Source: Felis catus
Taxonomy: Eukaryota
Direction of reading: 5' to 3'
Length of the DNA: 64,000 nucleotides
Assembly (NCBI RefSeq): GCF_018350175.1
Contig: NC_058375.1
Coordinates: forward strand, 36,642,001-36,706,000
A model generated the notes under the pieces. It did no database searches, was not told the DNA's origin, and worked only from the letters and a program-made list of their open reading frames with translations. Position 1 is the stretch's first letter. Every line of letters starts with the position of its first letter. Of this stretch, positions 1-64,000 are shown in pieces. The translations under genes and the position numbers were made by a program.

Positions 1-818
1 GTGAAATTCTAAATTAGGTAATGTTGGGGCTAAGTAAAGGTACCTAAGGTGCTGGGGGTATGTATTCAAAATCAACATCTTTTCTTATTGTAAACAAAAA
101 AAAATGTAATTGGTCATCACATACACCAAGTGTGTAATATGGTAGTTACACTTAAAGTAGATTTATCAAATGTTAAAGATAGAAGGGAAGAACTCTCCAA
201 AATGACAAGCCCTTTCAGTTCAGTTCAACCAGACCCTTCATGGGCTAGACCTTGTGCTGAGTGCTCAGTAAAACACTATTCCTGTCCTTGATGAGCCCAC
301 CACTGAGTAAGAGGCTCAAGTGAAAAAGCAATAACAGTTTCATTGACCCCTATGCTTTCAAACTGGCTAACTCCCTGAGGCTGTAAGATCAGGGCAAGAT
401 AGCATCCTTTATTTACCCTCTCCATCAGGTTTCCTCTCCAACAAGTTCACTCTGTTTCCTAGCCTCTTCCTGACCTCCTGGACTTCTGAGTCTTAACTAC
501 ACACTCCTCACTGATTCTGTACTTATAGCATGGACTGCTGGCTTGTGTTCCCTAACCACAACTCAAATCTGTTCCTTGTCTTCTTTTTCAGGACAATGGA
601 GAAATCTGGCCCATTATCCTACCCTAACACAGGGCCTGTGGTTGGTGTTTCTCCTGAGTTCCCCCAGAAATCTGCAAACAAGAACCAGACAATACTATAC
701 CCATGAACCGCTCTCTCTTTGAAATCTCAACTCTAATGATGCTACTCTCTGACCTTCCTCCACCTCTTTTTTTTTTCAAGCACAGACATGAGGGAAAATA
801 ATTACCATCTAATACCAC

Positions 819-1916
819 TGTAGTGAGTTGAACAGTGGCCCCCAAAAATGATATATACAAATCCTAACCCTTCAGAAGCTCTGAATGTGACCTTATTTAG
901 GAAAAGTGTCTTTGCAGATATAAATTAAAGATTTTGAGACAAGGAGCTCCTGGGTGGCTCACTTAGTTGAGCATCAGACTCTTGATTTCGGCTCAGGTGA
1001 TGATCACACGGTTCATGGGATTGAGCCATGTGTCAGGCTCATGCTGAGTGTGGAGCCAGCTTGAGATTCTCTCTCTAACCCTCTGCCCCTCCCCAATTGG
1101 CTCACACACTCTTTACAATAAAATTAAAAATAAAAAAAGATTTTGAGGGGCACCTGGGTGGCTCAGTCAATTAAGCTTCCAACTTTTGGTTTCAGCTCAG
1201 GTCATGATCTCATGATTCATGAGTTCCAGCCTCGCATTGGGCTCTGTGCTGACATTACAGAGGCTGCTTGGGATTTTCTGCCTCCCTCTCTCCCTGACTC
1301 CCGCGCCCCCACCCCCCCCCACCCCCGCACACACTCTCTCTGAAAAAAATAAATGAACTTTAAAAAATGAAAAATAAATAAAAAAAGATTTTGAGATGAG
1401 AGCATCCTGGATTTAGGTGGGCCCTAGATCCAAAGGCAGGTGTCCTTATAATGAAAGGCAGAGGGGGCGCCTGGGTGGTTCAGTCAGTTGACCATCCAAC
1501 TCTTGATTTCGGCTTGGGTCATGATCTCTCAGTTGGTGGGATCAAGCCCCATGTCGGGCTCTGAGATGCCAGTGGGGAGGCTGCTTGGGATTCTCCCTCT
1601 CCCTCTCTGCCCCACCCCTGCGTGAGCATACACGCACGTGCTCTCTCTCTCTCAAAATAAATAAATAAACTTAAAAACAAACAAACAAACAAAAAAAGAA
1701 AGGCAGAGGAAGGTTTGAGACACAGACACAGAGGGGAAGGCAAGATGAAGACAAAGGCAGAGATTGGAGGGATACATCTACAAGCCAATAAACACCAACA
1801 ATTGCCTACAATCAGACTTTCAGACTTCTAACTTCCAAAACTGTGAGAGGATATCTGTTGCTTTAAGCCACCTGGTTTGTGGTAACTCATTATGGCTGCC
1901 CTAGGAAACTAATACA
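819..1916 (+). mobile_element. MaLR solo LTR (MLT1-like), interrupted by three SINEs (~943-1140, ~1147-1386, ~1464-1700)
   Basis: Begins TGTAGTGAGTTGAA..GGCCCCCAAAA and ends CTAGGAAACTAATACA (MLT1-type termini). LTR sequence resumes after each SINE with duplicated flanks (aagattttgag; gaaaggcagag). Confidence 0.75.
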
Positions 1917-3437
1917 CCCACCATAATTTAATTTTTTAAAACATTTTAATATCAAGATGTAGGGAGAATATAATTTCAAAATAAAAGAGCATCTTTCCCA
2001 GATAACTCTAAGTCACCTTAAACTAAACATGGTGCTGAAACTGATGAAATTTTGTCATAGACTAGCTCCAGTACTAGAAACCACAGTCCCAACCCCAAGG
2101 TAGATATTTGTAACCATTTTCTCCCAGTTCCTTTAACTGTGCCTCCCTTCTGTCCTTCCAAAGAAGTCATCCTGCCAAAGCCAAATCCCAGACCAAAACA
2201 AGAGTCCTCCGTCTGCTCTTATACACAGGCAGCTAGGCTTTGGTAAAGAAAAACCAAATTTACCGACTTCACTCTGGGCTGATCTCTGGTGATAACTGGG
2301 ATTCCTTTTGCTTATCCTGGATCTGCTTCCTCTGACATTCCAACCCTTCACTCCTCATCTCAAATGACTGCCCTCCATCCTCAGATCAGTAAATTTGAGC
2401 TGGCCTTTTACTCCACAGAGACCAACAGGCATAATGCCTTCCACCCCTTAAATCCCCTCCAGAGCCTATAAACTGGACCCATCCTTGCTTCCTCCTCTCT
2501 GAGGAGGCCTGTCTTTCCTCCAGTAGAAAGTTGATCACCCATTCTGGCCTCTGGATGCCACCCTCTTTAGCCTCCTAAAGTAACATTCTTGTCCATCTCC
2601 TATCTATCCAAATGCCTACTTTTGGATGTCCCCAAAATACCTCCAAAATCATCATATCTTAACTCCTTTTCTAGTTAGATGACAGGACCAGAAATACGGG
2701 CCAACAGAGAGAACAGCACGTGTAAAGGCCCAGAAGAGAGCATATGTCTCTTAAAGGCACTGAAAATTGTGCAGGCTGGTCTAAGATTGAAGAAGATGGT
2801 GAGCGATGAAGCTACAAGGTAAGCATAAAGAGTCTTGTAAACCAAGATAAGGCATGTGTGCTCAAAGCAAGGGAGAAAGGGGGTAAGGCATTGGACATTA
2901 AAGAGTTAAGCAGAGAAGTGGCACAGTCAGATTTGCACCTGAGAATCATCATAGATTGCATAGTAAACGGGGCAGACTCTGGGGGCATCTGGGTGGCTCA
3001 GTAGGTTAAGTGCCGACTCTTGATTTCAGCTCAGGTCAAGATCTCATGGTCATATGGGAGATCTTGTTGGGTTCTAAGCTGGGCGCTGGGCATGGAGCCT
3101 GCTTAAGGTTTGCACATGCNNNNNNNNNNNNNNNNNNNNNNNNNNNNNNNNNNNNNNNNNNNNNNNNNNNNNNNNNNNNNNNNNNNNNNNNNNNNNNNNN
3201 NNNNNNNNNNNNNNNNNNNNNNNNNNNNNNNNNNNNNNNNNNNNNNNNNNNNNNNNNNNNNNNNATAAAGGGGCAGACTCTAAAAACATTTGAAGACAAA
3301 ATACTATTGAAACAATGTAGGCAAAAAGGTGGAGAGCCCTGTGTATATCTGAGAGACATTTAGAGGATAGAAAAGGCCACACTTGATGAATGATTAGGTA
3401 ACCAGTATATCCCTATTCTAAAAAATAGATCACTGCA

Positions 3438-3655
3438 GGGGTGCCTGGGTGGCTCAGTCAGTTGAGTGTCTGACTTCGGCTCAGGTAATGATCTTACAGC
3501 TCGTGAGTTGGACCTCGCATTGGGCTCTGTGCTGACAGCTTGGAGACTGGAGCCTGATTCAGACTCTGTGTCTCCCTCTCTCTCTGCCCTTAACCCACTC
3601 TTATTCTGTCTCTGTATGTCTCAAAAATAAATAAACATTAAAAAAAATTTTTTTT
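3438..3655 (+). mobile_element. Carnivore/feline tRNA-derived SINE (CanSINE)
   Basis: GGGGTGCCTGGGTGGCTCAG head, (CT)n, A-rich tail, TSD aaatagatcactgca. Confidence 0.9.
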
Positions 3656-6021
3656 AAATAGATCACTGCAAAATGAGATTACAACCTTTCTGGTTGAGAA
3701 CCTTTCCCTTTATTGGTAGTATTCTCCTCTGCTTCTGCAGATGATTCACTCACTACCAGGACTCCATTGGGTGGATCAACCAGCCCCAAGAGCACTGTTT
3801 ATGGGTTAAGACCTAAGGGTGTGAGTGGATTAATGACCCAGGGTGGTTGGTCAATTGCCTCATTTTAATGGACACCTTTTAATACCTCTGCCCAGTTCAC
3901 CATGATATTCTTCTTCCCAATTTGTACATGACCTGCTTGCCCCTGTCCATAGTTGATGGGACACAGGCTGAATCAAAGTTTCTTTCATAAGTATTTTGGG
4001 GCATCTGGGTGGCTCAGTCGGTTAAGCATCCAACTTCAGCTCAGGTCATGATCTCACGGTTCATGAGTTTGAGCCCCTCATTGGCCTCTGTGCTGACAGT
4101 TCAGAGCCTAGAGCCTGCTTCGGGTTCTGTGTCCCCCTCTCTCTCTGCCCCTCCCCTGCTTGTGTTCTCTCTCTCTCAAAAATAAACATTAAAAAAATTT
4201 TTTTTAAGTATTTAGAATAATACCTCAAACAGGGACTGGTCTCTCCAGGGGTCTAGACCTATAGCATAGAATCTCTGGAGCTGACTGTGGCCACTCTACT
4301 ATGAGAGCTGAGTTCAAAGGAAATCAGTGTTCAGAAAGTGAAGAAAAATGAAGGAAATGCTCTGAAAGGGGTAGGGATGAGGAATGGAACGCAAGCAATG
4401 GTCAATCTCTTGAGTCTGTGGCTCCCTAATACCCAGCTTTGTCCCTGTCCCTGTTACAGGCTTACCTGTAACCTTTGCAGGGCCCAGAGCAAGAATGTAA
4501 ATGGAGGCTCACGTAAAATATGTCAAAATACTTGAAAGTTATAAATCAAGTTAACAAACAATTAAATAAAATATATTAAATCATCTTATCTTGACAAATA
4601 TACTTTCATACAAAGGTTCTGGAAGACCTTTTTTTGGAAGACCAGTTCAAATTCAGGATTCATGGGTCCTTAGAGTTCTGACAGATACAACATGGTAGTT
4701 GGGAGAGAGCAGACTCCCATCTCTTCCCACCCCTGGTTTCACCCTGCACTGTGAAGAGGGCCCTTGTGCATATGTCCAAGCCTCTCCCATCGATCCACAA
4801 ACAGCTATCCCTTTACCACCCCTGTGGTCTAAAGGTATTGACACTGACATTCCTGTCTATCCTTAGGAGAACAGATCCATGGAAAAGGCCCAATGCAGAT
4901 CTTGAAACAAGTTTCTTGCGGTCATTTGGGCACAATTCCAAGAGTATGATTAAGAAGAGGGAAGTAAGGGCTCTGGATGAATAAATTTCCTTGACTCCAC
5001 TGATTTCTCATTGTCTGAGGCTAGGGGGGCTTAGAGCCCTTTAGATCCTGTCCTGGGCCTCCTCTTTCCCAGGTCTATTAGGGGTTCCTTGTATGAATTC
5101 TTTGTTTAAACAGGGTCTGACTAGATACTACTACTTGCAACCCAAGAATCCTAACTAAGGCCATTACCTTTATCCTCTGAACCACTGTCCAGTTTTCTCA
5201 CTCCTTCCCGAAGGGGCCTGTAGTAGTGCCTGAGAGGGCTTTCTCATGAACCCTAATGCTTACCAAGTGGGCCAGAAACAGGGAAGCAGCTCTTTTCATA
5301 GGTTCTCCCACCAGTGGTAAGTTATTTTGATCAATCTCTGTGACTTCCTCTCCCTCTTTCAGGTCATACATTATACTTCCAGTTAGCCACTTTGAGTTTA
5401 ATGGGCAGCCCCAAATCCTAAAACAGCATTGTATTTCATTCTTGTCTTTTCTGGCACCACACTCAACATCATATTAGAGTTTATGGGCCTCGCCTCCCAT
5501 CTGATTTGGGAGTCCTCCAAAATGGGAAGGGTGTTCAAATGCTAGGCAGCCAAAAATGTCAAATTTCTGTATAACCCCATTAATCAGGACTTGAAGCCAT
5601 CTCCTTTGGAGGATGCTCTTGTCCTCTCCCTTGGGAAACTTTGAGCATTGTCTTTGGGGACAACCCCCATACACATATACTTGGCTTGGATCCTACCCAT
5701 CACTTCTCTCTCCAAACTCTACATTCATAGTTAGGGTAGTAATGATTTGCTCTGGACTATACAGTCAAATGCTACCATAATAAGCATGGTACCCAAGGCT
5801 TCCTGATAGACCTCTTTCAAATCCTGACTCTCAGTGGCCTAAGTATAGCTAGTGAAGAGAAAGCACCAGCCTGCTCACAGGCCTATAATAGCCAGTTGCC
5901 AGAAGCAACTAGCCTAGCACTGGGAAACAAATGAGCAAGTGAGGTGTATGTAGTCTAATACCTGACTCATGTGCTCTGTCTCAGAACTTACCTGTGATTT
6001 CCCACTTTTGATCCAGGAACT

Positions 6022-6209
6022 CTTTTTTTTTTTTTTTTTAAGTTTATTTATTTTGATAGAATGTGAGCAAGGGAGGGGCAGAGAGAGAGAATCCCAAGCA
6101 GGCTCGGCACTATCAGCTCAGAGCCCAATGCAGGGCTCTAACTCACAAACTGTGAGATCATGACCTGAGCCAAAACGCTTAACCAAATGCTCCACCCAGG
6201 CACCTGCCC
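6022..6209 (-). mobile_element. CanSINE inserted in the Gypsy RNase H remnant
   Basis: Reverse SINE with poly-T; flanks ccaggaa(c/t)tcttttttt duplicated. Confidence 0.85.
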
Positions 6210-6745
6210 CAGGAATTCTTTTTTTAATAGTGTTGTACCTCACTATTAGACAAAGTAACTTGACATCCCTGGAAGCAAAGTTAACAAAACTATAAACTCT
6301 CTCTCATCTTCATTTTTCTAACATAGTACCTACTCTGATGCCCTTAAAATTGATATCAATGCAGGTGATCAATTGCTAGGACAAGCCTGAACTGAGTAGC
6401 TCACCAAGGTTACCAAGGCCATGGACTCCAGCAAGGGGTCAAGGGAGTGAGAGAATTGATTTCCTTCTGGATTTTAAGCTGACTTCTAAATTGGTGCTCT
6501 GGGTCTGTCTTGATAATGCCGAGTTAGAAAACAAAAGATGTGTGTAGCCCTGGAAGAATTTTTCATAAACATTGTGAATATTACTAGTTTTCCATATTTG
6601 ATAGGGTGGGACTAGTTATTAATAATGGATATCTTCTCATGGCCTGTGTTTATCCCCATGTGATATTACATGCCATCCTCTTTTATTGAGATAAAAAAAA
6701 AATGACTCAAGTTGTAAAATCTCCCACATGGTCTAGTATCACCAT

Positions 6746-7228
6746 TGTAATAGCATGACTTTTTTAGGTATAAGTGACAGAAAACTAACTTAAACCAAAT
6801 AAAAGCATAGTCTTACTTGACAAACAGCTAAGTAAAGGTGCTCAAACAACATTATCAGGAACCAGATTCATTCTCATTTCTCATTCCCTCTGATGTTTCC
6901 CCAGGTGGTGCCAAGGATAGTCTCCAGCAGCTGCAGGCTACATTCCATCTGCTTAACAACCCCATCCAGCAGAGTGCAAGTTTCTCCACAGAATTGTGGA
7001 AAAATTCTGGGGGTTAAGTCTCATTGGCCTAGCGTGGGTCACATGCTCACGCCTGAACCAATCACGAGTCCAGTAAGATGGAATGTTCTAATTGGATGGG
7101 CCTAGGTCATGTGGCACCCTTAGAAGCAGAGCATGAGATCAGCTGCACCCAAGCTACATAGATTGAGAACTGGGGAGGAGGGGCATTTTCTCAGAGAAAA
7201 TATGGGCAGACCAAAAACACTTTACTGT
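6746..7228. mobile_element. MLT1-like LTR inserted in the Gypsy RT remnant
   Basis: MLT1-type motifs (aagtgacagaaaactaact; ctgaaccaatcac..tggatgggcctaggtcatgtg). RT-like peptide resumes on both sides. Confidence 0.6.
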
Positions 7229-10200
7229 TGAAGAGCCACTGTTTATGCTTTCTCAAGGTTTTGGAGAATTTACATATGTGTGTATATGCATAATGAATAT
7301 ATAAATATTACATATAAATGAGTAAATAAAACACTTCAGATAAATTCACATGACCAATCATGTTCTCCAGTAACCTCTGAGCAGTAACAGGAGTTACTGA
7401 AATGACCATCCCTTCATTTTGGTAGACCTACACAAAATAGATAAAATCCACCCTGTTTATGTCCTCCACAGTCATAGGGATTTTATAATACCTGCTCTGA
7501 CATCCAATGCTGGAAACAATGGACTCCATAGGAAGTGGCTAAGCCATCCTGTATAAGGAACACAGTGTGCTGGACTATTTTGGACTGTCTATTCAGAGCC
7601 AAGAAATACACACAAACCCAGATCCTACATGATTTTTTTTTCTTCACTATAACAAAAGGAAATCTATGGGGTATGAACCCCAAAGATGATGCAGTTAATC
7701 AGTAGGTCTTCAAAATGATCTAAAAAATCATCCATCTCAGACAACATAGGCTTCGTGCACTGTTTTCTAAAGAGCCTGGGTTTCCAACCTCTAGCTTTCA
7801 TTACTTACCCTCAGCCCAGTCAGTCTCCATTCTTGGAGAGGGAAAACTGTTCCTTAAAGCTTTAAGATAGAGGACCCAGAGTGGAAGCAGACAAGTTGGG
7901 AATTTTTTGGCTCTTCCTTGCCTTGATTTTCCTATGGCTTCCACATCTGAATGAGGGTAGAACATCCCAGATGCTCTGTCCCTGCATACTTCTGATAAAC
8001 ACTTTAAAGAGTCTAGACTTGATCCCTACCAATATACCTAACTCTCCTGAACACTGTGAGGGTCCAACATATAACTATAGATTTTTCACCTCTTCCCTTA
8101 TCTCCATAAGAACTGGAGCCCCACAATCAGTACTAAAACCACATCTGACCCATTTGATTTCTGTCATGGAGGGTGGCTTGGGTGCTTGCTACTTGTGAAT
8201 TCACCATCAAACAGAATTTATGACTTGATGCTTTTCTTGGCTGCCCCTCTTCCTAGGATTCTGCCTCCAGATGACAAAGATGGGATCTTCTAGGAGGCCT
8301 TGAGCCTCCTGTTTTGAGGGTTGAAAATAGCTCAAACTCCAAGAACATCTTCACTTCCTCTTTCCTTGATGCTCTTCAGCTTTAGGAATGCTATAGCCAG
8401 GATTTCTTCTTGGCCAAGAGCTCCTTCACCTCCAACTTCCTCCAGTGTTCTGCCTTTCAGAGGCTCAGAAGTGTCCATTATGATACCCTTTCTCTAAACC
8501 TATAGGGCCATCATTAGTGCTTTCATCTGTCCCATTTAGTCCTCATGTATGGTAGTCATTGGAGTCTTTGCTTGATATCTACAACCACCTCAGATGATTG
8601 AGTTTCCTTTACTCCAAGACTTGAGCTGCCTCCCATCCTCCTTTTCCCATGTTAGTTGGAAGAATCTAAAAGACCACTGTGAGTCTGGCAGCTGGAATTT
8701 TCCCCAAAGCCTTACCCTGGGACAACCCTAGTCCTTGCCTGTTACACAGGGGACCTGATTCCTACTGTTTGGATCTTTGGCTCCTATTTCCTCTACCTTC
8801 TATAAGAGTGTCTCCGCCCCCAATTCAAAAGCAGGTATCTCTTGTCACACTCTCTGATAGAGCAGAGGGGAAAAAATCTGAGCAACTCTGTGGTTATAAA
8901 CCCTCCAAACTGCTCAATTGGTTGGAACATTCAGTACTCGACCAACTGACACTGAAGCCTTGGTAGCCTTGAAAATGTCCCTGTCACTCAGACGTTCTGC
9001 TATCACTGCTCCACATCGGGTATCCACCACTCACAGCATCTCAGCAATGTGCCCAACCAAGAACACACTTTCCTCATGCCAGGGGTGGCCTTCCTCAAAA
9101 ATACTCCCAACTTTTGGATCCTCATAAACCTCTGTATTAACCAAATTGAGTTTCCTTTCACCCATCTCCAGTCACTAGGCCAATAATTCTGGTGGCAGCT
9201 GGGGCTCTTTCATTAGAGGAGAACTTGTAATCATATCCAAGACTGAAACTCTGTTCCCTATTATTTCCCCGAGACTGCAAACTAGTTAACATCTTTAGCA
9301 AACTTGAGGAGGGCTGTGTTCTCACCGCTCCTGAAGACCTCTTTGGGCCCTCTTTATCTGCTCAAAGACCTAACAGAAGTTCACACAGCCTCTTCAATTT
9401 CAGGTTTTTCATGGTTCTTTTTGAATCTCACAATTCATAGAGGCTTCTAGAAGTCTATATCTACCTCCGTGTGCAATTTTCTAGTGTTATCTTGGTCACT
9501 GTCCTAAACATTTAGTTGGCTTTATCTTTAGTAGTGATGAGTCCATGGTACAGATATAAACTTAAGTTAGATAAAAAGATACACAGATACAGATATACAG
9601 TAGCATGTAGAAATCCCAGATAGAACCCCCAAAGCATAACCCACATGTCTTCAGGTCATTTGCCTGTAAAAAAAAAATGAGATTATATTATTTAATAACT
9701 TTTTATACCAAAAGGTATAAACACCCATTTCCCTACTTATGGGAATTAACCCCACCTCAAAATGTCTTTCAGCTATTTCTGAGGGTCTCTCCAGGGCCCC
9801 TTGAGTCCTCAAGAATAAGTTCAAAAGCTAGTCATCTTGCCACCATACTTTTTCAGCTTTCGTGGCAGATGACTCCCAGGAGTCTCCAATAGTGGCCACA
9901 AGCAGGGACCCATTCTGGCCTCCAGGAGAAACAATGCATTCTATCTTGGCTGTTGCCACCTTTGCTGAAGGTGCTGGAATCTACTCTCTCGAGGCTGGTA
10001 TGACTTACTACTGCTGTCCTGATGCCACCTACCTTCCTCTTTCTCTCCTTCCCATTATGTTAGTTTCCTAAGATCTGGGTTATACAGCTTTACTCTCCCC
10101 GATATCTCGTTAGAATTGGATGTGGGAGTTGAGGAGGAAGGAAGAATGAGGGATACCTGTGCTCCCCTACCACTCAATCTTCACAGAGAGTGTACTATCA

Positions 10201-11729
10201 CTACTTTGCAATTATTCCATCACGTGTCTGTTTTTCTCTCTAGACCATAAACTCCTTATTTACCACAGTGCATGACTTACATTAGGCTCCTAGTCAGTGC
10301 TCACTGACTGAACAGAATACGATGGTAGCTGTACATGCAAAGTACTATGAGGTCACAGAGGAAGAAACAATTAACTTTCCCTGGAGAGGATGCAAAAAGC
10401 AGTACTTAAAGCTTGGTCTTGAAGGATAAATAAGCGTTCAAGAGGCAGATGAGAAAAAGGAAGAATAGAGGCTAAAGTGCTATAAGTCACCAAATAGCAT
10501 AGCAAACAAGACAGAAGTTTATTTGTCTGTCATGGAATAGTCTGGAGGTAGGCAAGTAGTCCAGGTCGAGTAGGACACTCTATCCAAATGCCCGGCTAAA
10601 AACTCAGGGAAATCCTATTACTCAAAGGAATGGGAGAATGGATCCAGCCCCACATTCTGACTTGAGAGGACAGACTATGCAAATCTCAAGAAAAGAACAG
10701 CTTGTTTGGAGAACAGAAAAGTTCAGGATGCCTGGAAAGTGGAGTGTGAGGGGCAGAAGAGCGGGAGATGAGGAGGAGGCACAGTGGTTTGATTGTGAAG
10801 GTCCACTATCTATCTCTTGCCTATCTTCTTGCCCATCTCCCCACACACACTCAGTCCTTTACATCAGCTTTGGTCTTTTCCCTGTCAGAGTCAGAGAGGT
10901 CTCAGGGAACCTCTATGTGGAATATTCTTTATCCCAGATCTTTACTGTAACCTTTCATCATTCAGGTCTCAGCTCAAATGTCACCTCCTCAAAGTGGCCT
11001 TCCATGAAGATGCTAGTCTAGCCAAAGTTGTTCCCTCCACATCAGCTTTTATTCCATTACTCTATTTTCATTTATTACTATCATTTAACAAACCTGAAAT
11101 AATGTTGCTTATTTTTGTTTATTGACTATATCTCCAGATAGAAAGTAAATTCTATGAAGTCAGATATATGGTTTGTATTTCTATATAACCAATACCTAGA
11201 ACACTGCTCCATAAATGTTTAACGAATGCACTTAGTTTAATTCCTTTGTTTTTTCTAAGTTTACTTATTTATTTTGAGAGAGAGAGAAAGAAAGCAGGAG
11301 AGGGCAGGGAGAGAGAGGGAAAGAGAGAGAGAATCCCAAGCAGGCTCCACACTATCAGCACAGAGCCCAACATGGGGCTCAGTCTCACAAACCATAAGAT
11401 CATGACCTGAGCAGAAATCAAGAGTTGAATGGGTAACCAACTGAGCCACCCAGGTGTCCCTCCTTTGTTATTTTTAATTGTGACTTAGAGAAGCTATGGG
11501 ATTTGCTTGAAGCCAAAGGTATCTCAGTGTCCTCTCAGTGCCCTTACATGTCTGAGTCACCAACTCTGTCACCCACTCTGTCACCCTCCAACTTTGACCC
11601 AAGATTCCCACCAAAATAATTGTTTTGGGTTTTAAGTATTTCATAATCTTGAATGTGTTCAGCATGCCAGAACACTTATCAGATACATAATTGTTCCAAA
11701 AGAATTCACCTTTAGGAATTTTATTTAAA

Positions 11730-12689
11730 ATGTGAGATTAGACAGTTTGGTGTTAGCAAAATTAGCATTGACACATAGATCAATGAAACAGAATAGTGAT
11801 CACAGAAATAGTCCCACACATATAAGCTCATTAACTTTTGACAAAAGTACAAAGGCAATTCAATGGAAAAAGGATAATCTTTTCAACAATGGTGCTAGAA
11901 CAATTAGAGGTCCACACACCAAAAAAAAATTTAAAAAAAGAACCCCAACACACACCTCACACCTTATATAAAAATTAACTCAAAATGGATAACAGGGGCT
12001 CCTGGGTAGTTCAGTTGGTTAAACGTCCGAATTTGGCTTAGGTCATGATCTCACAGCTTGTGGGTTCGAGCCCCACATCAGGCTCTCTGCTCTCAGCACA
12101 GAGTCCTCTTCAGATCCTCTGTCTCCCTCTCTCTGCTCCTACCCCACTTGCACTCTCTGTCTCTCAAAAATAAATAAACATTTTTAAAAAATGGATCATA
12201 GGGGCGCCTGGGTGGCGCAGTCGGTTAACCGTCCGACTTCAGCCAGGTCACGATCTCGCGGTCCGTGAGTTCGAGCCCCGCGTCAGGCTCTGGGCTGATG
12301 GCTCGGAGCCTGGAGCCTGTTTCCGATTCTGTGTCTCCCTCTCTCTCTGCCCCTCCCCCGTTCATGCTCTGTCTCTCTCTGTCCCAAAANNNNNNNNNNN
12401 NNNNNNNNNNNNNNNNNNNNNNNNNNNNNNNNNNNNNNNNNNNNNNNNNNNNNNNNNNNNNNNNNNNNNNNNNNNNNNNNNNNNNNNNNNNNNNNNNNNN
12501 NNNNNNNNNNNNNNNNNNNNNNNNNNNNTTAGAAATGACATAAAGTACAATCTATAAAATTAGAAAATTGATAAACTAGACTTCCTCAAAATTAAAATTT
12601 TCTGCTTGCAAAGGATAATGTTGAGAAAAAAAGAAAAGAGAAAATATTGGGAAATCACTTACCCAACAAAGGTCTTATATCTAAAGATT

Positions 12690-12733
<44 letters not shown>

Positions 12734-15090
12734 TTTTTTTTTTTTTTTTTTTTGATGTTTATTTTTGAGAGAAAGAGAACACGCAAGTTGGGGAGGGTCA
12801 GAGAGACAGAGAGAGACAGAGACAGAGGATCCAAAGCAGGCTCTGTGCTGACAGCAGTGAGCCAGATGTGGGGCTCAAACTCACAAACTGCAAGATCATG
12901 ACCTGAGCTGAATTCACTCAACCGACTGAGCCACCTATGTGCCCCAAGGTCTTATATCTAGAGTACATAAAGAACTTAGCAATAAGAAGGGTGCTGGGGG
13001 GGTCTCAGTTGGTTAAGCATCCCACTCTTTTTTTAATTTTTTTTTTTACATTTATTTATTTTTGAGAGACAGAGCACAAGTCGGGGAGGGGCAGAGAGAG
13101 AAGGAGACACAATCTGAAGCAGGGACCAGGCTCCGAGCTGTCAGCACAGAGCCCAACACAGGGATTGAACTCACAAACTGTGAGATCATGACCTGAGCCG
13201 AAGTCGGACTCTTAACCAACTGAGTCACCCAGGCGCCCTGTGTCCCACTCTTGATTTCAGCTCAGGTCATGATCTCATGGTGGTGAGATTGAGCCCCGCA
13301 TCGGGTTCCACGCTAACAGCCCAGAGCCTGCTTGGGATACTTTCTCTCTTTCTCTCAAAACTAACTAACAAACAAACAAACATTAAAAAAAAGAATTTAA
13401 GGTACCTGGGTGGCTCAGTTGGTTAAGCATCCAACTTCAGGTCAGGTTCGTGAGTTGGATCCCCGCATCAGGCTCTGTGCTGACAGCTCAGAGCCTGGAG
13501 CCTACTTTGGATTCTACGTCTCCCTCTCTCTCTGCCCCTCTCCTGCTCGCACTCTGTCTCTCTCTTTCTCAAAAAAATAAAATAAAATAAATTTTTAAAA
13601 TGTAAAAAAACTTTAAAAAAAGAAGTTGGGGCGCCTGGGTGGCTCAGTCGGTTAAGCGGCCGACTTTGGCTCAGGTCATGATCTTGCGGTCCATGGGTTC
13701 AAGCTCCGTGTCGGGCTCTGTGCTGACAGCTCAGAGCCTGGAGCCTGTTTCAGATTCTGTGTCTCCCTCTCTCTCTGACCCTCCCCCGTTCATGCTCTCT
13801 CTCTCTCTGTCTCAAAAATAAATAAACGTTAAAAACATTTTTTTAAATAAAATAAAATAAAAATAAAAAAAGAAGTTAGTAATAAGAAAACAAACCACTT
13901 CATTAAAAATNNNNNNNNNNNNNNNNNNNNNNNNNNNNNNNNNNNNNNNNNNNNNNNNNNNNNNNNNNNNNNNNNNNNNNNNNNNNNNNNNNNNNNNNNN
14001 NNNNNNNNNNNNNNNNNNNNNNNNNNNNNNNNNNNNNNNNNNNNNNNNNNNNNNNAACCCTAATAATACTGAGGGCTGGTGAGAATATGGAGCAGATGAA
14101 ACTCTCTTACATGGTCAGTGTAAATTTAAAATTGTACAGCAATGGGGTGCCTGGGTGGCTCAGTCGGTTAAGCGCCTGACTTTGGCTCAGGTCATGATCT
14201 CGCAGTTTGTGAGTTTGAGCCCCATGTCCAGCTCTGTGCTGACAGCTCAGAGCCTGGAGCCTGGTTTGGATTCTGTGTCTCCCTCTCTCTCTGCCCCTCC
14301 CCTAATCACCCTCTGTCTCTGCCTCTGTCTCTCTCTCTATCTCTCAAAAATAAACATTTAAAAAATTTAAAAAAATAAAAATTAAAAAAGATAAAATGGT
14401 ACAGCCACTTTGGAAAACAGTTTAACACTTTATTATAAAATTAAACATACAATTATCATATGACCCATAAATTCCACTCCTAGGTACTTACCTAAGAAAA
14501 ATGAAGATTTACATTCACACAAAAACCTGCACACAAATGTGTAAAGCAGCTTCATCATAATCACAAAAAACTGGAAACACAAATATCTTTTAACTGGTGA
14601 GTAGACAAACTGGTATATCCATATAGACAAATACTACTCAGCAATAAGAAAGAATAAATTACTGATACACTCAACAACCTAAATGAACGTCAAATGCATT
14701 ACACTGGGTAAAAGAAGCCAAACTCAAGGGGCATCTGGGTGGCTCAGTTGGTTAAGCAACCAACTTCGGCTCAGACCATGATCTTGCGGTTTGTGAGTTC
14801 AAGCCCCACATCGGGCTCTCTGCTGTCAGCACAGAGCCTGCTTTGGATTCTCTGTCCTCCTGCCCTGGCCTCCCCCACTCTCTCGCAAAAATAAATAAAC
14901 ATTTAAAAAAAGAAGAGACCAAACTCAAAAGGCGACTTGCTGTATGATTCTATTTATATGTTGTTCAGAAAAATATAAAATTATAGGAACAGAAAATAAT
15001 GACTACCAAGAACTGGGATGAAGGGAGGTATTGACTATAAAAGGGTAGTACGAGAGACATTTTTCTGGATAATAGAACTGTTCTGTATCT
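11730..15090 (+). mobile_element. Old LINE-1 ORF2 3' end/3' UTR fragment with many nested SINEs
   Basis: L1 hallmarks (ttcaatggaaaaaggataatcttttcaacaatggtgct; cacaccttatataaaaattaactcaaaatggat; attccactcctaggta). SINEs at ~11995, 12201, 12687(-), 12989, 13030(-), 13401, 13628, 14144, 14728. Confidence 0.85.
12201..12389 (+). mobile_element. Young feline SINE (SINEC_Fc-type), tail in N gap
   Basis: CpG-rich intact head ggggcgcctgggtggcgcagtcggttaa..cagccaggtcacgatctcgcggtccgtgag. Confidence 0.85.
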
Positions 15091-15209
15091 TGAGAGCTTG
15101 TTTGGAGGTTCTAGCACAGGAGCTCAGCTACTCGTATACTCTTGACCAAAAATCTGTCCTCCTCTATTGGGGAAGGTTGTCCTCTTCCACTGAGTGTGCA
15201 GCTTCTGGA
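15089..15209 (-). pseudogene. 7SK snRNA retrocopy, 3'-truncated; 5' part probably in the adjacent N gap
   Basis: Reverse complement reads ..GAAGCTGCACACTCAGTGGAAGAGGACAACCTTCCCCAATAGAGGAGGACAGATTTTTGGTCAAGAGTATACGAGTAGCTGAGCTCCTGTGCTAGAACCTCCAAACAAGCTCTCAAG, i.e. the middle of 7SK with CpG decay. Confidence 0.9.
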
Positions 15210-15389
15210 NNNNNNNNNNNNNNNNNNNNNNNNNNNNNNNNNNNNNNNNNNNNNNNNNNNNNNNNNNNNNNNNNNNNNNNNNNNNNNNNNNNNNNNNNNN
15301 NNNNNNNNNNNNNNNNNNNNNNNNNNNNNNNNNNNNNNNNNNNNNNNNNNNNNNNNNNNNNNNNNNNNNNNNNNNNCGATTGTTTAAAC

Positions 15390-15612
15390 CAATGATTCTC
15401 AACTGGGAGCAATTCTGCTCCTTAGGAGACATTTGGCAAGGGCTAGAAACATTTTTACTTACCACAACTCAAAGGGAGAGGGGATGCTATTGGCACCTTT
15501 GGGTAGAGGCCAGGGATGCTGCTAAACATTCTACAAGACAACAGAGCAAGCCCTGAAGCCAAGAATTATCTGGCCCCAAATGTCAATAGTGCCAAGACTG
15601 AGAAACCCCGGC
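15390..15612. mobile_element. MER20-like hAT DNA transposon remnant
   Basis: caatgattctcaactggg...gacatttggcaa...ccaaatgtcaatagtgccaagactgagaaaccc. Confidence 0.75.
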
Positions 15613-15618
15613 TTAAGC

Positions 15619-15932
15619 CAGAGGTCAGAAAGTTATAGCCCAAGGGCTAAATTCAGCCCACCACCTGTCTTTGTATGCCCCACAAGCTAAGAATAGTTTT
15701 TAGATTTTTTAATGATTGGGGGGAAAAAATAAAAAATCAAAAGAATATTTCATGAAAATTATATAAATTCAAATTTCAGTGTGCATAAAGTCATGCTCAT
15801 TTATTTATGTATTATCTGTGGATGTTGTGGCATTCCAAAGGCAAAGTTGAGTATTTATGACAGAGATTGTATATTCACAAAGCCTAAAATATTTACTACC
15901 TAGCTCTTTATAGTTAAGTTCGCTAACCCTTG
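15619..15932. mobile_element. MER58-like hAT DNA transposon remnant
   Basis: cagaggtcagaaagttatagcccaagggctaaattcagccc...aaaatatttactac..gttcgctaaccct. Confidence 0.65.
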
Positions 15933-18323
15933 GTCTATATCCATGGAAATGTACACAAAAATTGGTAGGTTTTACTTACATAAAATTTTTAAAGTGAATT
16001 TTAAAATGTGAAATTATAGATGCCTACACTGATTTAGTATGAGCTGTGCTAACACACTCATTTCTGTAAATGTGCATGTCCTTTCTGGTTTTTCTGACAG
16101 AAGATAAATAGTGAATAATAGGAATTTATCACTGACTGGGTTCTGATGTGAAATTTTCCTATTTAAAAAAAAATCATATGCACCATCTCTGACCGTGAAG
16201 AATCTCATTCAGTTTCCTGGACACAGAGACAGTTCTCCAGAGAAGACATCTGTGATGAAGCAGCTAATACCCCGTGCACTTGTCATCAGATCAGTAACGG
16301 GGTCTGACTGGGTCTCTCTGACCGTGAATGCTCCCGGACTGAATGGGGCATTTATCACCCTGTCTCGGGCAAACCAGCTGACCATCATGCACATGGGCCC
16401 AAGAGCCTGTGAATTAGCTCCTGTCCATTAGCCCCTGTCCAAACACTCTGGCCCTAGTACTGCAGTCACGTTATCAGTCCCCTCCAGACCCTGGAAGCGT
16501 GATCAGGCATGAGCTCCCTGTCTCCTACCGTCCCTCATCTCCACTTGGACAAACCGTCAGTTAATTAGCTAATGTGGGTAAAAATGCTCGAAGCTGAAAA
16601 ATGCTCAGCTGGGCTATTATGATTATCATCTGCCAGATCCCCTCCCTCTAATTCCTTCCACCCCAGAGTCAGCCCACACGACACCTTGCCGTCTGTGGAT
16701 GGGAAAATTCCAGAGGAGGTCACTAAGTAGTCACCCATGTTTAAGGCCAGAGCCCCCCAGCCTCCTGATATTGATACTATGCCAAATGGTACCATAAATC
16801 CTGAAGCCCAGGGTCTGGCTTGACTTTCCTCATTTAAAGGAATTGGCAGCATGGCAGATCTCGGATTCCCCCAAATTATCGAATTTTGGATGATCTTTGA
16901 TTTCGTTCTTCAGCTAGATAGATCATTTAGAAAGTCAAAACAGCCTTTTGAAAAGATTATGTGGGAATCATAGCATTATCTGCTCCCAGTTTACAGAGAT
17001 TTAAGCCTGACATTCCTAGGGCCAAAACTCAATTCTCCACATCTCTCAATTCAAGCCGCTTCAAGAACTCCCTGTCCAGAAAGTTGACCCCTGAAGGACA
17101 GAGTGATGGCTAGAGTGCCCCAAGCTGCTAAAGTTTCATGCAGTTATCAAATCCCAAAACAGGAAGGTGCCCGGGCAGACACATGTTACTCCTATCCATC
17201 TCCCCTTTCTGAAAAATCTTTCCGTGGGGTGGGACTGAAAATAGCTGACCTTAATTGCCAAAGCCCAATTTCAGAAGAGTTAAAAGCATAATTTCATTGT
17301 AGCCATATTTGGGCGATTCCTATATGTTCCCTGATGATCCTTAGAGACCAGTTAGAGTATCCTGTTTCTCCCTGCACATCTATCATCCTTCCTCTCCATC
17401 TCCATTTCTAAGGTCTCATCAGTTCTCACCAGGGCAGCTGTTATAGCCTCTGCACTGGGTCCCTGCTACCATCCCTTGTATCCCTGTAAGCTGACTTAAG
17501 CCCTCCTCCTTTATAGCCAGACAGATCATTCTAAAACACAGTCATGACCATATCACTCCCCGCCTAAAAATGTTTAACAGCTCTATATCATTGACAAAGT
17601 CCAAACTCCTTAACTTGACAGTAAATCCCTTCAAAATTGTGTCCCTACTTCTCACCTTCCAACACACTATGCTTACACCATACCAGGCAATTCCCCCTTC
17701 CCCATGTGACTTGGGCATGCCAGCCTCTGTGCCCATGCTCATACCTTTTTCTTCCTTCTGGAATGTCCTTTCCTCCTCATCTGCATCCATGAAAAACCTT
17801 TCTTCAAAGGTCAGCCCAAATGCCACCTCCTCCAGGAAGCCTTCCATAAACTCACCCCTGAAGGGCCACAGCACTTTACCAGTTATTCTCTTGGGCCTGT
17901 TTTGCTTTCTATGGTGGTTATTAATGTACAGATGCCCTCTCCCTCATGGAACAATAAGAATATTAAAAAATCTCTATAACCTAGTGTAGCATATAGTAGG
18001 TGCTGGTAATCATTAGTGACTGATGAACAAACTGCAACAGACCGATTATACGTTAACGAAAGCATGAATCAGAGGAAGGGAACTGGGATGCAGGGAGAAA
18101 CGCATGTCATAAAAAAAAATGGTCAACAAGGTCGAAGACTTAGCTGTTATCTTAATAACAACAGCTTGCAAGTCCTTGGTATTATGCTAAGCATTATCAC
18201 ATTTATTCAACACATCACTCTAAGACACAGGTACTATTATCATCTCCATTTAGTAGGTGAGAAACCGAGGCTCAGAGACAGCAAATTCATTGTTTCAGCC
18301 ACTGGCCTCTTTGTTGATCTTTA

Positions 18324-18548
18324 TTTTTTTTTTTAATTTTTTTTTCAACGTTTATTTATTTTTGGGACAGAGAGAGACAGAGCATGAACGGGGGAGGAGC
18401 AGAGAGAGAGGGAGACACAGAATCGGAAACAGGCTCCAGGCTCCGAGCCATCAGCCCAGAGCCCGACGCGGGGCTCGAACTCACGGACCACGAGACCGTG
18501 ACCTGGCTGAAGTCGGACGCTTAACCGACTGCGCCACCCAGGCGCCCC
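18324..18548 (-). mobile_element. Young feline SINE with TSD
   Basis: CpG-intact; TSD tgttgatcttta at 18312-18323 and 18549-18560. Confidence 0.92.
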
Positions 18549-18967
18549 TGTTGATCTTTAAATACATCCCACATACTCCCACTTCTGAGTCTTTACACTT
18601 GCTCTACCCTTTGCCTGAAACGTTCTTCCCCCAAATGCAGGCAGGGCTGGCTTCTTCCCTTCTTGTAGGTTTCTGATCAAATATCACTTTACCAATGAAG
18701 TCTCCTCTGTCCACCCTATATAAAATGGCATATATTCCCCTGGTTAGGGGCAAAGCCCAGATTTAAAACCAGTTCTGACTCCAAAGCCAGATGACAAGGT
18801 AATAGTCATGTGGGTCAAAGGGAATAGAAGTCTCCATCACTAAACCAATCACTGTGATGATTGGTCAGGCCAGGGTCTCAATGCTCATTCCTGGAATTCA
18901 GGGGTGGGGCAAGCCCATTTAAACCACATGGACCAAAATAGAGAAGGGATGTTCCTCAAAGGAAAAT

Positions 18968-19185
18968 TGTCCTTTCCACTTCATCTGCATCCATGAAAAA
19001 CCTTTCTTCAAAGGTCAGCCCAAATGCCACCTCCTCCAGGAAGCCTTCCATGAACTCACCTCTGAAGTGCCACAGCACTTTGCCAGTTATTCTCTTGGGC
19101 CTGCTTTGCTCGAAAAACCTTTCTTCAAAGGTCAGCCCAATGCCATTTCCTCCAGGAAGCCTTCCATGAACTCACCTCTGAAGTG
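18968..19185 (+). repeat. Local duplication of 17764-17906 plus a second partial copy
   Basis: Near-identical direct copies visible in the sequence. Confidence 0.9.
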
Positions 19186-19815
19186 AATGAAGACTATAAC
19201 CAAAAGGAAGAGAGAATTCCAGGCAGGTAAAAGCAATACATGTTCACAACAATGGCCAAACCCTACCAGTTTCTCAACAGTAGATGAATTTGCCAGATTG
19301 GACCAAATCATTGACCTAGGAGATTTATGTTGCTCTGACCTTCAAGAAACTGCTCAGCACCAAAAAACTGAGATTCCATTTTTCACTTAACAAATTAGCA
19401 AGATCTTTCTTTTTAATGTTAACACTTCTGTCAGGGTGATGGAGTGTAAGTGGCAGAACCTTTCTTTCTGGAAAGCATTTTGGAAATACATATCAAGATC
19501 TCTAAAAATATTTTTTTAAGTTTATTTATTTTTGAGAGAAAGAGAGAGAGAGAGAGAGAGCATACAAGCAAGGGAGGAGCAGAGAGAGAGAGAGAATCCA
19601 AGCAGGATCTGCACTGTCAGCACTGAGCCTGATGCAGGGCTGGATGCAGGGCTTGGTGTGGGGCTCAGTGCCAGGCTTGAACTCATGAAGCATGAGATCA
19701 TGACCTGAGCCAAAATCAAGAGTTGGATATGCTTAACTGACTGAGCCATGCAAGTACCCCTAAAAATACTTTGATCCTCTAACCCAGTAACTCCACTTCT
19801 AGAAAAATTTGTAAA

Positions 19816-19819
<4 letters not shown>

Positions 19820-19862
<43 letters not shown>
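19820..19862. repeat. (TA)n microsatellite
   Basis: Direct observation. Confidence 0.95.
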
Positions 19863-19865
<3 letters not shown>

Positions 19866-20622
19866 ATGCAAAATACGGATAAAGATTTATGCATCAAGAT
19901 TTTCATCACAGAGTTCTTATAATAACAAAAAAGAAAGAAAGAAAAAGGGAAAAGAAGGGCACCTGGGTGGCTCAGTCAGTTAAGCATCTGACTCTTGATT
20001 TTGGCTCAGGTCATGATCTCATGGGTTTGTCAGATCGAGCCCCGCATTGGGCTCTGAGCTGATGGTGAGAAGCCTGCTTGGGATACTCTCTCTCCCTCTC
20101 TCCCTCTGCCCCCCCCCCCAAAATAAATAAACATTAAAGTAACTTGTTTTTTAAAAAAGAGGGAAAAGAAGAAGGAAAGAAAATCTCTAATTGTAAGGAT
20201 TAGAGATTGGTAAAATAAAATATAGCAACTCCATATAGTAGAAGATTGTGCAGTGACCAAATTAAATGATGTGAGATAGTTCATATAAATTCGTTGAGTA
20301 AGAAAGCAAGATACAAAATTGTCTACACAGTGTATTAACCATGTAGAAGAAAGCCACATGTGCCCAGAAATGAAAAAGAATAAATATATAAAAATGCTAG
20401 TACTGTTTATCTCTACTTGCTGGATGCTTTATATACATTTTTTTCTTCTTACTTGCTTATGTTTTCCACAATGAGCAAAAATTATTTAAACCTTGTTTGA
20501 AAGTAACCCCTTCTTAGCTCCTGAGAATTTGGCTGCCCACTTACCATGTCAGTCTGTCTCAGTCATTTGGACACCTGGGGAAAAACACTTGGTGGGTGAC
20601 AGATTAAGATCAGCAATATTTA

Positions 20623-20843
20623 GGGGCGCCTTGGTGGCTCAGCTGGTTAAGGGTCTGACTTCGGCTCAGGTCATGATCTCACAGTTCATGAGTTGGAGCC
20701 CCGCGTTGGGCTCTGTGCTGACAGCTCAGAGCCCGGAGCCTGCTTCAGATTCTGTATCTCCCTTTCACTCTGCCCCTCCCCTGCTCATGCTCTGTCTCTG
20801 TGTCAAAAATAAACATTTAAAAATTAAAAAAAAAAAAAAAAAA
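20623..20843 (+). mobile_element. CanSINE with TSD
   Basis: TSD aagatcagcaa(t/c)att. Confidence 0.9.
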
Positions 20844-22969
20844 GATCAGCAACATTTTTTGTGTCTTACAACTTTTCTCCCATCATTCACAGGAAGATCA
20901 GTTTTTCCTGTATTTGCCAGTCCTCCCTTAAAATCCATCACTTCATCACATGATGCCTCTTTTTTTTTTTTTTCTCAGTAAAACAAAACCTGGGAATGGA
21001 ACATAAACTTGTGCTGAACCCTGATATGAAAATGAGTAGGCACTGGGCTTCCAACTGCCAGTGAAGTGCCAGTGCAGAAGGGCTGTCCAGGCTGATGGAT
21101 GCCAGAGACAGGTAAATGTGCCCCCATTTCAGGCCTGAAATGCCTGCAAGAATTCCAACCTACCACTTTTTGGGTTCTGTGGACACATTCTACCTAGAGG
21201 CCCCTCAGATGACAAGGTCTCCCTCACTGCAGGCAATGGCTGGTTGCCAAAGATTGCTGGACTGGGAGACAGAAAACAAGATTATGTTTCTATGACAACA
21301 CAAATGGCACCACCTCCAGGAAGCTTTCTGTGCCTCCTTCCCTGATCCCCACTGCCTCTCCATATTACATTTCTCCCCCAAGGAGTCATGGCTCTGGGTA
21401 CTTTCCTTGCCCCTCTTAGAGCAAATGTGGTGATGTGGCAGCTGGTACTGTGAGAAGACATCACACAGACCTTGGTTCACTTCCTGACTCTTGTCACTCA
21501 ATTCCTGAACCTCAGTTTCCTCAGCTGTAAAATGGAGACAGTAATCTCAGCAGCACACAGAACTGCCCCCATCCCAGGACCTGACAACCCAATCCTCAAG
21601 CTCCTGTAACATGATTGTGCCCAAAGAAATTGTCTAGCAGCCCAGAACCACAAGAGAATACTCACTAGGCCCAGCATTGTGGTGGCAGGCACCCCCCCCC
21701 CCAACCTCCCCACCCAGATCTCCAGCCAGCCGCAGCCAGGGAACAGACAGCCAGCAGTGGCTAATGATACCTCTCCCATCTTCTGGACAGAGTAATTGCC
21801 AGGTGGGATGGCAAGACCCCAATTATTAAGGGTCTGTCCAGGGGTGTGGCCACAGACATGTCCAAAACTGAATTCAGCTTCCCCTCAAACGTATTACCCT
21901 TCCTGCTCCCTATCTCAGAGAATAGCATCACCCAGGGGACTCAAATTGGAGATCAGGATATGGTCCTCACAACTCCTTCGCACTTATGTCTCTCATTCCA
22001 TCACCAAGTCCTGTCATTTCTACCTCTCAGATCCATCCATTTCCTCCCATCCTAGGGCTGCTGCTGTAGTTCGTGCCACTACCCACCTCTTCACAGGTCT
22101 CCTGGCCTCTACCCTGCACATCTCCTCCTGCCACTGATGAAGATGCCTCAATAGCTCTCAGAAAACCAGCCTCAGTAATTGTAAGTCCCCCACCTTGCCC
22201 CAGTTCGGTCCCAGCTTACCTTTCTAACCTCATCTCCCCTCCTTGCCTCATGTCTGTAGTTTCCCCAAATTCACTGTCCTGTTTCTCACCTGCCTGTTTT
22301 TGCTCATGTCGTTCCCTGTCATTAATGTTCTTCTCTTCCTCTCTTTTCCACTGACTAGCTCCTTTTCATAGAAGACTTAGCTCAGATTTCCATTCTTCCA
22401 GAAGGCTTTTTGCTCCTCCATTCCCCACACACTCCCAAACTAGATTAAGTGTTCCCCTTGTTGCCACTTACTGAGCACTGTTCCAAGCACCTTTGATGCC
22501 TTAACTCATCTAATCTTCACAGCAAACCCTGTGTCTAGGCTCTCCTATTACTACTTTACAGGTAAGAGAACTGAGGCTTATAGAAGTTGAAGCAAAACTA
22601 CCAAGGCCAAATAAGTGCTTAGTAGTGCTGAAACCCAGGTCTATTTACTTTTTTTTTTTCCTTAATAAAAAAATCTGCATTGTTCTTTTCTGATTAGGAA
22701 AGTACCAAGAAAAAGGTAAGAATTACTCTTCTTTTTGTCATTTTGGTGAATTCCCTTGGTCTGGCATGCAGTAGGCAAAGTAAGCGCCAGTTCTCTATGC
22801 CTATATATACATGCTGATTTGGATAGCATTTTATATAAACTGTTCACACCCTTCCTGCAGTTTCCTGAATCTGGAGCTCTTGGGAGTGCACCGAGCACCC
22901 CCACTCCCGCTTCCATCCAGTCCCTAGTAGTACCAGGCTCTCAGTCCTCTGAGGTGTAACTACAGCTTA

Positions 22970-23950
22970 CTTTCCCCGGCGAGATGAGGACAGGGACGGG
23001 TCGAATTGGTTCTTAGTGCACAGACCACTACTGTACACAAACCAGAGTCCAGAGACCAGGCGAGGTGACCAGCGGCGCTCAGGCTTGGGGCGGCCCCTCC
23101 CAAGGCCCGGGATTCCCCCTCGCTCCACCCCCCACGCTCTCCAGCCCCACACCTTCTCTCACCTCTGTACCCAAACCTCAGGCCCGGACCTCGAGGCCAC
23201 GGTCCCACCCGCCCAAGGTGCCCCCCACCCCCACACTCCTAAGCCTCGGGTCTTCTGCACCGCGGCTTCCGGCTGCCCACTCAACGCACCCGAGGCACTC
23301 GGCGCGGTTAAATTACAGCCCCGCCCCCAGGCCCCTGGCTGCCTCAGCAGCCCAACTCCCGGGCTCCCACCGCGTCCCCGGCTGCAACCGCGGGAGCTGC
23401 TAACTGGGAAACTACCGCCCCCGTCCCCCACCCAGTTCAAGGCCCTGGCGCCCTTGGGTCAGGGCCGGAGGAGGCAGGCACTTCCAGACAAGTGCTGGCG
23501 CCGGGTGCGTCGCACTTGACGGAAAGGACGCCTGAGAATAAATCCGGAGCGGATTTGCATCACATCAGCAGGGGAGGGCTCGCGGCCACCGAAGTTCCAA
23601 AGCGGAGGACGTCCCCGACCTGTCCCGGCCCAGTGGCGGGTTTAGGAGCAGTGGGGAGTGGGAGGGAAGCTGCTTAAAGGGAAGAGGTGTGTGCCCTGGC
23701 CGCGAAAGCTGGGGCAGGAAGCCAGCTAGTGGGGAGTAATCTCCTCTCCTTGGCTGGGCCGGACCTCAGCCTGGGCTTGGGTCCTCGTCGAAGGAAGTGG
23801 GGACAGAGGTTTTCTGTGCATGTGTGTAACTTGGATGAAAGGAAACAGCGCGGCCCGGAGGGTGGGAGAGCCTAGCAATCCCCACCCATACTGCTAAGAC
23901 TCTCCCAGCCGTGGTCTTCTGAGATTCCCCTACTGCCGCGGGAGCCCTTG
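22970..23950. promoter_or_regulatory. Orphan CpG island
   Basis: High GC and CpG density, GC boxes (ccccgcccc), octamer ATTTGCAT 23553-23560; no coding exon found. Confidence 0.7.
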
Positions 23951-26487
23951 TATCCCGGTAGCCTGAACCTCTGTGACTACTGTGTGCTCATAGAGCAGAC
24001 AGTCCTGACCTCAGGTCCTAGCCTTGGCTTAGACTATAGGCCATCAGACTTCCACTCCACCCACATGGCCAGTCTTTGCAGGGCAATTCATTCATGTCTT
24101 TCTGTGAGGCTGCTCATGCTGTCTCTCAGCCACAAAGTCTTTTACCCCTTTTTATCAGCTAAAATATTGCTCCCTCTTTAAGCCCAGCTCTAAAACCACC
24201 TAAAGATCTTCACTGAAGCCTAAGGGTCAGTGCCCCTGCCTCTCTAGGCCCCCAGTGTACAAAGTCTGGACTTCTCTTTTAGCCCTGACACTTCTCTTGG
24301 TGTATCTACCAAGCCTGTTTTCTCTGTTAGACTGCAAGTTTTCAAGAAAAAGAGTCAGGACCGATTCAACTGTGTCCTCAGTGCCGATGGGAGTGTCTGG
24401 GACTTGGTGGGGACAGCACTGGCTGCTGTGTGATCTTTGGCAAGTTCTCTCCCTTTCTGAACTTCAAACTCCTCCCTCACCCTTACAGTGAAGGATTTGG
24501 ATGAAACAGTCCCCAGGGTTGCCTCCAGCTCTGACCCTGTGAGCCAGTGACTTCCTGGATCCCCAAGCCTCATATAATGACCAATATTGGGAAGGGCAGG
24601 GGTCAGGGTTTCATTTAAAATTCTTCCACTTCCACTTGAGTCAGTTAACAGAGGCAACTGTAGGAGCCCCTGGGTGACTCAGGGAGTTAAGCATCAGCCC
24701 TTGGTTCAGTTCGTGATCTCATAGTTCATGAGTTTGAGGCCTGCATCGAGTGAACAAGAGCTACACTTCTCTCTCTCTCCCTCTCTCTCCGTCCCTCGCT
24801 CACTTGTGCCCTCTCTCTCTTAAAAAAACAAAACAAAACAAAACAAAAACAAAAAAACAGAGGCAACTGTGCAAGGTTGATGAAGCTTAGGAATCCAAAA
24901 GTTTCTAGGAACTTCAAGGAGGTGAGTCTAGTGACAACACACCATGATGCTAACCCAGCTGGAAAGTCCCCTGCCCCCAAGGTTCCAGGGGCCTGACAAC
25001 CAGTGCCAGCAGGGGTGGGGGTGTGTAGTGGGGGTGGGGGTGTGGGGTTGGTTAGGCCATCCCAGAAAGTGAAGAACCCCCCATTCACAGCCCCTCTCCA
25101 ACCGATACACACTATCTCCAGGAACAGTGGCAGCAGTCCCTTAACCCCCTGAAGACCAGCCCAGGACCACCCTACTTTCCACTCCAACCCCCTACACACC
25201 CACCCCACCCCAGCTCTCTCCAATCTGAGTTGAGAACACCCAGAGTCCCCAAGAGGAGACTCAGTTTAGCTCTCTCACAGCACAGGCTGTCAGCCCCTAT
25301 TGCACACTTCCTTAAAAGGAACTCCTTAAATTCGGGGTCAGCCACATGGATTACCTTCACGTTACCCCTTGAAGCCACATGGATTAATGCTAATCTGAAA
25401 ACACAGCCCTCAAGTTAGGACAGACCTAGCTGAGTTTCCAGTCCTCCCTAGCTGAATGACCTTAGGCATGTTATTTATCTTCTTCGAGCCTCAGTTCCTT
25501 CATCTATAAAATGGCAGCAATGATTTATATACACAGTGGTTGTGAGCATCCTATAAGATTTATAAAACACCTGTCATAGGAACTGACACATGTAGGATGG
25601 CAAATGTAAGTATTATTTATATTCCCTATTCCCTCCATTTTCCCTGAAGCTGCCTGACCCTTTCTCTGGAAGCTGGGAATGCAGACGTCTAAAATGGAAC
25701 TGATCTGGACAAAACCAGGACTATGAAATAATAAAACCTGTGCGTAGGACCCAATTATAGACTTCAAAAGAAAGCAAAGGATGTTTGAGGGACACAATTT
25801 GCCAAAGGTCATATAGCAGATGGAGGTAGGTAGAATGGCAGGCAAGCAGGGAGAGGGAGGCAAATGGGGATGTGGGCCGAGGTCGGGGCTGAGGTCGGGG
25901 CTGAGGTATTGAGCTGAATCCAAGGACTGACAGCCGAACAAGAGGGTCTCCAACTGACATTGCCCTGTTTCCCATGCCCAGAAGGGCTTGGCATTTGCCT
26001 CTCTCTGGAACTGCTCCTTCTGGGTTCCTGAGTTTGCAGTAGTTTCCCAGAAATGCTAGGTAAATATCCCTGTTGTTTACTGAGTTCCCATACTGACAAG
26101 AGTCCCCATACCAAGTGCTGCCTCAACTTTGGCTCCTTCTTCAGAGATACTTCTCCCAGCACCACCCCAGGCAGATGCCCTCCACAAGGTCCCTTACCAA
26201 GGCCTTGCTAGGGGCTCTGCACCCCACCCCACCCCACAGCATGATCTTGTTCACAGCTCAGCATCTTCTTTGGAGAGTCTGCTGTTCCCAGCAGCCCCAA
26301 GAAATTGTGGTATATGAAATATTTTCTACTTAGTACTTTTCTTCCCAAAAAAGTCAGACGTGGCTTGCCATTCCATTACTAACCTTTGAACATGTCTTGG
26401 GGCTGGTGTTATTCCCACTCTTGGAGAAATCGGGGGCATTGTGGCTGGTGTGCTTGCAACTTGATAAGTTTTTCTCTAGGCTAGGTT

Positions 26488-26550
26488 TTCTTCTTCTTCT
26501 TCTTCTTCTTCTTCTTCTTCTTCTTCTTCTTCTTCTTTTTCTTCTTCTAG
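26488..26550. repeat. (TTC)n microsatellite
   Basis: Direct observation. Confidence 0.95.
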
Positions 26551-29148
26551 TTCCCCTCTCTCTCTCCCTCTCCTGCCACCCCACCCCCCTCATCCTCAGG
26601 AACCAAGATATGTCCTCTTGGAAGTTGTCTGTCCTCTGTCTGGTTTATTACAGGCTTCTTAACTTATCCTAAGCTCATATGTCCTGAGCTCTCCGCCTCC
26701 TTCTTAGTGTTCATGTGTGAACTCCTTTGCCCATCCCCAATGGGGGAACCTCTAGTTTATTTATTTATTTTTTAAGTTCATTTATTTTGAGAGAGAGAGA
26801 GAGAGAGAGAATGGGCAGAGAGAGGGAGAGAGAGCGAATCCCAAGCAGGCTCTGCACATCAGCACAGAGCCCCATGTGGGACTCAAACCCACAAACTGAG
26901 AGATCATGACCTGAGCTGAAATCAAGAGTCAGAGGCTTAATGGACTGAGCCACTCAGGTACCCGGGAATCCTCTAGTTTAGACATTCACCTGAAGGTAAG
27001 GATTTCACTAATTGATTTCTCAAGACTTCTAATTCAAGGATACTCTAACCTTGTGATCTGGGAGTCAGTGATGCCAGAATTCTATATTCCTGATTCTGTA
27101 ACTCAGATTTCACCATGCTAGAATTCTGTGATGCTAAGATTCCATGACTCTGGATTCTATGCATTTAGAATTTTATGTTTTTTTGTGTTTCACGAATTTG
27201 TCATTGACTTAGTGACAATAACCAGGATTCACTTGTCCTGGGTTTCTGTGTTTGTTTTCCGCAGGATGGAAGTCTCAGTTCTGGGCTCCCTTCTCTGAAT
27301 TCACTGAAGGCAGGGAAGGAGATGATTAGATAGGTAAAGGTAACATTCCCACTTCCCCTGGGGCTTCAGGGCAGCCCAGCATTCAGTCCACCTCCCTCCC
27401 CCCAAGTCATTTGGGCTGCAAGTATTTGAGTGTAGCAGGAAAAGCAGGCTCCTTTGCAGCCCTTCCACCCAGCTTCCTTTCCTCCCTGGCCTGCCCCGCC
27501 CCAGGATCCGGGAAAGAAAGTTAACTGGGAGGCTGGCCCGGTCAAATGGGCAGAGGGGGAGGGAGGGCTGAGTACAGGGCAGGGCAGGTAGCCAATGAAG
27601 TAAGTATGGGAGATTCCCTAGGGAGCCCTGTAGCTTTCTCCGAAGGTGAGGAAGGAACAGAGGACGGAAGTGGGGGGTGTGGGTGAGGGTACTGGTCAGG
27701 GTGGGGTGACCGGTATTGCATTGTAAGGCTGGAGCTAGGCTTCCTGCCATTGACCCATTGGTGACAAGGGACCTCCAGCCTGGCGCCCTGGGAGTGGTCT
27801 GGTCTGGTCCCTAACCATTGACTTTGTGTTTCCGTGCCTGACTCAGACTCCCAGGAAAACCCAGAGGGCAGAAATTGGGGATGGGGAACCTGATCCTCCA
27901 GGGGTCCTTCCTGGGAGGGCCACCTGAGGCCAAGAAAGGGGACAGGACTTTCCAAGGATCACACTAGGGTTTGGGACAGAGCAAGGACTGGAATTCTGAG
28001 CTCCAGCTTGCAGCCCAGAGCTGTTCTCCCAACACTCCAAAAGGTCCCAGTTTTACAAAATGCTCCCACAACAGGATAGCTTGGCCGGACTCTGGGATGG
28101 AGGACGGGCCCGCCCCCAGGCAGCCTCCCCAGAGCTGTCTGGACCCCTCCTCCAGCCCCCAGGCGCTTGGCTGAAGCTGCCAAACCCGATTTTCCGGTGG
28201 CTGCCCAGAAGCTGGCTGGAGCGGGAAGCCTTCTCTGGGCCGGGACCCCTCAGGCCACTGTCCTCTTCCTCCTGCCCTTCTGCCCCCACCACTTGCTCTT
28301 ACTCGGAGCTGTGCCACCACCACTTCCTCCTCTGTCAGCCTGCAGTCTCCCCTGCCCAGCACCAGGAGGTGTGGTCCAGCACTGCCCCTCTCTGTTTCAG
28401 TTTTCTCATCTGCAGATGGAGGACTAAGGACTGGCCTGACTCACAGGGGTCAACTGTGAGGAGGCTCCAGAACAAAGGGGCCATGAATAACAGTGGCTCC
28501 CCACTTGGGTGGTGGGTTGGTGCAATGTTGGAAGCACAGCCTGGGGTGTGAGAAGGAAGCTCTGTTCTGGAGTGTGCTTGTTCGGGTAGAAGGTGCAAGG
28601 TAAAGGAGGGTGCCCCTCTGGTGTCCTCAGGCTATCTCATGAGACAGAAAGAGACAGAGAACATCCATCATCCCGGACTGAGTCCCCTTGTTACTAATGT
28701 TCAGAGTTCTTGCCACAGTTTGGTGCGGTGCCTGTGTGGTCTGTTTAATGTCTGTCTCCCACCGAGCTGTAACACCCACCAGGAAGAACTCCTGCTGTCT
28801 TGCACACTGCTCTGTCTCCAGACTTGGCACCCTCCCTGGCACATGGCAAGCACTACTGCCTGAGACAGAGTTTCAGACTGAAAAGCAGAAGCAGAGGCAC
28901 CCTAGGGGCTGGAGACCAGCCGGGTGTGCTCACCTAACCAGGCTCCTGCTCCAGGCTGCCACATGGCCCAGGCCTCTTCCTCTGGGGTTCTCAACCTCCA
29001 GGGAGCCCTGCTGGGGTGAGAATGAGTGAGCTGTACCCAGTCATCCAAGGGTCACCTAGACTGGAGTGGTGGGTGCCCTCTGGCTGCAGCTGCCTCTGGG
29101 AGCCTGGAGGGGGAGGGGCCGCGGAGAAGCCCGTCATTGCAGAGGGAG

Positions 29149-29366
29149 CTAAAAATAGCCAGAAGAGATGATGTCATCAGGTTCCCACNNNNNNNNNNNN
29201 NNNNNNNNNNNNNNNNNNNNNNNNNNNNNNNNNNNNNNNNNNNNNNNNNNNNNNNNNNNNNNNNNNNNNNNNNNNNNNNNNNNNNNNNNNNNNNNNNNNN
29301 NNNNNNNNNNNNNNNNNNNNNNNNNNNTGGGTTCCTGGGCTGCAGGGGCAGGGAAGTCTGGTGAGT
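29149..29366 (+). promoter_or_regulatory. Candidate promoter/first exon: MEF2 site, CRE-like palindrome, splice donor after N gap
   Basis: CTAAAAATAG 29149-29158; ATGATGTCAT 29168-29177; CTG|GTGAGT donor at 29361. Confidence 0.4.
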
Positions 29367-30954
29367 GTGTCTGCATGTGTGCAGGTGTCTACGTGTGCCT
29401 GGGTTTGCATGAGTGTGATTGCATGTTTCTATCTATATGCTTATGTGCTTGTCCAGATGCATGCATGTCTGTGTGTTCATTTGTAGGCATGTGTATGTGC
29501 TGTTACATATGCCATGTGGGGAGGGCCATGTGCATTAGTGTCAGTGTTTATCTCTGTTTATAAGTATGTACTTGCATGCACCTGTATTTGTTGCTTTGTG
29601 TGTCTGTGAGTCTACTTATATTTACATGTCTGCATATGTTCATGGACTGTGGCATGTGTCTTTATATGTGTGGGCCCCTCTGTGGACCTTGGGCGCTAGC
29701 CCAGACACCTTCCTGCCTCCCCCTTCCCTCCACCCCAGCCAGCACTGCCTGGGCATGATGTGTCAGTGGATTCTCTGCCGCTTCCTCCTCTCAGGGTCCC
29801 GGTCTCTGGCAAGCCTTAGAGTGGAAGGACACAGACACAGTTCATTTTTTCCTCACAGGCTTCTTAAACCCCAGGAGGCCAGGCCAAAGCTCTCAGACTT
29901 CACTCTCACCCCCACCCCTCAGGGAAGGGAGCCCTGGACACACACCCAGGCATAAAGTGACACCTCAGAGACCGAGTCCCTCACAACGTTTCCCACCACT
30001 GAGACACAATTCCATGGAGATACACCCCACAGAAATGCAGTTACACCTGATGACACATGGGCACACACTCAGAAATCCAAATGGAAAATCCCCAGGCCAG
30101 AGTGCTTAACACCCTCCCCCTTTCTGGACTCAAACTCAGTCTTGCCCCACCCCTAACCACCGCAGCTCAGCTGACAGTCCTGGAAAACACTGGCCTCGGG
30201 GAACAGCTAGGGGGCTGAAGGTGACCAGTCCTCCTCAGAAGCAACCCTCTCCTCCTTCAGGCTGCCCCTCACCCTCTCTCCTGACCTTCATTCCTCTTAG
30301 CTGAAGCCTCTGTCTGGCACACCAATAGCCTTACCCTCGACACACAGCCGGCCACAAAGTCACAATCTATTGCAGAGGCACACTCAGCCACATGTCTGCT
30401 CAGACTCCCATCTCCACACACACTCAGACACACACACCAACAGCTACTTCTGCACACTGGCCATCATAGGCACAGAGCCACATAACATCTCACATTCAAG
30501 CACTCGTGGAGTTACACTCAAGTAGTGAAATCTCTTTCATCCTATCTCTTTCTGATCTGTGCCTCTACCTCCCTCCTCAAGGATCTGGCTCCCTATAACT
30601 TCCAAGATGTCTATGGAGACCCTTTTCCCTGTGCAGTGCAGGAAGGATCCCTACCTCCCAGGGCAGATCAAAAGCTGAGGCCAAAGATGGAGAAATGGTG
30701 TGTGTTGCCGACCTTGTCCTGTCCTTCCATTGCCTAACTGTGATCCCTGCTGTTGTCACTAAAGCCCGTCCCTGGGAGCATTCAGCCCCAACCCTGCCCT
30801 CATACCCTGCTGCATATTTATCTGGAAACGCCTTGGAATGGAGTAAGGCAGTTGGAGCAGAATTGATTGTATTTGTCTGCTGTTAACCACCCAGGGCCCT
30901 TAGGAGATACAGGTCCGGAGACAGCCAAGCTTCTGGACTAGTTTCTGGACATTT

Positions 30955-30998
30955 CTAGAAGATCAGAAAGCTGCCAGGTTGACAGAGGTGTCTGAGAA
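30955..30998 (-). CDS. P3R3URF: P3R3URF coding exon 2 (VLRHLCQPGSFLIF*)
   Basis: Acceptor ttctccttag; phase 1 matches exon 1; TAG at 30957-30955; total 95 aa. Confidence 0.9.
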
Positions 30999-31287
30999 CT
31001 AAGGAGAAGAAGGAAAGGGAAGAGTGTGAGGAAGACAGAAGTTCTGGAAGCTCTATTGCTCTTAGATTCACAGTCCCCCAAGCCCTCTGCTTTTAGTCAA
31101 TATGCCCTCCATTAAGGCTCTGAGCCTTTAGGATGTCTGCTATCAAGACCCCACCATACTTTTGGGGTGGTATTTCTCACAGAGTGTGCCTCCTAGAATG
31201 CCTATGCAGGGCTAAAGTGGGGGAAAACTAATGGCTCTGTTTTGCCAACCCCCCCCCCCCCCCCCCCCGCCTCTGGGCCCTTGGCTA

Positions 31288-31593
<306 letters not shown>

Positions 31594-31626
31594 CTATGAC
31601 ATAGAGTCTGCATAAGGGCGGTGCTC

Positions 31627-31635
31627 TTTATTATA
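31627..31635 (-). promoter_or_regulatory. Candidate TATA box of P3R3URF
   Basis: TATAATAAA on the minus strand ~100 nt upstream of the ATG. Confidence 0.5.
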
Positions 31636-31911
31636 GGTCCTGGTCCCCAGCCCATCCCCATGGGTCAGACTTCCTCACAATTCTCTCCACGGGTGCAGCC
31701 CAAGGGCCAGAAAAACCTCAGCTTGGCCCCTAGGGAAAAGGAACTCTGAGTAGGGGAAAATTACTCCCTCACTTTCTCATTTATCTGCATTAACAATATT
31801 AACAATATTTATTAAGCATTTACTGTGTGTCAAACAGTACTGAGTACTTTACAAACACTATCTCTTTAATCCCACAAAGTTTAGACTCTATCATTATTCC
31901 TATTTCATATA

Positions 31912-32997
31912 CAGTCGATTCTTATTATTCATAGTAGTTAATAAAGTCATCACCACAAATAGTGCATTAGTAAATTGAGCCAGTGCATCTACAGGGTTAG
32001 ATTCCTACCAGTCTCTGGTCACAATTTTTTCGTCAACTGATCAATCAGAACATGACCTTGTTTTATGTGTTTCTGTTTTTTTTTTTTTTTTAATTTTTTT
32101 TTTAAAGGTTTATTTATTTTTGAGACAGAGAGAGACAGAGCATGAAGGGGGGAGGGGCAGAGAGAGAAGGAGACACAGAATGTGAAGCAGGCTCCAGGCT
32201 CCGAGCCATCAGCCCAGAGCCTGACGCGGGGCTCGAACTCACGGACCGCAAGATCGTGACCTGAGCTGAAGTCGGACGCTTAACCGACTGCACCACCCAG
32301 GCGCCCCTATGTGTTTCTGTTTAAAGACACCTAATTTAGGGGTGCCTGGGTGGCACAGTCAGTTAAGTGTCCCGACTCTTGAGTTCCGCTCAGGTCATGA
32401 TCTCAGTTTGTGAGTTCAAGCCCCCACATTGGGCTCTGTGCTGATGGTTCAGAGCCTGCTTGGGATTCTGTCTCTCCCTCTCTCTGCCCCACCCCAGCTT
32501 GTGCGCACTCTCTCTCTCTCTTTCTCTCAAAATAAATAAATAAACTTAAAAAAAAGGTTCCTAATTTAAAATATACTGTTGAGTCATTAACATTGAACTC
32601 ATAGCCAACACCACTATAACTTGTACCTGGATGACATATCATATGTCCTCTGTAAGGCACATCACAGGCTTCTTGTGCTTAGCAACACTAGACAACACTT
32701 CAGCATTATTTGATAAATGGCAAAATCATCAACAAAAAGCACAGAAATGCATAAAATGTGACACTAAATAGCCCACAAGAAGAACATGTGTTTATATTAT
32801 AAGAGGTGAAACAAGAAGGTAGAGTATCCTCTTGTTCAACCTCAGCTGAGAACAAGAGAATGAGGCAGCTCAAAATTTTTACAAATGTCCATGAATGACC
32901 ACCAAAGTGACACGAGTATTGGTTTGGGGTTACAGACGAATTTTAGTGAGTAGGCAAATTCACAGATATGGAAGCCATGAATAATGAGGATCGACTG
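31912..32997. mobile_element. MER82-like Tc1/mariner (Tigger) element with TIRs, inside a MIR, carrying two SINEs (32077-32307 -, 32339-32556 +)
   Basis: TIRs CAGTCGATTCTTATTATTC / GAATAATGAGGATCGACTG flanked by TA; SINE TSD tatgtgtttctgttt. Confidence 0.8.
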
Positions 32998-34925
32998 TAT
33001 AAGGAAACTGAGGCTCAGTTAGGTGAGGTCACACAATTAGAGACAGGGAGGGGTTCAAATCCATGATGGCTCTAGGGCCCAAAGCCCAGACAGTTAACTC
33101 TTGCTGTTCTGCACTCATTTATTCATTTAAACATATGTTCACTAACAACTTCATATGTGCTGGGCTCTGGGGATGTAGATGGAGGTGACATGGCCCCGAT
33201 TCTTCTTGAGTGAGAAGAGAAAGCCATGTGGATAATCAGTGCAGGTGGAGGAACAGCTAGGTCCCCAGGGGATGTAAGTTGCGTCAACCCGGGGTTTATT
33301 TCCTTTCTTATAGGTGACAGTGTTGTCAATGGTTCTGCCAGGCCTTGCACTGAGTTGTTGTGGGACTATGGACTTATCCTTTCTCCCTCCACACTCTCTT
33401 TCCCTCCTATTTCACCTCTAGTCCTCCTTCCCAGCCTCTGCCTTTTCTCTGTTCCTGCAGGAGACTGCCAGCAGATTTTAGGGTCCTCAGCACCACCCTA
33501 TACAGCCTCACACCTACCTACTCCCCCTCTAGCCTCTTCTCTTGCTATCCTCAGTCTTAGAAAATGGACCTTTCTCCCATTAACTTCTAGCCACTACACC
33601 CATAAACCCACTTTGCTCTTGGCCTTCTTCCTCAAGTCCCAGACCAAGGCCTCTTCCTCTGCTCTTTCTGGACGTCAGCTCTTCCTGCCTTCTCAGAGAT
33701 TCTATCAATATAGACAGTCTGCTTGGTGGTTAAGATACAGACTCTGGCACCAGGCTGACTAGGGTTGAATCCTGGCTCTGCCACTTATGAGCTGTGTGAT
33801 CATGGCAAGTGACCAACCATCTGTGCCTCTGTTTCCCCGTATTTAAAAAGGGGATAAAAGAGAATCTATCTCATAGAATGGTTGTGAAGAGGGGGGAAAA
33901 AACTATATATGTAATGCATTTAAAACACGATCTACACAACTATTAGTGTCATCAGCCCTCCTCTCTCCCCTGTTTCTTCACTGCTTCCTCCCATTATAAA
34001 AAAACAAAACAAAGTGTCAACTATATTCAAATTTTTAAAAAATTTTAAAAGTCCACTTCATCCAACTCATACCCCCTCTGGTGATGACTCTTCCCACTCT
34101 GCCCCCCACTCTGTGGTCATTCTCATTTGTCCCAGAGTAGTGAGAAAATCTTATTTTAAAACTCTATATAACTATTCTGTTATACAGACCAGGAAACAGA
34201 GGCTTGAAACTGAGTCTAAGAAGGGGCGCCTGGGTGGCTCAGTAGGTCAAGTGTCTACCTCTTGATTTTGGCTCAGATCATGGTCTCACAGTATTAAGCC
34301 CCATGTCTGGCTCTGCGCTGATAGCATGGAACCTACCTGTGATTCTCTCTTTGCTCCTCTCCCATGCTTTCCCTTTCCCTCTCTCTCTCTCAAAATAAAT
34401 TTTTAAAACAAAAAGAAAAATAAACGAGTCTAAGAAATGCCCCTGGGGTTGCACAGCTAAGAAGCAGTAGAACCAGCATTGGAGTACCTGGTCTGAGTGA
34501 TTCCAAGGCCAGAACTTCCCCAGCACCTCAATGTCGGGCGGCAGCATTAGAGTGGAAAGTAGGACCAGCAGGGAAAGAGGCAGGCAGGAGTTCAAATTAA
34601 ACCCTGAGGGATTTTTGTAGAACGGGATTGCTGAGCCTTCAAATTGGGGTGATGTTTTTGTGAGACCACGGTGCCACCTGCTGGCAGAAAGGAAAGGGGT
34701 GCTAAACGCAGATTGCTTAGAATACTGGATCGCGGCGGGCGGGGGGGGGGGGGGGGGAGCAAGAGAAAGGATGGGAAGGGAGCTGAGTAAGGAAGAAAGA
34801 AGGGAGGAGAAAGATGGGGAAATTGAGATTTTGCAGAGGGCAAAGGACTAAGAGTCATTTGCTGCTCAGAAGAGGGGGCAAAAGCTACTAAACCTTGGCC
34901 ATTTCCTTGAAAGTGTAGATGTGCT

Positions 34926-34956
<31 letters not shown>

Positions 34957-35492
34957 GAAACAGAGACAAAGAAACACAGAGAGACAGAGAGACTTTAAGA
35001 ATGTACCTCAGATGTTGCTTTGTTGTTTCTTAGTTGCTGGGGATCCGTCCACACATAGGTCAGAGTATGTGTGTATGCATGTGTTTGTGTGCACGCTCAC
35101 GAGAGCTAGTAGGTGTTTATGTACATATCTCTGTGTGTGTATACAAATGGCAGCTTGGGCAGAGGTATGCGTGCCTGTGAGCACACAGGGTGTATGAATG
35201 TATCAGCAGATGTGGGCTAAGAAGCATATGTGCCCGGTGGTGGTGGAGGGCACCCAGAAATTCTGTGAGCTGCTTGTTTACCCTCAGATTTCTCTTCCTT
35301 CTTCAGATCAGGAAAGGTGTTGCTGCGGTTGGTGTTGCCAGGCCGACGAGGCTCGCTGCTCCAGTGGCTGTGGGGACAGATCTCCAGGCAGCAGGGGGCA
35401 GCAGGGCAAGAGGAGGCTGAGTGACTGCTGGGTGGGGCAGACGGGAAGGCAAGCAGAGGAGGAGGCCTTGAAAAGCCCTGCCCCGCCTACAG

Positions 35493-35627
35493 GTGAGCAG
35501 TGGTGTGTGAGAGCCAGCCCCGTCTCACTGCCTGCCCACTCAAGTGGCAATTCCCTGGAGTTGCCTGTCCCCTCTGGAGCCTCAGCAGATTCTTCTTTCA
35601 GAACTCACTACCAAGAGCCCTGAACAG
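35493..35627 (+). other. TSPAN1: TSPAN1 5' UTR exon
   Basis: Ends ..ccaagagccctgaacag|GT; joins to gagccaccATG as in the remembered human mRNA; start uncertain. Confidence 0.7.
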
Positions 35628-36080
35628 GTGATGGTATAGGATAGGGATTATCCTATAAAGTGAAATCAACCTGTAAACAGGTTTGGGAAGCTGGGAGGCC
35701 AATGGGGAGGGTCCGGAAAGAGTCTAGGGCTGGGTTGGGAGAGAGGTCCAGGACATAGTGGTGCCAAGGAAGGGCATGAAGTAATCTGTAGTGTGGGGGC
35801 TAGGTTTGGGGCGCCAGCGGGGAAACCTGGGGTGTTAGTATCTCAGAATGTCAGGTGCTGGTAGAGGTCTGGGGCAGTACAAAGAGGTAGGGGTGTCAGG
35901 AGGATTTGGGAAAAGTCCTGAGGTGTCAGAGTCTAGATTCAGGGGAATTTTGGTGATTTATGGGTCCTGGATGCTGGAGTCTGCTATGTCAGGGTCCAAA
36001 TGGCAGAGCCAGTCCAGGGGCCAGTGGAGGCACGTGGCACTAATTCCTAACTCACACTTGTCTGCCTCTCAGGAGCCACC

Positions 36081-36137
36081 ATGCAGTGCTTCAGCTTCAT
36101 TAAAACCATGATGACCCTCTTCAATTTCCTCATCTTT
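36081..36137 (+). CDS. TSPAN1: Tetraspanin-1 coding exon 1 (MQCFSFIKTMMTLFNFLIF)
   Basis: Kozak GCCACCATG; donor TTT|GTAAGT. Confidence 0.95.
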
Positions 36138-38592
36138 GTAAGTATGGGGGTTGTGGGCTCTTTGGGGCTCCCTATAAGAGTGGGTCACAACCTAAGCAGA
36201 GCCCAAGCTGGGAAATAGGACACTGCTGTGTCCAGACTCTGTGGTACCAATTTCCCATTATGATAGGGTGCAGAATTCTCCCCAAATGCCGAGTCCTGGT
36301 CTCAGGAGCAGCCTGACTGCTACACAAGTTGGGGAGGAGAAGCGTAGGAGAAGGTCCTCCCTTCTAGGAAGCTTCAGCCCAGATTTAGCGCAGGGCAGTG
36401 TAGGCTAACAGGAGCAATTGTCCCCTTTTATAGGGACTGGGGGCCCAGTGAGAGGAAGAGGTTTGCCCAAGCTTACCTAGTGATCAAGGAAATTCAGTGG
36501 CCTCTGTAGGACAGGCAGCTGAAAGGAGAAATGCCTGAAGACCTCAGAGCAGAGAGTCGGCCTCAAGCAGCCTTTATTCATTCAACAAACCTCAAGCAGT
36601 CTTTATTCATTCAACAAACATTTATGTGCTAAGACTGTGCTAAGTGCTGGGGTGAAAGGTGAGCAAGCCCTTTCTCTGCCCTTGAGGATCTCAGATCCAG
36701 CAAAGCAGATAGGCAGACGGTGGCAACGTACTGTGTCTGGCCTTAGCAGAGGGGCTATGGGAGCCCACAGGAGGGGCCTGAACCCTGGTCAGAGAAGACT
36801 ATCTGGAGGAAATAGGTGAGGCTGGGAATTTGCACTGGGTGAGGAGGTTGTAAAGCATGCAAAAAGACCCAGAGGCAATGAAATCGGATATTGTTCAGAA
36901 AACCAGGAACAGATTGTATAGGGCATGTTTGAGGAAGCTGAGTAATGAGGCATGAACCCTGGAGATGGTGGTGGAGATGGGGAGAAATGGACGAAGACAA
37001 AGGCCTCAGATGGTGGCCAAGGGGCAGAAGGGGGGCAAGGCAGACAGAGGTTTTGGAGGTAATGTCTGTGGCTCTGGTATGAGCAACCTGGGGGATGTCC
37101 CACAGGCAGCTGCATACCCAATGGGGCTGCAGCTCTGGTTGGAGCTGGACATGGATATTTGGAAGTCATGTGACCACAAATGGTCAGTGAAGCCACTGAG
37201 TGGGTAACAGCACTCAGGCAGAGTGACCTCTGAGAAACCCAACTTACAAGGATTATGTGGAGAAACGGCCACCAGGAAGCAGATAGAGAAAGAGCAGTGG
37301 AAAGAAATCAAGGAGAGCACAATCTCAGAGAGATCAGAAGGGCATGGCACATGAAGTGTCCACTAGAGTTAGCACAGCATGGCACCACAGACCTTAGAGC
37401 CACACTAGAGTGGCTTAGAGTCAGTGAAAAGTGAGGAAGTAGAGACAGGAAGTGTAGATGGATTTTTGGAGAAATTGGGCTAGAGGTGAATAACCTGACT
37501 CCAATATGGTCCATGCCTTGGGCTTCTTTTAGCTTCAGGGCACTAGCCTTTATCCATATATCTGGAGAAGGCAAAGGGATCCCAGCAATATGGAGATAGT
37601 AGGGGCTCCGGTCCGAGGGGGTTAAAGGCAAATCCGGTTTGGTTTCTGGCCTCTGTTGGTCAGGCTTTGCCAGGCTGGGCAGGGCAGGGCAGGGCAGGTC
37701 TCAACCTCCTTGAAATTTGACCCTTATAGGCTGGGAGCCCAGCTCTCTGTCCTTGGGCAAACATGCCTGGGATCCAGCCACAATCTGCCACCTGGTTCTA
37801 GCCTCAGTTTCTATAGCTGGGCACCAAGGTGATGTCAGGCTGATTCATCTGCGGATACTCTGGATCAGGATGGCTTTGCTCTAAGAGGTGTGGCATCTGG
37901 ATAGTGTACCTCCTGCCCAGTCTGGGCCTCAGAATCCCCTGAGGTTTGGGGTTGAGCAAGAGAGAGCCTCTAAAAGAAACCCTGGCTGTACTCCCCCTCT
38001 GGTGCCTCAGATTTCCTGTGAGGCAAAGAGAGGTCTAGGTTAGATGAAGGGCAGGCCTCGAGTTTGATCCTGGAGAGGGGCCAAATGGGGCCTCAAGGTA
38101 GGTGTCCCTTCTCCCCGAGTCCCTCTCCAAGGTTGGAAGCAGGTGTAAACCTCAGCCCCACCTCTGTTGCCATGGTGACTGTTGAGCCTGTTCAAGCTAC
38201 AACCCCACTGTTTCACCTATCAGAAGACAGAGGCGTTTCACTCTGCAAGGAAATGGGGTGGAGGGGGTACCCTGCTGCCCTCACCTGCTTATTTTCACTC
38301 CTAGCTATGTGGCTTGACCCTGACAGCAGTGAGGAAAAGTCTTGCCCTTCTCCCATCCTGTAGATATTTCTGGAACCCCTGATCCCATTTATATCTGCAT
38401 AGGTGCTGGCTATGGGTGGCCCAGCTCCCATTTTTCTGGCTCTACAGAATATTTTCCTCCGTGCAGGATGAGTTTTTAAGACTCCTTAGCCAATAAAGGG
38501 AGAAACTTTCTCATTTCCCATCTTCCTGACTCAACTGCATGGTAAGGAGCTGCTTGCCCGCACTGTTTTATGGTCTGCCTCTCTGTCCCCAG

Positions 38593-38799
38593 CTGTGTGG
38601 CGTTGCCCTGTTGGCAGTGGGCATCTGGGTGTCCGTCGATGGGTCATCCTTCCTGAAGATCTTCGGGCCGCTGTCATCCAGTGCCATGCAGTTTGTCAAC
38701 GTGGGCTACTTCCTCATCGCAGCTGGTGCTGTGCTCTTTGCTCTTGGTTTCCTGGGCTGCTACGGTGCTCAGACTGAGAACAAGTGTGCCCTCATGATG
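38593..38799 (+). CDS. TSPAN1: Tetraspanin-1 coding exon 2
   Basis: [28 protein letters not shown]; AG/GT sites, 207 nt. Confidence 0.95.
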
Positions 38800-39006
38800 G
38801 TGTGTCAAACCCAGCTCCATAGGCCCATAACAGAGACCCGGGGCCCCCTCACCCTTGACACCAGGCTCTGGGGGTCCCCAAACCGTGCTCTGGACTCCAG
38901 AGGCCTCAGCAGAGGGGGCAACTGCCTTGTTTTAATGGGTGGTGGGTTACAATAAGTGAGGCAGGAGGGACTGTCTCTAAAATTCAGACCTCTGTTCCCC
39001 ATTCAG

Positions 39007-39081
39007 TTCTTCTTGATCCTCCTCATCATCTTCATCGCTGAGGTTGCAGCTGCTGTAGTTGCCTTGGTGTATACCACCATG
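39007..39081 (+). CDS. TSPAN1: Tetraspanin-1 coding exon 3 (TM3)
   Basis: FFLILLIIFIAEVAAAVVALVYTTM; 75 nt. Confidence 0.95.
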
Positions 39082-39197
39082 GTGAGGAGTGGGGATGGGG
39101 CAAGGGGGAAAGATCGGGAAAAACCCTGCACGTGGGCTGTGGCCTGTGAATGGCCGCCTTCCCTACCAGGCCCTAAGCATTGACCTGCCCCATCCAG

Positions 39198-39296
39198 GCT
39201 GAGCACTTCCTGACGTTGCTGGTAGTGCCTACCATCAAGAAAGACTATGGTTCTCAGAAGGACTTCACCCAAGTGTGGAACACCACCATGGAAGGG
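39198..39296 (+). CDS. TSPAN1: Tetraspanin-1 coding exon 4
   Basis: [18 protein letters not shown]; 99 nt. Confidence 0.95.
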
Positions 39297-39375
39297 GTAA
39301 GGTGGGCTGGGGGAGATTTTGGGGTGGGGAGAAAAAACGAGGCCCCACTGACCACCCTTCCCTCCTCATTTCCAG

Positions 39376-39531
39376 CTCAAGTGCTGTGGCTTTAACAACT
39401 ACACGGATTTTGAGGGCTCTCCCTACTTCATGAAGAACCATACCTTTCCCCCATACTGTTGCCTTGACGATGGCAATGGCACAGCCACAGAACCCTGCAC
39501 CAAGGAGAAGGCTGATGACAACGTTGTACAG
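39376..39531 (+). CDS. TSPAN1: Tetraspanin-1 coding exon 5 (large loop, CCG and PxxCC motifs)
   Basis: [18 protein letters not shown]..; 156 nt. Confidence 0.95.
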
Positions 39532-39631
39532 GTGTGGTATGGAAGGTTGGGGGCTGCTTTAATGTCCTCAAAGTGCTGAATGAGGGAGGGGTGCAGCTGC
39601 TGACTATAGCCCCTCTCTTCACTCCTCCAAG

Positions 39632-39715
39632 GGCTGCTTCAGTCAGCTTCTGTATGACATCCGAACCAACGCAGTCACTGTGGGTGCTGTGGCAGCTGGA
39701 ATTGGGGGTTTGGAG
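39632..39715 (+). CDS. TSPAN1: Tetraspanin-1 coding exon 6
   Basis: GCFSQLLYDIRTNAVTVGAVAAGIGGLE; 84 nt. Confidence 0.95.
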
Positions 39716-39901
39716 GTAAGGGGCATGAGGAGGTTGGGGCAGGATATCACCACTGGATCAGGGTGCTTGACCCATCTTGGAGGCCTTGCAGAAGGAGACA
39801 GACTTCTAACAGAGCTTCATGCAGAGTGTCTGGGAGGCAGGGGACTGAAGCGTAAGGACCCTGATCATATCCCTTATCTCTACCTATTCCCTTCCCACCA
39901 G

Positions 39902-39949
39902 CTGGCAGCCATGATCGTGTCCATGTATCTGTACTGCAATTTGAAGTAA
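39902..39949 (+). CDS. TSPAN1: Tetraspanin-1 last coding exon
   Basis: LAAMIVSMYLYCNLK*; exons sum to 726 nt = 241 aa + stop. Confidence 0.95.
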   Translation: MAAMIVSMYLYCNLK

Positions 39950-40365
39950 GTCTGCTTCTGCCTCCGCCACTGCTGCTGCCACAGAACTGGGAAGAGGCAT
40001 CCTGGCACTGTCAAGCGGCAGTGTTTGGGCTGAGGACAGGATCTAACAGTTTCATTTGGGCCAGAGTGGGCCCAGCCTTGCTGCTCTGGACTTGGGGCCA
40101 AATAGGGGACCACCCCCTTCCAGCTGTGCCTGAGTTTTCCTTCCAATGGTGGGGTTGGGGTCAGAACCTCTAAGGCAGTCAGTTCTCCTTCCCATACTTC
40201 CAGTCTGTCCCTTAAACCCTTGACACCCTTTCAAGCCAATGGGGCTCTCAGTGATCCCAGCAGCCCCGCTGCGGGATGAGAGAAAGGCACCCTAAAACAT
40301 GGACACATGCAAAATCAGCAGTCACGAGGCAGATGTGTAGAAGGCTCTTCAGAACTCATAACCCA

Positions 40366-40371
40366 ATTAAA
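40366..40371 (+). terminator. Candidate TSPAN1 polyadenylation signal ATTAAA
   Basis: Hexamer ~420 nt after the stop, T-rich downstream. Confidence 0.5.
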
Positions 40372-41868
40372 ATGTCTCCGTTTGGAACTCTTTTCGCGTA
40401 TCCTTGGAGAGGCAGGCCCATCTTGCCTCACTTGGCCTCAGATTCCTATGGGGCTGGTGACTCAGAAGGCCCCTGGAAAGGTCACAAGGGTGGAGGTAGA
40501 TGCCTATTTTCCCCCTTCATTTGGATTCCAGGCCTGGGAGGGAGCCTAACAGGGATGACCAAGAGGGCACTCGGGGAGGAACTGGGGGCTGGGCCAGTCT
40601 GCCTTCCCATAATGTGGGAGGACTTTGACCTGAAACTACCCCCTCCTGGGTGGGGGCAGTGGACTGGAAAGCTATGAAAATAACAAGCCTGTGCCCAGGT
40701 GGGGGTGGAGAGACAAGAAATACTGCCAAGGCAATGGGAGGGTCACTTCTTAGGCTCTGGAATCCCTCCAGAAGCCCCCATCAGAGGATCCAAGCTGCCT
40801 ACCCTTCTCACTCAGGCAAAGCCCATACCTGTCCTTGCCTTGGGGATTTTAGGAAGAACTTTGTTTATTTTGGTCTTGGCTTGCCTCTGGGACTCTACAG
40901 ATCTGATCTCTTAATCTTAACCACCCCCAAGCTCTAGAAACTGTGCCTAGAAAGGCCAAGTGACTTGTTCCACGTCCACAACCTTCCCTGAAGGGCTGAG
41001 CCTTGACTTGGGCCCAGACTGTCTGACTCCAGAGTCTGGTGGGGTCCTGGCTGATGTGGAGTCCAATGTACCTGAAGGCCAGAATATCCCAGACATAGAT
41101 CTGATTGCTGCTGAAACAGGACGGACAACACTAAGGAGGAAGGCTACAGCCAGCAAAACCCAGACTAGCAAACCAGTCCTCCTTACTCCCCACCTGGTTT
41201 TCCTAGGGCAGTCCAGAACTATTACCCCTTGCTGAGCCCGCGAAGGAACAGCAACCTGGAGAGAACCACACAGTGCCTGAGAGCTAGTCCCAGGTCCAGA
41301 TCAGGAGCCTGCTGGGGGGCTGGGCAGGGAGAGCAACTAGTCCCTCTCCCCACCTTCACAACCTTACCATCTCTCACACACCACCCTTCCCCAGGTACCT
41401 ACATGGAGGCTGCAGGGGATTTGTTTGCCCAGGGCGGGCCTCCACCACCTCGTGAGCTAACTGCTCCTTAACTTGACTGTTGTGGTACCTCAAGCACTAT
41501 CTCTAGCTCCAGCAAACACTGAAGGCGTCAGGGTGGCGAGAAATGTCGGAGCACCTGTGCCATGGTGGAGGGAGGGGTAGAGCTGATAAAAGGGCGGGAG
41601 TTCTAGTCAGTTCCTGCCTCCCTGGCCAAGGCTCTACATAAGGCACTCACCAGACTTACCTTGAACAGACTCTGCAGGCTGACCCATCTCAAGAGGTGTG
41701 GTCTACACTAGATCCCTTAAATGTCCTGCCACCTGCCTTAGACTTTCTTATCCACTCCTTCTAGACAGTCCTATCCATTTCCTGGTGCTTCTATGACTAA
41801 GTTAGATCTTTCTAACTTCTTTGGATCAGTGGCTAGGTGAGAATCTGATGAAAATGATGGCTTTTCAG

Positions 41869-42706
41869 GCTATCTGGGTGGCTCAGTTGGTTGAACATCC
41901 GACTTCGGCTCAGATTATGATCTCACAGTTTGTAAGTTTGAGCCCCACATCAGGTTTGCTGCTGTCAGCTCAGAGCTGCTTCAGTTCTTTTATTCCCCTC
42001 TCTCTACCTCTCCCTTGCTCATGCTTTCTCAAAGATAAACATTAAAAAAATAAGAAGAAACGGGGGTGCCTGGGTGGCTCAGTTGGTTTAGCATCTGACT
42101 TCAGCTCAGGTCATGATTTCATGGTTCATGAGTTCGAGCCCCACATTGGGCTCTGTGCTGACAGCTCAGAGCCTGGAGCCTGCTTCAGATTCTGTGTCTC
42201 CCTCTCTCTCTGTCTCTCCCCCACTTATGTTCTCTCTCTCTCTCTCCCAAAAATAAACATTAAAAAAATTTTTTTAAAGAAGAAATTGATAGCTTTTCTC
42301 CAGAAAAATTTATAGATATGGAATCTGCTTACAAAGTACCCAAAGGGGGGCACCTGGGTGGCTCAGTTTGTTAAGTGTCTGACTTTGGCTCAGGTCATGA
42401 TCTTGCAGTTCATGAATTTGAGCCTTACGTCAGGCACTCTGCTATCAATGCAGAGCCTGCTTATGATACTCTGTCTCCCTCTCTCTCTGCCCCTCTCCCA
42501 CTTGCTTGCTCTCACTCTCTCTCAAAAATAAACAAATATTAAAGGGTGCCTGGGTGGCTCAGTTAGTTAAATGTCCGATTTCAGCTCAGGTCATGATCTT
42601 GCGGTTCGTGGGTTCGAGCCCCGTGTCGGTCTCTGTGCTGACAGCTCAGTGCCTGGAGCTTGTTTCAGATTCTATGTCTCCCTCTCCCTCTGCCCCTCCC
42701 CTGCTC

Positions 42707-42751
<45 letters not shown>

Positions 42752-42790
42752 AATAAATAAAACATAAAAAAATTTAAAATAATAAACATT
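41869..42790 (+). mobile_element. Cluster of four tandem/nested CanSINEs
   Basis: Repeated GGGTGGCTCAG heads at ~41869, 42062, 42345 and 42544, each with CT/A tails. Confidence 0.9.
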
Positions 42791-43342
42791 AAAATAAAAG
42801 TATCCTAAGGACCACAGATCCTTGTTCCTACAACTCCATCTTCAGCCCAGTCATAGCCTCCTGAATGATGCCACCCCAGTTCTGTTTCACTCACTTCCTT
42901 TCCAACCCCCCTAGACTCACCTGCTCTCCCATCACCTCCCCTAACGCCAAGTATCCCTTTTGCTCTGTTGCTTCATCTCTGGAGACAGGTACCTAAACAG
43001 ACAAGCTAGGCAGGTTAACTGCCTGATGGGAAGAGGCTTGGGGTGGCTTCTGTAAGCTCAGCCCCAAGTACAGTGAGGCTAAGGTCAGGCTCAGCTGTCT
43101 TAAGGTGGAGCTTAGGGAAAAACCTTGGTGTTTGAGACTGGGGCATCCCCTGGTGGCCAAATGGTGCCAAATGGAAGCTAAACTCTGTGGAGGACAGTAA
43201 GGAAAACTCATTATCCATCATGACCATTCTCTCTCCTACCCATCTCTCTCTCTGTGTCTCTCTCTCTTCCCCCTCCCTGCCCCCCCCCCGCCCCCACACA
43301 GTCATACCATCATAAAACACATCCCCAGAGGTTTTCTCCTTT

Positions 43343-43348
43343 TTTAAT
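43343..43348 (-). terminator. Candidate POMGNT1 polyadenylation signal ATTAAA
   Basis: Minus-strand ATTAAA ~560 nt after the stop. Confidence 0.55.
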
Positions 43349-43909
43349 CAATGACCACCTTATCCAGCTTTGGAAACCTGGACAAAGAGGAGGCTGAGAA
43401 GAGGCCTGGTTCAGTGTCTGAGGGTCTCTGAGTGAGTCTGCATCAGCAGGTGGGCCCCAGCGGGCCTGTCCATGGGTTGGGCACAGCAGTTTCCTGAGTA
43501 AGAGCCAGCCCCACCCTCAGGGCAGCACCCAGCCAAGAAAGGAATCAAGGCCCTCCAGGCTTCAGCCTTTTCCCAAGGTCCTCAGGACAGTCAATAAATA
43601 GGTTAGATTCTGAGCCAGGCTTGGGAGGAGGGAGTGTGCAAAGGGCAGGATCAGCTGCCCAGGGACCCCGATGATTCCCAGGTACTATCCTGCCCCTTCC
43701 CACAAGGAAGTAAATAAATAGACCTCCAACTCAAGAACAGGGGCGTTGGAGCAGGGGAAGCCTCCCCTTGAGTTAGTAATTAAGTCTCATGTTAAAAACA
43801 AACCAGCCCCAACCCCTGCCAGTGTCTACAAAATCCTACAGGATGGGGTGAAGGGCTAGCCTGCCTGGGGGTACACAGTACCCAGCCCTGCAGGGTCCTG
43901 GAAGAGGTC

Positions 43910-43997
43910 TCATGTCTGTTCTGCAGCTCCTGGGGCTCCCTCTTCCTTTGGGGGTGGCTCCAGGAAAATTGGGATGATGGATGGTGGCTTCTTCACC
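43910..43997 (-). CDS. POMGNT1: POMGNT1 exon 22 (last coding)
   Basis: [28 protein letters not shown]; 88 nt. Confidence 0.93.
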
Positions 43998-44095
43998 CTG
44001 GAAAGATAATTTGAAAATGTATAGGGAAAAGGTAATTAGCTATGCCCGCTAATCCCACTAGACTCTCACATCCCAGGGCAGAAAAGAGTCACTCA

Positions 44096-44239
<144 letters not shown>

Positions 44240-44461
44240 TCAGAGAGCTGTGGGGAGGGGCCACTGAGGACCCTTGGCTCAGCCTCCAGCCCCTCAACAG
44301 TCTCAATTTGTAAGAGGTAGCATCTTCTAGAATATGGAATTAGACAAAGGGTTTGAAAGAGGGGTTCCCAGAGGATGAAGCAAAGGTTCTGAGGTAGAAG
44401 ATTCCAGAACAAAGGCTCCCTGTATCTGGTGGGGAGGAGTAAGCCTGGGGTGGGTATGTTA

Positions 44462-44662
<201 letters not shown>

Positions 44663-44837
44663 TTACAAGGCCCTGTGCTTAGTTTAAAGCTCTGCTATTG
44701 CTGTCTTGAAATTCTTAATTTTTCAACAAGGTGTCCTGCTTTTCATTTTGCAGCGGGCCCCAAAAATAATGGGGCCAAGACCCCCAGTATTTGCCTCCTC
44801 ACTCCCTGCCATATATCCCTACTGCCATAGGCCATAC

Positions 44838-44882
44838 CTGAGCAGCCTGTGAATTTCTGCTTCATAAGCTTCCTTCTTCAGA
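44838..44882 (-). CDS. POMGNT1: POMGNT1 exon 19
   Basis: LKKEAYEAEIHRLL; 45 nt. Confidence 0.93.
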
Positions 44883-44907
44883 CTGAAGGAGAAGGAAAAA
44901 TGGGTCA

Positions 44908-45165
<258 letters not shown>

Positions 45166-46356
45166 TTAGGGCATTACGCTGTCAGGCCCACACCCGCCCA
45201 TTGACCCACCACATAGCCACAAGGCCCACAGATGAAGTCCTGGACCCACAGAGGTCCCCCTAATTTCCCTCCATCTTCCCTATCCTCCTTTTTGTAGCAT
45301 CTTTGGCCGGCTCTCATAGCCTTTTTTTTTTTTTTTTTAAGTTTATTTATTTATTTTGAGAGAGAGAAAGACTGTGAACAGGGGAGGGGCAGAGAGAGAG
45401 GGAGAATCTCAAGCAGGCTCTGCACTGTGAGTGCAGAGCCCAATGCAGGGCTCAAACTCAAGAAACTGAGATCATGACTTGAGCCAAAATCAAGAGTCAG
45501 ATGCTTAACTGATGGAGCCACCCAGGCGCTCCTGCTCTTACTAGCTTTAATTTCAGCTCCCCCATTGCTAGAGACCTCATGCCCACACCAGCAGCTCATG
45601 CTCCTGACCCCTGGGTTAGTCCCTATTCCCAGTGGTTCTCCCCGGGTCTGCTGTTGTAGAGCCACAGAAGCCAGAAACAGGCCCTGTGGGGACCAGAGGG
45701 CAAAAGGCCAGTCTGAGCTGAGACGGAGGAAAGTGCTAAGACCAAGGTACTGAAAGTGTCAATGCCTGCCCCTCTCTGGGAGATGAGTAGGGTCTTGTAT
45801 AAGCCGATCTTTCAGGGTCCTTCTGGAATCTAGGAGGTTCTAAGCTGCCCATATGTTCCTTTGGGCTGGCCTGTCTCAATGCATACTCTTGCTGTATGTG
45901 CGGAGTGGCCCTTTGGACACAGCCATGTAAAGCATGGAGGCCCGGGGACCTCCCTGTTCACTTTGGGCTGAGGCTTGGGCCCCTCCACTTGCAAGGACAG
46001 GAGAGGGCAAAGCTTCCACGGCTGCATAAGCGCCTGGTGGCAGAAATCCCCTCCCCACACCCACAGTTGGGTGCTAAGAATAGTAATAATGAAAAAAATA
46101 CGAGCTAACCCTTATATAATGCTTGCAGTTCAAAGCATTTTACATATATTAACTTATTTAAGCCTCGTAACCTGGAACCCTTGTGATAGGTAGTATCTTT
46201 ATCCTCATTTTACAAATAAGGAAACTGAGGCAAATGAAGATAAGGAATTTTCCCCAAAGTTAATAAGTGGAAGAGCTGGGACTGCTCTAGAGTCCATGTT
46301 CTTGCTCTATCTACTATTCTGTGCCCACCTCCACAATATCCCTGCCTCCCACTCAC

Positions 46357-46482
46357 GTGGAAGTAGCCATTCATGTTGAGGCCAACGATGCCGAAGTGGT
46401 AGGATCTGGAAACATCAGGGATGATGCACTCTCGGCCTCGGCGTTGTTCAGGCATCCGCATCCACATGTCCCAGTCCCAGAG
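46357..46482 (-). CDS. POMGNT1: POMGNT1 exon 17
   Basis: [34 protein letters not shown]; 126 nt. Confidence 0.95.
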
Positions 46483-46566
46483 CTGGGGGCATGGAAGATT
46501 ATGATGGTTAAGAGGTTTGGAGCTGGGAGGGGACTCCAGCCCACTCACCCTACCCTGCCAGGGCAC

Positions 46567-46695
46567 CTTTTCCGGTGTGGGCCACTTGGGCTCAAGCTCC
46601 TCCTTATACAGGGACTTCCTGAGCACCCAGCCCAGGCCAGGCATGGTCTCTACACGGTACAGCAGTGCTGGGTCCTCAGCTGTGTGTTCATATCC
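46567..46695 (-). CDS. POMGNT1: POMGNT1 exon 16
   Basis: [30 protein letters not shown]; 129 nt. Confidence 0.95.
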
Positions 46696-46783
46696 CTGGG
46701 GACAGGGGTGCCATGGTGGGAGGTATCAGCTTGGTGCTTGTGCTGTACCAACACCCCAGCTGACCCCTGGCCACTTGGCTTAC

Positions 46784-46856
46784 TTGGTCGTTCCAGGCAG
46801 AGATACAGTACAGGCTGTCGTCCTCTTCTAGTAGGTGGATGGACTGGCTCAGGAAA
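46784..46856 (-). CDS. POMGNT1: POMGNT1 exon 15
   Basis: [24 protein letters not shown]; 73 nt. Confidence 0.95.
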
Positions 46857-47195
46857 CTGAGACAGGCAGGGTCCAAGGGTTCAGGGAAGGACAAGGACAA
46901 ACCCAGTCACACAGTGATGCTGGAGGAGCTAGAGATGGGACTCAGGAGTCATGCCTACTTGTCCCTTCCCCCAAATCCCCACTGTGTCTACCCATCCTTC
47001 TACTCTCTACTCCAACCCCAACACCTGCTGTCCTACCTTTGCAGGCTTTCCCCCCACTTTTAAGCTTATTTTCCTCAGAAAGCTCTCCCAGACATCCCAC
47101 TGCCTTCTTTCCTGGAGACCCAGTTAAGCAAAGAGGCCCAAGGAAGCCTATAGGAGCTGAGTGGAGAGGTACTTATGGAAGGGCACTCCCCTCAC

Positions 47196-47254
47196 CTGAA
47201 AAAGTCCACAGCAATGTCCAGGTCCTCTTCCAGAACCACGGCAAACCTGGCTTC
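47196..47254 (-). CDS. POMGNT1: POMGNT1 exon 14 (EEDLD metal-binding motif of GT13)
   Basis: EARFAVVLEEDLDIAVDFF; 59 nt. Confidence 0.95.
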
Positions 47255-47465
47255 CTGCAGGGGGAGGGGGACAGCATGACCCCAAGGGGGCCTTTCCCAT
47301 CCTGTGCCTCCTCCACCCCCATCTTATTTCTCAAGCAGCACTACCCCTGTTTTCCAGATCAGGAAGCTGAGGTCCAGAGAGGAGAAGAGCTTGCTATATA
47401 ATAAGACCAGACCTTATACCCATGTTTCTCTTCCCTAGGTCCAAGGACTTTGTCCTTACTACTCA

Positions 47466-47681
<216 letters not shown>

Positions 47682-47768
47682 CTAGAAGGCATGGCCACTG
47701 GTCACCATGTGAGCCACCTCCCCCTGCCCACTTTGCAGGCTCCGCCATGCCAAACCATTTACATTTCA

Positions 47769-47957
<189 letters not shown>

Positions 47958-48162
47958 TTAGGTCTCTGTCACCCAACTCTGGGTTCCCTTGTGCTTATAG
48001 ATGGGTCCACATCCCCCTGTTCACCCACATGGGTGAATGGGCCTAGAATCTGTTGCCTTTCTGCCCACCTCAAGAGTTCCTCCTGCAGGCAGATAAGCTT
48101 GAGGGTCCCACTTGCTAAGCACCCTCCTGTTCAGTGCTGGATACAGCCCACTCCCAGGCTCA

Positions 48163-48252
<90 letters not shown>

Positions 48253-48591
48253 TTAGTTCTTGCCTCACTCCCTCTTCACATTGGGATCCCCACCTAGGGA
48301 AGAGTTCTTTGGGGAGAAGGCGACTCCAGAGTAGAGAGGGAAAAGGCAGAGGGTCTCCCTGTCCCGGCCCTCCCATACACTCAACCCACATCCAACTCCA
48401 GGCCTTTGTTCACATGGCCTACTCTTCCCCCCAACAGGATGCCCCCCCCACCCCACCCCCACCCCCCGTCTTTCAGAGCTCAGCACAGATCCTCTGGTCC
48501 TGGTTCCCTCTCAGGCTGAGGTAGGGAAAGCCCAACCTGGCTCTTTCCTAGGGCCTCTGGCTGAATTGAGAAGGAGTCCAAGCCTCACTGT

Positions 48592-48739
48592 NNNNNNNNN
48601 NNNNNNNNNNNNNNNNNNNNNNNNNNNNNNNNNNNNNNNNNNNNNNNNNNNNNNNNNNNNNNNNNNNNNNNNNNNNNNNNNNNNNNNNNNNNNNNNNNNN
48701 NNNNNNNNNNNNNNNNNNNNNNNNNNNNNNNNNNNNNNN
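48592..48739 (-). other. POMGNT1: N gap inferred to contain POMGNT1 exon 9 (~128 nt)
   Basis: Exon 8 ends in phase 1 and exon 10 starts in phase 0. A 128-nt exon restores 660 aa. Branch-like TGAC and a pyrimidine tract abut the gap. Confidence 0.8.
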
Positions 48740-48837
48740 GGGAGGGATGGGGTCAACAGGATGAGGCATGTAGGGGCAGAAGACCAGTGTGGTTTACAAA
48801 ACCCCAGGCACTCAGTCAAGAGAATAAAGCTCCATTA

Positions 48838-49104
<267 letters not shown>

Positions 49105-49168
49105 CTATTTGCCCCCAACCCCACCCCATCTCTTGGTGTTCTGTTCCTTCCAGACCCCTGATACTTTA

Positions 49169-49333
<165 letters not shown>

Positions 49334-50016
49334 TCAGCCTGCCTGCCATGGTTCTGGGTGACCTGGCTTCATGGAGCACTCGTTATGTGTCAAGCATCAC
49401 GCAAAACCTTTTATTTAAATTAGCTCGTTAAATTATCCCAACAACCCTCTGAGGTTACTATCCTTTCACAGTTAAGAAAACTGAAGGTTTAGAGAGATTC
49501 TGAGAATTATCCAAGACGGCCATGCTAGTAAATCCTTACCATCCCATACAATCTGCATCTCTCCGCTCTTTTCCCACCACTCCCCTCCCCTCCCTTAGTT
49601 TGCTCCAGCTCCACTGGCATCCCTGCAATTCCTCAAGCATGCTAAGCACCTTCCCACTTCAGGGCCTTTGCACTCGTCAATCTTCTCTAGAACACTCTTC
49701 CTCCAGATAGCCACCTGGCCCTCTCCTTACTTCCTCCAGCTTTCTGTTCACGTCACTTGCTTAACAGACGCCTTCCCTTTCTAAAATGCATCACCCATTA
49801 TTCTGTCTTCCCTGCTTCACTATCTTCAGTAAGTTATCATTTCCTGACATCACACGTTTATCTGGCTTTTTTGTTGTTGATCTTGCCCCGCACAATGTAA
49901 GCTCCACAAAGGTTGCTTCTGATTGTAGCTCTAGAACCCAGATCAGTGCCTGGCATGCAGTAGTTGCTCAATAACTATTTGCTAAATAAAAATGACAAGG
50001 CTAAGATTGGAACCTA

Positions 50017-50265
<249 letters not shown>

Positions 50266-50336
50266 TCATGAGTTAATGTCACCAGCAAGGTGGGCTCAGC
50301 TTCAGCCCTCCAGGTCCCCCACCCCTAGAACCTCAC

Positions 50337-50402
50337 CGTGGCCTGGTTGAGAACGATGACATGGATGCCCCGGCCTTGCTCCCGAGCCTCGTCCTCCAGC
50401 AC
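50337..50402 (-). CDS. POMGNT1: POMGNT1 exon 5
   Basis: VLEDEAREQGRGIHVIVLNQAT; 66 nt. Confidence 0.95.
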
Positions 50403-50909
50403 CTACAGGGTGGCAGAGACAAAATCCAACTCTTCATGGTGGCATTCAAGGTCTCTCTGTCTTATGGGAATTTAAAAACTCAGCTGCATGAAACCTCTTC
50501 TCCTGCCTATGCCTCTGTTAACAGTTCTTTTCTGACCCAGCCTGAATGCCACCTCTTCCAGAAAACCTCCTTAAGTTATCCATTAGAGAGATCAGATCTT
50601 TCTAGAACCCTCCTCTCTACGGCTTTCAGACTCTTAGAGCCCTAACGTCTCTTCCTCGTGCTGGAGATATTATAATCCATCAGATTAAGCCCCTCGAACT
50701 GGGGCCAGCTCTGATTACCTCTAGGTCCCCAATGCCTGGAACTAGGCTGAGGTCAAAGAAGGGACCAGAAAACAGTTATGGGATAAGTCAATGAATTATC
50801 TACCTACTGATACTAACGATCACTTTGCATAATATTCCACTACATGCAACACATTTCATATACTTTTCTTTTAATCCTGACAAGGAGAAATCATTAGTCC
50901 CAGACTTTA

Positions 50910-51305
<396 letters not shown>

Positions 51306-51320
51306 TCAGCCTGGCCCCAC

Positions 51321-51435
51321 CATAGTCTTGTTCTGGCTCCGAGTCTCCATTGGCCTCACTGATTGCTCGACGCGTGTCCAGGATCAACTTGATGTTGACG
51401 ATGACGGTCACCAGTAGGAAAAGCACTGCCCCTGT
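51321..51435 (-). CDS. POMGNT1: POMGNT1 exon 3 (type II TM anchor)
   Basis: [31 protein letters not shown]; 115 nt. Confidence 0.95.
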
Positions 51436-52056
51436 CTGAGAGGAGCGGTAGGGATGACTAAAGAGGGGCACCCCCTCCAGATCATTGAGGGTCTTCCTGA
51501 AAGGAGGGCCCTGGCTGCAGTGAGGACACAGGGAGATCCTGGGGCCTCTCGTCCCTCTGTCCACCCATTTCTACTCCCCCCAGCCAGGGTCCAGTTTCAC
51601 AACCACCTCCTCCTGGGAACCACCCCTGACCCTTCTCTCTTCATCAGGGCCCTTCCTACCCAGAGCTCCTGTATTCTTCCATTTGAGGCCCTGATTTCCT
51701 TGGTCCCCTCCACAATTAGTTCCTAGAGATGGAGCCAGTCCCAGAGAACCAAGCTGGGGATCAGAAGACCTGGGTCTTAGCTCTGACTGCCTGACAGGTG
51801 TGTGTACCCCTGGGCAAAGCCTTCCTGATTAGACTTCAGGTTTTTGTCAGAAGCCTAGGAGGTTGTACTTGGGTTCTGATTCTAGAACTCTGGGCCCAAA
51901 CCACCACCTCGTAGCGACGTGACACAAAGAGGTTTCCTCTCTAGAAACCTGCCGCCCCTTTCCAGGGTTGGGGGTAGCCAAGGTAAGTCCCAGTGCCAAT
52001 AGTCTAGGCTAGGGTAAAGCTGGGAGGGAGCCCCTAGGAGGTTTGGGACATTTCTA

Positions 52057-52221
<165 letters not shown>

Positions 52222-52449
52222 TCAGGAATCTGAGAGGACCAGAGGGTCACATGGAGTAAGGTGTTCCTCCCAAAGTCTGATACCTTCTAGGGAGACCAGG
52301 GAGGACCTCCCAGCAACGCTTCCCTGAAGACATCCACGCTGTGTGACCTGAGAAAAGTGGCTCAACTTCTCTGGAGAGGAAACCTTCAGAGGGGTCAGAT
52401 CACCTGGAAACTCCCCCTGGGGCTGGGGTAACTGACACAGCTGCTCGGG

Positions 52450-53150
52450 GACCTTCCCCCCACCCCCCGCCCCCCGCGCCGGAGAAGGGGCCAAACAATC
52501 GGCTCTCGAGGTTTATCAGCTCCTAAAAGGGCCAAGCTCCAGGTCTTCCTAGTCCTGTTGTGGGCAAAGGGCGGAGACAACCCCCTTCCCCAGCCCCCAA
52601 TCCTTCCACCCCCTTGCGCCCTCGCCCTCTCCTATCTGGCCCCATTCTTCTCCTCCCAGGGCTCGGGGCCGCCTGAGGACTCGGGAAACCTGCCCCGGCC
52701 GCGCCACCCCTCCCGGACTCTTGCCCAGAGGCACTCACGGCTCAGGGGGCCCGGGCCCCACTCGGGCCCCTCTCGGGCCCGCACTGCTCGGCCCGGCGCG
52801 CCGCGGCCTCCGCCTCCTCCATGCCGTTCGCGGCCCCGCCCCGGCCCGGCCCGGCCCGCCTCCCCGCTTCCGCCGCCGCCGCCGCGGGGTGAGAGGGCGG
52901 CGGGCGGCGCTTAGGGCGGCGGCGACGAGTGTCAGCAGCCCGCGAGTGCCGCGAATACTCAGCAGCCCCCGGCTCGCAACCAGCGGGCGGGGTGGCTGCG
53001 AGGGGAGAGCAGATCCGGCCCCCCATCCCCACCCCCACCCCCGACGTCTTGGTCCCCAGCATCGCCGATGGCAAACTGGATTCAAGTCGGAGTCCTAGAG
53101 ATTTGGACTAGACCATTCGGGATTCCAGGGTCATAGGGCCTACAGGCCTC
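52450..53150 (-). promoter_or_regulatory. POMGNT1: POMGNT1 CpG-island promoter and non-coding exon 1 (donor CC|GTGAGT, exon end 52739)
   Basis: Very CpG-rich; GC boxes; CGGAAG ETS motif; strong donor. Confidence 0.8.
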
Positions 53151-53589
53151 GGACACAGCTACCTGCTCCCCTTGCTTGGCCAAGGCTGCACGCACCTAGG
53201 TCTAGGGTATGCAGGCCTAGGGTATGCGTTTGGAGGCTGAGGGGAATTAAAAACCTGCTTCTCCCACGACCTGAGACCTTGGGCAAGTCACTGCACGTCT
53301 CAGCCTAGGTTCCCTCATCTGTGAAATGCTTACTCTATATGATGCTTACTCTATGCCAGTCACTGTTCAAGCACTTTACTTCCATCAACTCATTGAATTC
53401 CACAACCCCATGAGTTAGGTGCTATTACTAATGAGGCCCAATGTCACAAAGCTAGGAGAGCTAGAATTCAAACCTAGGCATCCCAGCTCCGGATTTTACT
53501 CACAACCCCTGCCCTATACTGACAAGAAAAATACAGAGTTGTTGTGAAGGTTTAATGAGATAATACATACAAAGCACTTAGCTTAACAT

Positions 53590-53735
53590 AGTAATTCTCA
53601 AACTTTACCTTGCATCAGAATCACTTGGAGGGTGCCTTAAAACACAAATTGCTGGGCCCCATTCTAAGAGTTTTTGATTCATAGTCTGGGGTAGAGCAGA
53701 ATACTGCATTTCTAACAAGTTTCTAGGTGATGGAG
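53590..53735. mobile_element. MER5A-like hAT remnant (another at ~55180-55315)
   Basis: ttctcaaactt..tgcatcagaatcacttggag..ctgcatttctaacaag. Confidence 0.7.
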
Positions 53736-55776
53736 ATGCTTATTTGAAGTGAATGGGTAGCTATGCAAGTAAGCAGAGGAGCAATATAGTTCCATTTAAG
53801 AGAACCTTTACTGTTTTGTGAAGACTGTTTTAAAAGGAAACAGAGGAAGCCAGACCAGTTAGATTTTTTTTTTTTTGAGCTCTCCATATTCCACCTGCTC
53901 CCTACGTGGTGGGATGGTATTCCCCCCCCCCCCCCACACACACCAAATGTTAACAGTACTTATCTTAGAAGCTAAGATAATAAGTGATTTTTCCTAATAG
54001 GTATGTATTAGAGAACAGAAGAAAATGCAACACATTTTATTAGCATTTGAAAAAGATGTCCCTCAGGGCTCCTTCCTGATCTTCACTCCTCAATCTCACT
54101 TTCAATGGAAGATCATATCCACTCTCTTGACCTCTGTAACCACCTAGATTCTTACACTCATATCTGCAGGGCTAATATTTCCTGAGCTCCAGGCTGACCT
54201 GTATCTAATTGCCTGCTGGACATCTTCACAGGCCCCTCCAACTCAATGTGACCCCTGCTGTAATCATCTCTTCCCACTCTTAGATCTCTTTTGGGGTTCC
54301 CTTCCTTGGTGAATGACAGCAGGAACAGCTGAAGTCATCCTTGACTCCTCATCTCCAACAACCAGCCGAGGTGTCTTTACTCACCAGCATACTCTCTGCA
54401 CCACGCGCAATGGCTAGCAAATGGTAGATGCTCCATAATATTTATTGAAATCACTCATTTCCTGAGCAAATACTCATGAATGCCACTATAAACAAATAAA
54501 TGTAACCAGTCACCAAGTCTTGTCAGTCTTACCTCCTTAAGAGTCCTCCATTGTGGTCTAACTGTTCTCCAATCTCACAACCTGCCCCTCCCTAGTCCAG
54601 TCCATTTCAGTTTCTTCCCTTCCAACCAGGTTCCTTGACTCCAGATTTGTACCCCTCCAATCCTTTCTCCTTGCAAAATCCAGAGCAGTTTTTCAAAAAG
54701 GTAAGTCTGGTTTTTAACCTCTGATTTAAAACTCTTCTGTGGATCAAGAGATATCAAGGAAAAACACATTACTTAAGGTTACAAGGTAACCATTAGATGA
54801 CCTAAAAATAGTGATAGAAATATTTAGGGTCAGTGGAAGAAGGGAAGTACAGAGTGTGAGATAAATCTATATTTATCATAATAGGAAGTCAGTAGATGAT
54901 ATTTAAAATTAATAAATAGTAGTACTGTATAAGCATATGTAGAGTTATGTGTATAAACACCAGAAAAAACAAAGCTGAACATCATTGTCTTTGGGGTGTG
55001 GGTATAGAGGTGGGAAAAGATAAAGCAGGGTTTGCATTGTAAATCCTTCTGTGACCATGGGCTGAAATAATTTGTATTAAAAACCCAAATCAAGCCAAAA
55101 CAACAACAAAAGTTTTTCATGGCTCCTCATTGCTTATAAAATATAATCCAAGCACTATAGAACTATCTTCTACAGTTCTACAGCAGTGTGGCCATCGCCT
55201 GGGAGCTTGTTAGAAAAGAAGAATCTCAGACCCCATCCCAGATCTACAGAATTACAATCTGCATTTTAACAAGATGTGCAGATAATTCATATGCACAGTC
55301 AAGCTTAAGAAGCATCAGTCTACAGGATCTGATCTGTCTGGCCCATGTGGACCTTTCATCTTCCATACTGATTACTTCTCAGTGGCCAGAAGAACGTTAC
55401 TTTCTTTCTTGTTTGTTTGTTTATTTGTTTGTTTAGAGCAAGCAGGGGAGGGACAGACAGAAAGGGAGAGAGAGAGAATCCCAAGCAGGTTCTACACTGT
55501 CATTACAGAACCAGATATGGGGCTTGAACCAACAAAACGTGAGATCATGACCTGAGTCTAAACCAAGAGTCCCTTGCATAACCAACTGAGCCACAAGGCA
55601 CAGAATGTTACTTTCTATTTCTTTAATCTAAACTCAGTGGCTGGGAGGGGTGGTGGTGGTGCCTGACTGACTTCCTCTTGATCCCGGGTTGTGAGTCTGA
55701 ACTCCACCTTGGATGTAGAGATTACTTACAAACAAACAAACTTAAAAAAATAAATTCAGTGGCTACACTGAAAGTG

Positions 55777-55814
<38 letters not shown>

Positions 55815-56019
55815 GTAGCTAAATTCTGACCACTGTTTTAGACCCAGCCCTTCTACTCCAGGAAGTCTTTCAAAAACCTCTGCAGATCTCTTAATTTCCC
55901 AAATTCCTGAGGATGCTTATTTAGCCTTTGTTCTGCGATACTGCTGTGTACCTGGCTAGATTTAGTTGGAAGAGTGGGCAGAAGGCACTGAACTCTCCTA
56001 GCGCCCCTTCAAGTACAAA

Positions 56020-56293
56020 TCCAAGCACAAATCGCCGAGCCCCACCCATTCCAGGGCCAGACGTTCAGACGTGTGCACAGCCCTCGACCGACACACACAC
56101 ATACACACGCACACGCACACGCGCGCGCGGCTCTGCGCTGCTTTTCTGAGTGTTACGGCGCCCTTCGACCGCCCCCGCGCGGCGCGGGAGGGGACCCACC
56201 GGTTCCGCTCGGCGCTAGTCGCGGAGAAAGGAGGACCCCTGGGAACAAGATCCCGCCGTCCGGTCTCCCAGCACTTTTAAGCGGTAGGCCCGC
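56020..56293 (+). promoter_or_regulatory. LURAP1: LURAP1 CpG-island promoter/5' UTR
   Basis: CpG-rich region with a (CA/CG)n tract directly upstream of the ATG. Confidence 0.7.
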
Positions 56294-56491
56294 ATGGAGG
56301 GGACTGCGGAGTCCCAATCGCCTGACCTTCGAGACGTGGAGGGCAAGGTGGGCAGGAAGACCCCTGAAGGGCTGCTCCGCGGGCTGCGAGGCGAATGGGA
56401 GCCAGGAACCTCTGGCGCCCTGCTGCTCCCGGGGGCGCCCAACACGGGCCACGGCCTGGGGGACAAGATCATGGCGCTGAGGATGGAGCTG
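56294..56491 (+). CDS. LURAP1: Leucine-rich adaptor protein 1, coding exon 1 (rest beyond window)
   Basis: MEGTAESQSPDLRDVEGKVGRKTPEGLLRGLRG..LGDKIMALRMEL; donor CTG|GTGAGT; 198 nt; synteny. Confidence 0.92.
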
Positions 56492-58077
56492 GTGAGTGTG
56501 GGCTCCATGGGCCAGGGGATGGAATCCCCAGCTAGGGCTGAGGGACGGACTTATGCCCCCAGAGTTGGACAGGAGAGGAGAGCATTAAAATTCCCCATCT
56601 TACTCCTCAGGGTCCCTTCCAGATCAATCCTTAAACCCTGGGGTCCATTAATTGCCCCTCCCAAGGGTAAGTGGGGTGTTGATGGGTCCTGAAGACTTGA
56701 GGTGGGAGGCATGGGTTCTAGGAAGTTTTTACTGCAAAATAATTGGGTGGGGAGAGGTGAGGATTGGGAAGCACTGAGAACCTAGCACAGCCCAAATCTC
56801 CCCCACCCCACCCCTCCACCAGGTGCCATCTATCCCCTGGCCACCATTAAAGGGCAACCAGTTTCTTCTCTTCCTGCAAACTGGGTTGCTCCTCTGAGGC
56901 CTCAGTGTTCATGACAGGATTTAGCACAGAAGAGATCTGGGTGAAAACCTCCTGGACTAGGGCCACTAAAGACAGCCTCCCTTCCTGCAATGTTCTCCCA
57001 CCCCCATTTAAAATATTTGGAAGTTCCTAGAACCTGAGCAGTCAGAATAGCAGCACCATCAGCATTGGCTCCATCATCTCCGAGCCCCCCAAGGATATTT
57101 ATATTTTATCTGTAACTTCTTGGGGAGAAGAGAAGGAAACAGGCACCCTCCCCCTCCCCTGTTGCTGCTGGTCTAGATTCAGAGCCAGAAGGGCATCTGG
57201 GGCTGCCTAGGCTCCCCAAGGCCCTAGTTCCGGTGAAGGGGGTGATTCACACCTGCCACCACTTTGCAGCCAGTTCTGGGGAACCGAAGAATTCTCTCTG
57301 GCTTAGAACCAGGAGGCCATGGTGAGTGTGTCAGTTAATAGGTTTTCCTGGAGCCCCACTGTCTGCCCAGTTCTGTGCCAGGCTGGGCTGTGAGAGAGCA
57401 GAGAAGGAGGGCACGGGAGCTCCTAGACAGCCTGCAAGTCTGAGAGGAGAGCCTTGTGGGCAGAGTAATCAGGGAAGGCTCGTGGGGGAAGGATTCGAAT
57501 GCCATGTGTGCACTTGACCCTGAAGGTTGGAGGTGAGTGCCAGATTCTTCAGGGCAGGGCTGTGACTGCCCACCTAAGGGAGGGGCTCGAATTTGCCTCA
57601 TTGTACAAAGTGGTGCCAGGTATCATGTTGAGCACTTTACAAAATATTCGCTTAATACTCACAGCAACCCTATTTGGCAAGTGATCTTTTATAGATAAAG
57701 AAACTGAGGCACAGAGAGGTTAAATAACTACTCAAGGTCATATAAAAAGTAAAATGCAGAGCCAGGCTTTGAATCCAGATGATCTGCCTGCACTTTACAT
57801 TTTTAGCGTTGAGATCTGCTTTGTGCCAGACACTTTAAAGACATTTTACGTCATTGAAGTGAGAAGAGCAGTCATCATTCCTCCATAGGATGAAGCATGC
57901 TTGCAGGTGTTCAGGGGCTTGCCTGGGCTCACTCAGGAGCTCCGTGGTGGAGCCATGCCTCCTCTCTGGCTCAGAACTCTTCTGCCTTTGATGGAGATTT
58001 TCTGGTTGTAAACTTTAAGGGGGTGCATTTAACTTCTGATCAGGTCTCTGCATTCTGTTTTTTAATGTTTATTTTGG

Positions 58078-58112
<35 letters not shown>

Positions 58113-60149
58113 CAGGGTGTGAGTGGGGGAGGGGCAGAGAGAGAGGGAGACGCAGAATCTGAAGCAGGCTCCAGCCCCAGCTGTTGGGCACAGAGCCAGA
58201 CCCTGGTAATGACCTGAGCCTAAATTGGAGCTTAACTGACTGAGCCACCCAGGAGCCCCAGGTCTCTGCATTCTTGACCCAGCCTGGTCTAGGACCCTAG
58301 GCTGCCCATTAAAGGCACAAAGGAGGGCGCTTGCTTGGGGGCCCAAACAGTGAAAGGTCACTACCTACCCCATTCCTTTCTCTCTCCTTGGTCAAGGTGT
58401 CATTGATATATTTGCGTACTCTGCCCTGCCCACTGGGTTGCACCTAGGGAGGACGGGACAGGGCAGGGGGTTTCCCTTGGAGCAACTGGTGGCACTACTG
58501 GTCCAAGCCCTCTAAGCACTGTCCTTCAACTGTCCCTCTCCCAGCAATCCTGCAGGGAGGGGATAGGCCTGCTCTTGAGGCCAAGGTTATTCCTGCTTCT
58601 AGGCTCCTTTCCTCTTGGTTCCCTCCCCCTCTCACACGTTGAGTGAACCAGCCAGAGTCTGGGGTATGTGGGAAAGGAAAACAATAGCAACCTTCCCTAC
58701 TTAATCCACCCAAAGAACTGTTGCTGTGACAACCTGCCCCCACAGAGCCCCCACAGAGCAGCTTGAGAAAAAGCTTCAGGCAAGAAGGGGGAGAAGACCT
58801 GGGTTCAAGTCCTGGCTCAGCTCCTGAATCATTTTGAGATCTTGAGCAGGGCCCTGACTTTCTTTTGGCCTCAGTTTTTCTGCCTCTTGGAAGATGAGAG
58901 GACAGGAGCTTGTGGGACCAGATAGTCCTAGTAAGAATAGTCTGAGAATCTCAATCTGTGGCCAGGGAGCTGGGCCTGGAATCTCCAGGCTTTACCCCAG
59001 GGCCTGATTTGTATTGAGTGATGAGGGAGCCATACTTGTGACCCGAGGGCTGGGCCAAGAGTCTAATATGTATGTGTTAAGTGGGGGAGTGGGGAACCTG
59101 AATCCCCCTGGGAAGAGAATTGGATTGTGGTGGCCTTTAAGGCTGCATCTCTCTGAGCTATTTATACCTTTCTGTTTCCAAAGAGATGGTGTGGAATGAG
59201 TGTTTCTTTTTCTGGCAAGAAAAGCCTTGCTTTTTTCTATTCTGGGGAGTGATGCTGTCACAGTCAGGGAATCCCACTGTCACAGAACTCATTTTTCATC
59301 AGCGTGGTAAAACCCAACCCCCTGAATCCTGGAGACCTCCAGAGGGGCCAAGGATGGTAAAGGCAATAGGATCACAAAGTCTAATATGACCTAGGCTAAG
59401 CACCATAAATGAACTGTGCAGGACCTACTCTCGGGGAGCTCACAGTCTGAATTCACAGGAAGGAGGGAGAGAGACTAATAACTCTGGTACAGGACCGTAA
59501 GTGTTATTGGAACACAGCATGGGCTTCCTGGAAGAGTTTTCATTAAGGAGTGACATGGTCAGATTTGTACTCTGGAAAGGCTACTTTTTTTTTTTTTTAT
59601 GATTTAATTTTTAAGTAATGTCTACATCTATCATGGGGTTTGAACCCTCAACCCTGAGATCAAGAGTCATACACTCTACTGACTGAGCCAGCCAGGCACC
59701 CCTGGAAAGGCCACTTTGAATTGGAGGGGTTACATGCTGTTTCCTCTGGTTGGAATGTCTCTCTCCACAGCTTAGTCTGGCTAAGTCCTACTTAACCTTT
59801 ATGCCTCGGCTGATGTGCCTTATTCTAGGAAGCATTTTCTTACCTCCCTTTGTTGGGTTAGGGCCCTCTAGGTACCTGTGGCCCTCTATATAGCAGTTGT
59901 TTCCCCTAGCATTTACTACATTGAATTTTTAGTGCTTGTGTCATTGTCTTATCTTACCCATAGATTGTGAACTCCCCGAGGCTAAGAAATGGTGTCTTTT
60001 CTTCCTTTAACACAATGCAATGCCTATAAGAAACACCCAGTAAATATTGTTTCATAACTGAATGGATTAATTACATCGTGAGGAAGAGCAGGGAAGACTT
60101 CCTAGAGGAGGTGGCATTTGAGGCTGGGGCTTGAAAAATGAATAAAGTC

Positions 60150-63100
60150 AGTGGGAATTCCAATTCAAGATGGCAGATTGAACACATGCATTTACCTTCA
60201 TTTCCTTCTGAAACTTCACTAAAAGGCCAATAGAAGGATTATTTTAAAGGCCATGAAACCATTATGACAACAAAAATAGGAGAGAAGATGATAGGAATAA
60301 AATTTTGGAAGCTAAAGAGCAGAAGGAAGACTTGTAACTTAGTAGACCTGAAAAAAAAGCTGAATTTCAAGCTAGCAGCAAGGAAAGCTGAAAAGCAACA
60401 CATTTTGCACTACAGAAACCCTCAAAGGTCACAGGAGTTGGAAGCACTGGGTATTTCTAGAACTGGGGGGCACAAGTGAAGCTGAAAACAGAAGGGTTTG
60501 TGAATGTCTGTTTAAGAATCATATTCTAAGATGGGGCGCCTGGGTGGCTCAGTTGGTTGAGCGTCCGACTTCGGCTCAGGTCATGATCTCACAGCTCGTG
60601 AGTTTGAGTCCTGCGTCAGGCTCTGTGCTGACGGCCTGGAGCCTTCTTCAGATTCTGTGTCTCCCTCTCCCTCTGCCCCAACCCACTCACATTCTGTGTC
60701 CATCTCTCTCAAAAATAAATAAACATTAAAAAAATTTTTTTAATAAAAATTAAAAAAAAGAATCATATTCTAAGATCTCCAGGTGCCAGCCACTTCTTTA
60801 TCCTAACAGAAGATTGGAGATGTAAGTTTTGGAAAAGAATAGTACAGAAGGAAGGGAAGAAGGGGAAGAAAGGAGAGAAGAAAGGAAGAAAGGAGGAATT
60901 ATAGCAGGAGAAGCATTTTTAGTTTGAGAAGTTTTATTTAATACATCTAGTTTGGTTTTGGACTAGGGCTGTTGGTTTCACTGCTAACTTATTTGTCCCC
61001 AGTATGAAATAATTGAAGATAATCTTCTTTATCATATGTCATTAATAATCTGTATAGTCTGTGGCATTTTAGTTGTTCATGTTTATATCTCTATTTAAAA
61101 AAATTTTTTTTAATGTTTATTTATTTTTGAGAGACAGAGACAGAGCATGTGCAGGGGAGGGGCAGAGAGAGAGGGAGACACAGAAGCTGAAGCACGCTCC
61201 AGGCTCTGAGCTGTCAGCACAGAGCCCGATGTGAGGTTCAAACTCACAGACTGCAAGATCATGACCTGAGCAGAAGTTGGATGCTTAACCAATTGAGCCA
61301 CCCAGTTGCCCCTGTTCATATCTCTTTATTGAAACTGCAAGTTTCTGTTAAGTAGGGACAGTTTCTCCATTATCTTTGTAATCATTAGACAACTCAGGAA
61401 CCAAATAACCATCTGTTTCATTGAATTAGAGTTGTGATATTATTCCAAAGTCACAAATAATTTCAGGTACAGAATTTTGTTCTGTGCTTATGCCATGGTA
61501 ATTAGGTTTACCATAGTAATATGTAAAGTTAAATAGCTACCATTTATGAACTAATACTTGTCAGGCAGTATCTTGTGCATGTTAATGCATTCCTTCCATT
61601 TATTTTTATTTTTTAAATGTTTATTTATTTATAATGAAGGAGAGAGAGCAAGAGGGGGAGGGGCAGAGAGAGAGGAAGAGAAAAATCCCAATCAGGCTCT
61701 ATGCTTAGCACAGAGCCCAACACAGGGCCATCTCATGAACCATGAGATCATGACCTGGGCCGAAATCAAGAGTCAGACGCTTAACTGAGCCACCTAGGGA
61801 CACCCTTCCATTTTTTAAAATGAACTTTTTAATTAGGTAGTGTCCTCGGTGCACCTGGCTGGCTCAGTTGGTAGGGCATGTGACTCTTAATCTCAGGGTT
61901 GTGAGTTCAAGCCCCATGTTGGGTGTGGAGACTTTTTAATTAAAAATAAATAAATAAGTTAATTAATTAACTAAATAAAAATTAAAAAAAATAGTATCCT
62001 CATTTTACAATGAAGAAATGAAGGTTTAAAGGGGAATAAAAATTCCAAAATCATATGGTTCATTAATGGCATAACTGGAGTTTGAATCCATATCTGTTTA
62101 ATTCCAGTGCCTATATTTTTCTCAGTGTACAAATACTTGGTTATATTCTGGTTTATCATTCTAGATGTAAAACAATCATTTACTGAATAATTCAATAAAC
62201 ATTTATAAATTGATATTTAAAAAAAAAACACCTAGAACCAAAGGTCTCCAGATTGAGAGACAACAAAGTTGAAGGCAAGAGGGATTAAGTAAAAATGTTT
62301 TAAATGTTATGATATACCCTTCTAGCATTTCCCCCTACTTGGCAGCTTTCCTTATATTCTCAAGATGGGTATAATATGGTGAATATGGTGAACCTGAGAG
62401 AAAGTAACCATAAGAGATACTGACTCAGGGCTAACCCAAATAGCCCAGCCAGATAATTGCCAGTTTGCAACCAGCTTTTTAGAGACCACTCTGAAGTATG
62501 AGCAGCTACTAAACACTGTAAGACACCTGATGAGACCCTCTAACTGTGCAGATGTAGATAAACAGAAAAAAACAACTTGAATGAAATGGAGATAATATTG
62601 GAAGATGAGAACTTATAAGAAAAATCATTAACTATATCCCAAAAAGATAATATTGCAGCCATATCAGGAAGCTATAAACAGGAAAACATTCAGAGAACTA
62701 GAACAACTCTTAGAAATAAAAAGATGATAGGAAAATATGAAAAACTCAGTAGAAGGGTTGATAATGTTGAAATATTTCAGAAACTAGAGCAAATATAGAA
62801 AAAGATGGAAGAGGATTAAAAAAAAAAAAAAGAGGATCCGTCCAGGACACCCTCTATTCAAATAATAGGATTTCCAGAAAGATCATAGAAATAGTGGAGG
62901 AGAAATCAAGAAAGAAATAAAGAAAATCAGAACTGAAGGATATGAGCCTCCAGATTAAAAGGACCCATCAAGGGGCCAATTCAATGTATCAAAATAGACC
63001 CACGCCATGGCAAATTATTGGGATAATTTAGAACACTGGGAACAGGGTGCCTGGATGGCTCAGTTGGTTAAGCGTACAACTCTTGATTTCAGCTCAGGTC

Positions 63101-63950
63101 ATGATCTCACAGTTCATGGGTTTGAGCTCCAGATTCTGTCTCTCCCTCTCTCTCTGCCCCTCCTCCACTCACACGCTGTCTCTCTCTTTCAAAAATAAAT
63201 AAACATTAAAAGTTTTTTTTAATAATAAATATTAGAAATTTTATATATAAAAAAGAAGGCTCCTGAAGAGCTGTCTCTAAGAACATGGAATAGATGGAAG
63301 ATGTGATATGTTTAAAAGCCTTGAGAGGAAAATTCAGACAATTGGGAGAGGGTTTGAGGCTGACTTACTGATGATTATATAGCAAACTAAGCAAAAGAGT
63401 AGTAGTAGTGTATGTAGTAGTAATAATATGATAATAACGTAATAATTACGTAAGATGATACATATCATTTATTATTATTCTAAGGCATAATTACAATATT
63501 ATTACTCTAAGGAAAACATGAAGTAAGAAATGAAAAGTAGCCATAGTAAACTGTACAACTTAGCCGCGAATAGCATTTCCAAATCCTAATAAGGTAAATA
63601 CTGAATAATTCATTTTATCGCGTATGTTGGAATACAGAGAGAAAGGTGTCTGTATGGCAGAGGATCGGGGAGTAGGATGAAAAAGTTAAATCCTTAACCT
63701 TCTATCGTATGGGAAGGCAATAGAAAACACCTAAAACTTAAAAGTCAGTAAGTGGAATGTTATTTGGAGATTAGAATCTAAGTACCAAAATAAGCAGATA
63801 AAAAATGAATAATGGTTGTTTCTGGGAAGAAAGATTTAGGATTAGGATGGGGGACTGTTACTTTCATGATAAATCTCACAGAACTCTTTGCGTCTTTAAT
63901 CTATGTGCATTCATTACTTTGCCTAAAAGGAAAATTAAATAAATATGAAA
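60150..63950 (+). mobile_element. Old L1/HAL1-like 5' UTR-ORF1 fragments with several SINEs (~60534, 61104 -, 61600 -, 61848, 63045)
   Basis: caagatggc 5' motif; ORF1-like IQIIGFPE remnant near 62855-62880; SINE TSD aagaatcatattctaagat. Confidence 0.6.
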
Positions 63951-64000
63951 TCAGGAAGTCATGTGTGACGGGACTGGGGGGCTTCCAGGGAAGTATGCTA

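Follow-up and report, generated by a model that had tools for sequence, protein, structure and literature searches.

The locus considered here raises the question of whether the decayed coding remnants on the minus strand at about 5170..9499 are the remains of one Gypsy retrotransposon and, if so, how much of that element is left. Positions are those of the window, that is, the whole 64,000-nucleotide stretch of Felis catus DNA that was analysed. An earlier note had described this span as a near full-length Gypsy fossil with a PNMA-type gag and a complete, colinear pol, and the peptides quoted for it are all present in the minus-strand translations, in the stated order. The stretch is very probably a single dead Gypsy (Metaviridae) LTR retrotransposon. 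Its insertion probably dates to an early placental ancestor, and its decay since then has probably been neutral. Along the minus strand a primer site is followed by a PNMA-type gag, reverse transcriptase (RT) and RNase H, the last two of Gypsy type. Stops and frameshifts occur throughout, the RT catalytic motif has been lost, and there are two later insertions; the element today encodes nothing.

Remnants of pol

The following features of pol were aligned, all on the minus strand:

7233..7741, minus: RT fingers and palm, with two stops and two to five frameshifts, depending on the reference
7272..7318, minus: TA/CA-rich tract where the RT YxDD catalytic motif is expected; the alignments give nine extra codons and no DD
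6544..6704, minus: RT thumb remnant, from shuffle and real-DNA tile tests
6259..6329, minus: middle part of RNase H (FASR), colinear, reference residues 711-731
5889..6019, minus: C-terminal part of RNase H, score 56, reference residues 744-790
5617..5852, minus: possible integrase zinc-finger remnant, aligned at the expected place, not above chance
5318..5375, minus: possible integrase C-terminal piece, marginal in shuffle and tile tests

The RT region (7741-7233) obtains a profile score of 143, compared with 40±4 for shuffled sequences (maximum 56 in 30 shuffles) and 43 for the opposite strand. Its best tblastn E value is 2.5e-5, and it is identical to the metagenome locus L010 at 50 of 156 positions. 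Furthermore, the three best HMM matches in the window are colinear (profile positions 378-425, 426-499 and 691-709). The score of the thumb piece (6704-6544) was reached by none of 200 shuffles and by 4 of 344 tiles of real DNA, and that of the C-terminal RNase H piece (6019-5889) by none of 200 shuffles and none of 464 tiles. The FASR piece is rightly placed and is not significant alone (23/200 shuffles as high). The TA/CA-rich tract was not called by TRF; a similar tract reads through in the sequences P0001, P0003 and P0007.

Fourteen retroviral RTs, ERVL/MaLR not among them, scored 33 or less, like reversed controls, whereas RTs of the PNMA-gag set (n=56) reached 140. Retroviral-type RT was thus not recognised with these 14 sequences, and the Gypsy (Metaviridae) origin proposed earlier is borne out by the profile scores of RT and RNase H. 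In a tree, the RT of the window falls inside a clade of 35 rows (SH-aLRT 96), and the gag fits the PNMA-type profile in 32 of the remaining 34 rows. Pfam PNMA was matched by all 13 gag ORFs scanned from the PNMA-gag set, 12 of them above the cut-off. The motif used to collect the first reference set had been picked for its similarity to the RT of the window, the tree row was read with the profile of that same set, and the branch of this row is very long (3.41) in what was a quick tree search; consequently, the placement in a lineage by pol is partly circular.

Searches of other kinds gave less. Pfam applied to six whole frames and 24 short pieces yielded no RVT_1, RT_RNaseH or rve, and no single match at the curated cut-off; apart from chance matches, only PNMA_N was found, below that threshold. 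Matches to WHAMM-JMY_N, Gastrin and SatRNA_48 were dismissed as chance. PDB searches with the RT pieces returned chance matches or none, word-index protein searches and Gypsy-motif scans of viral contigs returned no match, and an ESM Atlas search with the 3' open frame gave nothing usable. In the ESM Atlas search with a 71-residue RT piece, the third set, a cluster at 0.91, had 11% of its members carrying RVT_1, a lead only.

The integrase is largely gone. The zinc-finger alignment was equalled by 100 of 200 shuffles and, in a second test, by 55 of 150. The C-terminal piece (5375-5318) was equalled by 3 of 200 shuffles and 4 of 406 real tiles, and by 2 of 150 and 10 of 150 in further tests. 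The peptide TPKSDG had been read as the integrase motif HPQxDG; the core that includes it is at chance level (84/200 shuffles as high), and it is of the wrong motif type for the lineage, the intact relatives having motifs of the YHP(R/M)GN type. From the RNase H anchor at 6013 to 5375 there are about 640 nt, compared with 565 codons (about 1,700 nt) in L019, and the integrase core is therefore missing. Thus, pol is not complete, and the description "near full-length" was not confirmed.

Primer site and gag

Upstream of pol, the following features were placed on the same strand:

9632..10150, minus: putative 5' LTR remnant (low confidence), proposed solely from its place next to the primer site, on the upstream side, and from an A-rich signal near 9705-9690
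9611..9631, minus: tRNA-Pro-like primer binding site, three mismatches and one extra base relative to the 20-mer
9255..9461, minus: remnant of the gag N-terminal PNMA_N (RRM-like) domain, with stops, from Pfam PF20846 and a PDB match to PNMA2
8752..9125, minus: remnant of the gag capsid domain in two frames, from a PDB match to the PNMA2 capsid
8157..8213, minus: candidate protease motif, not above chance, aligned to the protease active-site region

The element continues upstream of the span first given for it, to a primer site (9631-9611) that the earlier note had overlooked. This site is the best of 424 tiles from both strands of the window (27 compared with 19 for the next), and its score was equalled in 1 of 2000 shuffles, a figure to be read with the motif, and hence the tRNA, having been picked after the sequence was seen. 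Exact copies of the primer 18-mer are present in 12 of the 210 loci retrieved, and each of the 12 is retroviral; the same site was found near gag in none of 19 intact relatives.

Retroviruses often have tRNA-Pro primer sites, as did 12 of 20 retroviral loci retrieved here. This would suit the internal region of an endogenous retrovirus (ERVL/MaLR) mistaken for Gypsy, as would the LTR inside the element, which is presumably of MaLR type. Such a reading is scarcely credible, given that the retroviral RTs (a set without ERVL) are at background, the RNase H fits the Gypsy profile and the gag matches PNMA2.

The left boundary of the putative 5' LTR was guessed from a stretch that we take, by eye, to be L2-like. 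LTR-pair searches revealed no second copy of it downstream, and no outer target-site duplication was found for the element. A purine run at 5070-5058 is not followed by any recognisable LTR. Loss of the LTR pair, the polypurine tract and the target-site duplication is expected in an old fossil.

In gag, PNMA_N (PF20846) is matched with an E value of 0.0011 and 19.7 bits, under the 27-bit cut-off. The top PDB match of the N-terminus is PNMA2 (8uyo, residues 14-84; E 0.021, or 0.005 with a two-copy profile), and that of 8979-8752 is the PNMA2 capsid (8rb3, residues 63-137; E 0.5). A second capsid stretch aligns weakly to PNMA2 160-192. The matches are individually weak; both have PNMA2 at the top, are colinear, and precede pol on its strand, so that the PNMA-type gag of the earlier description holds. 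Distant metagenome gag profiles did not raise gag above the null, and a subclade profile failed to recover protease, zinc knuckle, capsid or integrase. With tblastn and filters off, 16 rows fell outside the element (best E 1.4e-4); these matches of gag ORFs to GC-rich DNA were set aside as composition noise.

The protease motif named in the earlier note is not above chance: 52 of 200 shuffles score as high, and 97 of 150 in a second test. It lies about 555 nt before the RT anchor, compared with about 1,000-1,160 nt in intact relatives. Colinearity is supported for gag, RT and RNase H. Between capsid and RT, 8700-7750 has no significant match, and intact relatives have a longer stretch here, as might be seen if a PNMA-family pseudogene and a separate Gypsy pol fragment were unrelated neighbours. 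That is improbable: the two parts share a strand and have the right order, a primer site lies just ahead of gag, and the RT groups with elements whose gag is of PNMA type.

Later insertions and decay

Two insertions interrupt the element:

6746..7219, minus: LTR-like insert (TG...CA) splitting RT, which breaks off and resumes around it
6013..6220, minus: carnivore-type SINE in RNase H, a member of the window's SINE families (D10/D12/D19)

The LTR-like insert is presumably of MLT1 type. The RT alignment breaks off at reference residue 549 and picks up again at 569, some 41 nt past the insert; thus, almost no RT has been lost, and the element is, as had been proposed, older than the insert. No target-site duplication of the insert was recognisable, and no significant second copy was found in three places (best 86, null 65±9, maximum 101). 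The SINE is flanked by a 12-nt target-site duplication, 11/12 identical (6220-6209 and 6024-6013).

At least three other genomes contain this decayed locus together with its LTR-like insert, the insert junction being shared by P0001/P0008, P0003 and P0009. The locus is matched by six short ORFs of other genomes, at 62-82% identity and with 2-9 frameshifts; P0002, one of seven phmmer matches, was dropped as a tandem-repeat artefact. Identity in RT and in the insert is 92/125 and 107/148 for P0008, and 58/94 and 30/46 for P0003. RT has therefore diverged as fast as the insert, as expected of an old and neutral sequence.

It might be argued that the locus was once a domesticated PNMA-family gag-pol gene, comparable to RTL1/PEG10, and became a pseudogene afterwards, or that it is a still-constrained non-coding element, given that so old an element has survived long and colinear and that the stretch occurs in RNA-labelled runs (five rows recorded as RNA, in contigs that cannot separate RNA from DNA). 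Against this, the divergence of RT from other mammals equals that of the inserted LTR, every other copy seen has frameshifts, P0005 ends at the position of the window's stop in the PNMA_N frame, and the LTR-type insert in RT is common to three sequence clusters. No intact ORF under purifying selection was found, stops or frameshifts being present in all copies seen. Either form of this reading is highly improbable.

Taken together, these results suggest the following history for a neutrally decaying Gypsy element. In life it would have been a copy-and-paste retrotransposon, primed by tRNA-Pro and packaged in an RBD-capsid Gag resembling that of PNMA2. Following its insertion, it would have lost stretches of the linker between protease and RT, and of integrase. 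The LTR-type insert may have entered RT when several mammal lineages had yet to separate; the SINE probably entered RNase H later, in carnivores.

Relation to known families

According to a passage in PMC3670739, Metaviridae in mammals survive only as "highly fragmented molecular fossils", and Table 1 of that paper assigns the PNMA genes to the Barthez lineage. How often PNMA genes were domesticated is disputed: PMC3670739 has one therian event, whereas section 10 of PMC11011659 has one each in placentals and marsupials. A single orthologous copy in which a PNMA-type gag is found together with RT and RNase H would provide a slower-evolving marker for this count. It is possible, though on balance doubtful, that the locus is among very few placental places keeping the primer site, RBD-capsid gag, RT and RNase H of the PNMA progenitor in one copy, with a pol absent from the MamGyp library models. 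If so, an RT tree could show where the progenitor belongs, and a date could be given to the latest activity of Gypsy elements in the mammalian stem. With no sign of function and a family type already catalogued, the gain is for retroelement paleovirology rather than cell biology.

That family type is MamGyp-int, which with MamGypLTR1/2 forms a mammalian Gypsy family in Repbase/Dfam (PMC5753468, Table 4) and from whose gag PNMA2 is described as derived. The element shares its PNMA-type gag and probably represents a further neutral copy of some catalogued mammalian family, perhaps MamGyp-int itself. The capsid translation in the supplement of PMC11011659 resembles 9113-8752 by eye only; by-eye identity is only roughly a third, which would suit a sister family as well. 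MamGypsy2 is a further mammalian Gypsy family name in Dfam/Repbase.

Intact Gypsy elements with a PNMA-type gag were represented by the metagenome loci L003, L010, L019, L020 and L049; RBD-CA-NC metaviruses are also described from reptiles, amphibians and fish, e.g., Gypsy-30_AMi (PMC11011659, section 10). The domain order is the same, with 30-39% identity in the aligned pieces of RT and RNase H. In contrast to them, the fossil lacks the RT catalytic motif and an LTR pair, about 350 of the codons that separate RNase H from the integrase C-terminus and, if the protease motif is right, about 150-200 codons of the protease-RT linker.

Finally, PNMA genes such as PNMA2 have an RBD-like N-terminal domain followed by a capsid (PNMA_N, PF20846; PNMA, PF14893), as does the element. 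Unlike these genes, the element has no open frame or sign of constraint, and it retains what the domesticated genes lack: a primer site, RT and RNase H.

Gag, reverse transcriptase and RNase H

The minus-strand remnants at 5170-9499 and a site just upstream are those of a dead Gypsy element in which primer site, PNMA-type gag, reverse transcriptase (RT), and RNase H lie in order. All of the peptides quoted in the earlier note were found in minus-strand frames in the order stated there, and the element contains no N gaps. On six whole frames, Pfam matched PNMA_N (E 0.081) and one unrelated family. On 24 short pieces it matched PNMA_N (E 0.0011; 19.7 bits against a cut-off of 27) and three unrelated families, and none of RVT_1, RNase H, and rve. 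Because the element is nearly invisible to such ordinary searches, intact relatives were fetched as references, 70 loci being retrieved from metagenome contigs with a degenerate RT motif. Their long frames contain RVT_1, RT_RNaseH, Integrase_H2C2, and rve, and Pfam PNMA matched all 13 gag frames scanned, 12 of them above cut-off. A tblastn search with their 92 long ORFs, run with filters off, placed 29 rows inside the element, the best at E 2.5e-5, and another 16 elsewhere, the best at E 1.4e-4; these 16 are gag ORFs on GC-rich DNA. The top three matches of a pol HMM over the whole window all lie in the element and are colinear.

Frameshift-aware profile alignment, in which the segments between inserts were each tested separately, bore out the proposed RT: 7720-7233 scores 143 versus 40±4 in 30 shuffles and 43 on the opposite strand. 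In place of the RT catalytic motif stands a TA/CA tract that adds nine codons. Two further segments follow.

6704-6544, minus strand: RT thumb (score reached by 0 of 200 shuffles and by 4 of 344 real tiles)
6019-5889, minus strand: C-terminal part of RNase H (score reached by 0 of 200 shuffles and by 0 of 464 real tiles)

The C-terminal part of the RNase H that had been proposed stands; its FASR piece (6329-6259) lies where expected, but 23 of 200 shuffles score as high.

The PNMA-type gag is likewise supported: searched against 177,635 PDB sequences, two separate stretches, which lie in the correct order, each have PNMA2 as their top match, at E 0.021 for the N-terminal domain (0.005 once a second copy was added) and E 0.5 for the capsid. 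This assignment gets no confirmation from the metagenome relatives, whose gags have diverged too far. In addition, a tRNA-Pro-like primer site at 9631-9611 is a new finding. It outscores every other one of the 424 tiles in the window and is reached by 1 of 2000 shuffles, odds that are really some tens of times weaker because the tRNA was picked after the sequence was seen; none of 19 intact relatives checked has such a site near gag. The site implies an LTR remnant upstream of 9632, and this putative 5' LTR remnant adjoins what we take, by eye, to be an L2-like 3' end at 10400-10150 (minus strand). LTR-pair searches gave no second LTR.

Protease and integrase

The claim of a complete pol did not hold. 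Protease, zinc knuckle, integrase zinc finger, and integrase core all failed to rise above shuffles; should the protease candidate at 8213 be genuine, its linker to RT would be 150-200 codons short as well. For an integrase-like C-terminal piece, 5375-5318, the evidence is marginal, with 3 of 200 shuffles and 4 of 406 real tiles as high. It lies ~640 nt beyond the RNase H anchor, versus 565 codons in L019, an intact Gypsy element with a PNMA-type gag. In each of the five relatives that have both landmarks, 292-293 codons separate the zinc finger from the C-terminal piece. Two readings fit: some 350 codons have been lost, the catalytic core among them, or nothing of the integrase is detectable.

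The peptide TPKSDG, earlier equated with the integrase motif HPQxDG, was rejected as an integrase remnant: its stretch scores at chance, and the motif of the relatives is of the YHP(R/M)GN type. The segment holding it, 5570-5490 (minus strand), presumably resembles the start of another MaLR-type LTR; compared with the larger insert at 7219-6746, it scores no better than chance (59 versus a null of 60).

Lineage and age

A Gypsy-type pol is upheld. The window RT scores up to 140 (mean 94) against 56 single RTs of the first reference set, up to 99 (mean 63) against 96 other Gypsy RTs, and at most 33, the level of reversed controls, against 14 retroviral RTs, a set without ERVL and MaLR. In a quick IQ-TREE tree (careful search unfinished) of the window and the 82 full RTs that remained of 114 after dereplication at 80%, the window RT falls, on a branch 3.41 long, in a 35-row clade (SH-aLRT 96), and gag matches the PNMA-type profile in 32 of the 34 other rows; the motif used to fetch the first set resembled the window's own, and that set also supplied the profile with which the tree row was read. 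The 96 other Gypsy RTs are the RT domains obtained from about 120 contigs of GTDB prokaryote assemblies (L071-L190) that carry eukaryotic Gypsy RT motifs; this is MAG contamination by host or eukaryote DNA.

The insert at 7219-6746 splits RT with almost nothing lost and is therefore later than the element. Of the suggestion that the element is older than an MLT1, the order stands; that the insert is an MLT1 is our assumption. A phmmer search of 1.84 billion proteins gave seven matches, one a repeat artefact and six short frames from other genomes. All six map to the locus, with 62-82% identity and 2-9 frameshifts, which simulation equates with roughly 10-20% divergence at the nucleotide level. 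Three clusters (P0001/P0008, P0003, and P0009) run across an identical RT-insert junction; consequently, both the insert and the older element date from before those splits. The other three may be either orthologous or paralogous. Identity to other genomes is equal in RT and insert (92/125 versus 107/148; 58/94 versus 30/46), as expected under neutral decay. The SINE within RNase H has a clean target-site duplication. Five RNA-labelled runs contain part of the stretch as contigs, which is no measure of expression. Public protein collections list spurious short frames of this dead locus (P0001-P0009) among their predicted proteins; one, P0005, matches PNMA_N at E 3e-4 and is mistakable for a PNMA gene.

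Judging from the known biology of the family, the element would have moved by tRNA-primed reverse transcription within a Gag capsid. Integration at the present site would most likely have occurred in a placental ancestor, and deletions, the LTR insert, a microsatellite, and the SINE would have come afterwards.

Surroundings and known relatives

The window DNA is mammalian and dense in one SINE family.

38530-38802, plus strand: tetraspanin exon (Pfam E 5.5e-13)
15053-15222, minus strand: 7SK RNA-derived fragment, interrupted by an assembly gap (Rfam RF00100, 59 bits)

We take the genes around the exon to be TSPAN1, POMGNT1, and LURAP1; frames at ~51010-51305 (minus) and ~56288-56530 (plus) presumably resemble POMGNT1 and LURAP1 exons, in which case the element would be upstream of TSPAN1. 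Pfam gave no match for either frame. SINE copies at 12200-12389 and 18360-18549, in opposite orientation, are 97% complementary over 190 nt and far more alike than the window's other copies, reflecting either a young subfamily or conversion.

The locus is a real, well-ordered, incomplete, neutral fossil of a kind already known. Literature searches found no paper describing it, and published supplements might list it; repeat libraries probably annotate it, and it is rather unlikely that its pol adds something they lack. MamGyp-int and its LTRs are listed among human Gypsy traces (Table 4, PMC5753468), and a preprint describes the PNMA2 ORF as the Gag segment of an ancient MamGyp-int (10.1101/2023.02.09.527862). 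PNMA genes have been assigned to the Barthez lineage, and Metaviridae are described as persisting in mammals only as highly fragmented remains (PMC3670739). The RBD-CA-NC architecture has been described in reptile, amphibian, and fish elements (PMC11011659). The portion of the PMC11011659 supplement at hand mentions neither PIK3R3 nor TSPAN1; its MamGyp-int capsid translation resembles 9113-8752 by eye, at about one third identity.
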